Virus record (IMG/VR): IMGVR_UViG_3300005512_000066
Coordinates: 1 to 46,344 of that record
Source of the DNA: a virus
Taxonomy: Duplodnaviria; Caudoviricetes
Direction: 5' to 3' (one strand)
Length of the DNA: 46,344 bases
How positions within the stretch are numbered: the stretch's first letter is position 1; each line of letters opens with the position of its first letter. Under the pieces are notes generated by a model, which saw nothing but the letters and a program-made list of their open reading frames with translations, had not been told where the DNA came from and searched no databases. The translations under genes and the position numbers were made by a program. Of the stretch, positions 1 through 46,344 are shown one piece after another.

Positions 1-1558
1 GGTATATGAATCTGATATTATGGCTGCCAAATGGCAATCATTCAGCAAGGACAAGAAAGATCCTATAACCTTTGCCACTATTAAACATAAAGCAAAGGAA
101 AACGGCTGGATTGAGCCTGTAACATTCTATGATGATACTTTTGATCTTCCAGATCCTACTTTACCAGATGGAGAACTGCCTTTTCATGTTGATGATCTGG
201 ATATGCTAAAACCGCCTGGATTTGTAGGCGAGGTGGTGGAATATATTAATAGTCAATGTTTATACCCGCGCAAACGATTAGCAGTTGCAACAGCCTTATC
301 AACCGTTGGAGATATTGGCGGCCTTTCAACTGTCTTAGATGATGGTATGACAAGGGCGAATACTATATTTTTCTGCATCGCAGGATCCAGCACAGGTAAA
401 GAGGCTATTTTACAAGCAAGGACTAAACTACTCAGGGCTGCCGGTATTCCCCAGGTGCAATATGGTAAATGGAAGTCAGATAAAGAGATAATTAGTAATT
501 TGCTCAGACACGACCAATCCAGTTATGTAGTTGACGAGATAGGCATCCAACTTTCTAAGGTATCAAGTGCTATTAAACGTGGGGGCGCTGTTTACTTGGA
601 AGGCATTATTGGAGAGATCATGTCTATATTTTCTAAGTCTTTGGGTATTTATTCCATTAGCGGCGATCTAAAAGATGAAGTTAAGGCCGTTTTAAACAAT
701 GAGATTAAGCTAATTAACAAACTTGCTAAAGATGGTGAGATAGAAGATCAGGAGGCTAAAAGGAAAATTGACCAATTAAACAAATCAAAAAAAGATATTA
801 ACGCCGGAATAGAAAATCCTTTTTTATCCATCCTGGGGTTTACCACTCCGCATACTTTTGAACATGTACTAAGCTTTGAAAATCTAACCAATGGGTTTCT
901 AGCCAGGGCTTTAATAGTCGATGAGATCGATACCAATCCAAAAAGAAAGAAATATTTTAAAAAACCGGATATACCTGAAAGTTTAGAGCGTGTTTTAATG
1001 CGCCTGAGGGCCACTGGTAATTTTGAGATAGATTGGAATGCAAAGATAGAGGCACCTGATGATTTAATTGTAGTTAATTCAACGTCAGAGGCTCGAGATT
1101 TAATAGAGTCAGTCTATGAGTATCAATATACCATGGCAGAAAAAGAAAAGGCTAAAAGCGGATATGAGGCGATATGGAGAAGGTTAACAGAACTTGTAAA
1201 TAGAGTCTGTTTAATACTTGCCATTCCATCTGGCCTATTAACTGCAAACATGGTCAGGTGGTCATTTGAGTATTGCCGTAGGAACTGCCAGCGTAAAATA
1301 GAACTTGCTATCGGTGCGGATGCTGATGATGTAGTTAAATCATCCAAAGCGGATCAACTACTTTCTAAATTGTTGACCATTATTGATGATGAAGGGGAAA
1401 CCATTGGGACTATTGTTAATCGTTGCCGTAGGTTTAAGAGAGAGGACGTTATAGAGGGGCTTGCCAGGTTGGAGAAAAAAGGCGATATTTTTACAGAGTC
1501 CAAGATCCATCCTGTCAATAAAACCGAGATAATTAAATATAAAAGAATTTATGGGTAA
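1..1558 (+). CDS. Primase-helicase, C-terminal part (end of PriCT-2, DUF3987-like helicase domain, C-terminal winged helix); 5' part lies at the window end
   Basis: Frame is open from base 2. KWQSF...ITFATIKHKAKENGW matches the end of a PriCT-2 domain, followed by PPGFVGEVVEYI, Walker A-like AGSSTGKE, Walker B VVDEIG and NGFLAR. Confidence 0.8.
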   Translation, partial: VYESDIMAAKWQSFSKDKKDPITFATIKHKAKENGWIEPVTFYDDTFDLPDPTLPDGELPFHVDDLDMLKPPGFVGEVVEYINSQCLYPRKRLAVATALSTVGDIGGLSTVLDDGMTRANTIFFCIAGSSTGKEAILQARTKLLRAAGIPQVQYGKWKSDKEIISNLLRHDQSSYVVDEIGIQLSKVSSAIKRGGAVYLEGIIGEIMSIFSKSLGIYSISGDLKDEVKAVLNNEIKLINKLAKDGEIEDQEAKRKIDQLNKSKKDINAGIENPFLSILGFTTPHTFEHVLSFENLTNGFLARALIVDEIDTNPKRKKYFKKPDIPESLERVLMRLRATGNFEIDWNAKIEAPDDLIVVNSTSEARDLIESVYEYQYTMAEKEKAKSGYEAIWRRLTELVNRVCLILAIPSGLLTANMVRWSFEYCRRNCQRKIELAIGADADDVVKSSKADQLLSKLLTIIDDEGETIGTIVNRCRRFKREDVIEGLARLEKKGDIFTESKIHPVNKTEIIKYKRIYG

Positions 1559-1603
1559 ATTAGTTGATAATGATGAGTTTACTCAATAACACAGGAGAAT
1601 AAA

Positions 1604-1747
1604 ATGAAAGACTATAAATATTTATTAGTTGATGATAACAACTATAAAAAATCAACGGAAAAATACATGGGGGATTTACTGGCCTTTGTTACAGGTGCTG
1701 GTTTTTCAATCTTTGTTATGGCACATCTATGGATGGCAACGATATAA
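1604..1747 (+). CDS. Small membrane protein (47 aa, MKDYKYLLVD...LLAFVTGAGFSIFVMAHLWMATI)
   Basis: Read manually. AGGAG RBS upstream, C-terminal hydrophobic helix, stop overlaps the next ATG (TAATG). Confidence 0.55.
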   Translation: MKDYKYLLVDDNNYKKSTEKYMGDLLAFVTGAGFSIFVMAHLWMATI

Positions 1748-1836
1748 TGAATTACTCCAAAGCCGTGAAAATCGGCACTTTAGCCAGTCGGTTTACCTCC
1801 CCTTTGGATCGGCTGGTGTTTTTTAAGGATTAAAAA

Positions 1837-1962
1837 TGGATACTGAAAAGTTATTAGCAAAGAATCAAGAACTGCAATTAATGTTTGATAAACAACAAGC
1901 AGATATTGATAGAATTAATCAATTAAATCGACAAAAGATTATTGGAGAAAAAGAAGAATGAA
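1837..1962 (+). CDS. Small coiled-coil hypothetical protein (MDTEKLLAKNQELQ...)
   Basis: Read manually. AAGGA upstream, stop overlaps the start at 1958. Confidence 0.4.
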
Positions 1963-2353
1963 TGACGATGAAAAACTATTTAACCTATCCATTAGCATCA
2001 TGTTTGTCATGGCTATAGTAACAGCTTTTGTATTATTTTGCAGCACAGCAGAAGCTAGTACTGAAAGAGGCTATCAGGATAGATGGTGTACGATGGGTGA
2101 AACTGAAGTTGTTCTCGAAGATAGGACTCGGGTTGATTGTATGACTGATGATTTTGCAATCGAATTTGGATTTGCTAAGTCATGGCAACAAGATATCGGA
2201 CAGGCCTTGCACTACGGCATCCAAACTAATAGACGTGGAGGTGTTGTAATGATACTTGAGAAGCCCACCGACATTAAATACTGGAAACAAATGCAGGATA
2301 TTATTTGGTTTTACAAGTTGCCGTTAAATACATGGATGATAAAAGGGTATTGA
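1958..2353 (+). CDS. Signal-anchored protein with PD-(D/E)XK-like fold
   Basis: N-terminal hydrophobic helix ending AEA, then TEVVLEDRTRVDC...AIEFGFAK...IGQALHY. Confidence 0.6.
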   Translation: MNDDEKLFNLSISIMFVMAIVTAFVLFCSTAEASTERGYQDRWCTMGETEVVLEDRTRVDCMTDDFAIEFGFAKSWQQDIGQALHYGIQTNRRGGVVMILEKPTDIKYWKQMQDIIWFYKLPLNTWMIKGY

Positions 2354-2420
2354 TTATGACAATCAAAACTTGTACCAAATGCAAACTAAATAAAACATCA
2401 GATACAGTTATGGAGGATAG

Positions 2421-2879
2421 ATGATTATGAAATGTAAAGAATGCAAGTACTACAACATACCAAATTCGGCTGGTGACTTTTGCCCATTCAGTGCCTGTTG
2501 TAGTGACTCACCATTAATTATTAAGAGTTACTTCAAACCCAGAGAGCCAGAGTTTGATATTAAATCCATTCTTTATGAAGGCTGTCCATTAGTATGCGGT
2601 GATAACTTAGGTGAATATATCAGTGAACATGATGGATACTACTATATATCTGGCAAAGGTAATAGCAATAACCCAAGACTCCCAACTCCAAGAGAGATAG
2701 GCCCAAATATTAAAGTACCTCATCATTATTCCTTAGGTAAACCTGAAGGAATTGAGAAGTATGATAATGTAGCTATCTGGACTGAAGATGGTGTAAATAC
2801 GATACTGAAAAGAGGGGATTATTGGGATTGGGATATTGATGATTATAGTGCAATCACAGCATGGATGTTACTGGAGTAA
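2421..2879 (+). CDS. Hypothetical protein, Cys-rich N-terminus; paralogue of 3749-4192
   Basis: GGAGG RBS, CxxC motif, shared EGCP and RLPT motifs. Confidence 0.7.
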   Translation: MIMKCKECKYYNIPNSAGDFCPFSACCSDSPLIIKSYFKPREPEFDIKSILYEGCPLVCGDNLGEYISEHDGYYYISGKGNSNNPRLPTPREIGPNIKVPHHYSLGKPEGIEKYDNVAIWTEDGVNTILKRGDYWDWDIDDYSAITAWMLLE

Positions 2880-2890
2880 CTGGAGATAGA

Positions 2891-3325
2891 ATGATGAACA
2901 CGAAAGATTTAATTCAATTGCTAAAGGATAAGTACAACACTACCATTGACGGTGTTGATTGTGTTGTCTTTCATCGTATGTATTTAGTTATAAATACGAT
3001 TAGAAATGAAATAAAACAGGAGTTATTAGATGATGAATACTCCAGAGGTGAAATAATGAATGAATGGGTAAGTATTAAAGATAAATTACCTAAATGTTAT
3101 GATTGCTCATACATTAAAGATGTTATACATAATTGCAGTGGAGACCTATTAGTTGTTACCAAAGATAAAGAAATTACGATAGCTGAATATAGTGAAGGTG
3201 ATGATTCTTGGTATTCAGAAGCACACGAGAGTATTGTTGATGTTACTCATTGGATGTATTTACCAAAACTACCTGTAGAAAAGACTACAAGTATAAGCAC
3301 CAATAGATTGAAAGGGATGGAATGA
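2891..3325 (+). CDS. DUF551-domain protein (possible internal start at 3056)
   Basis: MNEWVSIKDKLP...VTHWMYLPKLP is the DUF551 signature. GGAG precedes 2891 and GAGGTG precedes 3056. Confidence 0.75.
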   Translation: MMNTKDLIQLLKDKYNTTIDGVDCVVFHRMYLVINTIRNEIKQELLDDEYSRGEIMNEWVSIKDKLPKCYDCSYIKDVIHNCSGDLLVVTKDKEITIAEYSEGDDSWYSEAHESIVDVTHWMYLPKLPVEKTTSISTNRLKGME

Positions 3326-3609
3326 TGAACAGCTTAGAAGATATATTAAAACTAGATGGTATAGTCATAAGAAATATTCCTAAAACTACAAAGAGTATCT
3401 ATTATTCATACGACCCCAAGACAAATAAAAGGCTTAAAGAAACAATAGTTAAAACAAATGAGCTAGCAGGGTGGATTATAACTTTTGAACTTAGCCAAGA
3501 CGCAACGATTCGTTTCAATAAAAAGTGTAATGGGGTAGGAAAAACTATAGAAAAAGCATATCAAGATTATCTAAGTAAAGCTAAGAAATTAGCATTAGTT
3601 AAAGCATAA
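3322..3609 (+). CDS. Hypothetical protein
   Basis: 95-aa ORF with overlapping start/stop in the operon. Confidence 0.65.
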   Translation: MMNSLEDILKLDGIVIRNIPKTTKSIYYSYDPKTNKRLKETIVKTNELAGWIITFELSQDATIRFNKKCNGVGKTIEKAYQDYLSKAKKLALVKA

Positions 3610-3748
3610 TGAAATGTGAGCAGTGTAAATTAGTAGCAGTACCAGAGAGTGAAATAATGGATGTATATTACACAGTACCTTTATTGAAACAAAACTTAAC
3701 TGTGCAAGCAGCGTTGTGCAGTGGTGGGTCTAATTAAGAGGATAAACG

Positions 3749-4192
3749 ATGAGCAAAAAATACAAGATAGAGATAGCTGGTTGTGGGTGTTGCAGTTCGC
3801 CTTTTCTATTGGAACTAAAAGATATTAATGGAGAATATGTTGAAAATGATTTATGTGATGTTAATTGGATAGCTAAAGAACCAGAGTGGCACTCAAGACT
3901 TTGGGAAGGTTGTCCTATCTGGAGTACTCCAGACGATGATGGTATTTCTATAAACTATTGGCATAGAGCATATTCCAAATGGTTCAGACTCCCCACCATA
4001 GAAGAAAGCCCTCGTAACACATGGCTATTACATGATGGTAGTAATAAATGCCCTGAAGGTGCTGAAGATTTAGATATACTTGTTTGGTGGGGAGAGAGAT
4101 TGTCACCTAACCTTATGTCCCGAGGTGGAGATTTGAGAGAGTGGGGTGTTGTAGATAAGTTTATGATTATCGACAAAAGGGCTTTTAAATGA
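3749..4192 (+). CDS. Hypothetical protein; paralogue of 2421-2879
   Basis: GAGGA RBS, KEPEW..LWEGCP...RLPT. Confidence 0.7.
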   Translation: MSKKYKIEIAGCGCCSSPFLLELKDINGEYVENDLCDVNWIAKEPEWHSRLWEGCPIWSTPDDDGISINYWHRAYSKWFRLPTIEESPRNTWLLHDGSNKCPEGAEDLDILVWWGERLSPNLMSRGGDLREWGVVDKFMIIDKRAFK

Positions 4193-4500
4193 GTAAATGT
4201 AAACAATGTAAGCACTATTATTCTCAATTCCCAGAAGGGTTATGTTCGCAATGCTCAAGTTTAGAAAGAACAGAACACTTTGAACCCAGAAAACCAGAGT
4301 GGTACGAGAATAAAGGATTGGGAAGAAGGCACAGTATGACACCATTAATAGCAACAACTGAAGAAGGTCATAACGTCAAAGCATACGATACTTTCATAGA
4401 TGATACAGGGCAGATAGTCATTAGATATACTAGCGGAATGCAACACTATTTTTATGCTGAAACTGGTATTTATATAGATAAAGAGAGGATGAATAAATGA
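4189..4500 (+). CDS. Hypothetical protein with CxxC...CxxC N-terminus
   Basis: ATGA coupling, MSKCKQCK...CSQC. Confidence 0.65.
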   Translation: MSKCKQCKHYYSQFPEGLCSQCSSLERTEHFEPRKPEWYENKGLGRRHSMTPLIATTEEGHNVKAYDTFIDDTGQIVIRYTSGMQHYFYAETGIYIDKERMNK

Positions 4501-4679
4501 AAGATATAAGATTACTTATACAAGAAATAGACAAGTGTCTTGAATGTACTTATATGAGAACGGAAAGAAAATCTGTTTATATATGTGATTTTACAGACGA
4601 GTATAGAATACCCAATCCTTGGAGTATCCCTGATTGGTGTCCTTTAGAAAAAGTGGAAAGAAAAAATGCCAGGATTTGA
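4497..4679 (+). CDS. Small Cys-rich protein (CxxC...C...IPDWCPL family)
   Basis: Typical small phage protein motif, ATGA coupling. Confidence 0.65.
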   Translation: MKDIRLLIQEIDKCLECTYMRTERKSVYICDFTDEYRIPNPWSIPDWCPLEKVERKNARI

Positions 4680-4887
4680 AGAATGGTGGTATAAACAACA
4701 CGATGACTTCTATGAAGATATGTTAACTCTAGGCGATGTTGAGGATGCATGGAAAGCAGCACAAAAAGAATGCGCTAAACATATCCTGAAAGAGTTTGAC
4801 AAAATGGTTGCCGATGTAGGTGTTCGTGAAGGGCACATTGACTGGTACAACAAAATGTATGAGGAATTTATAGAGGATGAACGATGA
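4666..4887 (+). CDS. Hypothetical protein (FEEW...AWKAAQKEC); paralogue of 5101-5295
   Basis: Protein and DNA similarity to 5101-5295. Confidence 0.65.
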   Translation: MPGFEEWWYKQHDDFYEDMLTLGDVEDAWKAAQKECAKHILKEFDKMVADVGVREGHIDWYNKMYEEFIEDER

Positions 4888-5111
4888 AATATAAAACACT
4901 CAGACGTAAAGCCAGCGCAAACTCATGCGATTACTTTGCTTTCGATGCAAATGGCAAAGCCTATGGGTTTTATGCTCACCCTAGAATAAAGAAAGACTTA
5001 AAGATATGGGGCGGAGCAGCATGTCAATACTTAGGTGTGTTAGACAGAGATGACGAACCTCATCATTGGACTGAATCACTAAAGAGATTAAGAGGTAATT
5101 ATGACATTTGA
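4884..5111 (+). CDS. Hypothetical protein
   Basis: ATGA coupling, GAGGA RBS. Confidence 0.6.
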   Translation: MKYKTLRRKASANSCDYFAFDANGKAYGFYAHPRIKKDLKIWGGAACQYLGVLDRDDEPHHWTESLKRLRGNYDI

Positions 5112-5295
5112 AGAGTGGTATAAACAAGAAGAACGTGCAACTCCAAAAGAGAACTATGTTTTAAAAAAGTGTTGGGAAGCAGCACAAAAAGAATGTTCTA
5201 CTAGGTGTAATGAATTAATACTGACAGCAACTAACACTGATGCAACAGCATGGGAAGTTACAGAACAAATAAAGAAAGAGTTTATGTCACCCTAG
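5101..5295 (+). CDS. Hypothetical protein (MTFEEWY...WEAAQKEC)
   Basis: GAGGT RBS, paralogue of 4666-4887. Confidence 0.65.
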   Translation: MTFEEWYKQEERATPKENYVLKKCWEAAQKECSTRCNELILTATNTDATAWEVTEQIKKEFMSP

Positions 5296-5307
5296 ATACA
5301 CACTAGG

Positions 5308-5351
5308 CACTGAGTAATCAGTGATTTTAAGACGCATCCCTGTCGTGCGTT
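5308..5351. terminator. Hairpins between convergent operons
   Basis: CACTGA-GTAA-TCAGTG followed by ATTTT, and a second weaker stem GACGCA...TGCGTT, between the + accessory cluster and the end of the - tail operon. Confidence 0.45.
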
Positions 5352-5372
5352 GTGTAAGGCAGGATTAACTAT

Positions 5373-8360
5373 TTAAGTAGTAGCGTTATAATTAACCAAG
5401 TCATTATCATTCCCTGCTCGGTCTGTTAGTGTTCCTGATGCTATACTTAAATTAACAAATTCAGATGTAGCTTTAACTTTTAGAATATATTTGTTTAATC
5501 CATCATTAGCTTTCTTATACAATAATTTCTTAGCATTAGTCACATTAATACTGGCTAAGGGTAAATAATTAAGCCCACCTTCTGCAAAGTCTATTGTGAA
5601 TGTGAATATAAAAGCATCTCTATTAAAGTTATCTTCAGCGACTTGATAACAGGCACTTATTCCATCTGAGCAAATACTAGATTTAACCCCGCTAGAATTA
5701 CACTTAGCATAGTCTGCATCACAAGCGCGTTCTAAAGTAGTTCTTTTCTCTTGTGCTGCATTATAAATCTCACTAAAATTATCGGTTATTGTGGGAGATG
5801 GCTTAGTGTAATCAATAATAACTTTTGAACATCTACCTGAACCGCTTGTTTGTTCAAAACTATCTCCATCTGCTGTGATATTAAAAGCAACACTGGACTC
5901 AGATTCAGTACCGTTTACTGTATAAGTAGCTGTATAATTATCACCCGACAATGAAGGTGTTACTGATGAGCCTGCTATTGAGCAAGTTAGAGTGGTTATA
6001 GACACTGTTCTTTCAAAAGTAAGCGTTATTGTGTCGCCTGTTTTAGCAAATTGAGTATTTGCGTTGTTTGAGACTATTTTTATGTTAATGATTTTTAAAG
6101 ATGGTGGTATAAATGCGTCAGATGATAAATGGTTAACTACATCTTTATCTAAATCAGGGGCATTAGTTTTTGCTACACCTATATACGTGTTCACATAGCT
6201 CCACATTGTATCACTTTGGTCTTGTGGACTAAGATTATACAGTACGCTATCTGGAATTGTATCTGGTCCTATTAATACTATTCCATCTGGTGTCCCTGCA
6301 AACAAAGAATAACTACCTACCCTCACCCATGATTCTCTTTGTCCTGCTGTTGTATAACCGCTAGTTGATTTTGAAGATATATTAACCCCTTCTATGTAAA
6401 GATGAGATGTTGTTCCATAAGGTAATAATTGAGAGGATGTTCCAATTAAATATGATTTATATTTTAAATTAAAAAGGTGCAAATGAACATCATAAGATGT
6501 TTCCTCTCCAGTAGCACCTGTTACAAGTGTATCATTTACATAAATTTGAGAATACCTTTCTATTACATCCCCATCATCAACTCTTGAGCCATAAGTATTC
6601 ATATTAAGTGTTATTATATTGTCATCATTATCAAAAGCACAGAACATGTGAAGAGCAGACCAATTTTCTGAAAAAGGCAGAGAATTAGATATTATTTCAA
6701 AAGGCTCAACTGAAATATTACCATCTTTATTATCAATAATTTTAAATAGCCCACTTTCAATTGGGTATTGCCCTTGAGTGGCTCCCCCATTGTCCCTAGA
6801 TGTGAATAATACCTCTGTCCCTGTTGAATTAGCGACCATATTAGCCTCTATGTAAACAGCAGACCTTAATTGTTCTACTAGTAGCCTTTTCCAAAATCGA
6901 CTGTCATTTGACCAGCTTCCAGGTTTAAACAAATGAGAGTGTGTATAAGTAATAAAGTTTACTTGAGTCTGTTGCCAAGTAGTAGTATCAATCGCATATT
7001 TAGTGACTTCTATTATACCATTAGAAGGGTAATAAATTTTATAATAAACAACAGTATTTGCATCTTCTATATGATGCCCCCCAACAATATCATTATAGCC
7101 ATAGGATATAGAAAAAACGTACTCTCCATTCCAAGTTAAGTAAAAAGACCCAGCTGAAATACCTATTGGAGTATCTACTGAGCTGCTGCCGTTTAATTGG
7201 AAAACTAAAGTAGGTTGTCGAATCGTCCATTCATCAATACAAGCTCCAAAGACAACTAATGTATCACCACCTAATGTTCTGGTAAAACTATTGGCAGGAT
7301 AAGGACTTGTTCTTACTAGTGGCGTATTTCCTTCAACCACATCTCCTATAGTTGGTTGAGCAGTTAGCATATCATTGTATAGTGTGCTAAACTGATTTGT
7401 AAATAATTTAGCATAAATATAAAAATCAAGCGTTTCTGCTTTAGGATTAGCATAGAATCCTATAATTAAAGCATCTCCAAATTTAGCTTCACAGAAAGAT
7501 ACAATAACTCCATCGCCAACACGAAAAGATGTGTGGTTGTACAGCATATAATCAAAAGCAATATTAGCAGTTGGCTCATGACCATTAAAGTTAACACCAT
7601 CCTCATCTGTTAAATCAAAGTAAGAAACACTAGCTCTGTTATTATCTGTATCAATACTGGTTATTGTTGCTAATCTATAAGCAGGACTCCATGCCATTTG
7701 TGGTCCTAACATATTCCAATTGTAAACAAATCCATACTCATTATTTGATAGTGAGCTTTTTATATTTCCATTGATTGATTCAGTATAGGAATTATCCCGC
7801 CCATAACTGGAAGGAACAATCCAGTGTTCATATTTCTTATCGCTAAAACTATAAATATCAATTGTTGCAACTTCGGTATTATCTGGAATAACAACATCCC
7901 CTAAATCACCATCACACAAATCAGCGCACCAAATATTCATTTGAGTCCATTCATCATGGACATTATTTAAAACGGCTATATCTCTTTCTAATCTTTGCTT
8001 AATAACATATAAAGAATCTAATGATTGATTTAGTGAGTTTACTAGTTGCTGGGCTTCTACAAATTCAGCATAGCGTTCCATCATCCCGTTATATTGGTTC
8101 TTACATTTATCTTGATTGTTATCATTGGCTTTTAAACAATCAGCATAGGCGTTAATCAAGCTCTGATAATTATTACTAGCTAAAGCTAGATCACTTTCAG
8201 CTGTGGTTTTATCAGCTTCTTTGGTTGTTATATCCGCGTTAACTTGGGTTAAGTTATCATTCAGTCTTGCCTTTTTAAATTCAACTTTTGCAATATTATG
8301 ATATAACTGAACTGAGTATTTTCCTTCACCTAAATGAGAAACTATTTTAGCCTTACCCAT
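5373..8360 (-). CDS. Large tail tip/baseplate-associated protein with N-terminal coiled coil and C-terminal Ig-like domains
   Basis: 995 aa, last gene of the tail operon. Ig-like segments AKTGDTITLTF...YTATYTV and TLTDRAGN. Confidence 0.65.
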   Translation of the reverse strand: MGKAKIVSHLGEGKYSVQLYHNIAKVEFKKARLNDNLTQVNADITTKEADKTTAESDLALASNNYQSLINAYADCLKANDNNQDKCKNQYNGMMERYAEFVEAQQLVNSLNQSLDSLYVIKQRLERDIAVLNNVHDEWTQMNIWCADLCDGDLGDVVIPDNTEVATIDIYSFSDKKYEHWIVPSSYGRDNSYTESINGNIKSSLSNNEYGFVYNWNMLGPQMAWSPAYRLATITSIDTDNNRASVSYFDLTDEDGVNFNGHEPTANIAFDYMLYNHTSFRVGDGVIVSFCEAKFGDALIIGFYANPKAETLDFYIYAKLFTNQFSTLYNDMLTAQPTIGDVVEGNTPLVRTSPYPANSFTRTLGGDTLVVFGACIDEWTIRQPTLVFQLNGSSSVDTPIGISAGSFYLTWNGEYVFSISYGYNDIVGGHHIEDANTVVYYKIYYPSNGIIEVTKYAIDTTTWQQTQVNFITYTHSHLFKPGSWSNDSRFWKRLLVEQLRSAVYIEANMVANSTGTEVLFTSRDNGGATQGQYPIESGLFKIIDNKDGNISVEPFEIISNSLPFSENWSALHMFCAFDNDDNIITLNMNTYGSRVDDGDVIERYSQIYVNDTLVTGATGEETSYDVHLHLFNLKYKSYLIGTSSQLLPYGTTSHLYIEGVNISSKSTSGYTTAGQRESWVRVGSYSLFAGTPDGIVLIGPDTIPDSVLYNLSPQDQSDTMWSYVNTYIGVAKTNAPDLDKDVVNHLSSDAFIPPSLKIINIKIVSNNANTQFAKTGDTITLTFERTVSITTLTCSIAGSSVTPSLSGDNYTATYTVNGTESESSVAFNITADGDSFEQTSGSGRCSKVIIDYTKPSPTITDNFSEIYNAAQEKRTTLERACDADYAKCNSSGVKSSICSDGISACYQVAEDNFNRDAFIFTFTIDFAEGGLNYLPLASINVTNAKKLLYKKANDGLNKYILKVKATSEFVNLSIASGTLTDRAGNDNDLVNYNATT

Positions 8361-8806
8361 TAGAAAGTCGCCTGTGTATAAGCATTGTCTGAGTAATAAT
8401 GGGAAACACTATTACAAATAACAGTTAAATTATCTGTAGATAAAGTCATTAACGGTTTAAGTGATAAATCCATAGCTATTCTAATATTATCCTTATTATA
8501 AAATATAACTTGGTCTGAAGTCTTTGTGATACTGCTGGAACTATCTTCTCTTGAAACAACTAATCTATGTTGTTGTAAATCATCAATTGTACCAGTCATT
8601 ATTAATTTATCATCAGCATAAAAAGAAATTGATTCACCTACAAATATTCCCTCAGTATCCGTTGCCGTGGTTAAATCTAAAACACTCACATAATCATTTG
8701 ATCCATCTTCAATAATAGTATGCCTTAATGAAAACTGGGTAAGTAGAACTGTTTCTGCTGAGTGGGTTGCTGTAAATATCATATTTCTGTCAACTGAAAA
8801 GTCCAC
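8360..8806 (-). CDS. Tail protein
   Basis: Beta-rich 148 aa ORF, coupled within the tail operon. Confidence 0.55.
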   Translation of the reverse strand: MDFSVDRNMIFTATHSAETVLLTQFSLRHTIIEDGSNDYVSVLDLTTATDTEGIFVGESISFYADDKLIMTGTIDDLQQHRLVVSREDSSSSITKTSDQVIFYNKDNIRIAMDLSLKPLMTLSTDNLTVICNSVSHYYSDNAYTQATF

Positions 8807-10809
8807 CCTGAAACTTTAGCAGATATTACAACCTGAGCTATTTGTATCGTTTCAAGCTCATATAAAATTGAATCCAGTGGATTAATCTCAATCCATTTTG
8901 GAATAGTGAATGTCCTTTTCCCTGTTGCCCCTGTGGATATATTTGAAACTTCATTGCTATCTATAGTTAAAGTTTGAACTGATGAATTGGTATAAGATCG
9001 ACTTGCTTTAATTGATAATGTCTCTGAATCTGGACCAACATTATAGGAATAATAATCTGGATCAACTCTAAATATTTCAATTCCATCTTTATATAAAATC
9101 ATTTCTCCATTTGGTCTGGCATTATATGCAGTTATATCATCAGTTCTTTTTGGGCACTGGAATGTGAATCTTGATTGACTAGTAGCACTATCATATCTGT
9201 TAGCAGAAAATGATTTTAATAAGTATTCATAGCTTGTTGTGTTATCTTGTTCTCCTGTTAGGATTAAAGACATTGTTCTTTCAGGTTGATTAATTGTTGC
9301 CTCAGCTGTAAGTAAGGGTAAACTCGCATCACCTGTGGCTTCAATAATTGCTATTGCTGTTCCTGAACCTTCTGCTGTTATAGTTGGTAGAGTACCAATT
9401 CCCCCATTAAATATAAAATCTGCTGATCCTGATGCTGTTATTGATTGTAAATTTCCATCTGCGGTATCTTTATTAACGCCTAAACTAGATGCGTAAATTG
9501 TTACAACTTCATCAGCGGTTAATATAGAATTAAAGAAAGCAACTTCATCAATTGTACCTTCAAATAAATCTGATATAACTCCTCCACCATCATATTCTTG
9601 GCCTATTGATGAATACTGGATTAGTGCCCAATCGGCATAACCGTCTGAATGTGTTGTAAGTAAAGAACCATCAACATATATTTCTACAGTTCCATCCGAT
9701 GCCATAGTATAGACAGCATGGTGAATATTCCCATCATTATACCCAGAACCGAAATAATAAACAGTTCCACCTTCAGCATATAGCATTTCACCATTAGATC
9801 CGAGTCCTGTTCGTATTCTATTAGCATACCCCGTTTCATGGGCAGTGAAAAGCAGATTTCCACCACCTGTATCAGTAGTGGAAAATAATATTGAATAAGA
9901 AACATTCCCAGATAAGGCACTTCCAAAACTTCCTAAATCTATATAGTCATCAATTCCATCTAATGAAACCGCATTATTTGAATCCCTTGCTAAAAGTCCT
10001 GGTTGAGATAAAGAAACACCCCCTTGATAAGTGCCATTATAAGTAGCTGTTTCATCAACTGCGGTTCCACCTGTATCGTTTAATCTCCAATAAGCAATAG
10101 GAGTTAAATTGTTTATTGTATCTTCAAATGTTTCTCCGATAGATAATTGTTTAGCATCAATATACAGTTGTAAGATAGAATAGTTACTTAGCCCGCCTGA
10201 AAATATAGCAAACTCATCTAGCGAACCTGTATAAAAATCACTCCTTGAAGTACCATCAAATTCTTGTCCTAATGAATAACTGTTTGCTACATCAAAGTTT
10301 GGAGCAGACCTAGTAAATGTACCTATTAAAGAACCATCTACATAAACTGCTCCACTGGATAATAGAACTAAATGATGAGCATTTCCGTCATCATAACCTG
10401 ACCCAAATATATCAGTGGATTCTGAACCAACTTGTATAGCAATTCCACCTGAATTAGAAACACTGACTTTTATTATATTTGAATCATCTGTACCGTAAGA
10501 GGAAAATAATATCTCATTGAAGTTATTGGTTGCTGGTGTTGTTGTTGAAAATAATAGTGTGAATGTTCCACCAGTTGCAGTGGTTAATCCTACATTTGGG
10601 ATTTCTACAGAAGCATCAATACCATCTAAAGTAATACACTTATCAGAGTCGCCAGTTAATAACCCAGTTACATTTAATGTAGGGGATGATGTACCTGTAT
10701 AAGTTCCATCGAATGACCCTGTTTCATCTGTTGCAGTTGGCCCGCTGGTATCTCCTAGCCTCCAATATCCAACAGGTGATAAAGAGTTGACACGTGATGA
10801 GTAACTCAT
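8779..10809 (-). CDS. Tail protein with two LamG/concanavalin A-like domains (candidate receptor binding)
   Basis: Two repeats of P.GYWRL.DT.G.TA.DETG..NGTY...HH.V...YVDG.L...G.IDE.A.F. Confidence 0.8.
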   Translation of the reverse strand: MSYSSRVNSLSPVGYWRLGDTSGPTATDETGSFDGTYTGTSSPTLNVTGLLTGDSDKCITLDGIDASVEIPNVGLTTATGGTFTLLFSTTTPATNNFNEILFSSYGTDDSNIIKVSVSNSGGIAIQVGSESTDIFGSGYDDGNAHHLVLLSSGAVYVDGSLIGTFTRSAPNFDVANSYSLGQEFDGTSRSDFYTGSLDEFAIFSGGLSNYSILQLYIDAKQLSIGETFEDTINNLTPIAYWRLNDTGGTAVDETATYNGTYQGGVSLSQPGLLARDSNNAVSLDGIDDYIDLGSFGSALSGNVSYSILFSTTDTGGGNLLFTAHETGYANRIRTGLGSNGEMLYAEGGTVYYFGSGYNDGNIHHAVYTMASDGTVEIYVDGSLLTTHSDGYADWALIQYSSIGQEYDGGGVISDLFEGTIDEVAFFNSILTADEVVTIYASSLGVNKDTADGNLQSITASGSADFIFNGGIGTLPTITAEGSGTAIAIIEATGDASLPLLTAEATINQPERTMSLILTGEQDNTTSYEYLLKSFSANRYDSATSQSRFTFQCPKRTDDITAYNARPNGEMILYKDGIEIFRVDPDYYSYNVGPDSETLSIKASRSYTNSSVQTLTIDSNEVSNISTGATGKRTFTIPKWIEINPLDSILYELETIQIAQVVISAKVSGWTFQLTEI

Positions 10810-11234
10810 TAGGTTCCATCAGGCATAGTAATTGTAAACGAGGTCATGTTCACTGTACCTGTTGCTATAATAGACTTGTTATCTAGCGTTATAGTTGCAC
10901 TGTCAGCCACCTCACCGACATCACAATCAAATATAGTATTACCATTGCTATCTTCTATTCTAGCCCATGAAGCTGTCCCTGTGGCATCTGCATCAGTGTC
11001 ACCAGTGATTGCACTTGCCGTAGCAATTCCACTTGTCGCAGTTGCTCCAAATGCCGGATCACTAAAAGTTAATTGAGCTAATAAAACTTGAGTCGTGATT
11101 GCAGTATTAGCATCAGCCGGTTGAGTACCATCATAGATCTTAATAGTTCCAGCAGTTGTTCCTCCATCAATTAAATCAACAACAGCATCTCCGGCTGCTT
11201 GCTGACTTGCGTTTGCTAATCTTACGTTCGCCAT
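10809..11234 (-). CDS. Virion structural protein
   Basis: GTIKIYDGTQPADA...LAQLTFSDPAFG...TGTASWARI is a common phage structural family. Confidence 0.7.
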   Translation of the reverse strand: MANVRLANASQQAAGDAVVDLIDGGTTAGTIKIYDGTQPADANTAITTQVLLAQLTFSDPAFGATATSGIATASAITGDTDADATGTASWARIEDSNGNTIFDCDVGEVADSATITLDNKSIIATGTVNMTSFTITMPDGT

Positions 11235-11590
11235 TATGCTTCTTCCTTAATTAAAAATGTTATTGTTGCGTTTCCACCTGAATATTTCACATCTTTTAAA
11301 ACACTTAAATAGACCCCGATATCAGTACTGGTTATATATTCTGAATTGGTTGAAAATATAGTTTCTAAAGAGGCTATTAAATCTTTATCAGGTTGATTCA
11401 GTGTAATTATTAAAGTCTTATCGCCAACCGCATAACCGTTATCTGAAATATAAACACCACCGTCTAAAGTTTTAGTTCTGTTAACTCTTCGCTCAATATT
11501 CTTGTATTCAGCAGGAGGGGATAACATATCTTTATCGTAGAATACAAAAGAACCTGCTGTATTATAATTCTTAGTGTTAATGGTTATCAT
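11234..11590 (-). CDS. Distal tail-like protein
   Basis: Directly follows the tape measure gene; RRVNRTKTLDGGV motif. Confidence 0.6.
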   Translation of the reverse strand: MITINTKNYNTAGSFVFYDKDMLSPPAEYKNIERRVNRTKTLDGGVYISDNGYAVGDKTLIITLNQPDKDLIASLETIFSTNSEYITSTDIGVYLSVLKDVKYSGGNATITFLIKEEA

Positions 11591-14295
11591 ATTGTACCAA
11601 GTCCCAGTAAATAATCCTCGTAAGAAGCTGACATCTCAATCCGTATAGACTTAAACAAAGACTCCATTATAGCTTGTAATTCAGGTTGTAAATCCCCACC
11701 ATCAACAGTTAATAAAGCGTCCCCTGACGCCATTCTTTCTGCTGCTGCTTCTAGTTGTGCTATCTGAGCATCTATCAATTCGCCTTGTTTGTCTATTTGT
11801 TGCTTCATTAAGTCTTGCACTTTGTCAATTGCGCTTTCTATCTCTAACTCTTTAAACCTGTCATCTGTACTTGTTAAAACTCCAAATAGTTCACCTATTA
11901 ATCCTGCTGATGCTGTTGTTGTTTCAGTTAGACTTTCAAATGCAGCTTCAATCCGTTTAGTTTCAGCTTCTATCTGTGCTGTTTTAAATTCAACAGCAAA
12001 CTCAAGGTTTTTAATTCTTTCATTAGATGCTATTTTCTCAAGGGCTGTTTCCGCTTTTAAAGCATCGGTTGCTAATTTCTGAGCTTTGTTTGCTGCTTCT
12101 TCTTCTGCTTTTGCAAGGTCTTTAGTGGTGTCTTTTGTCTTGCCAACTACATCTTCATATCTAGCAAATTGTACTTTTCCATCTTTTATTATCTCTATCC
12201 AAGCACCGTTAACATCAGATGCATTATCAAAAGTTTCAACAGAGTCATCAACAGTATCTTTTAATTTCTCTTGTTCCTCTTTAATGCCTTGAAGATTTAA
12301 CCCCATGTGTTCTAACAGATTAGCGTATCTATCACTAGTTTGAATTAAAGATTCTGTTGCTGTATCTGTTTCTTTTATCGGTTGTTTCTGTTCTTCAAAA
12401 ACCTCTTTTGTTTCTAAGTTAGCTGCAGCATTTTCGTGTGCTGCTCTAGCTTGATCTTCTAATATCTTTTGATTTTCGCGTAAATCATCATTAACCCCTG
12501 TTAACTCTAAAGCCCAATCTGCGAGAGTTTCTGTTAAACCGCTTTCTTCTGCTGCCCATTTAGTGACTTCATAACTTAGCAATCCAACCGCACCAACAAG
12601 ACCACCTTTTCCAAGCAAACTAATAGCGTTTGTTGCAGCCGGTGCTATATTGGTTAAACTGGCAGGCAATCCACCTAAAGCATTAACGCTTAATACGATT
12701 ATTAAAGCATCAGATAAAGCACTAAAAACGTCTGTTAATCCGCTTATCCAACCGCTAAAGACATTTATCGTTGTGCCTAATCCCAGTAATTGACCAGCAA
12801 ATGTAGCAGTGCTGTTTTCTGCCGAACCTGCTGAAGTGGCTATTGCTTTGATTGCATCAATTACAGGTGAAAGACCATCAAGTATGCCTGCTGCTGTATT
12901 ATTTAATGCAGCTAAAGCATCAACTATACCCTGTATAAAATCTTGCAATCCTTCTGCTGTAGTTAAATCAATTCCCCCAAATAAATCACCAACTTCTCCA
13001 CCTAAGTTTCTAAAGGAATCAGCCAGTCCATTAAAGTCTACTCCTTCAAATGCCTCTGGTAAGTTTTCTGCTATCTTTTCTATGTTCTTTGTAAACTCAT
13101 CAAACAAAGGATTAAGCAAATCAAATAAAGGCTTTAACCCGCCATCCTTAACAACTTCTGCAAATGACTTAGTTAAAGAAGTCATTGCTTTTACAGCAGG
13201 ATTAATACTCGGTAAGAACTGATCTCCTACGGCTTTAGATGCAAGTTGAAATGCAGCTGCAAATTGCTCTATAGCAAATTTAGTTGTTGAAGTAACACTA
13301 GCCAATTCTTTCTTAGCAGACCCTGCTGCGGTTTCCGCTTGTGAAGTAACATCTACTACTTTAGAATATTCGTTAAGCGTTGCTGACATCCTAGCATATT
13401 GCTCTTTTCCAAATAACTGAATACCAAAGTTAGCTTTCTGTGAATCTGTTAATGTCGGCCAAACAGCCCCCAAATCAGCTAGTATATCGCCTGCCAATCT
13501 CAATTCACCATTGGCATCCTGTTGTGCTATACCTAATTCAGCCAGTGAATCTGTAACTTTTGGAGTATCTGATATTAAGTTAGCGAGCCCCGTTTTTAAA
13601 GCATTAGCTGCTTCACTTCCTGAGCCAAATACTTCAATAATTGGAGTAACTAAACCAACAGCCTCATTAAAACTAAGCCCTGCATTTCTGGCAACTGGTG
13701 CAAGGCTTGATGTTGCTATTGCTAGTTCTTTTGCTGTTGCTGCATTCTTATTAGACACTTCATTCCAAGCATCTAAGATATGTGTAGCATCTTCGGCTTC
13801 TAACCCTAAACCTTTAATTGTAGCTACTAATAAACCAGCGGCTTCATTGGATTCTAATTCAGCAATTTTAACAGCGGTTAAAGCCGTTTCAGTTAACGTT
13901 AACGATTCATTTATAGAAAAACCAGCTTGCTTAAAATTAGTTACAGCATCAAGGGTAGAGTCGCCAGCAACACCAAATTGTAAAGATAAATTATCCAGTG
14001 TATTAGTATAATCAGCAACTGAACCTTCAGAATCCCCTAATACTTTTTGAAGTCCTGCTTGAGCAGCTTCAAAATCTATAGAAACGCTAGCGGTATAAGT
14101 TAAGAGCGCAACACCTAATGCTCCGAGGGCTGCTTCAACTTGTAGAATATTTTTTGATAAATCAGCGAGTGGTTGAGTTGCTGATTCTATACTTCCTGCG
14201 AATCCGCCAATGGAATTATCAATATCCCCAATCTCATCAGAAACATTGTCAACACCATTAAATATTATTTCTATTGTACGTCTTAAATCAGCCAT
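11587..14295 (-). CDS. Tail tape measure protein (TP901 family core)
   Basis: 902 aa, Ala/Leu-rich and helical, with GSEAANALKT and QLFGKE motifs; lies after the chaperones. Confidence 0.92.
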   Translation of the reverse strand: MADLRRTIEIIFNGVDNVSDEIGDIDNSIGGFAGSIESATQPLADLSKNILQVEAALGALGVALLTYTASVSIDFEAAQAGLQKVLGDSEGSVADYTNTLDNLSLQFGVAGDSTLDAVTNFKQAGFSINESLTLTETALTAVKIAELESNEAAGLLVATIKGLGLEAEDATHILDAWNEVSNKNAATAKELAIATSSLAPVARNAGLSFNEAVGLVTPIIEVFGSGSEAANALKTGLANLISDTPKVTDSLAELGIAQQDANGELRLAGDILADLGAVWPTLTDSQKANFGIQLFGKEQYARMSATLNEYSKVVDVTSQAETAAGSAKKELASVTSTTKFAIEQFAAAFQLASKAVGDQFLPSINPAVKAMTSLTKSFAEVVKDGGLKPLFDLLNPLFDEFTKNIEKIAENLPEAFEGVDFNGLADSFRNLGGEVGDLFGGIDLTTAEGLQDFIQGIVDALAALNNTAAGILDGLSPVIDAIKAIATSAGSAENSTATFAGQLLGLGTTINVFSGWISGLTDVFSALSDALIIVLSVNALGGLPASLTNIAPAATNAISLLGKGGLVGAVGLLSYEVTKWAAEESGLTETLADWALELTGVNDDLRENQKILEDQARAAHENAAANLETKEVFEEQKQPIKETDTATESLIQTSDRYANLLEHMGLNLQGIKEEQEKLKDTVDDSVETFDNASDVNGAWIEIIKDGKVQFARYEDVVGKTKDTTKDLAKAEEEAANKAQKLATDALKAETALEKIASNERIKNLEFAVEFKTAQIEAETKRIEAAFESLTETTTASAGLIGELFGVLTSTDDRFKELEIESAIDKVQDLMKQQIDKQGELIDAQIAQLEAAAERMASGDALLTVDGGDLQPELQAIMESLFKSIRIEMSASYEDYLLGLGTI

Positions 14296-14474
14296 TATTT
14301 ACTCTTTTTATTTTGGTCTCCATAGTATAAAGACCATAAATAGACTTCTTCATCAGTTAGTAAGCCCTGTGGAAATATATCAGGTCTGATCTGGTATAAA
14401 AACTGCCCTCTTATATCACCTAATTTCAGAACATTCTTTATTTCTGCTTTTTGGTAGAGGGCACGGACTTTCCC
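14295..14474 (-). CDS. Tail assembly chaperone -1 frameshift extension (gpGT-like)
   Basis: Slippery G GGA AAG at 14474-14468. The -1 frame reads VRALYQKAEIKNVLKLGDIRGQFLYQIRPDIFPQGLLTDEEVYLWSLYYGDQNKKSK* and its stop overlaps the tape measure ATG. Confidence 0.85.
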   Translation of the reverse strand, partial: GKVRALYQKAEIKNVLKLGDIRGQFLYQIRPDIFPQGLLTDEEVYLWSLYYGDQNKKSK

Positions 14475-14899
14475 ACATCGACACTACCTAAACCTGTTAG
14501 TTCAATTATTTTGTTAGTAATCAACATAAACTCGACAGGGAAATGTTCAGCAAGTTTAACTGCTAATTGTAAATCAGCCTCAGGCTCAATTGAGCCATAA
14601 ACTAATTGCTCCATTCGTTTAGCAAGTTCAACAGGAGTAGAATCATTTGTTCCGAGTAAATCTTTTAAAGCGTCTACTTTATCTTTTCGGACATTAGAGG
14701 ATAAAGCATCAACAACAGCCATCAAGTTTTTCTGCTTAGTAGCTGCCTCGGTTGCTTTAGTCATTTCCTCCCCAGATAATCCCCGAACTTTCCATAAAGG
14801 CTTTTCATCTTTATCGAACCAAGCAGACAAGGCAGTTACTTCCACTTCATCTGTTCTGGGTTCGAGTTTAGATTTTAAAAACTTATCAGGACTGAACAT
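14438..14899 (-). CDS. Tail assembly chaperone (gpG-like)
   Basis: Located between major tail protein and tape measure; contains the slippery site. Confidence 0.85.
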   Translation of the reverse strand: MFSPDKFLKSKLEPRTDEVEVTALSAWFDKDEKPLWKVRGLSGEEMTKATEAATKQKNLMAVVDALSSNVRKDKVDALKDLLGTNDSTPVELAKRMEQLVYGSIEPEADLQLAVKLAEHFPVEFMLITNKIIELTGLGSVDVGKSVPSTKKQK

Positions 14900-15882
14900 T
14901 ATGCTTCAACGTCAGTTGCTTCAGACTCTGCCGATATAGTACAAGATGCCTGAATATTATCTCCCGCTGGGAATGAGCGAGTAATTCCCAATACGCCTTG
15001 AGCTAAAGAGTATGGGCTTTTATAACGGTCTGGATAGAATCTGAACCATAAAGTATCATCTTTTTGTTTAACTAATGGATCAGTAATACCATCGTTTAGA
15101 TATGCTGTGAATGAACCCTGATTCAATGTTTTAGAGGTTGAACCTAGTGTATTATTATAAACCTGAGTAGAACTAACACTATGACTATTTTCTGGTAACA
15201 CTACATCGGCGGCATTTTGTTGCTCAGTAAAAATAGGGCTTGCATAACTAGCATAAACTTCTTTAACTACATCGCCCGTATGAATCGCTCTTAAAGCACC
15301 AACAAAATCAACCTCACCATTCACATAGTCTACATTCCAAAGAACTTCATCATAACGCTCAAGGTGAACATTCGAAACTTGAAATATCTCTGATGCGGTA
15401 ATAGGTGCAGCAGTAAAAGAGGTTGTTCTTACTTGTGCAATCTCAATTGAGCCAGTAGGAATATATGGAGGTCCGCCAGCTGCTCCTCGTGTATCAACAA
15501 AAGCAGTTCCGTCTGTTCCTGTAACAACAGCCAATGCTCCAGCACTTGTAACAGTGATTGAATTAATCATGTGTGTATCAGTAGAAACAGCTCTTGTAAT
15601 TGCTAAATCTGTTCCTGCACTGACTGAAGTATTAACCCCTGCTAGATAGCAAGTTAAAGCAGCGACATCCACTACATCATTTGAACCGCTTGCAGCAACG
15701 GATACAGCTCCACCTGTAATTACGCCATTAGGTCTAATATCAGGGCTTTTCCCTGTTGCATTTGAAAATATACTAGCAGAACTAGTAAACGTTGTATTAT
15801 CGCCTGAATCTGTTAAAGCGGACATTGCATAACTGGTCTGTCCAGCTTCAAACTCAAGTTTTCCATTTTCTGCTGTAGGCAT
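14899..15882 (-). CDS. Major tail tube protein
   Basis: Position, strong AAGGAG RBS, Thr/Ser/Ala-rich, WFRFYPDR motif near the C-terminus. Confidence 0.8.
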   Translation of the reverse strand: MPTAENGKLEFEAGQTSYAMSALTDSGDNTTFTSSASIFSNATGKSPDIRPNGVITGGAVSVAASGSNDVVDVAALTCYLAGVNTSVSAGTDLAITRAVSTDTHMINSITVTSAGALAVVTGTDGTAFVDTRGAAGGPPYIPTGSIEIAQVRTTSFTAAPITASEIFQVSNVHLERYDEVLWNVDYVNGEVDFVGALRAIHTGDVVKEVYASYASPIFTEQQNAADVVLPENSHSVSSTQVYNNTLGSTSKTLNQGSFTAYLNDGITDPLVKQKDDTLWFRFYPDRYKSPYSLAQGVLGITRSFPAGDNIQASCTISAESEATDVEA

Positions 15883-15897
15883 TTTTAAATCTCCTTG

Positions 15898-16395
15898 TTA
15901 ATATACTAATGTAAACATATTAAGTTTATCCACTTTATACGTTATATCTAAAACTATTACTATTCCAACATAAGGCTTTTGACCTTCGCTTATTGCTGGT
16001 GTTATCGATACCGCTTCAACTTGTGTTACTAAATCCCCTAGTCTAACAGAAGGATTATCGCTAACAGCAGGAGCAGAAACAGCTCTGTTTATTGCCACTA
16101 AAATATTAGCACCTAACTTCTGTGCTAAATCATCAAATACTTGATCACGAGTCTGGTCATAGCATTCTATAACAACAGACATAACTCTTTTTTCAAATGT
16201 TCCATATTCTTTTCCAACTAGTGTATCACCAGTGGAATAATAATTTATGAAAGGTAAATCACCAGCTTTAAACGGTGTCATTCTTGACCGTTCAATCTTC
16301 TTAGGTGTTCTTGCTAAATAACCGTTCGCTGTAGTTATTAAAGCAAGTCTATTACCTATTTCATCTAATATCTGTGTCTGTACTGGAGTGCTCAT
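15898..16395 (-). CDS. Tail terminator/completion protein
   Basis: Position; QILDEI..RL..IT.ANGY...DLPFI motif. Confidence 0.7.
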   Translation of the reverse strand: MSTPVQTQILDEIGNRLALITTANGYLARTPKKIERSRMTPFKAGDLPFINYYSTGDTLVGKEYGTFEKRVMSVVIECYDQTRDQVFDDLAQKLGANILVAINRAVSAPAVSDNPSVRLGDLVTQVEAVSITPAISEGQKPYVGIVIVLDITYKVDKLNMFTLVY

Positions 16396-16973
16396 ATATT
16401 ATCTAAAAGCTCACTTCTTAAATTGCTTAAAAATGTAGGTATCTCATCCTCAGCAGTTTTAACCATTTCCAATCTTGCTGGTATTGTTACAGACTTTTTA
16501 AGTACAAACATCGGTAGCCCATCATTTGCAAATACAATCCAGTTTCCACGTTGTGACTGACCTATATAACCGCCTTCTTGAAATACGTCTCTTGCGTTTT
16601 TACGCATTACTCCTGCGGCTGTTTTGTTATACGATAGAGGTATATTCAAATAAGGCCCGCCGGGAACATTCACATATTTATCTATGGCATTTATATCTCC
16701 CCCCACTTCATGGATAGGTGCGTATTTGCTTTTAGTAAATACCTCGCCTTTCAAATTATCTATTTTCGTACCGCTAGTCTTAAACTTAATGCTTCTTGCT
16801 AATGCCCCAGTCCTGCTGAACATCGGGCCATTCTGTAATCTACCAGTAATAGTTCTTTGGATATTAAATAAAGACCGTGATAAAATAGTTTTAGCATTGT
16901 CAAACATATCCTCTGGCAATGTGTCTAATAAAGCCCTTGTTTCGTCATCATTAACAGAAACATTAATAGCCAT
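16392..16973 (-). CDS. Neck/tail completion protein (HK97 gp10-like)
   Basis: RTGALARSI...KYAPIHEVGG...V.IPAR motifs. Confidence 0.75.
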   Translation of the reverse strand: MAINVSVNDDETRALLDTLPEDMFDNAKTILSRSLFNIQRTITGRLQNGPMFSRTGALARSIKFKTSGTKIDNLKGEVFTKSKYAPIHEVGGDINAIDKYVNVPGGPYLNIPLSYNKTAAGVMRKNARDVFQEGGYIGQSQRGNWIVFANDGLPMFVLKKSVTIPARLEMVKTAEDEIPTFLSNLRSELLDNI

Positions 16974-17510
16974 CTAAAACCCTACCTTCTTTGGATGGGT
17001 ATAAGGGTTTAATAACCGTTTTACTTCAGGTAATAATCTAAATCCTGGACTTGTGGTTGTGCCACCATCATTACTAAAATTAGTTGTTCCTATATTGTTC
17101 TTTTGCTGGTATTCATAAACTACCTGTGATAATTCAGCTCTATAAACATCTTCAGGTATTTCTGACCATCCGCCTTTACAAACTAGTGTATAAATCTTAT
17201 TTGTAAAAGACTTATTAAACATAATCTCATAATCTGTTACTGTATAATCATCACTGGTTAATGTATCATCACCAACAACTAAAGAAGTTATACTGTTCAA
17301 TGGTAATGAAGTTAAATCAATATAGGTAGCATCTCTTATAAAACCTGTTTCAGTTTTCTTTTGTTTAAAATCCAGCATGCGTCCACAATAATTTTCCAGG
17401 GCTGCATGAACATTATCAGCCATTAATTCTAAATCTGGGTAGTCTGAAAAACTTGTATTTTCAAGTTCCAGCATATTCTTTATATCAGAGAAATCTAATA
17501 TCGTTGGCAT
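16974..17510 (-). CDS. Head-tail connector (gp6-like)
   Basis: LENYCGR...GWSEIPEDV...LLPEVKRLLNPY. Confidence 0.75.
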   Translation of the reverse strand: MPTILDFSDIKNMLELENTSFSDYPDLELMADNVHAALENYCGRMLDFKQKKTETGFIRDATYIDLTSLPLNSITSLVVGDDTLTSDDYTVTDYEIMFNKSFTNKIYTLVCKGGWSEIPEDVYRAELSQVVYEYQQKNNIGTTNFSNDGGTTTSPGFRLLPEVKRLLNPYTHPKKVGF

Positions 17511-17716
17511 TATTCTTTCTCAGTCTTAACCTGTTTCTTTTTAACTGGTGTTGTTTTCTTCTTTGCAACTGGCTTTGCTTTAACTTCTTCTATATATTGT
17601 CCAAAAGAAATTAATGCTTTTTCAGGCAACTCTTTCTCTTCACCCTTTGATAATGATATTGCTGTTACACCATCAAGTGATAATCGACAATCAACTTTTG
17701 CTCTACATAAAGGCAT
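17510..17716 (-). CDS. Small Lys-rich protein downstream of capsid genes
   Basis: AAGGAG RBS, typical post-capsid small gene. Confidence 0.65.
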   Translation of the reverse strand: MPLCRAKVDCRLSLDGVTAISLSKGEEKELPEKALISFGQYIEEVKAKPVAKKKTTPVKKKQVKTEKE

Positions 17717-17729
17717 AATAAACTCCTTT

Positions 17730-17767
17730 TAAAATCCAGCCCTGCTGGGGAATTAACAGGACTGGAA
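17730..17767 (-). terminator. Probable intrinsic terminator after capsid/decoration genes
   Basis: Minus strand TCCAGTCCTGTT-loop-AGCAGGGCTGGA followed by TTTT. Confidence 0.6.
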
Positions 17768-17777
17768 ATCTTTTTAA

Positions 17778-18176
17778 TTAAGCGTCAGCAGGAACAATAG
17801 TTCTTAAAGGTCCGACCAAGCTAACAACACTCATGGCAACTGCATTAGTTGCAACAGTTGAAACTACTCGGCTATAACGCTTCTCAGGATTGCCAACATT
17901 AACAGTATAAATACCCGCTGCTGTGATCTGTGGTAAAGTTGCATCATTACCCAGTCCAGCTGTAGCATCTGTAAATGTTGAGTCATCATCACTAAACTGC
18001 AATTTAACATCAACAGTTCCAGCTACACCCTCATCACCGACTTCAATAATAAACATTGCTGTTTGGCCTAAGCTATGGTCTACAGAGGCACTGTTATTGG
18101 CACCTGCTGCAATTCCTGTTAATCCAGAAGCTGTACCTGTAGCTGCTGTATATGAACTTCCTATATCTCGTCTCAT
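17778..18176 (-). CDS. Capsid decoration/cement protein
   Basis: Follows the major capsid gene; VKLQFSDDDSTFTD...KRYSRVV jelly-roll-like pattern. Confidence 0.7.
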   Translation of the reverse strand: MRRDIGSSYTAATGTASGLTGIAAGANNSASVDHSLGQTAMFIIEVGDEGVAGTVDVKLQFSDDDSTFTDATAGLGNDATLPQITAAGIYTVNVGNPEKRYSRVVSTVATNAVAMSVVSLVGPLRTIVPADA

Positions 18177-18232
18177 TTTTATAATCTCCTAAAATATGAG
18201 TTAGTGCTGAACTTAATCAGCACCTGAATTAA

Positions 18233-19438
18233 TTAAGTTGAGCATTTAATAACTTGGAATGCTTCTGGTAATACTACCTGACCACCAACACGCTTCTTAA
18301 TTAAGAATCCAGTTTGGTCATATTCTGCATAACGCTCTGATAAACGCTGAACAGCAATACCACTTCTGTCTTTGATTCTATAACCACGTCTGAAGTCACC
18401 AATAACCACTGGAAACGCATTTGCAGCAACATCAGGCATCCCTTCGGGGTTAATAACTGGGCGTCCTAATAATGTAGCAGGGTCTCCAGCTTGGACAGGA
18501 GGTTGCCATAAATATTGTCCATCAGCATCTTTAGAATTTCTATACTTGCCTTCTAAAGTTGAGTTCATGGCAATCGTTGCATTTCTACGGTATGTCTTTT
18601 TCAACTTGTAATAAGCAGTAATTAAAGCAGTAACACCGTCATTTGATGCGTCAATAACATCAGCAGCAACACCAGAGTTAGTGACATTTGCTTGAACTAA
18701 AGCATTGGTCATAATACCCTGTGGACTGTGACTACCTGCACCAACAGCAAAAGCATCATCTTCAGCTTCTGCAATAGCATCACTGAACGCCATATTTAAC
18801 TCAGCCCAGATATCAGCTTCAGCGTCTTCCAGGGTGTTGTTATGAATTAAAGTTAACGCTTTAAGATCATGAATTGTCATAGTGTGACCACCGACATCCA
18901 AATCCTGAGCAGTAACAGCAACTCCAGTAGTACCCCATGCAACTGTTGGCTTGGCTAAAGCACCAAAGAAAACAGTATCACGGCCTGTAGGAGTAGCACC
19001 AACAACAGGACGTATTTCAGCCATGTCATAAGCGTTCATTATTAGCTCATTAGTGAAGTCGATTGGTACTAAAAAACCACCTTCAGCATCGGATGATTCT
19101 TGTAAAGCGCGTTTTTCATCCTGTGACATAACTTCACTTGAGGTTTCACCATTACCATAGCGACAGAACTTTAAGAAAGCTGATTTTCTAAGCTCTGCTT
19201 TTTCATCAACTTCTTTACCGCTATCATCAAGTGAAGGGCGTTTACTAGCAACCACTAACTCATCATAGCGTTTTGTAAGCTGGTCAATATCAGCATTAGC
19301 TTTATCAATAGCTTCTTGAATTAAAGGGTCATTCTTACCTTTAGCCGCTTCTTCAACTTTGCGATCAACATAAGAACGCATTTCCTCGGTTGTTTTCTTG
19401 ATTGAATCAAGAACAACATTCATATTATCTTCAGGCAT
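18233..19438 (-). CDS. Major capsid protein, HK97 family
   Basis: GGFLVP, KDADGQYLWQP, TLLGRPV, VIGDF and KRVGG motifs, with an N-terminal coiled-coil delta domain. Confidence 0.96.
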   Translation of the reverse strand: MPEDNMNVVLDSIKKTTEEMRSYVDRKVEEAAKGKNDPLIQEAIDKANADIDQLTKRYDELVVASKRPSLDDSGKEVDEKAELRKSAFLKFCRYGNGETSSEVMSQDEKRALQESSDAEGGFLVPIDFTNELIMNAYDMAEIRPVVGATPTGRDTVFFGALAKPTVAWGTTGVAVTAQDLDVGGHTMTIHDLKALTLIHNNTLEDAEADIWAELNMAFSDAIAEAEDDAFAVGAGSHSPQGIMTNALVQANVTNSGVAADVIDASNDGVTALITAYYKLKKTYRRNATIAMNSTLEGKYRNSKDADGQYLWQPPVQAGDPATLLGRPVINPEGMPDVAANAFPVVIGDFRRGYRIKDRSGIAVQRLSERYAEYDQTGFLIKKRVGGQVVLPEAFQVIKCST

Positions 19439-19449
19439 TTTAAAATCTC

Positions 19450-20493
19450 CTATTTTAAACTTGCATTAAATGTATCAAAATATTCTGCTAAACTTTCGGC
19501 TCCGTCTGAAGTTGGTATAACTTCGGGGAGTGAACGTTTTAATAAACCTTCTATTCGAGTGGATTCAGCAGAACTTAATCCGGCTCGTAATTCATCACAA
19601 AGTGTTATAACGGCTTTGCTTCTTATTTGTTCATGTGCTTTCTGTACTTCATCTGGTAAATCTATTAATTTAGATTTATTGGTTATACAAGAACCTCTTT
19701 TTAATTGCTTCAATTCATCAACGGTTAAGCTAGTTGTTAAAGCAATAGTTTCTAATTCTTTACCATCAAGGTATTTTCTAAACTCGTTAATTAGCTCATT
19801 ATCTGAACGTGCATCGGTAGGATATAAATCCTTTGCTAAATTTAAATATGATGCCCTAAAAGCATCAATAGTATCTTCAGTCATTTTTAAAGGTTCAGTG
19901 TTATCATCCAACCAATAAATATCTTCTAAAGTTTCAGCTAATGAGTTTATAAGTCTATATCTCATATTGTGCATTTCACTAATCTTGTCGGTCTCATTAA
20001 AATCAGTAGACCTTGCACCAGTAATTAAACACGCTTCACCCCCTGGAAATACAACAGGGCTTATCTCCCCTAATTGAACTTCGGTTATAACTTGTATACC
20101 ATTTTCAAACTTATCTTTTACAGTTCTAAAACCGAAGGAAAGAGCATTGATTGCCCCGCCTTTAATCAAGTTGAAAGTGTCTTTGGCATTTTCAACTTCC
20201 ATAACTAATTGCGCTCTAACAAACACTCCATGATCATCTTCTTTTATTTCTAAAAGTTTGCCAATAGGCTTTTCAATATCGTGGTTATAAAGCACTTTAA
20301 TTTTATCTGTGCGATTCTGAATAGTCTTTTTAAAAGAACCCCTTTGGAATCGTGAGTTATAACTATCAACCTGTTCCCAGACAGCTATATAACCTTCTAT
20401 AATACCTTTTTCGCTTTCATCAGCTCTTAATTCACGGACTAAATTTAGATGCTGGAAGTCCTGTTCATTTTTTCGTAGTTCTAATTTAGTCAT
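19450..20493 (-). CDS. Prohead protease (HK97 family) with long C-terminal extension
   Basis: IEGYIAVW, LYNHD..PIG, LSFGF and EISPVVFP motifs. AAGGTG RBS favours the ATG at 20493. Confidence 0.92.
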   Translation of the reverse strand: MTKLELRKNEQDFQHLNLVRELRADESEKGIIEGYIAVWEQVDSYNSRFQRGSFKKTIQNRTDKIKVLYNHDIEKPIGKLLEIKEDDHGVFVRAQLVMEVENAKDTFNLIKGGAINALSFGFRTVKDKFENGIQVITEVQLGEISPVVFPGGEACLITGARSTDFNETDKISEMHNMRYRLINSLAETLEDIYWLDDNTEPLKMTEDTIDAFRASYLNLAKDLYPTDARSDNELINEFRKYLDGKELETIALTTSLTVDELKQLKRGSCITNKSKLIDLPDEVQKAHEQIRSKAVITLCDELRAGLSSAESTRIEGLLKRSLPEVIPTSDGAESLAEYFDTFNASLK

Positions 20494-20509
20494 ATAAATC
20501 ACCTTGTTT

Positions 20510-20568
20510 AAATTAATTAAACACTGTTTAATTTTAACACAAAAAATTAATTAAACACTGTTTAATTT
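20510..20568. promoter_or_regulatory. Tandem palindromic operator-like repeats flanking an extended -10 element
   Basis: AATTAAACAcTGTTTAATT at 20515-20533 and 20549-20567, with TGtTAAAAT on the minus strand between them. Confidence 0.6.
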
Positions 20569-20582
20569 ATCTGTAAAAAATT

Positions 20583-22556
20583 TTATTCCTCGTAAAACGA
20601 AAGGAAGCACTTACAATTAATTCTATCTTCCGCTGAAACATGAGGGTCACTTGGGAACCTTGGTCCTATTGATCCAGATTGAATACTAAAGCGGTCATCA
20701 ATCCCAACCACTTCCCCATCCCTTGCCGAGTGTATTTCTCGTATCTCAAACCCACCAGTATTCCATTCTTTCTTCTGAGCACCTGCAACTTTACCGGATA
20801 CCATTTGACCAATAGATGCAGCTGATCCTACTTCTGTTCTAGCAATTCTTAAAGCTCTTTCAGGACTGAATACCCCTGTATCTTCGAGAGCTTGTCTTAA
20901 TTCTTCAACAGTCCAGTTGTTTTCATAGGCTTCTCTAACCTGTTCAAGTACAACCTTGACCGTTGCTTCTTGTATTAGTGACTTTTCAGCTAAAATATAA
21001 CTAGCGTCATTAATAAATTCATCAAGCAACAAATCTTCTTCTTCACCTCGTGTTTCAAAATCTGGTTTATTTCCACGTTGGTCAACTATAACCGTTTTAC
21101 TAAAATCAGCAGCGACACTTAAAGCAGTATTCTGTATTAAATCTTGTAGTTCAGTATCATATTTTAAAATTGAAGTATTAACCCTTTCTTGAGTTATACT
21201 TACATGCTCATCAAGATCAATATTTTTTAAAACTTCTTTTTGCTGCTTCTTTAGGAAATCTGAAAAAGCATTTTTAACTGGTCCTTCAGCTATTTTATCT
21301 CGTCTTTTAGCTTCACTTTTAGCAGACCTTCTCTCGTTAGGTATTAACTTCCATTGCTTTCTTTCTTCGGTTGTTTGAGGTTCAGACATCCCAGATTGTT
21401 TTAAGCCATTGAACGGCTTATCCCACCCATCATACTCTTCTAAGCCCATTTCAAATTTAGTATTCAACTGAGATACAGGTACACCCATATCATAATAAGA
21501 TTTAGCCGTATCTGCTTTACTTTGCTCATTATCTTTTAATGCTTCAACATTGGTATAGTCTGCTGCAATATAATAGCCGTTTTCCAGTACATCTTTAAAA
21601 GAGTTATTAAACTGTGTCGCCATTCCATTAATTAATGGTATTAACGTTGTCTCCCAGAATACTCTTAGTGCCCAGCTAAAATTATTATAAGTGCTTGCTG
21701 CTTCACTTCCTCCTAGCTGAGGTGGGATGCCAAATATAATAAATATCTCTGACATATTGAATTTTCTACTTTCAATAAAGTCAACTTCAGCAGGGGTTAA
21801 ACTTAATCTGGTATATTTAGCACCGCTGCCTAAAACTAATGGTTGCCTTCTTGAGAATGTAGATGAAAACTTACTCATTATTCTAGCCATTATAGACTCT
21901 GATTGTTGTTTATCTAAATCTCTATCAAAAGTAAAGACACTATCAACAACACCTCTATTCTGCATAGTACCAGTGTTCCAATTTTGCTGAGCATTATCTA
22001 AATCAACTGATTTACTTGCAGCTTCTAATGGAGAAATACCCATTATTGGATTGGCTGGATTAGTCAAATTGAAATGAATAATTTCATCATTTTCAAAATC
22101 ACTACTCTTTGAATAGATGCCATTCTTTTTGAGCACATAACCCTCTGTGAAAGTTAAATTATCAGTACTTTCTTTTGGTTTAATTCTATCAGGACTTATT
22201 GGGTACAGTTCTGCTAGTTGTCGGCTATCAGTAATTTTATATAAATAAGCATTTCCGCTTAATTGTAACCACTGGTGTAATAGCTCATAGAATTGTAATC
22301 TGTTTAAAAATGGGTGAGGATTTAACAGTAATTTAGTGAGTGGATGTCCGTATTCAATTTCATTATCTGAGTTCTTGACTACAAAAGGAACCGTTGAAGC
22401 ATTTCTAGCAATTAACGAAACAGCTTTATGTACCCATCCACAGGATACATAGCCGTCAGTGACAGCTTTATCGAGTGTCCATGTAGTCCACTGGGTATCT
22501 GCCGTGGATACATAAGCAGTTTCTACACTCTTTGCTAAATTACGAATATTGAACAT
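20583..22556 (-). CDS. Portal protein (HK97 family) fused to Mu gpF/SPP1 gp7-like head morphogenesis domain
   Basis: HPLTKLL..P, SGNAY, GISPLEAA and FGIPPQL portal motifs. C-terminal RALRIARTE...K.W...R..H...INCKC. Confidence 0.92.
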   Translation of the reverse strand: MFNIRNLAKSVETAYVSTADTQWTTWTLDKAVTDGYVSCGWVHKAVSLIARNASTVPFVVKNSDNEIEYGHPLTKLLLNPHPFLNRLQFYELLHQWLQLSGNAYLYKITDSRQLAELYPISPDRIKPKESTDNLTFTEGYVLKKNGIYSKSSDFENDEIIHFNLTNPANPIMGISPLEAASKSVDLDNAQQNWNTGTMQNRGVVDSVFTFDRDLDKQQSESIMARIMSKFSSTFSRRQPLVLGSGAKYTRLSLTPAEVDFIESRKFNMSEIFIIFGIPPQLGGSEAASTYNNFSWALRVFWETTLIPLINGMATQFNNSFKDVLENGYYIAADYTNVEALKDNEQSKADTAKSYYDMGVPVSQLNTKFEMGLEEYDGWDKPFNGLKQSGMSEPQTTEERKQWKLIPNERRSAKSEAKRRDKIAEGPVKNAFSDFLKKQQKEVLKNIDLDEHVSITQERVNTSILKYDTELQDLIQNTALSVAADFSKTVIVDQRGNKPDFETRGEEEDLLLDEFINDASYILAEKSLIQEATVKVVLEQVREAYENNWTVEELRQALEDTGVFSPERALRIARTEVGSAASIGQMVSGKVAGAQKKEWNTGGFEIREIHSARDGEVVGIDDRFSIQSGSIGPRFPSDPHVSAEDRINCKCFLSFYEE

Positions 22557-22694
22557 AATTTTTAATTAAAATAACCTATTGTTTATTATATACTGTTTTT
22601 AGTCAAAATAAAACTTTTTATCTAATCCCTTTGTACTCAAAACTATAATGATTTAAATCACCCTCAATTCTTTCAGCACCACCCAGTATACTCA

Positions 22695-23012
22695 TCACCC
22701 TCTCGATTCATCTTGTGTTTTCGGTTGCCATTCAATATGAATGTGTGTATCCTCTAAGACGACATCAAATCCACTTGGTAGAATGTCTTTAATTAAATTC
22801 ACGAACTCGTTAATTAAATCTATACCCCATCTTCTAATATCTACTGCACAACCAACATAATGTAGACTACCCCACCCATGTTTCCCGTCTAATGCTGACG
22901 TAACAATCAAATTCTTACCTTTGCTTTCAAACAGAGGTAAAATAGTGTAGAGAGCGTCCCACATTTTAATATGCAAATTCCTTACATCTACTCCATCATT
23001 AATGATTATCAT
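22695..23012 (-). CDS. Endolysin, peptidase M15 family
   Basis: VTS..DGKH...SLHYVGCAVDIR...HIHIEW zinc peptidase motifs. Confidence 0.8.
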   Translation of the reverse strand: MIIINDGVDVRNLHIKMWDALYTILPLFESKGKNLIVTSALDGKHGWGSLHYVGCAVDIRRWGIDLINEFVNLIKDILPSGFDVVLEDTHIHIEWQPKTQDESRG

Positions 23013-23015
23013 AAG

Positions 23016-23198
23016 TCACCTCAAGACAGGTAAATGATACTTATTTTCTGCCGAATTTCTGGCACATACGGCATCAAACCAGTCATTAAACAAACCAAGA
23101 GCAAGCTTTTTATCTCCCATATCTGTTTTAGAGATAACTGTTAATCTTCCAAACTTCTTACCAATTAAATCAGTTGTTTGCTTTGAACTTAAACTCAT
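23016..23198 (-). pseudogene. Internally deleted HNH/AP2 endonuclease relic
   Basis: N-terminal DLIGKKFGRLTVI is joined directly to the AP2 C-terminus LGLF....DAVCAR.SAE. Confidence 0.6.
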
Positions 23199-23632
23199 CA
23201 GTGATGTCCCTTACCGATAAAATCTAAGAAGTGTTCTAACCCATCCATGAACAACACCCATCCTGCAAGTATTGTTGTTGCTATCCACTTGATTTTGCGC
23301 ACCACCCATATCCAAGGTTTAAGCGCTATACCAATCTCATTGACCCCATCTGTTATAGGCTTAATATCGTTCTTAATCTCAAGCAGTTGTTCTGTGTTCA
23401 CATCTACTCTACCCCCTAATGCCCTAAGTTCAAGATTACTTTCAGACATATCTTTCTGTAGTAAAACTATGTTTCGCTCTGTGTTTGCTATACTTATCTC
23501 ATTCTTAGCTTGTCTGTCTTCAAATGACTTCTGTCTTAACTCAAATGATTCCTGTCTTTCTGCCATATTTATAAACATAGTTTTCAACTCGCAAGTTTTA
23601 TGGTCTTCTAAACCACAACTCATTTCTTCCAT
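23198..23632 (-). CDS. Coiled-coil protein with C-terminal TM helix; holin-like candidate
   Basis: Heptad region followed by KWIATTILAGWVLF; lies upstream of the endolysin. Confidence 0.55.
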   Translation of the reverse strand: MEEMSCGLEDHKTCELKTMFINMAERQESFELRQKSFEDRQAKNEISIANTERNIVLLQKDMSESNLELRALGGRVDVNTEQLLEIKNDIKPITDGVNEIGIALKPWIWVVRKIKWIATTILAGWVLFMDGLEHFLDFIGKGHH

Positions 23633-23967
23633 CTTGGGCCTCCGATTCTGACAGCCCAGTACATGGCGTATCGTTTAAAATAAGGAACACCATCTTGTTC
23701 CATGAGATAAAGAAAAGCATCGTCTGCTTTTTTTCTCTTGCCTTCTTTTAAGAAGTATAAGTAGTCATGAATGACAGAAGCTTTCCTCCACTTTCCTTTT
23801 GTCGGCGTCGCAAACCAGTGAAATAATGATGGTATAGAGGCAAAGTCTGTAATAAAACCAGCAGGAACAGTAATCTCCCCATACGGCGGCACCATAGCAA
23901 TAAAATCCTCTAACAATTCCCAAGTCAAGTCCTTATTTGACTTAACCATTAGCTCGGTCTTATACAT
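23620..23967 (-). CDS. DUF1353 domain protein
   Basis: ITVPAGFITDFASIP...ASVIHDYLY...RKKADDAF...MYWAVRIGG. Confidence 0.9.
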   Translation of the reverse strand: MYKTELMVKSNKDLTWELLEDFIAMVPPYGEITVPAGFITDFASIPSLFHWFATPTKGKWRKASVIHDYLYFLKEGKRKKADDAFLYLMEQDGVPYFKRYAMYWAVRIGGPRWKK

Positions 23968-24832
23968 AAAAAACCTCCTGCATGGTATAATTACTTTTAT
24001 TTTGGAGTGTGCTATGGGCAGTAAGTTTGTCGATATAACAGGAATGACTTTTAATTATCTTACTGTCGTTGGCATAGGCCCTAAAAAACACGGCAGAAGA
24101 GATACTCAGTGGATTTGTGAATGCAGATGCGGCACAACCACTGTCGCCGAAAGCCATGAACTCAAAAGTGGCCATAAAAAGTCCTGTGGTTGCTATAACC
24201 TCAAAAAAATCAAAGAAAGAAATACAAAACATGGCTATGCTCAAAGAGAAAATTGCCATCCTGATTATTCTGTTTGGCGCGGGATGATAAATAGATGCCA
24301 TGGTTACAGCAAAATGTCTAAGGCCTATAAAGACAGAGGCATTAAGGTCTGTGATAGATGGAGAGAGTCTTTTGGCGATTTTATTCAAGACCTTGGATGC
24401 AGACCATCTCCTGAACATACTCTTGATAGAATCGACGTTAACGGCAACTATACCCCTGAAAATTGCCGCTGGGCCACCAACCAAGAGCAAGCTTACAATA
24501 AAACTAACACAAGAATTATAGAGTTTAATGGGAAATCCATGAATATTCTTGAATGGTCCAAGGAAACCAGCATCCCTACAGAGGTTATTTCTTCCAGGGT
24601 TGACAAAAGATGGAGTCCACAAAAAATTCTTACCACCCCAGTAAGAAAGCAAGCAGTACACATAGAATACCAAGGAGAAACAAAAACACTTGGAGAATGG
24701 ATTAAGTATCTTAACCTCCCTGAAAACAGAACTAGGTCCAGATATAGGCGTGGATGGCCCACTGATAAACTGTTTGCTGCTCATTCGTTTGGACGTTGGA
24801 ATCCTCATACCAATTAAATCGCCCTTATACAT
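23960..24832 (-). other. Antisense open frame spanning the HNH gene, coupled at both ends
   Basis: 290 stop-free codons. The start overlaps an upstream stop (TAATG) and the stop overlaps the DUF1353 start (ATGTATAA). The product does not resemble a known protein. Confidence 0.45.
24014..24817 (+). mobile_element. Free-standing HNH homing endonuclease gene, antisense to the late operon
   Basis: DITGMTFNYLTV, WICECRCG, SCGC, RGIKVCDRW and LDRIDVNGNYTPENCRWAT motifs. Has its own TGgTATAAT (23983-23991) and GGAG RBS. Confidence 0.9.
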
Positions 24833-24921
24833 TACAACACCACCATTGTCATCAAGCCCAATGTTGCCATTATTCCTAGGATGGATAATGTTGCCAATAT
24901 GATTAATTGTTTATCGTCCAT
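24832..24921 (-). CDS. 29-aa single-TM peptide (MDDKQLIILATLSILGIMATLGLMTMVVL)
   Basis: Read manually; TAATG overlaps at both ends. Confidence 0.55.
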   Translation of the reverse strand: MDDKQLIILATLSILGIMATLGLMTMVVL

Positions 24922-25598
24922 TATTGCACTACCACAGGTTCTGGTTGATTAACTACAGTCGGTGTAGCTGTCTGGTTCTGCTGTGAGTTGTTATCTTGAT
25001 TAACTAGCGAGTTATCATCTTGTGATGAATTATTGTCGTTGCTATCTACTTGCGAGTTATCATTATTACTATCAGCTTGGTTATTGTCGTTACTGTTGTA
25101 TGAATCAGTATTAGCTACGTCATTGTCTTGGTTATTATCATTGCTTGAAGTGTTGTTATCTGCTGTAGACTTAGAAGTAGTAGCACTCATATCATTAGAG
25201 TTGTTCTCACCGTTAATGATAGAGTTATTATGTACCTCTGTATTGTTACCACCTGCTGCATGGAAAGCATCATCCATAATTCTGATAGCTGACACCCCGA
25301 TAACAGCCGAAGTGAAAGCGTTGGTTAGTGGTGGTATAGCCTCAACAATAACATCATTGGTTCCTCTAACCCTCATTCCAGTAACTTTCGGTAAATCTCT
25401 TGGGTCGGTATAGCTAATTATTGCACTGCCACAGCCTTTTGTGCAGTCTATATTTAGTGTGTCTTTGTGTGATTGCAACGCCTGATACTGTAATGATGCT
25501 ATAGCCACACTGGTATTGGATAATTGTGTGAGCTCTGCTTGGTTTGCACATCCCGCCAGGGATAATATAAGAATACTACCAGCCAATTTGAAAATCAT
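24921..25598 (-). CDS. Lipoprotein with Asn/Asp/Ser/Gln-rich low-complexity C-terminus
   Basis: GAGGT RBS and MIFKLAGSILILSLAG-C lipobox; the true start is probably 25598. Confidence 0.75.
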   Translation of the reverse strand: MIFKLAGSILILSLAGCANQAELTQLSNTSVAIASLQYQALQSHKDTLNIDCTKGCGSAIISYTDPRDLPKVTGMRVRGTNDVIVEAIPPLTNAFTSAVIGVSAIRIMDDAFHAAGGNNTEVHNNSIINGENNSNDMSATTSKSTADNNTSSNDNNQDNDVANTDSYNSNDNNQADSNNDNSQVDSNDNNSSQDDNSLVNQDNNSQQNQTATPTVVNQPEPVVVQ

Positions 25599-26223
25599 AA
25601 TCTTGTACCTCTTGTACTGTTGTAAGAGCGTTAATAGCATTTTCATGTGCTTCGTGCTGTGTTGATACTGCATCAATATGAGCTTCCAGAGCATCTTCTA
25701 TAGCTTCCAGTGTTGCCTTATTTGCTGTAGCCCATCCATTCTTAGCTTTGAATCGCTGAGTAGCTCCAGACTTTCTACCCATCAGGTTAAGTGCCTGGGT
25801 AATCCTAAATTGGTCTTCACGTTTCGTAGATATATCCAAGGATGCTACCGTGATACCAGCTTGTTCTTTTTCTAGTGCTAAGTTGCTTAATTGCTCTAGT
25901 TTAGACTCTTTAGCTTTGGCTAATTGTTCTGCTCTGTAAGCTGCTTCTTTCTCAGCTTTAGTGCCGTTCTCGTCTGTGGTGAACATATCCTGTTCTACCC
26001 AGTTAAAGACAGTGTTACCTTGAGCATCTACCGTAGTACCATTCTGGACAACTACTTTAGCATCGCTACTTGGAGTAGGCTTAGGTGTCTCAAGAATAGG
26101 TGTTATGTTCAAAGCATCATAAGTATCCTGTGTGAATACTTTAGGTATTGATACGTTAGAAAATCTCTTGCGCACTTGGCCTTGAGTGAGTATTTCCTGT
26201 GTGTCGTTAGTTAAGAATTTCAT
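25576..26223 (-). CDS. Fibre assembly/accessory protein with DUF4376-like C-terminus
   Basis: RFSNVSIP N-terminus; KEQAGITV....ST.REDQ..I...E..H...INAL. Confidence 0.7.
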   Translation of the reverse strand: MKFLTNDTQEILTQGQVRKRFSNVSIPKVFTQDTYDALNITPILETPKPTPSSDAKVVVQNGTTVDAQGNTVFNWVEQDMFTTDENGTKAEKEAAYRAEQLAKAKESKLEQLSNLALEKEQAGITVASLDISTKREDQFRITQALNLMGRKSGATQRFKAKNGWATANKATLEAIEDALEAHIDAVSTQHEAHENAINALTTVQEVQDYDFQIGW

Positions 26224-26232
26224 TGTTTCTCC

Positions 26233-28107
26233 TTATGCACTAATCGCATAATAAATATATGTTGCTCCTGATACGTTCACATCATCATCATTGGTAGCTA
26301 TATAATTTACCGAAAACCCGCTGTTATCAGGGTCAAGTCCATCATCACCTGTATCTTCTACATCTGTGGTATTGAGTTCTAAGCGTGGACTATTGCCCGC
26401 TATAATTCCTCTGGTGCTATCAAACATATTCCAGTTGCTTGTACTATCTGTGCGCTTGATGAGTACAAACTTACTCCCCGCTGAGAATCCGCAGTTTATC
26501 GTTTGAGTTGTGCCGTTGCCTGTGTATGAGCCTACTTTAGATATTCCTGCTAGGGTTGCGAAGAGGAAGGCTATGAAGTCACTGGATAATTTATTAACTT
26601 CATCCGTTGTACCAATCGTGAATTGTGAATCAGTAGGAGATGTGCTATTCCAGATGTTAGCAGTAGATATTTTCGCATTTGGTAAATTAAGTATATTGAA
26701 ATAGTTATTCCCAGTATCTTTGTGATAAACCACCCAGTTAAATATATCATTTCTGCACTTAATCCAAATCATCTCAGGCACTACACCTAATTGATGATCT
26801 TCAGCGTGTGCGACTCCTGTACCTGTATAACAGACCACATCAAAGAACCCTGTGGCTCGTTTCCACATCCAAGCATAATCAGCAGTATTAATACCTGTTC
26901 TCTCTATCGCACCATCCATATAATCAAATTGATATTGTGAATCAGCAGATTCAGCATTTGTGTTATTTGCTTTTAAGAGATTACCTTGAATCAATCTGGC
27001 AGAAACATCAACATTCGATGAGGTTGTGTAAGACTGAATGAGAAAATCAACAGGAAATGTCGTGGTATGACTTGGCAGGGTTGTTCCATCTCTAGTTGCT
27101 ATAGCAAAAACCTCGCTTGATATACTGGGGGTCGCCATGGGTCTGCGGATTGCTATGTATATGTAGGTGTCACTGGGGGAATTCATCTCATTTGTGTTAA
27201 GAAGCAATTTAAATCCAGTTGGTGTAAGTTGTATCCTTGAGTTGCCAGTATTTTTTTCAGCACTCGTTGTATCTGGTTCTAAAATAATCGTGTCGGAAGT
27301 ATTTATACCGCGCATACTATCGACCAGTTGCCATTCAATAATTGATGTAGCAGATTTAATCAACACCCACTGAGGCTCCCATCCCAGATTAACCTCTGGC
27401 CCATCAGCAAGACCATTACCAGTATAACTCCCACACTGTATCATCCCATCTTCTGAGGTGTCGTGACTCCACGCATAAACCACATAATCACCATCAGCTA
27501 ACGTGCCATCAACCAGAGTTACATCAGTACCTGATACTGTTATAGAACCATCTAATGTTTCTGCTGCTGTTTGCTCTAAGTATAATAAATCGCCACTTGT
27601 TGCACTCCTATGCCATACATACCATGAGCCTGTTGAATCTGTGCGTTTTACAGCAACCATACCTAGTATTGTTAAATCAGGGAATGATACAACTGTATTA
27701 CCTGTGCCTAGTGTTGCTGTTTGAACATCAAAGAAGTTAGATGCTTTTTTGAATGTCCAGGATACGAAGTCGTCACCACTGCCATTGATTAATGTATAAT
27801 CTCCAATAGTAAAACCATCGGTATTAAATCCGGTAATTGCACCTGAATAAGTAGACTCGGTATCTGTAGTATTGCTATATAATTTATTAGTTACACCTCT
27901 TTCTGTATCTGATAAGATATGATTATATGCTGTGTCCCTATCTTTTATCCAAACCATACCCCCATCAGTAGCTAAATCAATATTGTTAGTAATCGTCTGG
28001 GTACTGCTGTTGCCTTCATAAAGATAAGTACTGAAGTTATCTTCTACTATGGCAGTAGTGCTGCTTGTTGTCGCACCTTGCATTAAATGTTTGGCTAAGT
28101 TACTCAT
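26233..28107 (-). CDS. Virion fibre-associated protein with tandem beta repeats
   Basis: Repeated Y.GNG...I..G..P..V.IK.R and W.V.D..RG units; coupled ATG at 28107. Confidence 0.75.
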   Translation of the reverse strand: MSNLAKHLMQGATTSSTTAIVEDNFSTYLYEGNSSTQTITNNIDLATDGGMVWIKDRDTAYNHILSDTERGVTNKLYSNTTDTESTYSGAITGFNTDGFTIGDYTLINGSGDDFVSWTFKKASNFFDVQTATLGTGNTVVSFPDLTILGMVAVKRTDSTGSWYVWHRSATSGDLLYLEQTAAETLDGSITVSGTDVTLVDGTLADGDYVVYAWSHDTSEDGMIQCGSYTGNGLADGPEVNLGWEPQWVLIKSATSIIEWQLVDSMRGINTSDTIILEPDTTSAEKNTGNSRIQLTPTGFKLLLNTNEMNSPSDTYIYIAIRRPMATPSISSEVFAIATRDGTTLPSHTTTFPVDFLIQSYTTSSNVDVSARLIQGNLLKANNTNAESADSQYQFDYMDGAIERTGINTADYAWMWKRATGFFDVVCYTGTGVAHAEDHQLGVVPEMIWIKCRNDIFNWVVYHKDTGNNYFNILNLPNAKISTANIWNSTSPTDSQFTIGTTDEVNKLSSDFIAFLFATLAGISKVGSYTGNGTTQTINCGFSAGSKFVLIKRTDSTSNWNMFDSTRGIIAGNSPRLELNTTDVEDTGDDGLDPDNSGFSVNYIATNDDDVNVSGATYIYYAISA

Positions 28108-30500
28108 TATTTCACATCCAACTCTGGTGTCTTGGCGAGCCATGTAGTTCCAGCATCATAAGTAACAAACACTAGAATATCTAACCCCGCTGTAGTTAAC
28201 GTAGGTGCTGTACCTGCTGGCCAGTCTACTGAAGTGGGCCAGGTAATCGTCTGAGAACCACCGTTAGTTAAGAAGATAACAAGGTATCCTGCATCGCCTG
28301 TGGCTGGTGGGTTACTAAAAGTAATTGTTACGGTTGCGTCTGCTGTTGCTGTGTGTACATTAGCTGTAGTACAGTCAAAAGTTTCTGTTGCTCCCATGTT
28401 TCCATGTGCTTGCAGTTCTTCTGCTGTGTCTTTTAAGATAGCCCTTGTTAATAGGTTGTCCTGCATGCCTAAACTACCTGTAATATTTAAATTACCTGTA
28501 ATAGTTTGGTTGGCTTCGGTTAAAGCGACTTTCTCATTGTCTAACTCAACTATAGCAGCCTGTACATCTGTAGCTACTATATCACCAGCAGCAGTAAATC
28601 TTACATCACTAGCATCTTGTTTAGGGTATGAAGCATTAACTTGTAGGATACCTTCAGTTAAATGCTGCTTAATAACAAAAGCTATTGGCTGTTGGAATCC
28701 AGTTGTTGGTTCCGTTGCAGTTAAAGCACCACCTGTTGAAACATACAAAATAGTACCTTCAGTCCAAGCATTTGTGTCAACATCCGTTACAACACCGTTG
28801 ACAATAATAGTGCCTTCTGCTCCAGCAAGAATACCACCGTTATCAACTAACCCTATAGATACGCCAGTTGTGTTATCAGCTAAGACAACTTCTGTTCTTG
28901 AATTAACTATATCATAATCACTAAATGCAACAGCAGTACCTGCTGGCATTGTTGAAGCAGTAACATTTTCTACTTTCTTGTGGACAGCATTAGCGTGAAC
29001 TAAATTAGTTAAATCATCAATAGTTTTATTAGTTAAAGTAGCTGTTGCAGTGTTAGTTATATTATCCAGATTAACAGGGTTTGTAACAGTAATATTGTCT
29101 ATCTTTGTTCCTTCAGCAGCAGTTAAATGGTAGTACTCATTGGCTCCACCCCCTTGTAATCCTGCTAAAGAATTATGGTCAGCTGGTGAAGTGCTTGAAG
29201 AAATTAAATCTCTAGAAGAAGCAAGCCTCCAATCTACATAATCATTTCCATTTTCTGTACTAACAATCGCAGATTTAACCGTATTGACATAGGTGTTACT
29301 AGTTTGAAGGATTATAGTAGCAACAAAAACCCATTCTGTTGAGGGTATGCCTGTTGTGTTTAAATCCGCTAATTCAGTTGTAGCTCCTGTTCTAGCTACA
29401 TTTAATGTTGAATATGCGTTTTCACCCATAATGACAACAAAATCAGCTGGGCCTCCATCGTTACCTAAAGCAGCAACATGGGCTAATACAAAATCATTAT
29501 TAGATACTTCTGTTAATTGCCATGTTGTCCCAGTCCATTGGTTATAAGCAGCACGACCTGTTCCAGTTGTAAGAACTGGGAAACTAGATGCAGCTCCCTG
29601 CCTCCAATTACCAGCAGCACCATCCTTATAAATTACATGAAAAGTATCTGTTAAATTAGTTTTAGCTGCTATAGTGTGAGGGATATCTTCATCATATATT
29701 GTACCTGTAGTCATAGTGAACTGAGCATGGCTATCTAAGCTACCATTACCATCTGCTGTTATACCACCAATAGTTAACCCATCAATATATTGTGTTTGCA
29801 TTACATTATGTAAATAACTATGTACAGATGGAGGCATAGCTGAACTATGAGTCTCATTCGTTACCCCTCCAGTAATAGCCTCTTTATTAGTAGCATCCCA
29901 ATAGACATAAGCTATAAAACACCATGTATTGATAATATCAGGGTTAAAGCTAGTAATTTCTTGAATAACCCCATTGGAATCAAAATAGATATAATGACTG
30001 CCTTCAACATCTGAAATAGCTATAGACTCAGCTGATGTATAGACGTACAAATTACCATTTGACCAGGCTTGAAAAGATGCTCCTACAGGCGTTAAAGATA
30101 ATGTCCTAGTAACATCTGACCACCCAATAGTAAACTCTGTTCTATCAGGGAACCCATTAGGCTCTCCATCGAACTTAGGTAACTTGCCATTTATCATACT
30201 CGCTGTAGCTGTTGCGTAAACTGTAGCGTTGCCAGATAAAGTTATAGCTGTAGGGGAAGTATCGTCATATACTCCTGATACCAGTGTTGCTTGAATAGTC
30301 GTTCTTGCTAACGTATTTCCAGCGGAGACAGTACCAATACCTGTTTCTCTATTGTCACCGTCTTGAATAGTGTAATAAACAATATCCCCAACAGTGAAGA
30401 CATCGGAGAAGCGACTAAACCCTGTTTTTTGAGTAAGCGTTACCGTACCTGTACCGGCAGTTGCTGTATCCTCTTTAACCCAATCACCTGCTTTATACAT
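28107..30500 (-). CDS. Tail/head fibre protein
   Basis: DWVKE.T.T.GTGT.TL N-terminal anchor, TLTNKTI and ATDVQAAI fibre motifs, C-terminal WP.GTAPTLT..G.DIL.F.T.D.GTTW. Confidence 0.75.
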   Translation of the reverse strand: MYKAGDWVKEDTATAGTGTVTLTQKTGFSRFSDVFTVGDIVYYTIQDGDNRETGIGTVSAGNTLARTTIQATLVSGVYDDTSPTAITLSGNATVYATATASMINGKLPKFDGEPNGFPDRTEFTIGWSDVTRTLSLTPVGASFQAWSNGNLYVYTSAESIAISDVEGSHYIYFDSNGVIQEITSFNPDIINTWCFIAYVYWDATNKEAITGGVTNETHSSAMPPSVHSYLHNVMQTQYIDGLTIGGITADGNGSLDSHAQFTMTTGTIYDEDIPHTIAAKTNLTDTFHVIYKDGAAGNWRQGAASSFPVLTTGTGRAAYNQWTGTTWQLTEVSNNDFVLAHVAALGNDGGPADFVVIMGENAYSTLNVARTGATTELADLNTTGIPSTEWVFVATIILQTSNTYVNTVKSAIVSTENGNDYVDWRLASSRDLISSSTSPADHNSLAGLQGGGANEYYHLTAAEGTKIDNITVTNPVNLDNITNTATATLTNKTIDDLTNLVHANAVHKKVENVTASTMPAGTAVAFSDYDIVNSRTEVVLADNTTGVSIGLVDNGGILAGAEGTIIVNGVVTDVDTNAWTEGTILYVSTGGALTATEPTTGFQQPIAFVIKQHLTEGILQVNASYPKQDASDVRFTAAGDIVATDVQAAIVELDNEKVALTEANQTITGNLNITGSLGMQDNLLTRAILKDTAEELQAHGNMGATETFDCTTANVHTATADATVTITFSNPPATGDAGYLVIFLTNGGSQTITWPTSVDWPAGTAPTLTTAGLDILVFVTYDAGTTWLAKTPELDVK

Positions 30501-30510
30501 GCATCACCTA

Positions 30511-30960
30511 TTATGCTAAAGTAAAAATACCTGTCCCAGCCCATGTAATAGAAATATCACCAGTTTGTAGACTGATAGCAGTTGTACCATCTCCACCAGC
30601 TGTTAAGTCAACAAATGCTAATGCTGTATCTGAAGCATCAGTATCATCATAGATAATACCGTAGCGTATATCAGTTGGGCCTGATGCATCTTGAACCCAT
30701 GACGGATTTACAGAGCTATCAAAAGTTACTGTTCCAGCAGATTCAACCCAAGTACAGGTTAAGGTTTCCCCACCTGCTGTATAGCTGGTGCCACCAGTAA
30801 CTTGCGTAAACCCAGTAGCTAAAGCTAAATCTGCCTGAGTAGCTAATAGGCTTGAGTTACTAACTAAAGCAATTTTAAAAACATGTGTGTCTAAATCAAA
30901 TGTACCATCAGCTAAATACTCCTTAGCTGAGTTAAATACAGTTACGTCACCTTGTGCCAT
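30511..30960 (-). CDS. Virion structural protein
   Basis: DLDTHVFKIALV...YTAGG.TL...GIFTL family, strong RBS. Confidence 0.75.
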   Translation of the reverse strand: MAQGDVTVFNSAKEYLADGTFDLDTHVFKIALVSNSSLLATQADLALATGFTQVTGGTSYTAGGETLTCTWVESAGTVTFDSSVNPSWVQDASGPTDIRYGIIYDDTDASDTALAFVDLTAGGDGTTAISLQTGDISITWAGTGIFTLA

Positions 30961-30984
30961 TTTTATTTCTCCTTAAAAATTATA

Positions 30985-31773
30985 CTACATAACATCTACA
31001 TTTCTATCTTTAGCAGTAACCGCAACATTACGATACGCTAAAATCGTTGGTGTATTGTTACCTCCTTGAATAACTGCTTGCTGCTCAGCAATAAATAATT
31101 GCCTGGTAGCTGCGTTAATACTTAGACTTATAACCACAGACGATGTGTTAGCAGTTAAAGTAATACTAGTCGGTACTGTTGTTATACCTTGTATTAGGCT
31201 TACATCTGTGTTTTGCCCATTAACGCTGAGGTTACTTGTAGTAGCATTGATATTAGTGTTTGTTATAATTTCAGCACTAAACTCTACAATGCTCAATGAA
31301 CCTGTAGAACCAATTATATGTTTATTAACTCTAACAGTAGAATTTTGTCCAGCGATACTCAGGTTAGATGTATTGGTAATAATTACCCCATTTGTTTCAA
31401 CAAAGGCTTGTTGACCACTTAGTAATAGAGTACCCGTTGTTGCTGCTACATGAACATTTCTCTTTACTACTGCACTCTGTTCTGTAATAACTAAACTAGT
31501 AGTTGCAGTTGATACCCCTTGAAGTACAACAACTGATGCTTGACTACCTGTTACGTTTAAACTCCCTGTGTTTGCAGCTATAGCAACATCAATACTCACA
31601 GCTGCTGATTGTTCAACAAGAACTAAATTTGCTGTACTACTACCTATAACTGATGGGTTTGCAATAGCAGCTTGCTGTTCAGTTATAACTAAGTTATTAG
31701 TTGCTGTAATAATATTAACTGGAACATTATTTATTACATTTAGGGCATCACTGTTTAATGCATCAATATTCAT
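30985..31773 (-). CDS. Virion structural protein with about 21-aa beta repeats
   Basis: Repeating T..L.I.(E/G)Q.A.V units. Confidence 0.65.
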   Translation of the reverse strand: MNIDALNSDALNVINNVPVNIITATNNLVITEQQAAIANPSVIGSSTANLVLVEQSAAVSIDVAIAANTGSLNVTGSQASVVVLQGVSTATTSLVITEQSAVVKRNVHVAATTGTLLLSGQQAFVETNGVIITNTSNLSIAGQNSTVRVNKHIIGSTGSLSIVEFSAEIITNTNINATTSNLSVNGQNTDVSLIQGITTVPTSITLTANTSSVVISLSINAATRQLFIAEQQAVIQGGNNTPTILAYRNVAVTAKDRNVDVM

Positions 31774-31774
31774 T

Positions 31775-32119
31775 TTATTTCTCGCTACAGGTTAAAACTG
31801 CGGTTTTATCCTCAATAATCCCATTAGCGGTTGTTATCCTACATGTAATGTTATATTTCAATCCAGCTGTTCCACCGCTTAACCAAACATAAACAATAGA
31901 GTTAGGTACATCAACACTTATCGTACCTACGACTATTGGTGAAGTATCTTCACTAGCATCAAAATCATCTGTAACACTGACAATAACTTCTCTATTAGCT
32001 ACGTTATCAACTAAAGATGTACCCTCTGCGGCTATCCAATCTGCCCAATTAAATGAATAGGGCAGGTTACTATCAGGGTCTTTACAATCAGGGAAACTAG
32101 CAATTCGTGGGCATCCCAT
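31775..32119 (-). CDS. Fibre-tail adaptor-like protein
   Basis: KDPD..L.YSFNWADW...VWLSGGTAG.KY.ITCRITT.NG. Confidence 0.75.
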   Translation of the reverse strand: MGCPRIASFPDCKDPDSNLPYSFNWADWIAAEGTSLVDNVANREVIVSVTDDFDASEDTSPIVVGTISVDVPNSIVYVWLSGGTAGLKYNITCRITTANGIIEDKTAVLTCSEK

Positions 32120-32286
32120 TATTTGAACCTCTCTCTAAATTTCTTTACTGCTTTATCAGCGTCTTTAGTAGCTTTTGAGTCACTACCATTTAACTTAAAT
32201 GATTCAGCGTACATACTAGCCCATAAAGACTCAGCTGTTTCATTGGCTTGTTCTTTATTTTCAGGTGTTTCTAAATTCATGAGCAT
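32119..32286 (-). CDS. Small hypothetical protein (55 aa, MLMNLETPENKEQ...)
   Basis: Read manually. GAGGT RBS, upstream TGcTATAAT, TAATG coupling to the next gene. Confidence 0.6.
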   Translation of the reverse strand: MLMNLETPENKEQANETAESLWASMYAESFKLNGSDSKATKDADKAVKKFRERFK

Positions 32287-32321
32287 ATAATTAACCTCTT
32301 GTCAATTATAGCATGAAATGA

Positions 32322-34481
32322 TTATCCTACAAATACATCAGTGCTATTTCTTATAATCGGCTCCAGAGAATAGCGTAATGCATCAATACAGTTTGAAACA
32401 ACCACCCCATTGGCAAGAGAAAAACACCCGTCACCGGGAACCGTCACGCAATAAGTTTCTTTTTCTTGCATTCCCTTTTGCTGAACATCCTTTACCGCAA
32501 TATATTTTTTTGGCGTATTTATTTGATTTAAATATTTCGCCACAGAACTCACATGTTTTTTTAATGTCATCGACTCCTGAATCCCTTCTCCATTTGGATT
32601 TACATTTGTTTGAGCAAAATACATTGGTTTTATCGACTTGGGCATAAAATGTTTCTCTGCATTGCTTGCAATTTCTGTATTCCCTGGCAAATAATTTGTC
32701 TTTGTGTTTTTGATAATGTTGCTTATGCCATTCGTGGCCATCATTTGATTTATGCCACTCTCTGCATTTGTCTTGATTCTTAGCAAGATTAATTCTTGCA
32801 GCGTCCGGATTGTTTGCATGATATAATTTTGTATGATATGCGATATGTTCGCCAGCTGTGAGTATAATAAGATTTTCAATCTCATTATTATCCGCATTAT
32901 GATCTCGGTGATGAATATGGAATCCTTCTGGTATTTCTCCGTGATGATATTCCCATACTTTTCTATGTATTCTGTCGCATCCGTAATTAGTCCCAAATGA
33001 GTAGTATTTTTCTCCTTCATGTTTTGTGTATATTCTTCCATTAAATTCCTGTTTTGTCCCTGAAATAACATTGATTTGCATAATAATTGCCCTTTTAAAT
33101 CCTTTGCTTGAACCCATTGACCATCTTTAGTCAGGAATTCATGGTCTTCGGTCACGCTTATTATTGTATCATCATCAAGTATTAAATCAAGTAACTTATC
33201 GCATCTAACTACCCCACCATTGTAGTAAAACTTATTGCTCCCGTCATAACCTCGTATAAATCCAGTTTTTGGTATCTCATCAAAACGCATTAATTTGTCA
33301 TTAACAATTACTTCAGTGTCCCCACTAAAACAATGATTGTTAGCATCTATAATTTGGGGAAGTATATCACCAGTTAGCCGGTCAACTTTATAAGAATATA
33401 ATCGAGTTTCTTTTATCGTTTCTTCGCACCTGGGATGGATAAATATTTTTTTATATGATCGCAAATGTGAAATACCGTCTTCAACACTGCCAGCCCACTT
33501 TTTAACTGGCCTGACATTTAACTTGCCTTTATTATTTAAATGGCTTATAGATTCTGGTCTTGCTGAATCTGCTCTGATAGTGTGATTGACTATATCTGGG
33601 ATTTTCTTAATAAAAAATTCTGTTGTATCATCTAATTCTAATCCAACTTTACCTGCATCATAATCAATATAAAGATTATCATTAAATACCCAACATCTGA
33701 CCACTGTTGTGGGGTCTTGAGAAAAACCGAAGTCCATTCCATAGTAGGGTCCATCCCAATGATCACTTGATTTAAATTCTTTTATTTCAACTTTACCATG
33801 TAGGACTTGAGCATTAGAGTTTTCTAAGTACGCTCCTTCCCAGATATGGCTATAAGTATTAGGATCTAATCTTTCCTGCTCTCTTTTTCGTAGTTTTTCT
33901 AACCCTGTAGGAAAAAATGGATTGTCGTACCAATTAACTTCGGCTATAGCTAAATCTTTTGGTGGTTTAATCCTGAATCGTTTATCAACTGGTGACTCTT
34001 TTGTTCTAGGGTTCCATATCACCCAGCATTCTGATTTAGGTTGTCTGAAAATAGTTGCTTCTAAATCTAACCATGCTTGCTCTGGTACATCTTCTGCTTC
34101 TTCAATAATAGTTAAATCAATATTTGCTAAAGACTTAACTGCTGATGTATTTCTATGTAGGCCTCTAAAAATAAATTCAGTGCCATTAGAACCTCTTAAA
34201 TAGTCAACTCCAACATTATAATGATCTTTGAGAAAATCATAAGAGTCAATTGCTGCTTTTAATTCAGCATGGAAAGATTCTTTGATTGAAGTCTGGAACT
34301 CTCTAACACATAAAATTCTGATAGGTTCAGCGTATCCATGAACAGCTGCCATTAAAGCGAAAGAGAAAGACTTTCCTGAGCCCCTACCACCGAAAGCAGC
34401 TCTGTATTGAACATCTCCCCTTGGTATTACTAAAATATCAGATATTTTAGCAGGGAAATCAATCTCGGTCTTTTCTTCCAT
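32322..34481 (-). CDS. terL: Terminase large subunit (PBSX family) containing an intein
   Basis: GGRGSGKS Walker A, IIEEAE Walker B, WNP, GMDFGFSQDP, ADSARPE and NH|CIDALRY. Confidence 0.95.
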   Translation of the reverse strand: MEEKTEIDFPAKISDILVIPRGDVQYRAAFGGRGSGKSFSFALMAAVHGYAEPIRILCVREFQTSIKESFHAELKAAIDSYDFLKDHYNVGVDYLRGSNGTEFIFRGLHRNTSAVKSLANIDLTIIEEAEDVPEQAWLDLEATIFRQPKSECWVIWNPRTKESPVDKRFRIKPPKDLAIAEVNWYDNPFFPTGLEKLRKREQERLDPNTYSHIWEGAYLENSNAQVLHGKVEIKEFKSSDHWDGPYYGMDFGFSQDPTTVVRCWVFNDNLYIDYDAGKVGLELDDTTEFFIKKIPDIVNHTIRADSARPESISHLNNKGKLNVRPVKKWAGSVEDGISHLRSYKKIFIHPRCEETIKETRLYSYKVDRLTGDILPQIIDANNHCFSGDTEVIVNDKLMRFDEIPKTGFIRGYDGSNKFYYNGGVVRCDKLLDLILDDDTIISVTEDHEFLTKDGQWVQAKDLKGQLLCKSMLFQGQNRNLMEEYTQNMKEKNTTHLGLITDATEYIEKYGNIITEKYQKDSIFITEIIMRIIMRLKILLYSQLANISHIIQNYIMQTIRTLQELILLRIKTNAESGINQMMATNGISNIIKNTKTNYLPGNTEIASNAEKHFMPKSIKPMYFAQTNVNPNGEGIQESMTLKKHVSSVAKYLNQINTPKKYIAVKDVQQKGMQEKETYCVTVPGDGCFSLANGVVVSNCIDALRYSLEPIIRNSTDVFVG
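32391..33332 (-). mobile_element. Intein (314 aa) in the TerL nuclease domain
   Basis: Block A CFSGDT, block B VTEDHEF, block F TYCVTVPGDGCF, block G NGVVVSN, +1 Cys. Removal restores DANNHCIDALRY. Confidence 0.92.
32431..33081 (-). CDS. HNH homing endonuclease nested in the -1 frame inside the intein
   Basis: IHRKVWEYHHGEIPEGFHIHHRDHNADNNEIENL (HNH_3 type) plus two CxxC...FCSxxC zinc fingers. AAAGGG lies upstream of the ATG at 33081. Confidence 0.88.
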   Translation of the reverse strand: MQINVISGTKQEFNGRIYTKHEGEKYYSFGTNYGCDRIHRKVWEYHHGEIPEGFHIHHRDHNADNNEIENLIILTAGEHIAYHTKLYHANNPDAARINLAKNQDKCREWHKSNDGHEWHKQHYQKHKDKLFAREYRNCKQCRETFYAQVDKTNVFCSNKCKSKWRRDSGVDDIKKTCEFCGEIFKSNKYAKKIYCGKGCSAKGNARKRNLLRDGSR

Positions 34482-34830
34482 CGACAGGATTTATTAATAT
34501 TTGTACAGGTTTTTTAACTTCGACTGATTGATCTATTTCCGTTTTATCTGTCTGATCAAGCCAGTTTTTACCAAGCCAAATAAGCATCGACACATTGCCA
34601 TCCATAGCAGTGGAATATTGCCTTCTTCTAAGGCTCATCTTGCCGCCAGCGCTCTTTTGCTTGATATACTCCCCAAATTTTATCTTATGATCACGTTTAC
34701 ACGCTCTTTCTAAAGTCTTGTAATCAACACCGAGAATGGCAGCAATTTCCTCTCCAGTACAATGTATCATGCACATATTATCAACCTGCTTCCAATCTGG
34801 GTTAAAAATTTTTGGCCCTCGTTTACCCAT
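34459..34830 (-). CDS. terS: Terminase small subunit
   Basis: HTH EEIAAILGVDYKTL, SLRRRQY..A..GN..MLIWLGKNWLDQ; overlaps TerL. Confidence 0.88.
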   Translation of the reverse strand: MGKRGPKIFNPDWKQVDNMCMIHCTGEEIAAILGVDYKTLERACKRDHKIKFGEYIKQKSAGGKMSLRRRQYSTAMDGNVSMLIWLGKNWLDQTDKTEIDQSVEVKKPVQILINPVDGRKDRD

Positions 34831-34903
34831 ATAACAATACCTGTAAAATTATTTATTACCATCATTTTAAAATATAGGCAACCTTTTATCAACTTAATTT
34901 AAT

Positions 34904-35713
34904 TCATACAAAATTAATAGCTTCGTTAATCACTATTTCTATTGCATCTGTATTAAAACTGGACATTAACTTGTGATGTTCAGTTTTAATTGCTTTACCA
35001 TAAGGATTAAATTCTGAATGAGTAGGATATTCAGTTAAATATTGTTTGATGCTATATGGATTAGCTTTACATATTGAAAATAACTTATCATAATACGCAT
35101 CTGATTTTTTATCATTATTAGTAAAGATAACAAATAATCTTCTATCCTTATCTGTGATAGGTGCAGAATCTTTATAATTAGTGGTTATCATATAACTAGC
35201 AGTATTGGGTATTAGTCGATAACCTAACCCTTTACGATTTAGTCCATACTCCTCATCTGTAACATAAGCTTTAATATTATTATAGATGTTATATCTACTC
35301 TCTCCAGCTATTTTTAATTCAGATAATACGTTAAATCGTGAACCATAAGCCCAATCATTAAAATCTGTCTTAACAACGGTATTACTGACAGATTTCATAT
35401 TATTTCCCCCAAGTATCTCTCTCATCATTACTTCAAAGAAGGATTTACCATTACCCTCATCCCCTTGTAGCAAGACCGCCCAGTTAACTCGTTTATCAGG
35501 TCTAGCAATAATAAAACCTAAAAAATTTAAAAATATATGTCTTTCTTTTTCATCTTGAATAATATATTCACAGTGCTGCTGAAATAATTTTATTGCCTCG
35601 TCATAGTCCTTGCCTTTGATAATATTTATTGTCATATCATCCCCCATTATTGAGTCTGGCATTACTGTCTTTAAAACAAATCTTTTTTCTTGGAGACTGC
35701 GGTTTACAGCCAA
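34904..35713 (-). CDS. DUF5906/SF3 helicase domain protein (stand-alone or truncated primase-helicase)
   Basis: WAVLLQGDEGNGKS Walker A, FNDW, ITTN and DRRLFV; start uncertain. Confidence 0.75.
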   Translation of the reverse strand: MAVNRSLQEKRFVLKTVMPDSIMGDDMTINIIKGKDYDEAIKLFQQHCEYIIQDEKERHIFLNFLGFIIARPDKRVNWAVLLQGDEGNGKSFFEVMMREILGGNNMKSVSNTVVKTDFNDWAYGSRFNVLSELKIAGESRYNIYNNIKAYVTDEEYGLNRKGLGYRLIPNTASYMITTNYKDSAPITDKDRRLFVIFTNNDKKSDAYYDKLFSICKANPYSIKQYLTEYPTHSEFNPYGKAIKTEHHKLMSSFNTDAIEIVINEAINFV

Positions 35714-35828
35714 TCTTGCCCATATGCTTTATCACGCTATCTGGTGGACAGGTGCAGCCTGGAACCATGTATTTATCCATGCAGTCTTTACCGCTGCAAA
35801 AAACATCCCCTGGCTTGGCGTAATACAT
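35637..35828 (-). CDS. Small Cys-rich protein
   Basis: TAATG coupling to the upstream ORF; 6 Cys. Confidence 0.45.
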   Translation of the reverse strand: MYYAKPGDVFCSGKDCMDKYMVPGCTCPPDSVIKHMGKIGCKPQSPRKKICFKDSNARLNNGG

Positions 35829-36016
35829 TAAATATTATTCCTGTGAATATAGTTGTTGTCCAGTATCAGCGTGTTTTTCTCAAGGTAATCCATTCTGGCT
35901 TTTACCGCTTCCGCTAAAGTTTCAAATTTACCTATTGTGATTCGCTTGAGTCCGGTGTTTAACACCTTGCCCATTCCTTTTTTATGCTGTATCTCATCGA
36001 CTATTGCTGTATACAT
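35828..36016 (-). CDS. Small AP2-like domain protein or fragment
   Basis: GGAGG RBS; RITIGKFETLAEAVKAR. Confidence 0.6.
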   Translation of the reverse strand: MYTAIVDEIQHKKGMGKVLNTGLKRITIGKFETLAEAVKARMDYLEKNTLILDNNYIHRNNI

Positions 36017-36027
36017 CTTTCCTCCAA

Positions 36028-36357
36028 TTATTCTTTTGTGAACTTCCCATTAATCATAGTGCCTTTGCGGGTCTTTATTTTGTCGTAAGCAACTGTCAAG
36101 CATTCATTGACAGTTAAACTTTTGTCAAATAAATAAATAGCATTAATGACAGTTACCAATATATCCCCCAATTCGGAACAGACATCACTGCGGCCTGACA
36201 TGCCTTTCTTTTGGATTTCTATTTCAACAATGGCCTCTACAACCTCCTCAGCGGTCAGCTTTAATTGTTTAACGGCGGTGGACTTTTCAGGGATGCCTTT
36301 ATCATCGGCCCATTTTCTAATCAGTATTTCTAAATCTTCTACTTTATTGTTTCCCAT
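36028..36357 (-). CDS. MazG-like NTP pyrophosphohydrolase
   Basis: IRKWADDKG...QLKLTAEEVVE...ELGDILVT...ECL..AYDKIKTRKG.MING.F.KE. Confidence 0.85.
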   Translation of the reverse strand: MGNNKVEDLEILIRKWADDKGIPEKSTAVKQLKLTAEEVVEAIVEIEIQKKGMSGRSDVCSELGDILVTVINAIYLFDKSLTVNECLTVAYDKIKTRKGTMINGKFTKE

Positions 36358-36520
36358 TAAATTCTCTCTCAATATCTTTTATAAACTTACTGGTATGGAC
36401 TTGTGGTAGTTCTTTTTTAAACTCGTCCCACATGGCCATAGCTTTTTCTTTGCCGTATTTTTTTATATCCGCTTTTATCTTTGCCTTATAAACCCTGGCA
36501 TAGCTTCTAGCCAGGTTCAT
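36344..36520 (-). CDS. Small hypothetical protein (58 aa)
   Basis: Read manually (MNLARSYARVYKAK...); fills an operon gap with overlaps. Confidence 0.5.
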   Translation of the reverse strand: MNLARSYARVYKAKIKADIKKYGKEKAMAMWDEFKKELPQVHTSKFIKDIEREFNGKQ

Positions 36521-36653
36521 CAGGCCGCAATACTTCCTTAATAAAAATCTTTACCTTTTCCCATTCGGCATTTGTCAGCCAGAATATCTTTTGACTCCGC
36601 CCAATTTTTTTCTGATTTTCTGCGAATTTTCGTTGTCTTTCATTATTTGTCAT
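36507..36653 (-). CDS. Small basic protein (MTNNERQRKF...FWLTNAEW)
   Basis: Read manually; GAGGT RBS. Confidence 0.55.
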   Translation of the reverse strand: MTNNERQRKFAENQKKIGRSQKIFWLTNAEWEKVKIFIKEVLRPDEPG

Positions 36654-36697
36654 AACAACCTCTCAAATAAGATTAACAATAACATATTATTATAAAT

Positions 36698-37042
36698 TTA
36701 CAAGGTAATCCATCGGATAATTTTATTGTTGCTAGGATGGAGTGATTCAGAAATCGTTAAATTTAATGCCTTGGCTCCATTTAATATTTCTTCTTCGGTT
36801 GCATTCAATCCTCGCATTTTATTTTTTACTACCCCGATTGATGTCTTTTTGCCGCTAGAAAGGCTTGCCATTTTATCTATGATTATTTTATTCCTATCTG
36901 GATCGATTTGATAATCTACATTATCAATGCAAGAATTAAAATACTCATTCATTGTTTTTTTATTCTCATACAAATATTTATAAAGCTTTATCGCTTTATC
37001 TTTCTGTAGTTCTATTGTTACTTTTTCCATTTCGTATTCCAC
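36698..37042 (-). CDS. RHH-like protein with primase-type C-terminal winged helix
   Basis: EKVTIELQKD...TMNEYF; SIGVVKNKMR...HPSNNK. Confidence 0.6.
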   Translation of the reverse strand: MEYEMEKVTIELQKDKAIKLYKYLYENKKTMNEYFNSCIDNVDYQIDPDRNKIIIDKMASLSSGKKTSIGVVKNKMRGLNATEEEILNGAKALNLTISESLHPSNNKIIRWITL

Positions 37043-37407
37043 TTGATTGAATAAAAATTCATTTTGTTGACTTTATGTACCCTGGTATTGATAATCACAT
37101 TATCCATACTTCTTGCAATATTTAATATTTTTAACTCTAAGTCGCCATCTATTTTTTTATTTCTAAGCCTATTTTTTATAGTTCCTAATTTTTCAAACTT
37201 ATTATTGCAGCATCTCATAATTGTTTTTTTTATTAATTCATTTTCATTTATTTTTTTTTCTTCATAAAATTTGGATTTATCTACATCTAAATAATTTGAT
37301 ACAGTGTTAATAAAAAACTCTGTTTTATTTATATCTTCTTTCGCACAAAATATATTGATTTGCTTTTTTAAATCTTCCGGGATCACAAAGGTCATGCTTC
37401 TATTCAT
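37018..37407 (-). CDS. RHH (CopG/ParG-like) protein with primase-type C-terminal winged helix
   Basis: RSMTFVIPEDLKKQINIFCAKEDINKTEF; KLGTIKNRLR...HKVNK. Confidence 0.65.
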   Translation of the reverse strand: MNRSMTFVIPEDLKKQINIFCAKEDINKTEFFINTVSNYLDVDKSKFYEEKKINENELIKKTIMRCCNNKFEKLGTIKNRLRNKKIDGDLELKILNIARSMDNVIINTRVHKVNKMNFYSIKWNTKWKK

Positions 37408-37629
37408 TTCTTTCTCGCTTAATATTAAATTAATTAGAATAAATCATACATTTTAATTATTCTAATATCAATAGATAAGACAAATGTAGTTATTATAGAT
37501 TTTAACTATAAAAATAAAGCAAGTTTTGTAAGTGATTGATTTTACAATAGCATAGTTTAGCTTAGTAAATTTATTTTTTTTTGACTATTCTAAAGTGATT
37601 TAGAGATAAATTTTATAAATGATTGATTT

Positions 37630-37665
<36 letters not shown>

Positions 37666-37693
37666 ACATAACATAGTAGGTTAGAAGAATAGA

Positions 37694-37734
37694 TATACAT
37701 ATATTTTAAATATTTGATTTAAAATATATGTATA
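37694..37734. repeat. Perfect 18-bp inverted repeat with 5-nt loop
   Basis: TATACATATATTTTAAAT-ATTTG-ATTTAAAATATATGTATA. Confidence 0.9.
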
Positions 37735-37795
37735 GGGGACTCTATATTTAGTTATGCTTTTGATTTGTAAGGATTTTTTTGTATATGTTAAGCTG

Positions 37796-37840
37796 CTTAG
37801 CTATACTTAGCTATACTTAGCTATACTTAGCTATACTTAG
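37796..37840. repeat. 4.5 tandem copies of CTATACTTAG (iteron-like)
   Basis: Direct reading. Confidence 0.95.
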
Positions 37841-38269
37841 TATGCTAGATAGTGACTTGCAAACGTATTGCAAAATCACTATCTATCACGATATAACATA
37901 ATTAAATAAAAATCAATAAATTCTTTTATATTTACTGAAGTTTCTTAAAAATATAAAGCTTTCCTTTAAGCTACCATGCGCAGTAGCGTGGGGATAAATG
38001 ATTTTACGATTGACCTAATGAGGTCTTGGAAAAACAGTTTTGCAATGGGATTAAAATGTCATGTAGAATGGTCATAAATAAGAGTCTTTTAATGTTTATA
38101 ATCAATGGTTTGGTCGCTTTGATTATAACATAAAAAGAACTCTTATTCTCTTTTATCTTGTTGTTTTTAAAGAAAATATTGCACTTTTTAACTCAGAAAA
38201 GTGAATAAAATAAGAACTGAGAATAGTTTTATAAAACTAAAAATCTTGAATATTAGAGATTGCTAATAT

Positions 38270-38563
38270 TCAAGATTTTAATAATCTCCTAGCAGCCCTT
38301 GGCAGGGCTGTTTTACCGAACATGGTGCAGTAATATACCGAGCCATCTATAGCTTCATTAATCTGCGGCCGCCCGTCTTGTTCCCATTGAATTTCCCATA
38401 CGGGCTTTTTCTGAGCTTTGGCTGCTTCTTCTATCTGGGCCTTATATGCTGCGGCCTTTACGGCCTGTTCAGCTTCAAGTTGATACCTTCCAGTGACAGA
38501 TTTGTCCCTAAAGTAAACAACCCCATCACCAGCAACCCCTTTTTCTTCTCTTATGTCAGCCAT
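38270..38563 (-). CDS. Hypothetical early protein
   Basis: AGGGG RBS and a sigma70-like promoter upstream. Confidence 0.65.
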   Translation of the reverse strand: MADIREEKGVAGDGVVYFRDKSVTGRYQLEAEQAVKAAAYKAQIEEAAKAQKKPVWEIQWEQDGRPQINEAIDGSVYYCTMFGKTALPRAARRLLKS

Positions 38564-38596
38564 CTTATTTCCCCTGTGTTTATTTAATCAGTATGT

Positions 38597-38628
38597 TTAT
38601 AATAACATAGTGTTTATAATAATACAAC
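38597..38628 (-). promoter_or_regulatory. Sigma70-like promoter with repeated TATTATAAACA boxes
   Basis: TTGTAT-17 nt-TATTAT with TG extension. Confidence 0.55.
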
Positions 38629-38632
38629 TATT

Positions 38633-39049
38633 TTATTCATTATTTTTAAAATAAACTCCGAATGCTCCCATGGCTGCCTCCCATCCAAGAGCAACGCAGC
38701 AGAACGATCCCATTTTTTGAGCGGCTTCCAGGTATTCTATTTGTTCCTCTCCAATTCTGCATAAAGTATGATCCTGCCTTTTTAATTCACATAGAAACGT
38801 AGCTTTCCCAGGGATCACTATATCTGGAACTCCCTTTGTCAGTCCTTCAGCCTTGTGAAAAGATGCCTGTTTATAACTTCTTTTGGATTCGTTTCGCTGG
38901 TGAAAGGCTATTCTTCCATAGGTAGCAGGGAAAATAGATCTAATCATATTAAAAAAAGTCATCTGCTCTTGCGATTCAGTGGGGCAATTCTTATTCCTGT
39001 ATTTTGTATCTCCGTAAACTTTGATATTACTCAGCTTTTTTAAGTTCAT
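38633..39049 (-). CDS. VRR-NUC domain nuclease
   Basis: E..EQ..F...H.RNE...KAEGL.KGVPD...ELKR...EQ.EYL. Confidence 0.85.
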   Translation of the reverse strand: MNLKKLSNIKVYGDTKYRNKNCPTESQEQMTFFNMIRSIFPATYGRIAFHQRNESKRSYKQASFHKAEGLTKGVPDIVIPGKATFLCELKRQDHTLCRIGEEQIEYLEAAQKMGSFCCVALGWEAAMGAFGVYFKNNE

Positions 39050-40814
39050 CTTTCGGCCTGTTAAATCCATATATTTCAAAAAAACCAGATTGTTTTTTCT
39101 GGTATGTGACTGTATTAATATTGGTTAAATTTTCAGCAATATAATTTATATCATAGTCTTCAAATAGATCATGCCACTTCTGTTTATAAGAGGGCGTATG
39201 ATAGCTTTTAAACTTCCGGTATGGAGTTATCCATTCAATCATTAAGGTTTCATTGCCTTTCATGCTCAGTTTTTTAGATATAGTAAATTTTATTACTTCA
39301 TCAGTTTGTAAATTATAGGCGCCTGCTTTAAATTTAGTAAAGTCCAGTGTTAGTTTTTCATTCGGATCAATCATTTCATTGCCGCAATGGACACAATGCC
39401 TGGCTGTTATATCGTTTGGCATTTCGCACTCATGGCATTCCTTTGTATTCCATCGTTGCGGGCATTGCTTAAACTCTTTATTTACTTCTATATAATTTTG
39501 ACATCTTCTCCCGTGATGCACTGTTATTTTATCGCCGTTATCGTCTGTTATTTCATTGTCATTTAGATCAACCAGGTATCCGTATTCGTTATATTTTAAA
39601 TCATCTATATCTTTAACTGGCACAACATTATTTATTTGCTCACAAGTTTCGCACAGGATCTGGAATCGCTCGCCGCTGCCAGGTTGATGAACAGTTAAAT
39701 CGGGATTAAATATATCTCCATCGGGGCTGTGTCTTTTTATATTTTCTGCGTAATCCAATATTAAACAATCATCTTTACCATCGGAAAGTCTTAATCCCCT
39801 GCCTATGATCTGCTGGAACAACCCTGGGCTTTCAGTTGCTCTTAATACGGCAACAACATCAATATGAGGCGCATCAAATCCAGTCGTTAAAACTGCTACA
39901 TTAACAAGGTATTTAATCTCTTTTGCTTTAAATCTTTTTAATAATAACTCTCTGTCTGCTTTTTTTGTTTTCCCGGTCACTATAGCAGACAGTTGAGGCG
40001 GAAGACTCTCCATTGCTTCATTTGCGTGTTGGATTGTTGCACAAAATATAAGCACTCCATTTCTATTACAGGACCTATCTATAATATCCGATATTATTTG
40101 TGACGTTAATCTCCCCTGGCCTATAAATGCTTTGTCGATAGATTTTGAGTCGAACTTTCCCATACTATTTAATTTCAACTCGCTAGTATCATAATGATCT
40201 TTAACGTCCTCAACCGTTGGGGCGGTTAAATAGTTTTTATTAATTAACTCATCTGCCGTTATTCTATAAACTAATTTTTTAAAATAAGGATCGATAGAGT
40301 TTTCTGCAGTATTTAATTTGCCATCTGGCCATTCTAAAAACATATACCCTTTTTTAGTTCTGTATGGAGTTGCTGTCATTCCTATAACTCTTAGATTTTT
40401 ATTGTTATCTGCCAGGGTTGATACAATGGATTTAATTGTATTGCCCATATTATGACATTCGTCAATGATTACAGCAGAAACTTTACCAATGAATCTTTTA
40501 ATGTTATTGTTAAGAGTAACTGGAGTGGCAAATACAACAGGATAGCGCATACATTTTGATCCTGCCGATGCTGAATATATGCTTGCTTTCTCTCCAATAG
40601 CTATGTATTTCTGATAATTTTGCTCCACCAATTCTTTACTTGGGGCTAGGCAGATTATTTTTTTACTACTTCGATTAGCGATGAAATGAGACACATGAGC
40701 AATTATATGGCTCTTTCCCGCGCCAGTTGCCGCCTCAATCATAATCTTGTCAGTAGACTTTTTTATGCTGTTGATTATAGATTGATAGGCGGCTTGCTGG
40801 TAGTCTCTGAGCAT
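39027..40814 (-). CDS. SF2 DEAD/DEAH helicase with C-terminal zinc fingers (RadD/YejH-like)
   Basis: LRDYQ, AATGAGKS, IIDECH, MTATPYR, LTTGFDAP and QIIGRGLR. The likely start is MLRDYQ. Confidence 0.93.
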   Translation of the reverse strand: MLRDYQQAAYQSIINSIKKSTDKIMIEAATGAGKSHIIAHVSHFIANRSSKKIICLAPSKELVEQNYQKYIAIGEKASIYSASAGSKCMRYPVVFATPVTLNNNIKRFIGKVSAVIIDECHNMGNTIKSIVSTLADNNKNLRVIGMTATPYRTKKGYMFLEWPDGKLNTAENSIDPYFKKLVYRITADELINKNYLTAPTVEDVKDHYDTSELKLNSMGKFDSKSIDKAFIGQGRLTSQIISDIIDRSCNRNGVLIFCATIQHANEAMESLPPQLSAIVTGKTKKADRELLLKRFKAKEIKYLVNVAVLTTGFDAPHIDVVAVLRATESPGLFQQIIGRGLRLSDGKDDCLILDYAENIKRHSPDGDIFNPDLTVHQPGSGERFQILCETCEQINNVVPVKDIDDLKYNEYGYLVDLNDNEITDDNGDKITVHHGRRCQNYIEVNKEFKQCPQRWNTKECHECEMPNDITARHCVHCGNEMIDPNEKLTLDFTKFKAGAYNLQTDEVIKFTISKKLSMKGNETLMIEWITPYRKFKSYHTPSYKQKWHDLFEDYDINYIAENLTNINTVTYQKKQSGFFEIYGFNRPKDELKKAE

Positions 40815-40815
40815 T

Positions 40816-41745
40816 TTAAATCCTAATTCCGACAATAGCACCTTTGATATTGTCGCCTTCAAACGGACACGGAGCAGGAAATGTCGATAAATCTATGGAG
40901 TGGGCAACACTAGCTATATTGATTAAATAATCAGAATTAAAGCAGCACTCGGGAAGATTAACACCTTCTATTTTTGTTGATCCATCCCTTGTTTCTAAAT
41001 TATCGCCAATAACGACTGTTTTATCGTCTGAACACATAGAGTTAATTGTTTTAAGATCATCAATAAAACTTTCAATAACAGTTGGATTTTCAATATCACT
41101 TATAATTCTATCAACATCAGGATAAGGTGATGATATTTTTTTAGTGAACATCCTTCCTCCGTTAAAAATAAACTCCACTGAATTTTCAGCAACCGATAAT
41201 TTGCTACACTCTAATTTTGCAGAAGACAGTTTTATGATTGATTTAGTTGGGATATTTGAAGCATCCATAACTGGCAGTTCTATCGTTTTCTTAACAGCCA
41301 CATGGCCATTAGTCGCTACAATTGCATTATCATGGATTAAAACTCCTTGCATAAACAACCTAACATCATCCGGATCAGTAAATTTAGATAGATCTTTTAA
41401 ATCCTCAAGTATGTTAGCTTCATATTCTGAATATGCTTCCATCTGCTCAAAATATGGGTAGCTATCCAATGGCATTGTATCTATTTTAGATCTAATTCTG
41501 CCTGACTTAACTTCCAGTTTTCCATTTTTTAATGTCAGTTTCAATTTATCAGGATCGCACTTTGAAACGACCTGGTTTAATTTTGCAGCATTGCAGCAGA
41601 AGTTAAAATCTGAATCCACTTGTAAAGTGATCCCACATACCAGATCATGGCTTTGCATCAGCCCATCGTTAACATAGATATTACTGGCAGCGTTGTTTTT
41701 GTCTTTATGTGCAAATTTAGCAGCTAATTTAATTTGATTTATCAT
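40816..41745 (-). CDS. DNA polymerase III beta sliding clamp-like protein
   Basis: R.FMQGVL...IVATNGH, YPDVDRII, FNSDYL and IVGIR C-terminus. Confidence 0.75.
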   Translation of the reverse strand: MINQIKLAAKFAHKDKNNAASNIYVNDGLMQSHDLVCGITLQVDSDFNFCCNAAKLNQVVSKCDPDKLKLTLKNGKLEVKSGRIRSKIDTMPLDSYPYFEQMEAYSEYEANILEDLKDLSKFTDPDDVRLFMQGVLIHDNAIVATNGHVAVKKTIELPVMDASNIPTKSIIKLSSAKLECSKLSVAENSVEFIFNGGRMFTKKISSPYPDVDRIISDIENPTVIESFIDDLKTINSMCSDDKTVVIGDNLETRDGSTKIEGVNLPECCFNSDYLINIASVAHSIDLSTFPAPCPFEGDNIKGAIVGIRI

Positions 41746-41866
41746 TTTTCAGTCCTAGCGGTCTTTCCTAATCCTGTATCTGCAAATATGGCGGCTCTGC
41801 CTTTCCTGAAACGACATCATCAAATGATTTTTTATTTAGAAACTCTTGATAGTTTTTAAAGTCCAT
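41742..41866 (-). pseudogene. Relic of a phage SNF2-type helicase gene
   Basis: MDFKNYQEFLNKKSF in one frame, then KGRAAIFADTGLGKT in the -1 frame, then a stop. Confidence 0.65.
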
Positions 41867-41868
41867 AT

Positions 41869-42321
41869 TTATTCCCGTATTTTTTTTTGCTTTTGTTTTT
41901 CATTTATTAAAGATTGTCTTTTCATGACTATGCGCGCCGATTCCAATTCATTGTTTTTTGATTCATTAATCGGTTGATTTTTACTTAATTTCAAAGCACG
42001 CTTTAATTTTTTATCAGCGGAGTTCATGTAAGATTCTATATACTTGGCGTTTTCACTCGGCAATAAAATTTTGTAATCACCTTTATATTGAGTGAACGCT
42101 TTACCTTCATCGAGTAGGATATTTCTTACATAATCAGTAACAGAAAGCATCCGTAAGTCAATATCTTTAAACTCTTGATGCGTTCCAACTTCCGGATATT
42201 CCACTCCTATAACACCGTGGATTTCCAGAGCTGGAATTACAGATCCATAATCTGTCAGCCCTTTTGATCTGAGATAGGCTAGTAATTCCTTGCCTATCTG
42301 TGTTGATGATTTATTTTCCAT
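41869..42321 (-). CDS. Hypothetical protein downstream of the pentamer array (putative partner of the RAMP-like gene)
   Basis: 150 aa, AAGGTG RBS; YGSVIP...VRNILLDEGK....GDYKILLPSE followed by a helical C-terminus. Confidence 0.75.
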   Translation of the reverse strand: MENKSSTQIGKELLAYLRSKGLTDYGSVIPALEIHGVIGVEYPEVGTHQEFKDIDLRMLSVTDYVRNILLDEGKAFTQYKGDYKILLPSENAKYIESYMNSADKKLKRALKLSKNQPINESKNNELESARIVMKRQSLINEKQKQKKIRE

Positions 42322-42332
42322 TTTTTTATTTA

Positions 42333-42640
42333 CACCTTTTAAAATTGTTTATAAAAGTCGTTTCTTTGCTTTGATCTACTCTGCCTTGCATTGCCTTGCA
42401 TTGCCCTGCCTTGCTTTGCCTTGCTCTGAAGTTTAAAAAACTTCGCTTAACCAACTATTGCTAATTGGCTAAACGCTGTTCTTTGAAATGCCTTGCCATG
42501 CATTGCCTTGCGCTGCCTTGCCTTGCTCTGAAGTTTAAAAAACTTCGCTTAACCAACTATTGCTAATTGGCTAAACGCTGTTCTTTGAAATGCCTTGCCT
42601 TGCCTTGCCTTGCGCTGCCTTGCCTTGCCTTGCCTCCTGA
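42333..42640 (-). ncRNA. Structured repeat array: three (GCA-NN)n tracts separated by identical hairpin spacers
   Basis: Tracts at 42591-42633, 42489-42526 and 42362-42424. Identical 63-nt spacers at 42528-42590 and 42426-42488, each with a 14-bp stem and a GCAA tetraloop. Confidence 0.75.
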
Positions 42641-42646
42641 ACTTAA

Positions 42647-43237
42647 TCAGTCAAACTCTACTAATGCCCTGCCGAAAGTCGGCCTAAAATCGCCGAATCC
42701 GCCATATTTACATGCTCGTTCCAGCATTATTTTTAAATCTCTTCCCGTTGTTACACTTTCATCAAATTCAAGTGATGATTCAAAACTCCAGTCGTGAAAT
42801 ATCGGGAAATACTTAGCTAATCTAACCTGGCCTTGAGGCAAGATCATCTTATGCCTAAACTCACTGTTTTTAACAACGTCAATCGGTCCTCTTACCATTG
42901 ATTCGTTTTTGTAATTTAACTTTATCTTAGGTTCATTCATAAATAAGCATCCTCGCATTGCTGTCTTGCTTACTTTTGATACACTAAAACTAACCTTGTT
43001 AATTGCGGCCTGTACCCATGTCGATGGTATGTATATTCCTAGATCATCGTCCCAGTAAATTTTAGAACGAATTTCTAAATCTGCCAATTCTGCATGATCT
43101 TCATCAGTTTTACTTCTTTTTGAAGTGATTGGTTTTTTTAATTTAGTGTATTTATTTAATGGGTCGGCGCATTGTGGATTATTCAACAATAGCGGGGCAA
43201 ATCCTTTTATTTTAAATTGCATTTCTGATATAGCCAT
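42647..43237 (-). CDS. RAMP/Cas7-like protein (196 aa)
   Basis: N-terminal strand FKIKGFAPLLLNN, YIPSTWVQAAI, PIFHDWSFE and a C-terminal Gly-rich loop GGFGDFRPTFGR. AAGGA RBS precedes the ATG at 43237. Confidence 0.7.
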   Translation of the reverse strand: MAISEMQFKIKGFAPLLLNNPQCADPLNKYTKLKKPITSKRSKTDEDHAELADLEIRSKIYWDDDLGIYIPSTWVQAAINKVSFSVSKVSKTAMRGCLFMNEPKIKLNYKNESMVRGPIDVVKNSEFRHKMILPQGQVRLAKYFPIFHDWSFESSLEFDESVTTGRDLKIMLERACKYGGFGDFRPTFGRALVEFD

Positions 43238-43295
43238 TTCGTTTTCCTTTTTGTTTAATAAAATAACCTTAGTATTAAGGCTAAGTTTTTTACTA

Positions 43296-44123
43296 CTATG
43301 CGGACTTGATAGTCCATACTTCTGTATCCTTTTTTCTGTACGATTCTTCGTCAATATCGTATTCTTTAAATGCTGCCTTGTAGTCAACCGATCCTTTTCT
43401 TTTCGATTTCTTTAAAACAGCATTCCCAATAACGCCAGGTTCGTCTTTTAAATAATCTTTAAACTCATCCATTAAATCTTTTTTTTCTGCGGTCAAATCT
43501 TTTATTTGCTGATCAATTTTAAAATAGCGATTTGTTTTATCCGACCATTCTGATTTGCCTTTGATCTGGATCTCCCATATTTCATGCAGTTTTGGTAGAT
43601 TTTTATCGATCCAATCGCCATCAATATAAACAATTTCCAGTTTACCCTTACCATTGGCGTACTGATAAAAATACACGTGGTCAAAATCAGCACATAACAT
43701 TTCTATTTGCATCTGGGCGTAATAATGCGGTTGATCCCATGCTGATTTAAACTGCGGATCTTCTTCATCTCTTAAACCCCATGGGCATTTGATTTCACAT
43801 AAAGCAGACTGAAAACCGTCATCTGTTACCATAATGCCGTCAGGAGATGCGCCGAGCCAATTACTATACGGATAAAATCCGCACTCTTTAACGCTCATAC
43901 CAGTTTCAAGAGCAAGCATCTCTATTGCGTGCGGCTCCATCTCGATGCCGTAGCGGAAGATAGTATCTTTTAAAAACTTCTCAGGCTCAGTAGGATTTTT
44001 TAATTCCTTGATGGCTTTCACTTGTGACATATAAGGTGACAGTCCAAGCAACGCACCCGCAACACTTCCTGTTATCCTGCCTTCTCTTTGTTTATGCCAT
44101 TCTTTTGTTCTTTGTTTTATCAT
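43296..44123 (-). CDS. YqaJ/lambda-exonuclease family alkaline exonuclease
   Basis: QRTKEWH..R.GRITGS, LGASPDG, EIKCP and YYAQMQ. Confidence 0.92.
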   Translation of the reverse strand: MIKQRTKEWHKQREGRITGSVAGALLGLSPYMSQVKAIKELKNPTEPEKFLKDTIFRYGIEMEPHAIEMLALETGMSVKECGFYPYSNWLGASPDGIMVTDDGFQSALCEIKCPWGLRDEEDPQFKSAWDQPHYYAQMQIEMLCADFDHVYFYQYANGKGKLEIVYIDGDWIDKNLPKLHEIWEIQIKGKSEWSDKTNRYFKIDQQIKDLTAEKKDLMDEFKDYLKDEPGVIGNAVLKKSKRKGSVDYKAAFKEYDIDEESYRKKDTEVWTIKSA

Positions 44124-44134
44124 TGTCAGTCCTT

Positions 44135-44163
44135 GCAGGGCGAAATGCCCTGCTTTTATTTTT
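44135..44163 (+). terminator. GC-rich hairpin with T-tract on the + (antisense) strand
   Basis: GCAGGGC-GAAAT-GCCCTGC-TTTTATTTTT between the SSB and exonuclease genes. Confidence 0.55.
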
Positions 44164-44166
44164 CAA

Positions 44167-44676
44167 TTAAAATGGAATGTCATCAAAATCATCTTCTTCA
44201 CCATCTGGAGCATCTTCAATAACTTCAGGCTCAGGTTCAACAGGCTTATTTTTTTTCTTCCCGGCTGAAACAGCAGCAATCCAGTTGCCTTCTCTGCCTT
44301 CCATTTCCCATTTTTTAACCTTAATTACCATCATTGCTTTAGATAGACACTTAGCAAGATCAGAGTTATCGGGATTTTTATTTTTAGGCAGCTTCCCGCC
44401 AGCGTTAAAGTCAATCGCCATCAGCATATTTATTGCTCTTTTACGCCTATCAGGATCAGACTCATTAACTTTGAGTTTTTGAAAAACTACACGGCCTTTG
44501 ATATCGGCAGGTTTTAAAATGCTCCACTGGATATGAATATATTCCTCCCCTTCGTATTCTTTCCATGTGACGTCTTTAATATATGCCTGGGCAGTTGTAT
44601 TGTCCGGTATCGGGCTACTGCCATCGACTTCATAATTACCGCTGACGTTTTTGTCAGCTTCTTTCCATATGCTCAT
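44167..44676 (-). CDS. Single-stranded DNA-binding protein (DUF669-like)
   Basis: OB-like core with acidic tail ending DDFDDIPF; follows the Sak4-like gene. Confidence 0.85.
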   Translation of the reverse strand: MSIWKEADKNVSGNYEVDGSSPIPDNTTAQAYIKDVTWKEYEGEEYIHIQWSILKPADIKGRVVFQKLKVNESDPDRRKRAINMLMAIDFNAGGKLPKNKNPDNSDLAKCLSKAMMVIKVKKWEMEGREGNWIAAVSAGKKKNKPVEPEPEVIEDAPDGEEDDFDDIPF

Positions 44677-45428
44677 TATTTAACTCCTATAATGTTATTA
44701 AATGGATTGGTGTTTTTTTCAACAACAATATCTTCTTCAATGCCATAACGGTTTTTGCTGACATTACTGGCTGTTGTATAGCATACAGCGACTCTTGTGC
44801 CATCAGACATGGCTTTTTTACGCTCGCCATCTCCAAAGGTGTGCATATCCAGTTTTAAAAAAGCAACAAGATCAGCATCATCGACATAAGGGGCCATAGA
44901 TTTTTTACTCAGTCTTAAACTATACCTGGTATAAGGATCGCAGTCGGGAAGTTCTATTGTTTCGGTGTCTGCATGGGCCACAAATACAATGTGCATATTC
45001 TTTTTAGTGTTCAGGATGCCGCAAGCCTTGCGCACTCTTGCGTGCATTGCACCAACTGCCGATAATCCCGCGCCATATCCTCCTAAAGCCTGATTAATAC
45101 TTCTAGGCTCTTTAGGATCAGTATCAACAATATGCCGGATAAACAACCTCTCAATAGCTGTTACGCTATCAATAATTAAAGTTTGAAAATTATGGTTTTC
45201 TTTGATTAATCCAGTTAATTGATCCCAAAGGTTATCGGGAGTTTCAATTACTGGAAACGCCGGTGGGCGATCCTTCTCGTTTACAGATTGCAATCCGTCT
45301 TCCCCACGGATAACGATTGGATCGGGGAAGGTGCAGGCTAGGGATGTTTTCCCTATACCGCTATCTCCGCAGATAGTGGCTATTATTGGCCTTGACTTTG
45401 TTTTTTCTATTTGGTCTAAAATAGACAT
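44676..45428 (-). CDS. Sak4-like AAA_24 ATPase/recombinase
   Basis: GDSGIGKTS, EDGL, LIIDSVT, GGYGAG, FVAH and SKNRYG. AAGGAG RBS precedes MSIL at 45428. Confidence 0.88.
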   Translation of the reverse strand: MSILDQIEKTKSRPIIATICGDSGIGKTSLACTFPDPIVIRGEDGLQSVNEKDRPPAFPVIETPDNLWDQLTGLIKENHNFQTLIIDSVTAIERLFIRHIVDTDPKEPRSINQALGGYGAGLSAVGAMHARVRKACGILNTKKNMHIVFVAHADTETIELPDCDPYTRYSLRLSKKSMAPYVDDADLVAFLKLDMHTFGDGERKKAMSDGTRVAVCYTTASNVSKNRYGIEEDIVVEKNTNPFNNIIGVK

Positions 45429-45458
45429 GGGTTTTTCTCCTTTTTTCTTAACTTTCGA

Positions 45459-45492
45459 TTGCAATATTATTATAAACAATGTTAAGATGCAA
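45459..45492. promoter_or_regulatory. Overlapping divergent promoters
   Basis: Plus strand TTGCAA...TGtTAAGAT; minus strand TTGCAT...TATAAT/TAATAT; contains TATTATAAACA. Confidence 0.55.
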
Positions 45493-45548
45493 ACATAAAG
45501 TTAATTTTTTTTTAATTCTTTTTTAATTTTTTTAAAAGAGGACATAAA

Positions 45549-45788
45549 ATGTCAATAAAAGAACAATGGAAAATAGAGCAAAAGCACGCACTAGAACTGC
45601 TTATTATGTGGGCTGGCGATATACCAGCACTGGGTAAACTATTAAAGGTTGACTCAACCGCTATCATCCATGGATGGGTTAAACGTGGGCGCATATCTGC
45701 AACTTATGCGATTGAAGCGCACAAGATAACAGGAGGCAAGATCTCTAAAGAAAAACTTAGGCCGGATGTAAAGCAATGGATAAAATAA
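45549..45788 (+). CDS. Cro-like HTH regulator
   Basis: AG....LGKLLKVDS..I.GWVKRGRIS...A.E....TGG.IS.E.LRPD is a YdaS/Cro-like pattern. Confidence 0.85.
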   Translation: MSIKEQWKIEQKHALELLIMWAGDIPALGKLLKVDSTAIIHGWVKRGRISATYAIEAHKITGGKISKEKLRPDVKQWIK

Positions 45789-46344
45789 CAAAACAAGCAA
45801 AAAACTTTCTAAGTTTAGGTTATAAAATATTTCCACTGTATCCTTTTGATGGATCTACTTGTGGATGTGGAGATCCCGATTGCAATGCAGCAGGGAAGCA
45901 TCCTATCCAGGTAGCATGGAATGAAGTTCCTCTATGGTCAGATGAGCAAGTGGACAATATGATAGAAGTAGGCGAACTTTCCAGTGGGTATGGTGTGCTC
46001 GCTGAGAAGTTATTGATCGTTGATATAGATGTTAGAAACGGCGGCGATGAAGCATCTTTGCCAGAGGATCTACAATCAGGATTTGTCATTTCTACTGGTT
46101 CAGGTGATGGTAGTACGCACCACTATTTTAAAATACCTGAAGATATAGCGGTTAATAAACAGATCAAAGAATATCCTGGGATTGACTTTATAGCAGGATC
46201 ATCTTTTTTTGTTGTTGGCCCATATTCAAAGCATAAATCAGGGGGTGAGTATAGGGTAGTTTCTGGAGATATAGAAGAAATAGAGGACGCTCCTGATTGG
46301 CTAATAGATATTATTAGGAAGAAAGAGCGGGTCAGGATTAAAGA
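45776..46344 (+). CDS. Bifunctional primase-polymerase (Prim-Pol) N-terminal domain, truncated by the window end
   Basis: Read manually: GYKIFPL...CGCGDPDC..AGKHP...GYGVL..LLIVDIDVRNGG...TGSG..STHHYF...PGIDF...VVGP.S.H.SG..Y. Confidence 0.9.
   Translation, partial: MDKITKQAKNFLSLGYKIFPLYPFDGSTCGCGDPDCNAAGKHPIQVAWNEVPLWSDEQVDNMIEVGELSSGYGVLAEKLLIVDIDVRNGGDEASLPEDLQSGFVISTGSGDGSTHHYFKIPEDIAVNKQIKEYPGIDFIAGSSFFVVGPYSKHKSGGEYRVVSGDIEEIEDAPDWLIDIIRKKERVRIK

Follow-up and report, generated by a model that had tools for sequence, protein, structure and literature searches.

An antisense HNH endonuclease gene in a phage late operon and the open frame that may carry ribosomes across it

The locus

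The window, meaning the whole stretch of DNA analysed (46,344 nucleotides), is a complete 46-kb virus record whose minus strand carries the capsid, portal, tape-measure, tail, and terminase genes. A lone plus-strand gene (24014-24817) breaks the minus run, between tail-fibre-related genes and a DUF1353 gene. Its 267-aa product falls in an HNH endonuclease family (phrog_374, E 1e-63; phrog_3377, E 3e-56). A GGAG Shine-Dalgarno sequence (24004-24007, plus) serves the ATG, and an alternative TTG start lies at 24002.

The DUF1353 gene (23620-23967, minus; PF07087, E 1e-26; phrog_1158) is the first behind the insert, and its 3' end overlaps the next gene (23198-23632, minus). The further downstream late genes (18233-23632, minus) comprise a 144-aa gene with a weak phrog_1193 match, small ORFs, a portal-MuF fusion, and the major capsid gene; strand and spacing suggest that they share one transcript with the insert. 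The portal and the Mu F-like domain are fused in a single 657-aa ORF (20583-22556, minus). Separately, a 60-aa ORF (23016-23198, minus) resembles an internally deleted HNH remnant, its N-terminus similar to phrog_374 and its C-terminus to phrog_13470.

A short distance upstream of the insert is a predicted lipoprotein-like gene (24921-25601, minus) with a long Asn/Asp/Ser low-complexity tail and no convincing family. An unannotated 29-codon hydrophobic ORF (24832-24921, minus), without a family match in PHROG and Pfam searches, is joined by TAATG overlaps both to this preceding gene and to the long antisense ORF described below. It may encode a small membrane peptide, or may itself be a relay.

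The HNH protein has three recognizable parts: an N-terminal CxC...CGC module; a D-R-x-D-x4-Y-x3-N-C core; and two C-terminal beta-hairpin/helix repeats. Core residues agree with a consensus drawn from 61 aligned homologues, every one of which has R in place of the first H of H-N-H. The AlphaFold model is confident (pLDDT 91.5), with no Foldseek match at E <= 0.001, and the protein has no Pfam, NCBIfam, or PDB sequence match. Among its Atlas neighbours, NUMOD families occur in 26-45% of members. Nuclease identity is thus predicted, from family annotation, and the element is best described as a putative free-standing HNH homing-endonuclease cassette. The interval 22500-26000 gave no Rfam match at E <= 1, and no intein profile matched, placing the cassette outside an intron or intein. 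(A group I or II intron was rejected on that Rfam result and because the insert is nearly all coding.) Homologue searches returned no close relative free of the cassette, and this HNH gene lies within 2 kb in 0/79 distant DUF1353 loci.

An extended -10 box, TGGTATAAT (23983-23991, plus), is the predicted HNH-gene promoter. It was found by sequence scan; a two-hexamer promoter scan missed it because it has no -35 match. It stands back to back with the DUF1353 ribosome-binding site, the AGGAGG on the minus strand and the box on the plus strand falling within 18 nt at the left end of the cassette. A -10-like box precedes 16/31 antisense homologues versus 8/77 co-oriented ones at GC >= 0.5, and 24/42 versus 63/189 over all GC.

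The open frame

A minus-strand ORF of 290 codons (23960-24832; ATG start, TAA stop), the candidate relay, runs antisense to the HNH gene in codon-aligned register, and the plus-strand ORF (24002/24014-24817) is nested inside it. The frame is open because the HNH gene contains no TTA, CTA, or TCA codon. Its body has 11 Leu codons (CTT 7, CTC 3, CTG 1) and 17 Ser codons, none of them from this set, despite genome usage in which TTA and CTA make up 65% of Leu and TCA 28% of Ser. Under the usage of the 46 other genes (13,250 codons), the probability of zero TTA, CTA, and TCA is 3.3e-8, and the longest run free of these codons in those genes is 93 codons. The remaining two minus frames contain 14 and 23 stops. 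Codon usage of 81 co-oriented homologues with similar GC3 gives P = 3.9e-5, and each of these homologues has at least two of the excluded codons. The minus ORF has a single TTA, at Leu6, and this codon mirrors the HNH stop.

Both ends of the ORF abut genes of the operon. The ATG overlaps the stop of the 29-codon ORF (24921-24832) as TAATG, and the TAA (23960-23962) lies inside the DUF1353 start. An initial annotation, made from the sequence alone, had described a plus-strand HNH gene within the minus-strand late operon, a codon-aligned antisense frame open for 290 codons, Leu codons restricted to CTT, CTC, and CTG, a start on the upstream stop at 24832, and an end overlapping the DUF1353 ATG. 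All of this holds on recomputation, the 3' overlap measuring 8 nt.

The junctions

The first seven codons of the minus ORF (24812-24832) read MYKGDLI and, by homologue comparison, resemble an orphaned DUF1353 start. The current DUF1353 start, MYKTELM (23947-23967, minus), contains the stop of the minus ORF and is preceded by AGGAGG (23974-23979, minus) at a spacing of 6 nt from the ATG. The two ends share 16/21 nt, with a local-alignment score of 14; 0.4% of mismatched junction pairs reach 13. The closest DUF1353 homologue, P0122 (66% identity), begins MYKGKLI, matching the orphan at 6/7 residues and the current start at 4/7. Among 64 DUF1353 homologues, 11 have I at position 7 and none has M there. 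The family match of the orphan start ends at residue 8, which is V in 43/64 homologues and G in the minus ORF.

These comparisons suggest an insertion after codon 7 of DUF1353, yielding an 865-nt cassette (23947-24811), one base off frame, that brought a second copy of the start. The HNH stop would then be borrowed from the old DUF1353 Leu6 codon. The new start may have been recoded or may simply have drifted, both being compatible with the sequence; another gene of the genome also starts MYK. The initial annotation had noted the resemblance of the two ends and the AGGAGG, which is borne out, and had proposed an insertion just after the DUF1353 start with a rebuilt start behind it. The greater similarity of the orphan to P0122 favours that insertion point. 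Rebuilding of the start is not a general feature of the homologous loci described below: a duplicated start with score >= 13 was found in 2/20 loci with an open antisense frame (this one and L134) and in 0/34 with a closed frame, so junction duplication was rejected as a general rule. At L134 (HNH gene 2980-3525), an N-terminus of about 25 codons is duplicated, apparently recoded, on either side of an antisense HNH gene with an open frame; the duplication has a BLOSUM score of 92, and no mismatched pair reaches 30.

Homologous loci

To place the open frame in its family, 644 HNH loci were examined and 375 kept, including the present one. The rest were dropped: 134 ran off the contig, 61 lacked a profile match, 14 were shorter than 130 aa, 5 lacked a start, 3 exceeded 400 aa, and 52 were near-duplicates. 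Neighbour strands came from a purpose-built composition-based caller, which misread one neighbour of the present locus, so some orientation labels are wrong.

The codon-aligned frame is open in 17/42 loci antisense to both neighbours versus 7/189 co-oriented loci (Fisher 1.6e-9; odds ratio 22.6 and P 3.5e-8 after stratification by GC3). Built on the co-oriented loci, a model of GC3 and A3 expects 0.99 open of the 42 and 3.0 of the 189. Openness therefore tracks orientation, the relation that the initial annotation had put forward for testing. In the 25 closed antisense loci, stop-mirror codons total 168 versus 167.6 expected; the trait is thus all-or-none rather than a drift in composition. 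A stricter filter gave 11/28 versus 2/112. Bacterial genomes contributed 122 loci, of which 26 were usable and 0 antisense to both neighbours; they serve as controls only, and their addition gave 17/42 versus 8/205. PHROG matches confirm at least one neighbour at 12/17 open and 18/25 closed antisense loci, testing the called strand only. The PHROG-named neighbours of the antisense open loci are capsid, tail, baseplate, connector, and lysis genes.

The trait is far from universal. Stops occur in the codon-aligned frame of 25/42 antisense homologues. Of these, four come to 84-98% open, and a fifth has another antisense frame entirely free of stops. In the other 20/42, no single frame exceeds 71% open, and a relay is therefore not required everywhere. 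Only 1/11 antisense loci with GC3 < 0.4 is open. The host comparison has low power: Sphingopyxis (open), Zavarzinella (97% open), one Clostridia (closed), and one Pleurocapsa (closed). In GenBank phages, four antisense queries found no match with 80% coverage, and the match regions examined (8/8) are co-oriented, with 1-8 stop-mirror codons.

Two loci depart from the common layout. L148 (342-1037) has an antisense HNH gene whose open host-strand frame lies in a different register, not codon-aligned. At L030 (1990-3723, minus), the open antisense frame spans 578 codons from stop to stop, overshooting the HNH start by about 1 kb, and may represent an in-frame insertion within a structural gene.

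Coupling to the flanking genes was scored at both ends. At the 3' end, coupling meant that the first stop past the HNH start falls within -11 to +12 nt of an in-frame downstream start, scored where the downstream operon gene was called. It was found at 14/21 open versus 4/34 closed loci (P 5.5e-5), and the other two antisense frames of the open loci were coupled at 1/21 and 5/21. This test is independent of codon choice, because the 3' flank lies outside the HNH codons. At the 5' end, a start in frame adjoining the upstream stop was found at 13/21 open versus 6/33 closed loci (P 1.5e-3).

A FastTree phylogeny of 166 rows took in every homologue of 160 aa or more that had a minus neighbour or an open frame, together with 70 random co-oriented ones. 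Its 36 open rows need 28 changes, against a shuffled mean of 32.7, and 8/500 shuffles are as low. Starred branches force at least six changes, which to that extent rejects a single origin of the open frames. An independent-pairs test (five pairs, median p 0.5) was not significant. The scatter of open frames on this weakly resolved tree would reflect repeated origin or loss.

Operon-strand composition

At 76 fourfold sites of the HNH gene, the operon strand reads A28 C2 G27 T19, unlike the neutral sites of the genome's late genes, which have no G-over-C skew. Operon-strand CC/UC dinucleotides across the HNH gene number 101, versus 117+-5 in 3000 synonymous recodings. C-over-G third-position skew relative to neighbours is greater in antisense than in co-oriented homologues (P 1.5e-4), and is present in antisense homologues whether open or closed. 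According to PMC13323073, CC/UC dinucleotides are the signal for Rho in E. coli, and genes whose transcription outruns ribosomes are protected by their purine content. The depletion and the skew fit avoidance of Rho, and could also be produced by donor codon usage or by selection on first codon positions. RNA folds at three junction regions are unremarkable (z 0.26, -0.02, -1.09).

Could the frame be open by chance, or because strand-biased mutation or the codon usage of a donor happened to leave it so? Purine-ending codons are depleted generally in antisense-oriented homologues: averaged over all 42 antisense loci, depletion of CGG, GAG, and AGG equals or exceeds that of TCA, CTA, and TTA. 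Likewise, the seven open co-oriented homologues all have GC3 >= 0.59. This explanation is nonetheless largely refuted, and we give it next to no weight: composition predicts a single open locus among the 42, closed antisense loci lack the codon deficit, coupling at the ends is independent of codon usage, and the neutral sites of the late genes lack the requisite skew.

The antisense product

The protein encoded by the minus ORF belongs to no PHROG, Pfam, or NCBIfam family. Its model is poor (pLDDT 50, pTM 0.23), with one hydrophobic helix (residues 45-65) at moderate model confidence, and its best Atlas score is 0.80. Used alone, it found no homologue in a word-indexed search or among GenBank phages. 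A profile of 28 antisense frames matched 15,278 predicted-protein cluster representatives, 13,524 of them at E <= 1e-10; these are proteins without DNA context, chance-open and partial frames included. The matched clusters probably represent this nuclease family read from the antisense strand. Most of the 150 best matches are ORFs in their own right, limited to the mirror of the nuclease: 136 have at most 20 extra N-terminal residues, and 141 at most 60 extra C-terminal residues. None of ten that were looked up is named. Ala is enriched at the C-termini of these best proteins (31/150), an enrichment that overlap geometry could cause.

An antisense protein with its own job, such as a nuclease inhibitor or a membrane accessory of the lysis module, would account for the gene-like first codon positions, which are the 76 sites above (P 0.09 versus native first positions, 6e-15 versus neutral sites), and for the modelled helix. 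We regard this as unlikely. The model scores are low, the antisense alignment has only 3 invariant columns and 19-20% mean column identity, and the origins are repeated and scattered. Third-position identity relative to expectation is 1.08 for open pairs and 1.06 for co-oriented pairs, a comparison of low power with divergence near saturation. The product is probably non-functional, as its model also suggests.

The frame might instead be the relic of an in-frame, ShiLan-like insertion or of a splicing element, or a +1 frameshift might fuse it to DUF1353. In-frame HNH insertions are known (PMC11855218), the minus ORF starts with the old DUF1353 codons, and the insert is a single base off frame. 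We consider this very unlikely, given the absence of Rfam and intein matches in and around the cassette, the mixed frames in which coupled homologues end relative to the next gene, and the scarcity of fusions among the best 150 antisense proteins. A possible shift site does exist: the DUF1353 Shine-Dalgarno is followed directly by a T6 run (23968-23979, minus), where a +1 slip would fuse the minus ORF to DUF1353. This arrangement resembles the RF2 shift site, although no slow codon follows.

A proposed relay

The layout, the codon exclusion, the coupling at both ends, and the recurrence in antisense homologues are what an explanation must accommodate. We propose that the minus frame is real and selected, and that it acts as a relay protecting downstream expression from polarity, with ribosome hand-off as a secondary role; we put the probability of this reading at roughly 0.55. 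The initial annotation had likewise seen a filler ORF that keeps ribosomes on the insert and averts polarity on lysis and head genes; the homologue comparisons bear out what that reading predicts, although coupling or RNA protection could yield the same pattern.

The proposed sequence of events is as follows. An HNH cassette would have inserted backwards just inside the DUF1353 start, after codon 7, duplicating the N-terminus (and perhaps thereby removing the cut site from the invaded allele). The nuclease would be expressed early from its own extended -10 promoter. Later, the late transcript crossing the cassette would otherwise have a ribosome-free stretch of 0.85 kb. Instead, ribosomes that terminate at the upstream gene would restart at TAATG, cover the 865-nt insert, stop at the rebuilt DUF1353 start, and be handed on to DUF1353. 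By covering the RNA, they would keep Rho-type termination from cutting the late transcript short. In this scheme the relay would be translated, Rho would exert the selection, and the product itself would be junk. Polarity is attributed to Rho loading on untranslated RNA, and some ORFs are held to serve only for ribosome delivery (PMC12548453).

Two features sit awkwardly with the relay. DUF1353 has its own strong Shine-Dalgarno, and the 8-nt overlap is outside the coupling optimum of -4 to +3 (PMC12548453). A third consideration concerns the operon as a whole. Many phage late operons use antitermination; if this one does, polarity would be weakened.

A related alternative holds that the frame is translated and selected, but for hand-off itself (termination-reinitiation) or for protection from RNase, rather than against Rho. 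TAATG overlaps link the genes of the local operon in a chain, the stops at 14/21 open loci appear to lie closer to the next start than coverage would need, and the ORFs of mycobacterial MIRU elements are proposed to act by coupling (PMC12548453). The same two features of the DUF1353 start, its independent Shine-Dalgarno and the overlap, also tell against hand-off, and hand-off does not predict the operon-strand depletion of CC/UC. We find it doubtful as the main function, though it retains some weight.

Relation to known systems

Each ingredient of the locus has precedents. One is the MIRU of mycobacteria, a mobile insert at a start codon with an ORF coupled to the next gene, an arrangement suggested to limit the harm to that gene's expression (PMC12548453). 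The present insert likewise lies at a start codon, with an ORF coupled through a TAATG 5' overlap and an 8-nt 3' overlap. However, MIRUs are described there as short, multi-copy, non-coding mycobacterial repeats, whereas this is an 865-nt coding cassette with one match in the genome, and its 290-codon relay mirrors a functional-type gene, so that both strands are constrained.

Some inteins carry LAGLIDADG or VSR-like endonucleases in antisense orientation, with the host-strand frame kept open (bioRxiv 10.1101/2025.01.02.630785). As described in that report, the open frame is forced, lying within the host protein and being spliced out. Here, in contrast, the frame forms an ORF of its own, complete with start and stop; it is not in register with DUF1353 and lacks a splicing domain. 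Together with the lack of an intein profile match, these properties reject identity as an intein.

The ShiLan domain is a hidden HNH domain on the same strand, fused in frame within a methylase and without splicing (PMC11855218). It shares with the present locus an HNH in one frame and a nonsense-looking open frame in another, again without splicing. Here the HNH gene is on the opposite strand and the open frame is a separate ORF, so a ShiLan-type insertion was rejected; the main text of PMC11855218 does not contain the words 'antisense', 'reverse', or 'opposite'. Four HNH homologues in the survey (L217, L243, L532, and L095) have a stop-free alternative frame on the same strand (+2), and are possibly ShiLan-like in-frame insertions.

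The seg and mob endonuclease genes of T4 lie between host genes and must spare the expression of their neighbours; segD is antisense, and mobE is coupled by UAAUGA, which serves the translation of the endonuclease itself (PMC2988022). That source, in the text available, mentions no open host-strand frame across segD. A search of open-access titles and abstracts, with most subscription papers and supplements outside its scope, found no free-standing antisense endonuclease bridged by its own coupled ORF. This suggests that the combination is new, as far as those titles and abstracts go, although its ingredients are known.

A tentative generalization is that relay-bearing antisense HNH cassettes form a widespread, repeatedly evolved selfish class, with the host-strand frame kept only for translation. 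The left end of such a cassette would serve both strands, supplying the nuclease gene with a promoter and, in the opposite direction, the host gene with its ribosome-binding site and start. The relay would offer one explanation of how an essential late operon can tolerate a reversed free-standing endonuclease and still express its downstream genes; what is selected would be translation as such, and not the protein made. If so, 'hypothetical protein' clusters numbering in the thousands would be mirror-image products that are selected yet carry no meaning, and the cassettes would put polarity to a natural test and give new genes a place to arise. For annotation there is a more immediate warning: the mirror-frame profile matches 15,278 protein clusters, some of which may be selected and others open by chance.

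The genome contains a second dual-coded HNH cassette. The terminase large-subunit gene (32322-34481, minus) has an intein-like insert (PF14890, E 2.6e-6, under the curated cut-off), and within that insert lies a separate 228-aa HNH_3 gene (32431-33117, minus), on the same strand in another frame. Its arrangement resembles the out-of-frame architecture of bioRxiv 10.1101/2025.01.02.630785, differing in that the endonuclease is of the HNH_3 type.

Follow-up and report, generated by a model that had tools for sequence, protein, structure and literature searches.

How might the transcript of a phage guide array be separated into single guides? The question is raised by a locus in a stretch of DNA of 46,344 nt (positions 1 to 46,344 of IMGVR_UViG_3300005512_000066; hereafter the window), which is that of a tailed phage as it contains terminase, portal, capsid, and tape measure genes. 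On the minus strand of the window, a vipr gene and a vap-like gene enclose an array of pentamer tracts with a 63-nt spacer that, as the earlier note had described, is present in two identical copies with a period of 102 nt. Judged from sequence comparison, the hairpin formed by this spacer is probably a site at which host RNase III cuts the array into single guides.

The VIPR locus and its guide code

VIPR is a phage RNA-guided DNA-silencing system (10.64898/2026.04.26.720920), and the genes of the window locus identify it almost certainly as a member. The vipr gene (42647..43237, minus strand) encodes a 196-amino-acid RAMP protein with a G-loop that aligns with the G-loop of SUSP1 Vipr. The protein matched SUSP1 Vipr (PDB 36pp) in a phmmer search with an E-value of 2.1e-30 over residues 5-193 and shares PHROG 4652 with it; Pfam gave no match for Vipr. 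The second gene (41869..42321, minus strand; 150 amino acids) was designated vap-like from its position 3' of the array and a weak match, with BLASTP values of 1e-6 for the correspondingly placed gene of Vibrio phage 1.266.O and 0.056 for SUSP1 Vap1, and no family from Pfam or PHROG. As in the type II VIPR of SUSP1, a Vipr homologue (36% identity) is encoded in a two-gene phage locus with pentamer tracts of approximately 9-14 units and repeats of roughly 100 nt. Unlike in SUSP1, the triplet is GCA and not GGY, the reader residues of Vipr differ, the array lies between vipr and vap, and a small hairpin 5' of each tract is present instead of a 40-nt pseudoknot tail.

Several other features of the window were recorded. 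A palindrome at 43259-43279, just 5' of the vipr start and kept in the related locus L001, is a possible operator or terminator. An AT-rich gene-free stretch (37633-37662, 37796-37840, 38077-38147, and 38240-38279) containing (TA)15, a 10-nt tandem repeat of 4.5 copies, and two long inverted repeats is possibly an origin. The large terminase gene (32322-34481; 719 amino acids) has an insert from approximately residue 385 to 700 and a nested same-strand ORF at 32431-33117; the ends of the insert bear what we take to be an intein-like motif.

Guide tract 1 (42589..42633) consists of nine GCA/NN pentamers, guide tract 2 (42487..42526) of eight, and guide tract 3 (42380..42424) of nine, the last being followed by four degenerate units to approximately 42360; all are on the minus strand, and GCA is kept in 26 of 26 core units. 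The spacer had been regarded as separate from the tracts, a distinction that did not hold: it opens with two degenerate pentamers (10 nt) that keep the phase of the tracts. Homologues were sampled as 131 related loci (all 44 viral matches, the best 80 of 111 metagenomic ones, and all 7 genomic ones, some being the same contig twice), together with two named phages. Most of the related loci have fixed-GCA tracts on the vipr strand. Across 1468 interior units, drawn from 299 distinct tracts in 108 loci, the triplet positions carried 1.4-1.7 bits of information, values partly built in by a tract finder that favors GCA, and the NN positions carried 0.02-0.05 bits. A GGY register was rejected because G precedes GCA in only 388 of the 1468 units, and the code of this clade is GCA/NN rather than the canonical GGY/NN. 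The canonical 3' tail, a pseudoknot of approximately 40 nt, was not encountered, as the tracts lead straight into the helix described below. Four clade members (L044, L054, L065, and L103) have GAA/NN in place of GCA/NN, and very long tracts of 18-26 units, some without any spacer, were seen in L037 (2291-2420 and 3057-3181) and L034 (3075-3546).

According to the structure paper, SUSP1 Vipr reads G1, G2, and Y3 with H17, R138, and C173 (bioRxiv 10.64898/2026.04.26.720927). When 12 clade proteins were aligned with four of the GGY type, the clade showed N in place of H17; F, A, or T in place of R138; and mostly G in place of C173, from which we infer that the altered reader residues may be the cause of the altered code. 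The pattern CA-NN-G fits the 'YNNNG' class of non-canonical arrays (720920), and the overlap of the two spacer hairpins by one G (see below) resembles the 'staggered' arrays of 1-nt overlapping units in the legend of Fig. S18 of that preprint. In the accessible portions of their text, neither 720920 nor 10.64898/2026.10.21.760802 names GCA/NN. The clade may already be drawn in Fig. S18 of 720920 or Fig. S10 of 760802, and with non-canonical triplets and a 'staggered' 1-nt-overlap array already reported, it may be known in outline.

Folding and covariation of the spacer

The main hairpin of the spacer, P1, lies at 42546..42577 (copy 1) and 42444..42475 (copy 2) and has, as proposed in the earlier note, a GCAA loop on a stem of 14 bp, three of which are G-U. 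As minus-strand RNA, its 32 nt fold with -16.0 kcal/mol (z -7.35), a value equaled by none of 200 shuffles, and the fold is confined to this strand, the plus strand giving -2.6 kcal/mol (z -0.41). The whole spacer forms a single 21-bp helix in minus-strand RNA (-22.7 kcal/mol, z -7.36; plus strand, z -1.1), in which the two degenerate pentamers pair with a U-run to form a lower extension of P1 of 7 bp. In copy 1, the 5' arm of this extension at 42580..42586 is paired before cutting with 42537-42543, as indicated by the fold and by covariation in homologues, and in copy 2 the arm at 42478..42484 is paired with 42435-42441, as indicated by the fold. The G-U wobbles had been expected to become A-C mismatches on the other strand or in DNA; this is true of the opposite strand only, as DNA of the same strand keeps G-T pairs and a weak fold (-4.9 kcal/mol, z -3.6).

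A second hairpin, P2, follows P1 at 42530..42546 (copy 1) and 42428..42444 (copy 2), sharing one G with it (G42444 in copy 2). In uncut RNA this stem loses to the lower extension of P1, with a pair probability of approximately 0.01 versus 0.81-0.98, and it folds in an RNA that starts at the shared G. Another hairpin had been noted at the end of tract 3. This AU-rich structure (42331..42360, minus strand) does cover the ribosome-binding site of the next gene, but its energy of -4.2 kcal/mol (z -0.26) is at chance level. Tracts that lie directly 5' of a vap or vipr start, without a P1, and reach into the ribosome-binding site were also observed in L001, L002, L003, L018, L020, L037, L126, and L128, the corresponding region of the window being 42322-42424; coating of such a leader tract by Vipr could autoregulate translation.

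Covariation was measured by anchored counts with pair-count controls. Stems were anchored on sequence only (in-phase CG, UU, AG, and C-G/A), and the 195 matches, from 62 loci, yielded 118 distinct stems. Pairing in the nine free columns was found in 86% of cases versus 49% with swapped arms (maximum 53%), mutual information was highest on the diagonal, and G-U occurred 124 times versus 13 times for A-C. A gap-free MAFFT alignment of 29 stems with six-base loops (that of the window and a single representative of each of 28 Vipr clusters at 80% identity) was 88.4% paired, versus 62.3% when shuffled by arm swaps, which ignore kinship, and 39-45% in slid controls, which keep it; compensatory changes were found at 16 of 20 pairs. 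In the nearest distinct relative, an A-U pair is exchanged for C-G and the GCAA loop for GUAA. The lower extension of P1 also covaries, and 198 of 211 homologous hairpins fold better on the sense strand. Covariation among homologues is thus present and strong, and it supports both selection at the RNA level and the processing or capping role that had been suggested for the spacer from the window sequence. P2 proved to be conserved as well: when a sequence rule fixed the register, it was paired in 93% of cases versus 69% with swapped arms in 78 distinct segments. At one fixed register the result was weak (49% versus 46%) because the linker measures 3 or 4 nt. A GNRA cap, by contrast, holds for the window loop but was rejected as a conserved signal, given that only 40 of the 118 loops are GNRA and the fixed element is the UU/AG pairs below the loop. 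A search of Rfam returned three weak matches, all far below the gathering scores.

Signature of a probable RNase III site and competing explanations

Three hairpins of the T7 early region, which we take to be the sites R0.5, R1.1, and R1.3, have the same geometry as P1. In the case of E. coli RNase III, determinants described in PMC1540722 are distal and proximal boxes, an 11-bp helix, a loop of dispensable sequence, and a 28-nt product. The signature was scored against these determinants, from which the preferences of the enzyme of the phage host may differ. To avoid circularity, hairpins were called without use of UU/AG; 211 of 239 anchors folded, 161 as long and 50 as short hairpins. The UU/AG distal box was found at the RNase III register in 116 of the 161 long hairpins, compared with 0-1 at offsets of 1-3 nt, and U·G occupied the lower position of the distal box (position 2) in 140. 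G-C was present at proximal position 2 (the fourth free pair) in 6 of 161, versus 39-110 at the other eight N positions. When one hairpin was taken per 70% Vipr cluster (n = 24), these figures held at 72%, 82%, and 2%.

The window site agrees with this pattern. Its distal box, UA/UG, is 11 bp from the predicted cut, A-U is found at proximal position 2, and the 21-bp fold supplies a helix of about two turns. With the cut register taken from PMC1540722 and the T7 hairpins, copy 1 (UU 42565-42566, AG 42557-42558) is predicted to be cut at 42575/42574 and 42547/42546, and copy 2 (UU 42463-42464, AG 42455-42456) at 42473/42472 and 42445/42444. With T7 early sites and the minimal substrate uR1.1 (PMC1540722) it has in common the UA/UG distal box, a helix of 11 bp that leads up to a GCAA loop, an A-U pair at proximal position 2, a G following the predicted cut in the 3' arm, and an upper stem-loop of 28 nt. 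The window stem is fully paired at the site where the T7 hairpins have an internal loop, and it differs from T7 and uR1.1 in its proximal positions 1 and 3, occupied by G·U and U-A, and in that it would separate guide RNAs rather than mRNAs. Loose distal-box hairpins were seen 6 times in 46 kb, a frequency expected by chance (shuffles, 5.0 +/- 2.5), and the case is consequently based on position and not on a single site.

P2 starts at the predicted 3'-arm cut, 10 nt after AG, in nearly all of the 78 segments; in L002 and L003 it does so although the preceding base is A. In five of 75 loci, four of them with the hairpins directly after vipr, P1 and P2 also occur 5' of the first tract, where P2 again begins 10 nt after AG. 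Such an arrangement is more in keeping with a separator than with a tail. The first tracts of the other 70 loci, the window's included, are without an upstream site. Other features depart from the determinants. UU/AG is missing in 45 of the 161 long hairpins, and the 50 of 211 that are short include examples listed without a distal box and some false calls. About a quarter (39 and 41 of 161) have G-C at proximal positions 3-4, U·U or C·U mismatches are frequent in the proximal box, and most members have C-G directly after the predicted 3'-arm cut, a pair that is a catalytic antideterminant (7-14-fold) according to PMC1540722.

In the proposed pathway, host RNase III would cut a vipr-array-vap transcript into single guides. 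The enzyme would bind the long P1 helix and cut its 3' arm 10 nt after the distal-box AG, upon which P2, whose 5' arm was paired in the lower helix before the cut, would refold and cap the 5' terminus of the next guide; P2 copy 1 would thereby cap guide 2 and P2 copy 2 would cap unit 3. A second cut, in the 5' arm, would release a 74-nt guide and a 28-nt stem-loop, while a single cut in the 3' arm would leave a 102-nt product with P1 as its 3' cap. The units of approximately 100 nt envisaged earlier would accordingly correspond to the single cut only. In the window the second cut is somewhat more likely than not, as the stem lacks an internal loop there. Across the clade, predicted products have a median length of 83 nt for two cuts or 109 nt for one (n = 144). 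Since the window has no site 5' of tract 1 and none 3' of tract 3, only unit 2 would be cut out on both sides.

Cleavage might instead be carried out by Vipr or Vap, either of which would recognize the hairpin and cut at its 3' base. Cas6, a RAMP protein, cuts CRISPR repeats at stem bases, and the junction after the P1 stem is conserved, being CGA in 115 and CGG in 51 of the 211 hairpins. Vipr is likewise a RAMP protein (10.64898/2026.04.26.720920), but the conserved pairs are RNase III determinants at the RNase III distance, the same signature recurs in the GGY clade, with a Vipr of only 36% identity, and the accessible text of the structure paper (720927) contains no RNA cleavage by Vipr. 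We therefore regard self-processing as unlikely. An intrinsic terminator or a plain stabilizing 3' tail, comparable to the SUSP1 pseudoknot and lacking a specific endonuclease site, is about equally improbable. Both P1 copies score as terminator-like with a U-rich run 3' of the stem, and published vrRNAs end in a structured 3' tail (10.64898/2026.04.26.720920). Four U's within 11 nt of the stem are nevertheless found in only 31 of 118 homologues, no promoter-like site was found between array units, and P1 and P2 precede the first tract in the five loci mentioned above; the fixed U·G/U-A register and the exclusion of G-C at one position would also be left unexplained.

The C-G pair beside the 3'-arm scissile bond and the frequent proximal-box mismatches would be accommodated if RNase III bound the hairpin with little or no cutting and other nucleases trimmed the RNA to the Vipr footprint. 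Binding without cleavage by RNase III is known (PMC1540722), and units 1 and 3 of the window require other nucleases in any case, yet the coincidence of the P2 start with the predicted cut in nearly all 78 segments, including L002 and L003, makes this explanation a poor candidate.

Two further records of the same phage (99% identity) differ from the window in tract letters and unit number, L048 having two units and L190 an extra one. Blocks of NN units are shared across the three array versions (window 42380-42633, L048:3102-3278, and L190:1-260), suggesting guide shuffling by recombination or assembly mosaics, and the AG-rich guides of the window may themselves be recombinants or assembly mosaics. 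That the duplicated spacer together with the AG-rich tracts is an assembly mosaic of a guide-variable phage population, as the differing letters and unit numbers of L048 and L190 might suggest, can be set aside as highly improbable, because the spacer is letter-identical in all three records, is present twice in L190 as well, and occurs in three copies with a compensatory change in a 93% relative, and a mosaic could touch the guide letters only and not the hairpin.

Other VIPR arrays, guide targets, and meaning

Two preprints describe SUSP1 vrRNA1 as approximately 100 nt long, with 12 repeats and a tail of approximately 40 nt with a terminal pseudoknot (10.64898/2026.04.26.720920 and.720927). 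In the canonical GGY arrays of SUSP1 (L137:1200-1360 and 2465-2783) and wV8 (L136:1170-1463 and 2701-2727), a hairpin with RNase III-type distal and proximal boxes lies 5' of every guide and 3' of most. Five RNase III-type sites are predicted around the four guides of SUSP1, where the scan also matched two coding places. Double cutting would make vrRNA1 105 nt long, 12 repeats being followed by a tail of 42 nt that stops just past the pseudoknot, a predicted size that is close to those published; the predictions for vrRNA2 and vrRNA3, 121 and 116 nt, exceed the published approximation of 100 nt, and vrRNA4 is without a 3' site. In Pseudomonas phage Medea1 a single site follows the tract; none was found after the tracts of two actinophage loci. 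The spacers of these actinophages, LittleE (L140:1070-1330 and 2561-2900) and MakoManhole (L139:2533-2740), contain no RNase III site and have motifs that presumably resemble a tRNA T-arm. This hints at tRNA-type processing of actinophage VIPR spacers; ARAGORN called no tRNA in them.

Guide targets were found at one locus only, the relative L130, which is located in a complete Azonexus genome. Its guide 1 matches its own host at 22 of 24 positions with a 1-nt skip (chance 7e-5 to 3e-4), with no match at skips of 0 or 2 nt and none for reversed patterns. Guide 2 matches at 19 of 22 positions, again with a 1-nt skip, 3.4 kb away (chance 0.02-0.07 genome-wide, 6e-5 to 2e-4 within the element). 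For these counts, two units at the end of either guide, and in guide 2 also the opening one, were dropped as structural. Both targets lie inside one integrated element encoding an integrase, replication initiators, a helicase, and HU, and the skipped base of the HU gene target is the wobble position. The element (L143:7100-16500; G001:C1 about 3002000-3011500) appears satellite-like, with no virion genes among the 12 ORFs scanned, and in this relative the 1-nt-skip DNA match to a satellite-like element resembles SUSP1. Pairing of the fixed A in a contiguous A-N-N was rejected, the skipped base being A at 2 of 11 places of the L130 target. One further match of the L130 guide in 200 family genomes, in an unrelated gene, was taken as chance.

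Searches with guides of the window, L048, L001, L128, and L133 gave no credible target. When 122 guides were compared all-against-all on 0.62 Mb, no excess over shuffled guides was found at skips of 0, 1, or 2 nt; at skip 2, five real guides and no shuffled guides matched at 85%, and none at 90%. No convincing extension came from viral scans with guides of L048 (4 and 44 stretches), L001 (31), or window tract 3 (6); the six tract-3 matches were mutually unrelated, though above the 0.25-1.9 expected. The L133 guide had one match versus two for its reversed control in 81 genomes and none in 5, and the L128 guide had none. The best match of these scans, 22 of 24 to the second L048 guide, was observed in L228; it is not significant, being expected an estimated 0.2-0.5 times among 46 seed matches. 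By analogy with the published system, Vipr would coat the GCA triplets of a released guide, leaving the NN pairs to read DNA with one base skipped, and rival elements would be silenced as in published VIPR.

In type II CRISPR, host RNase III cuts the array into unit guides at repeated structured spacers, and type I arrays are likewise cut. The window locus differs in having no tracrRNA, the duplex being an internal hairpin, and no cas genes. Taking these arrays together, we lean slightly toward a joint reading in which host RNase III would be the VIPR maturase in phages of Proteobacteria, SUSP1 included. The GCA/NN clade would then be a recoded branch with matching changes in three base-reading pockets of Vipr and with guides built in reverse, lacking a 3' pseudoknot and capped at the 5' end by a hairpin that forms on cleavage. 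In other branches the task would have gone to different host machinery or to self-cleaving elements, such as hammerheads or, in actinophages, tRNA-arm-like spacers. The term 'RNase III' occurs 0 times in three VIPR preprints, the text of 720920 makes no mention of RNase, and a literature search found no other paper on RNase III in VIPR, figures and subscription journals being outside the scope of both surveys; within the literature covered, this reading of VIPR arrays appears to be new.

The step from array to guide is not addressed in the three VIPR preprints searched, and for this step a candidate host enzyme with base-exact predicted ends is now proposed. An orthogonal VIPR code might naturally be sought in the GCA/NN clade, whose reader residues co-vary. 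If the proposed processing is true, it would provide a design rule for multiplexed guide arrays, and the silencing of satellites by these phages would depend on a host nuclease that their rivals could modulate.
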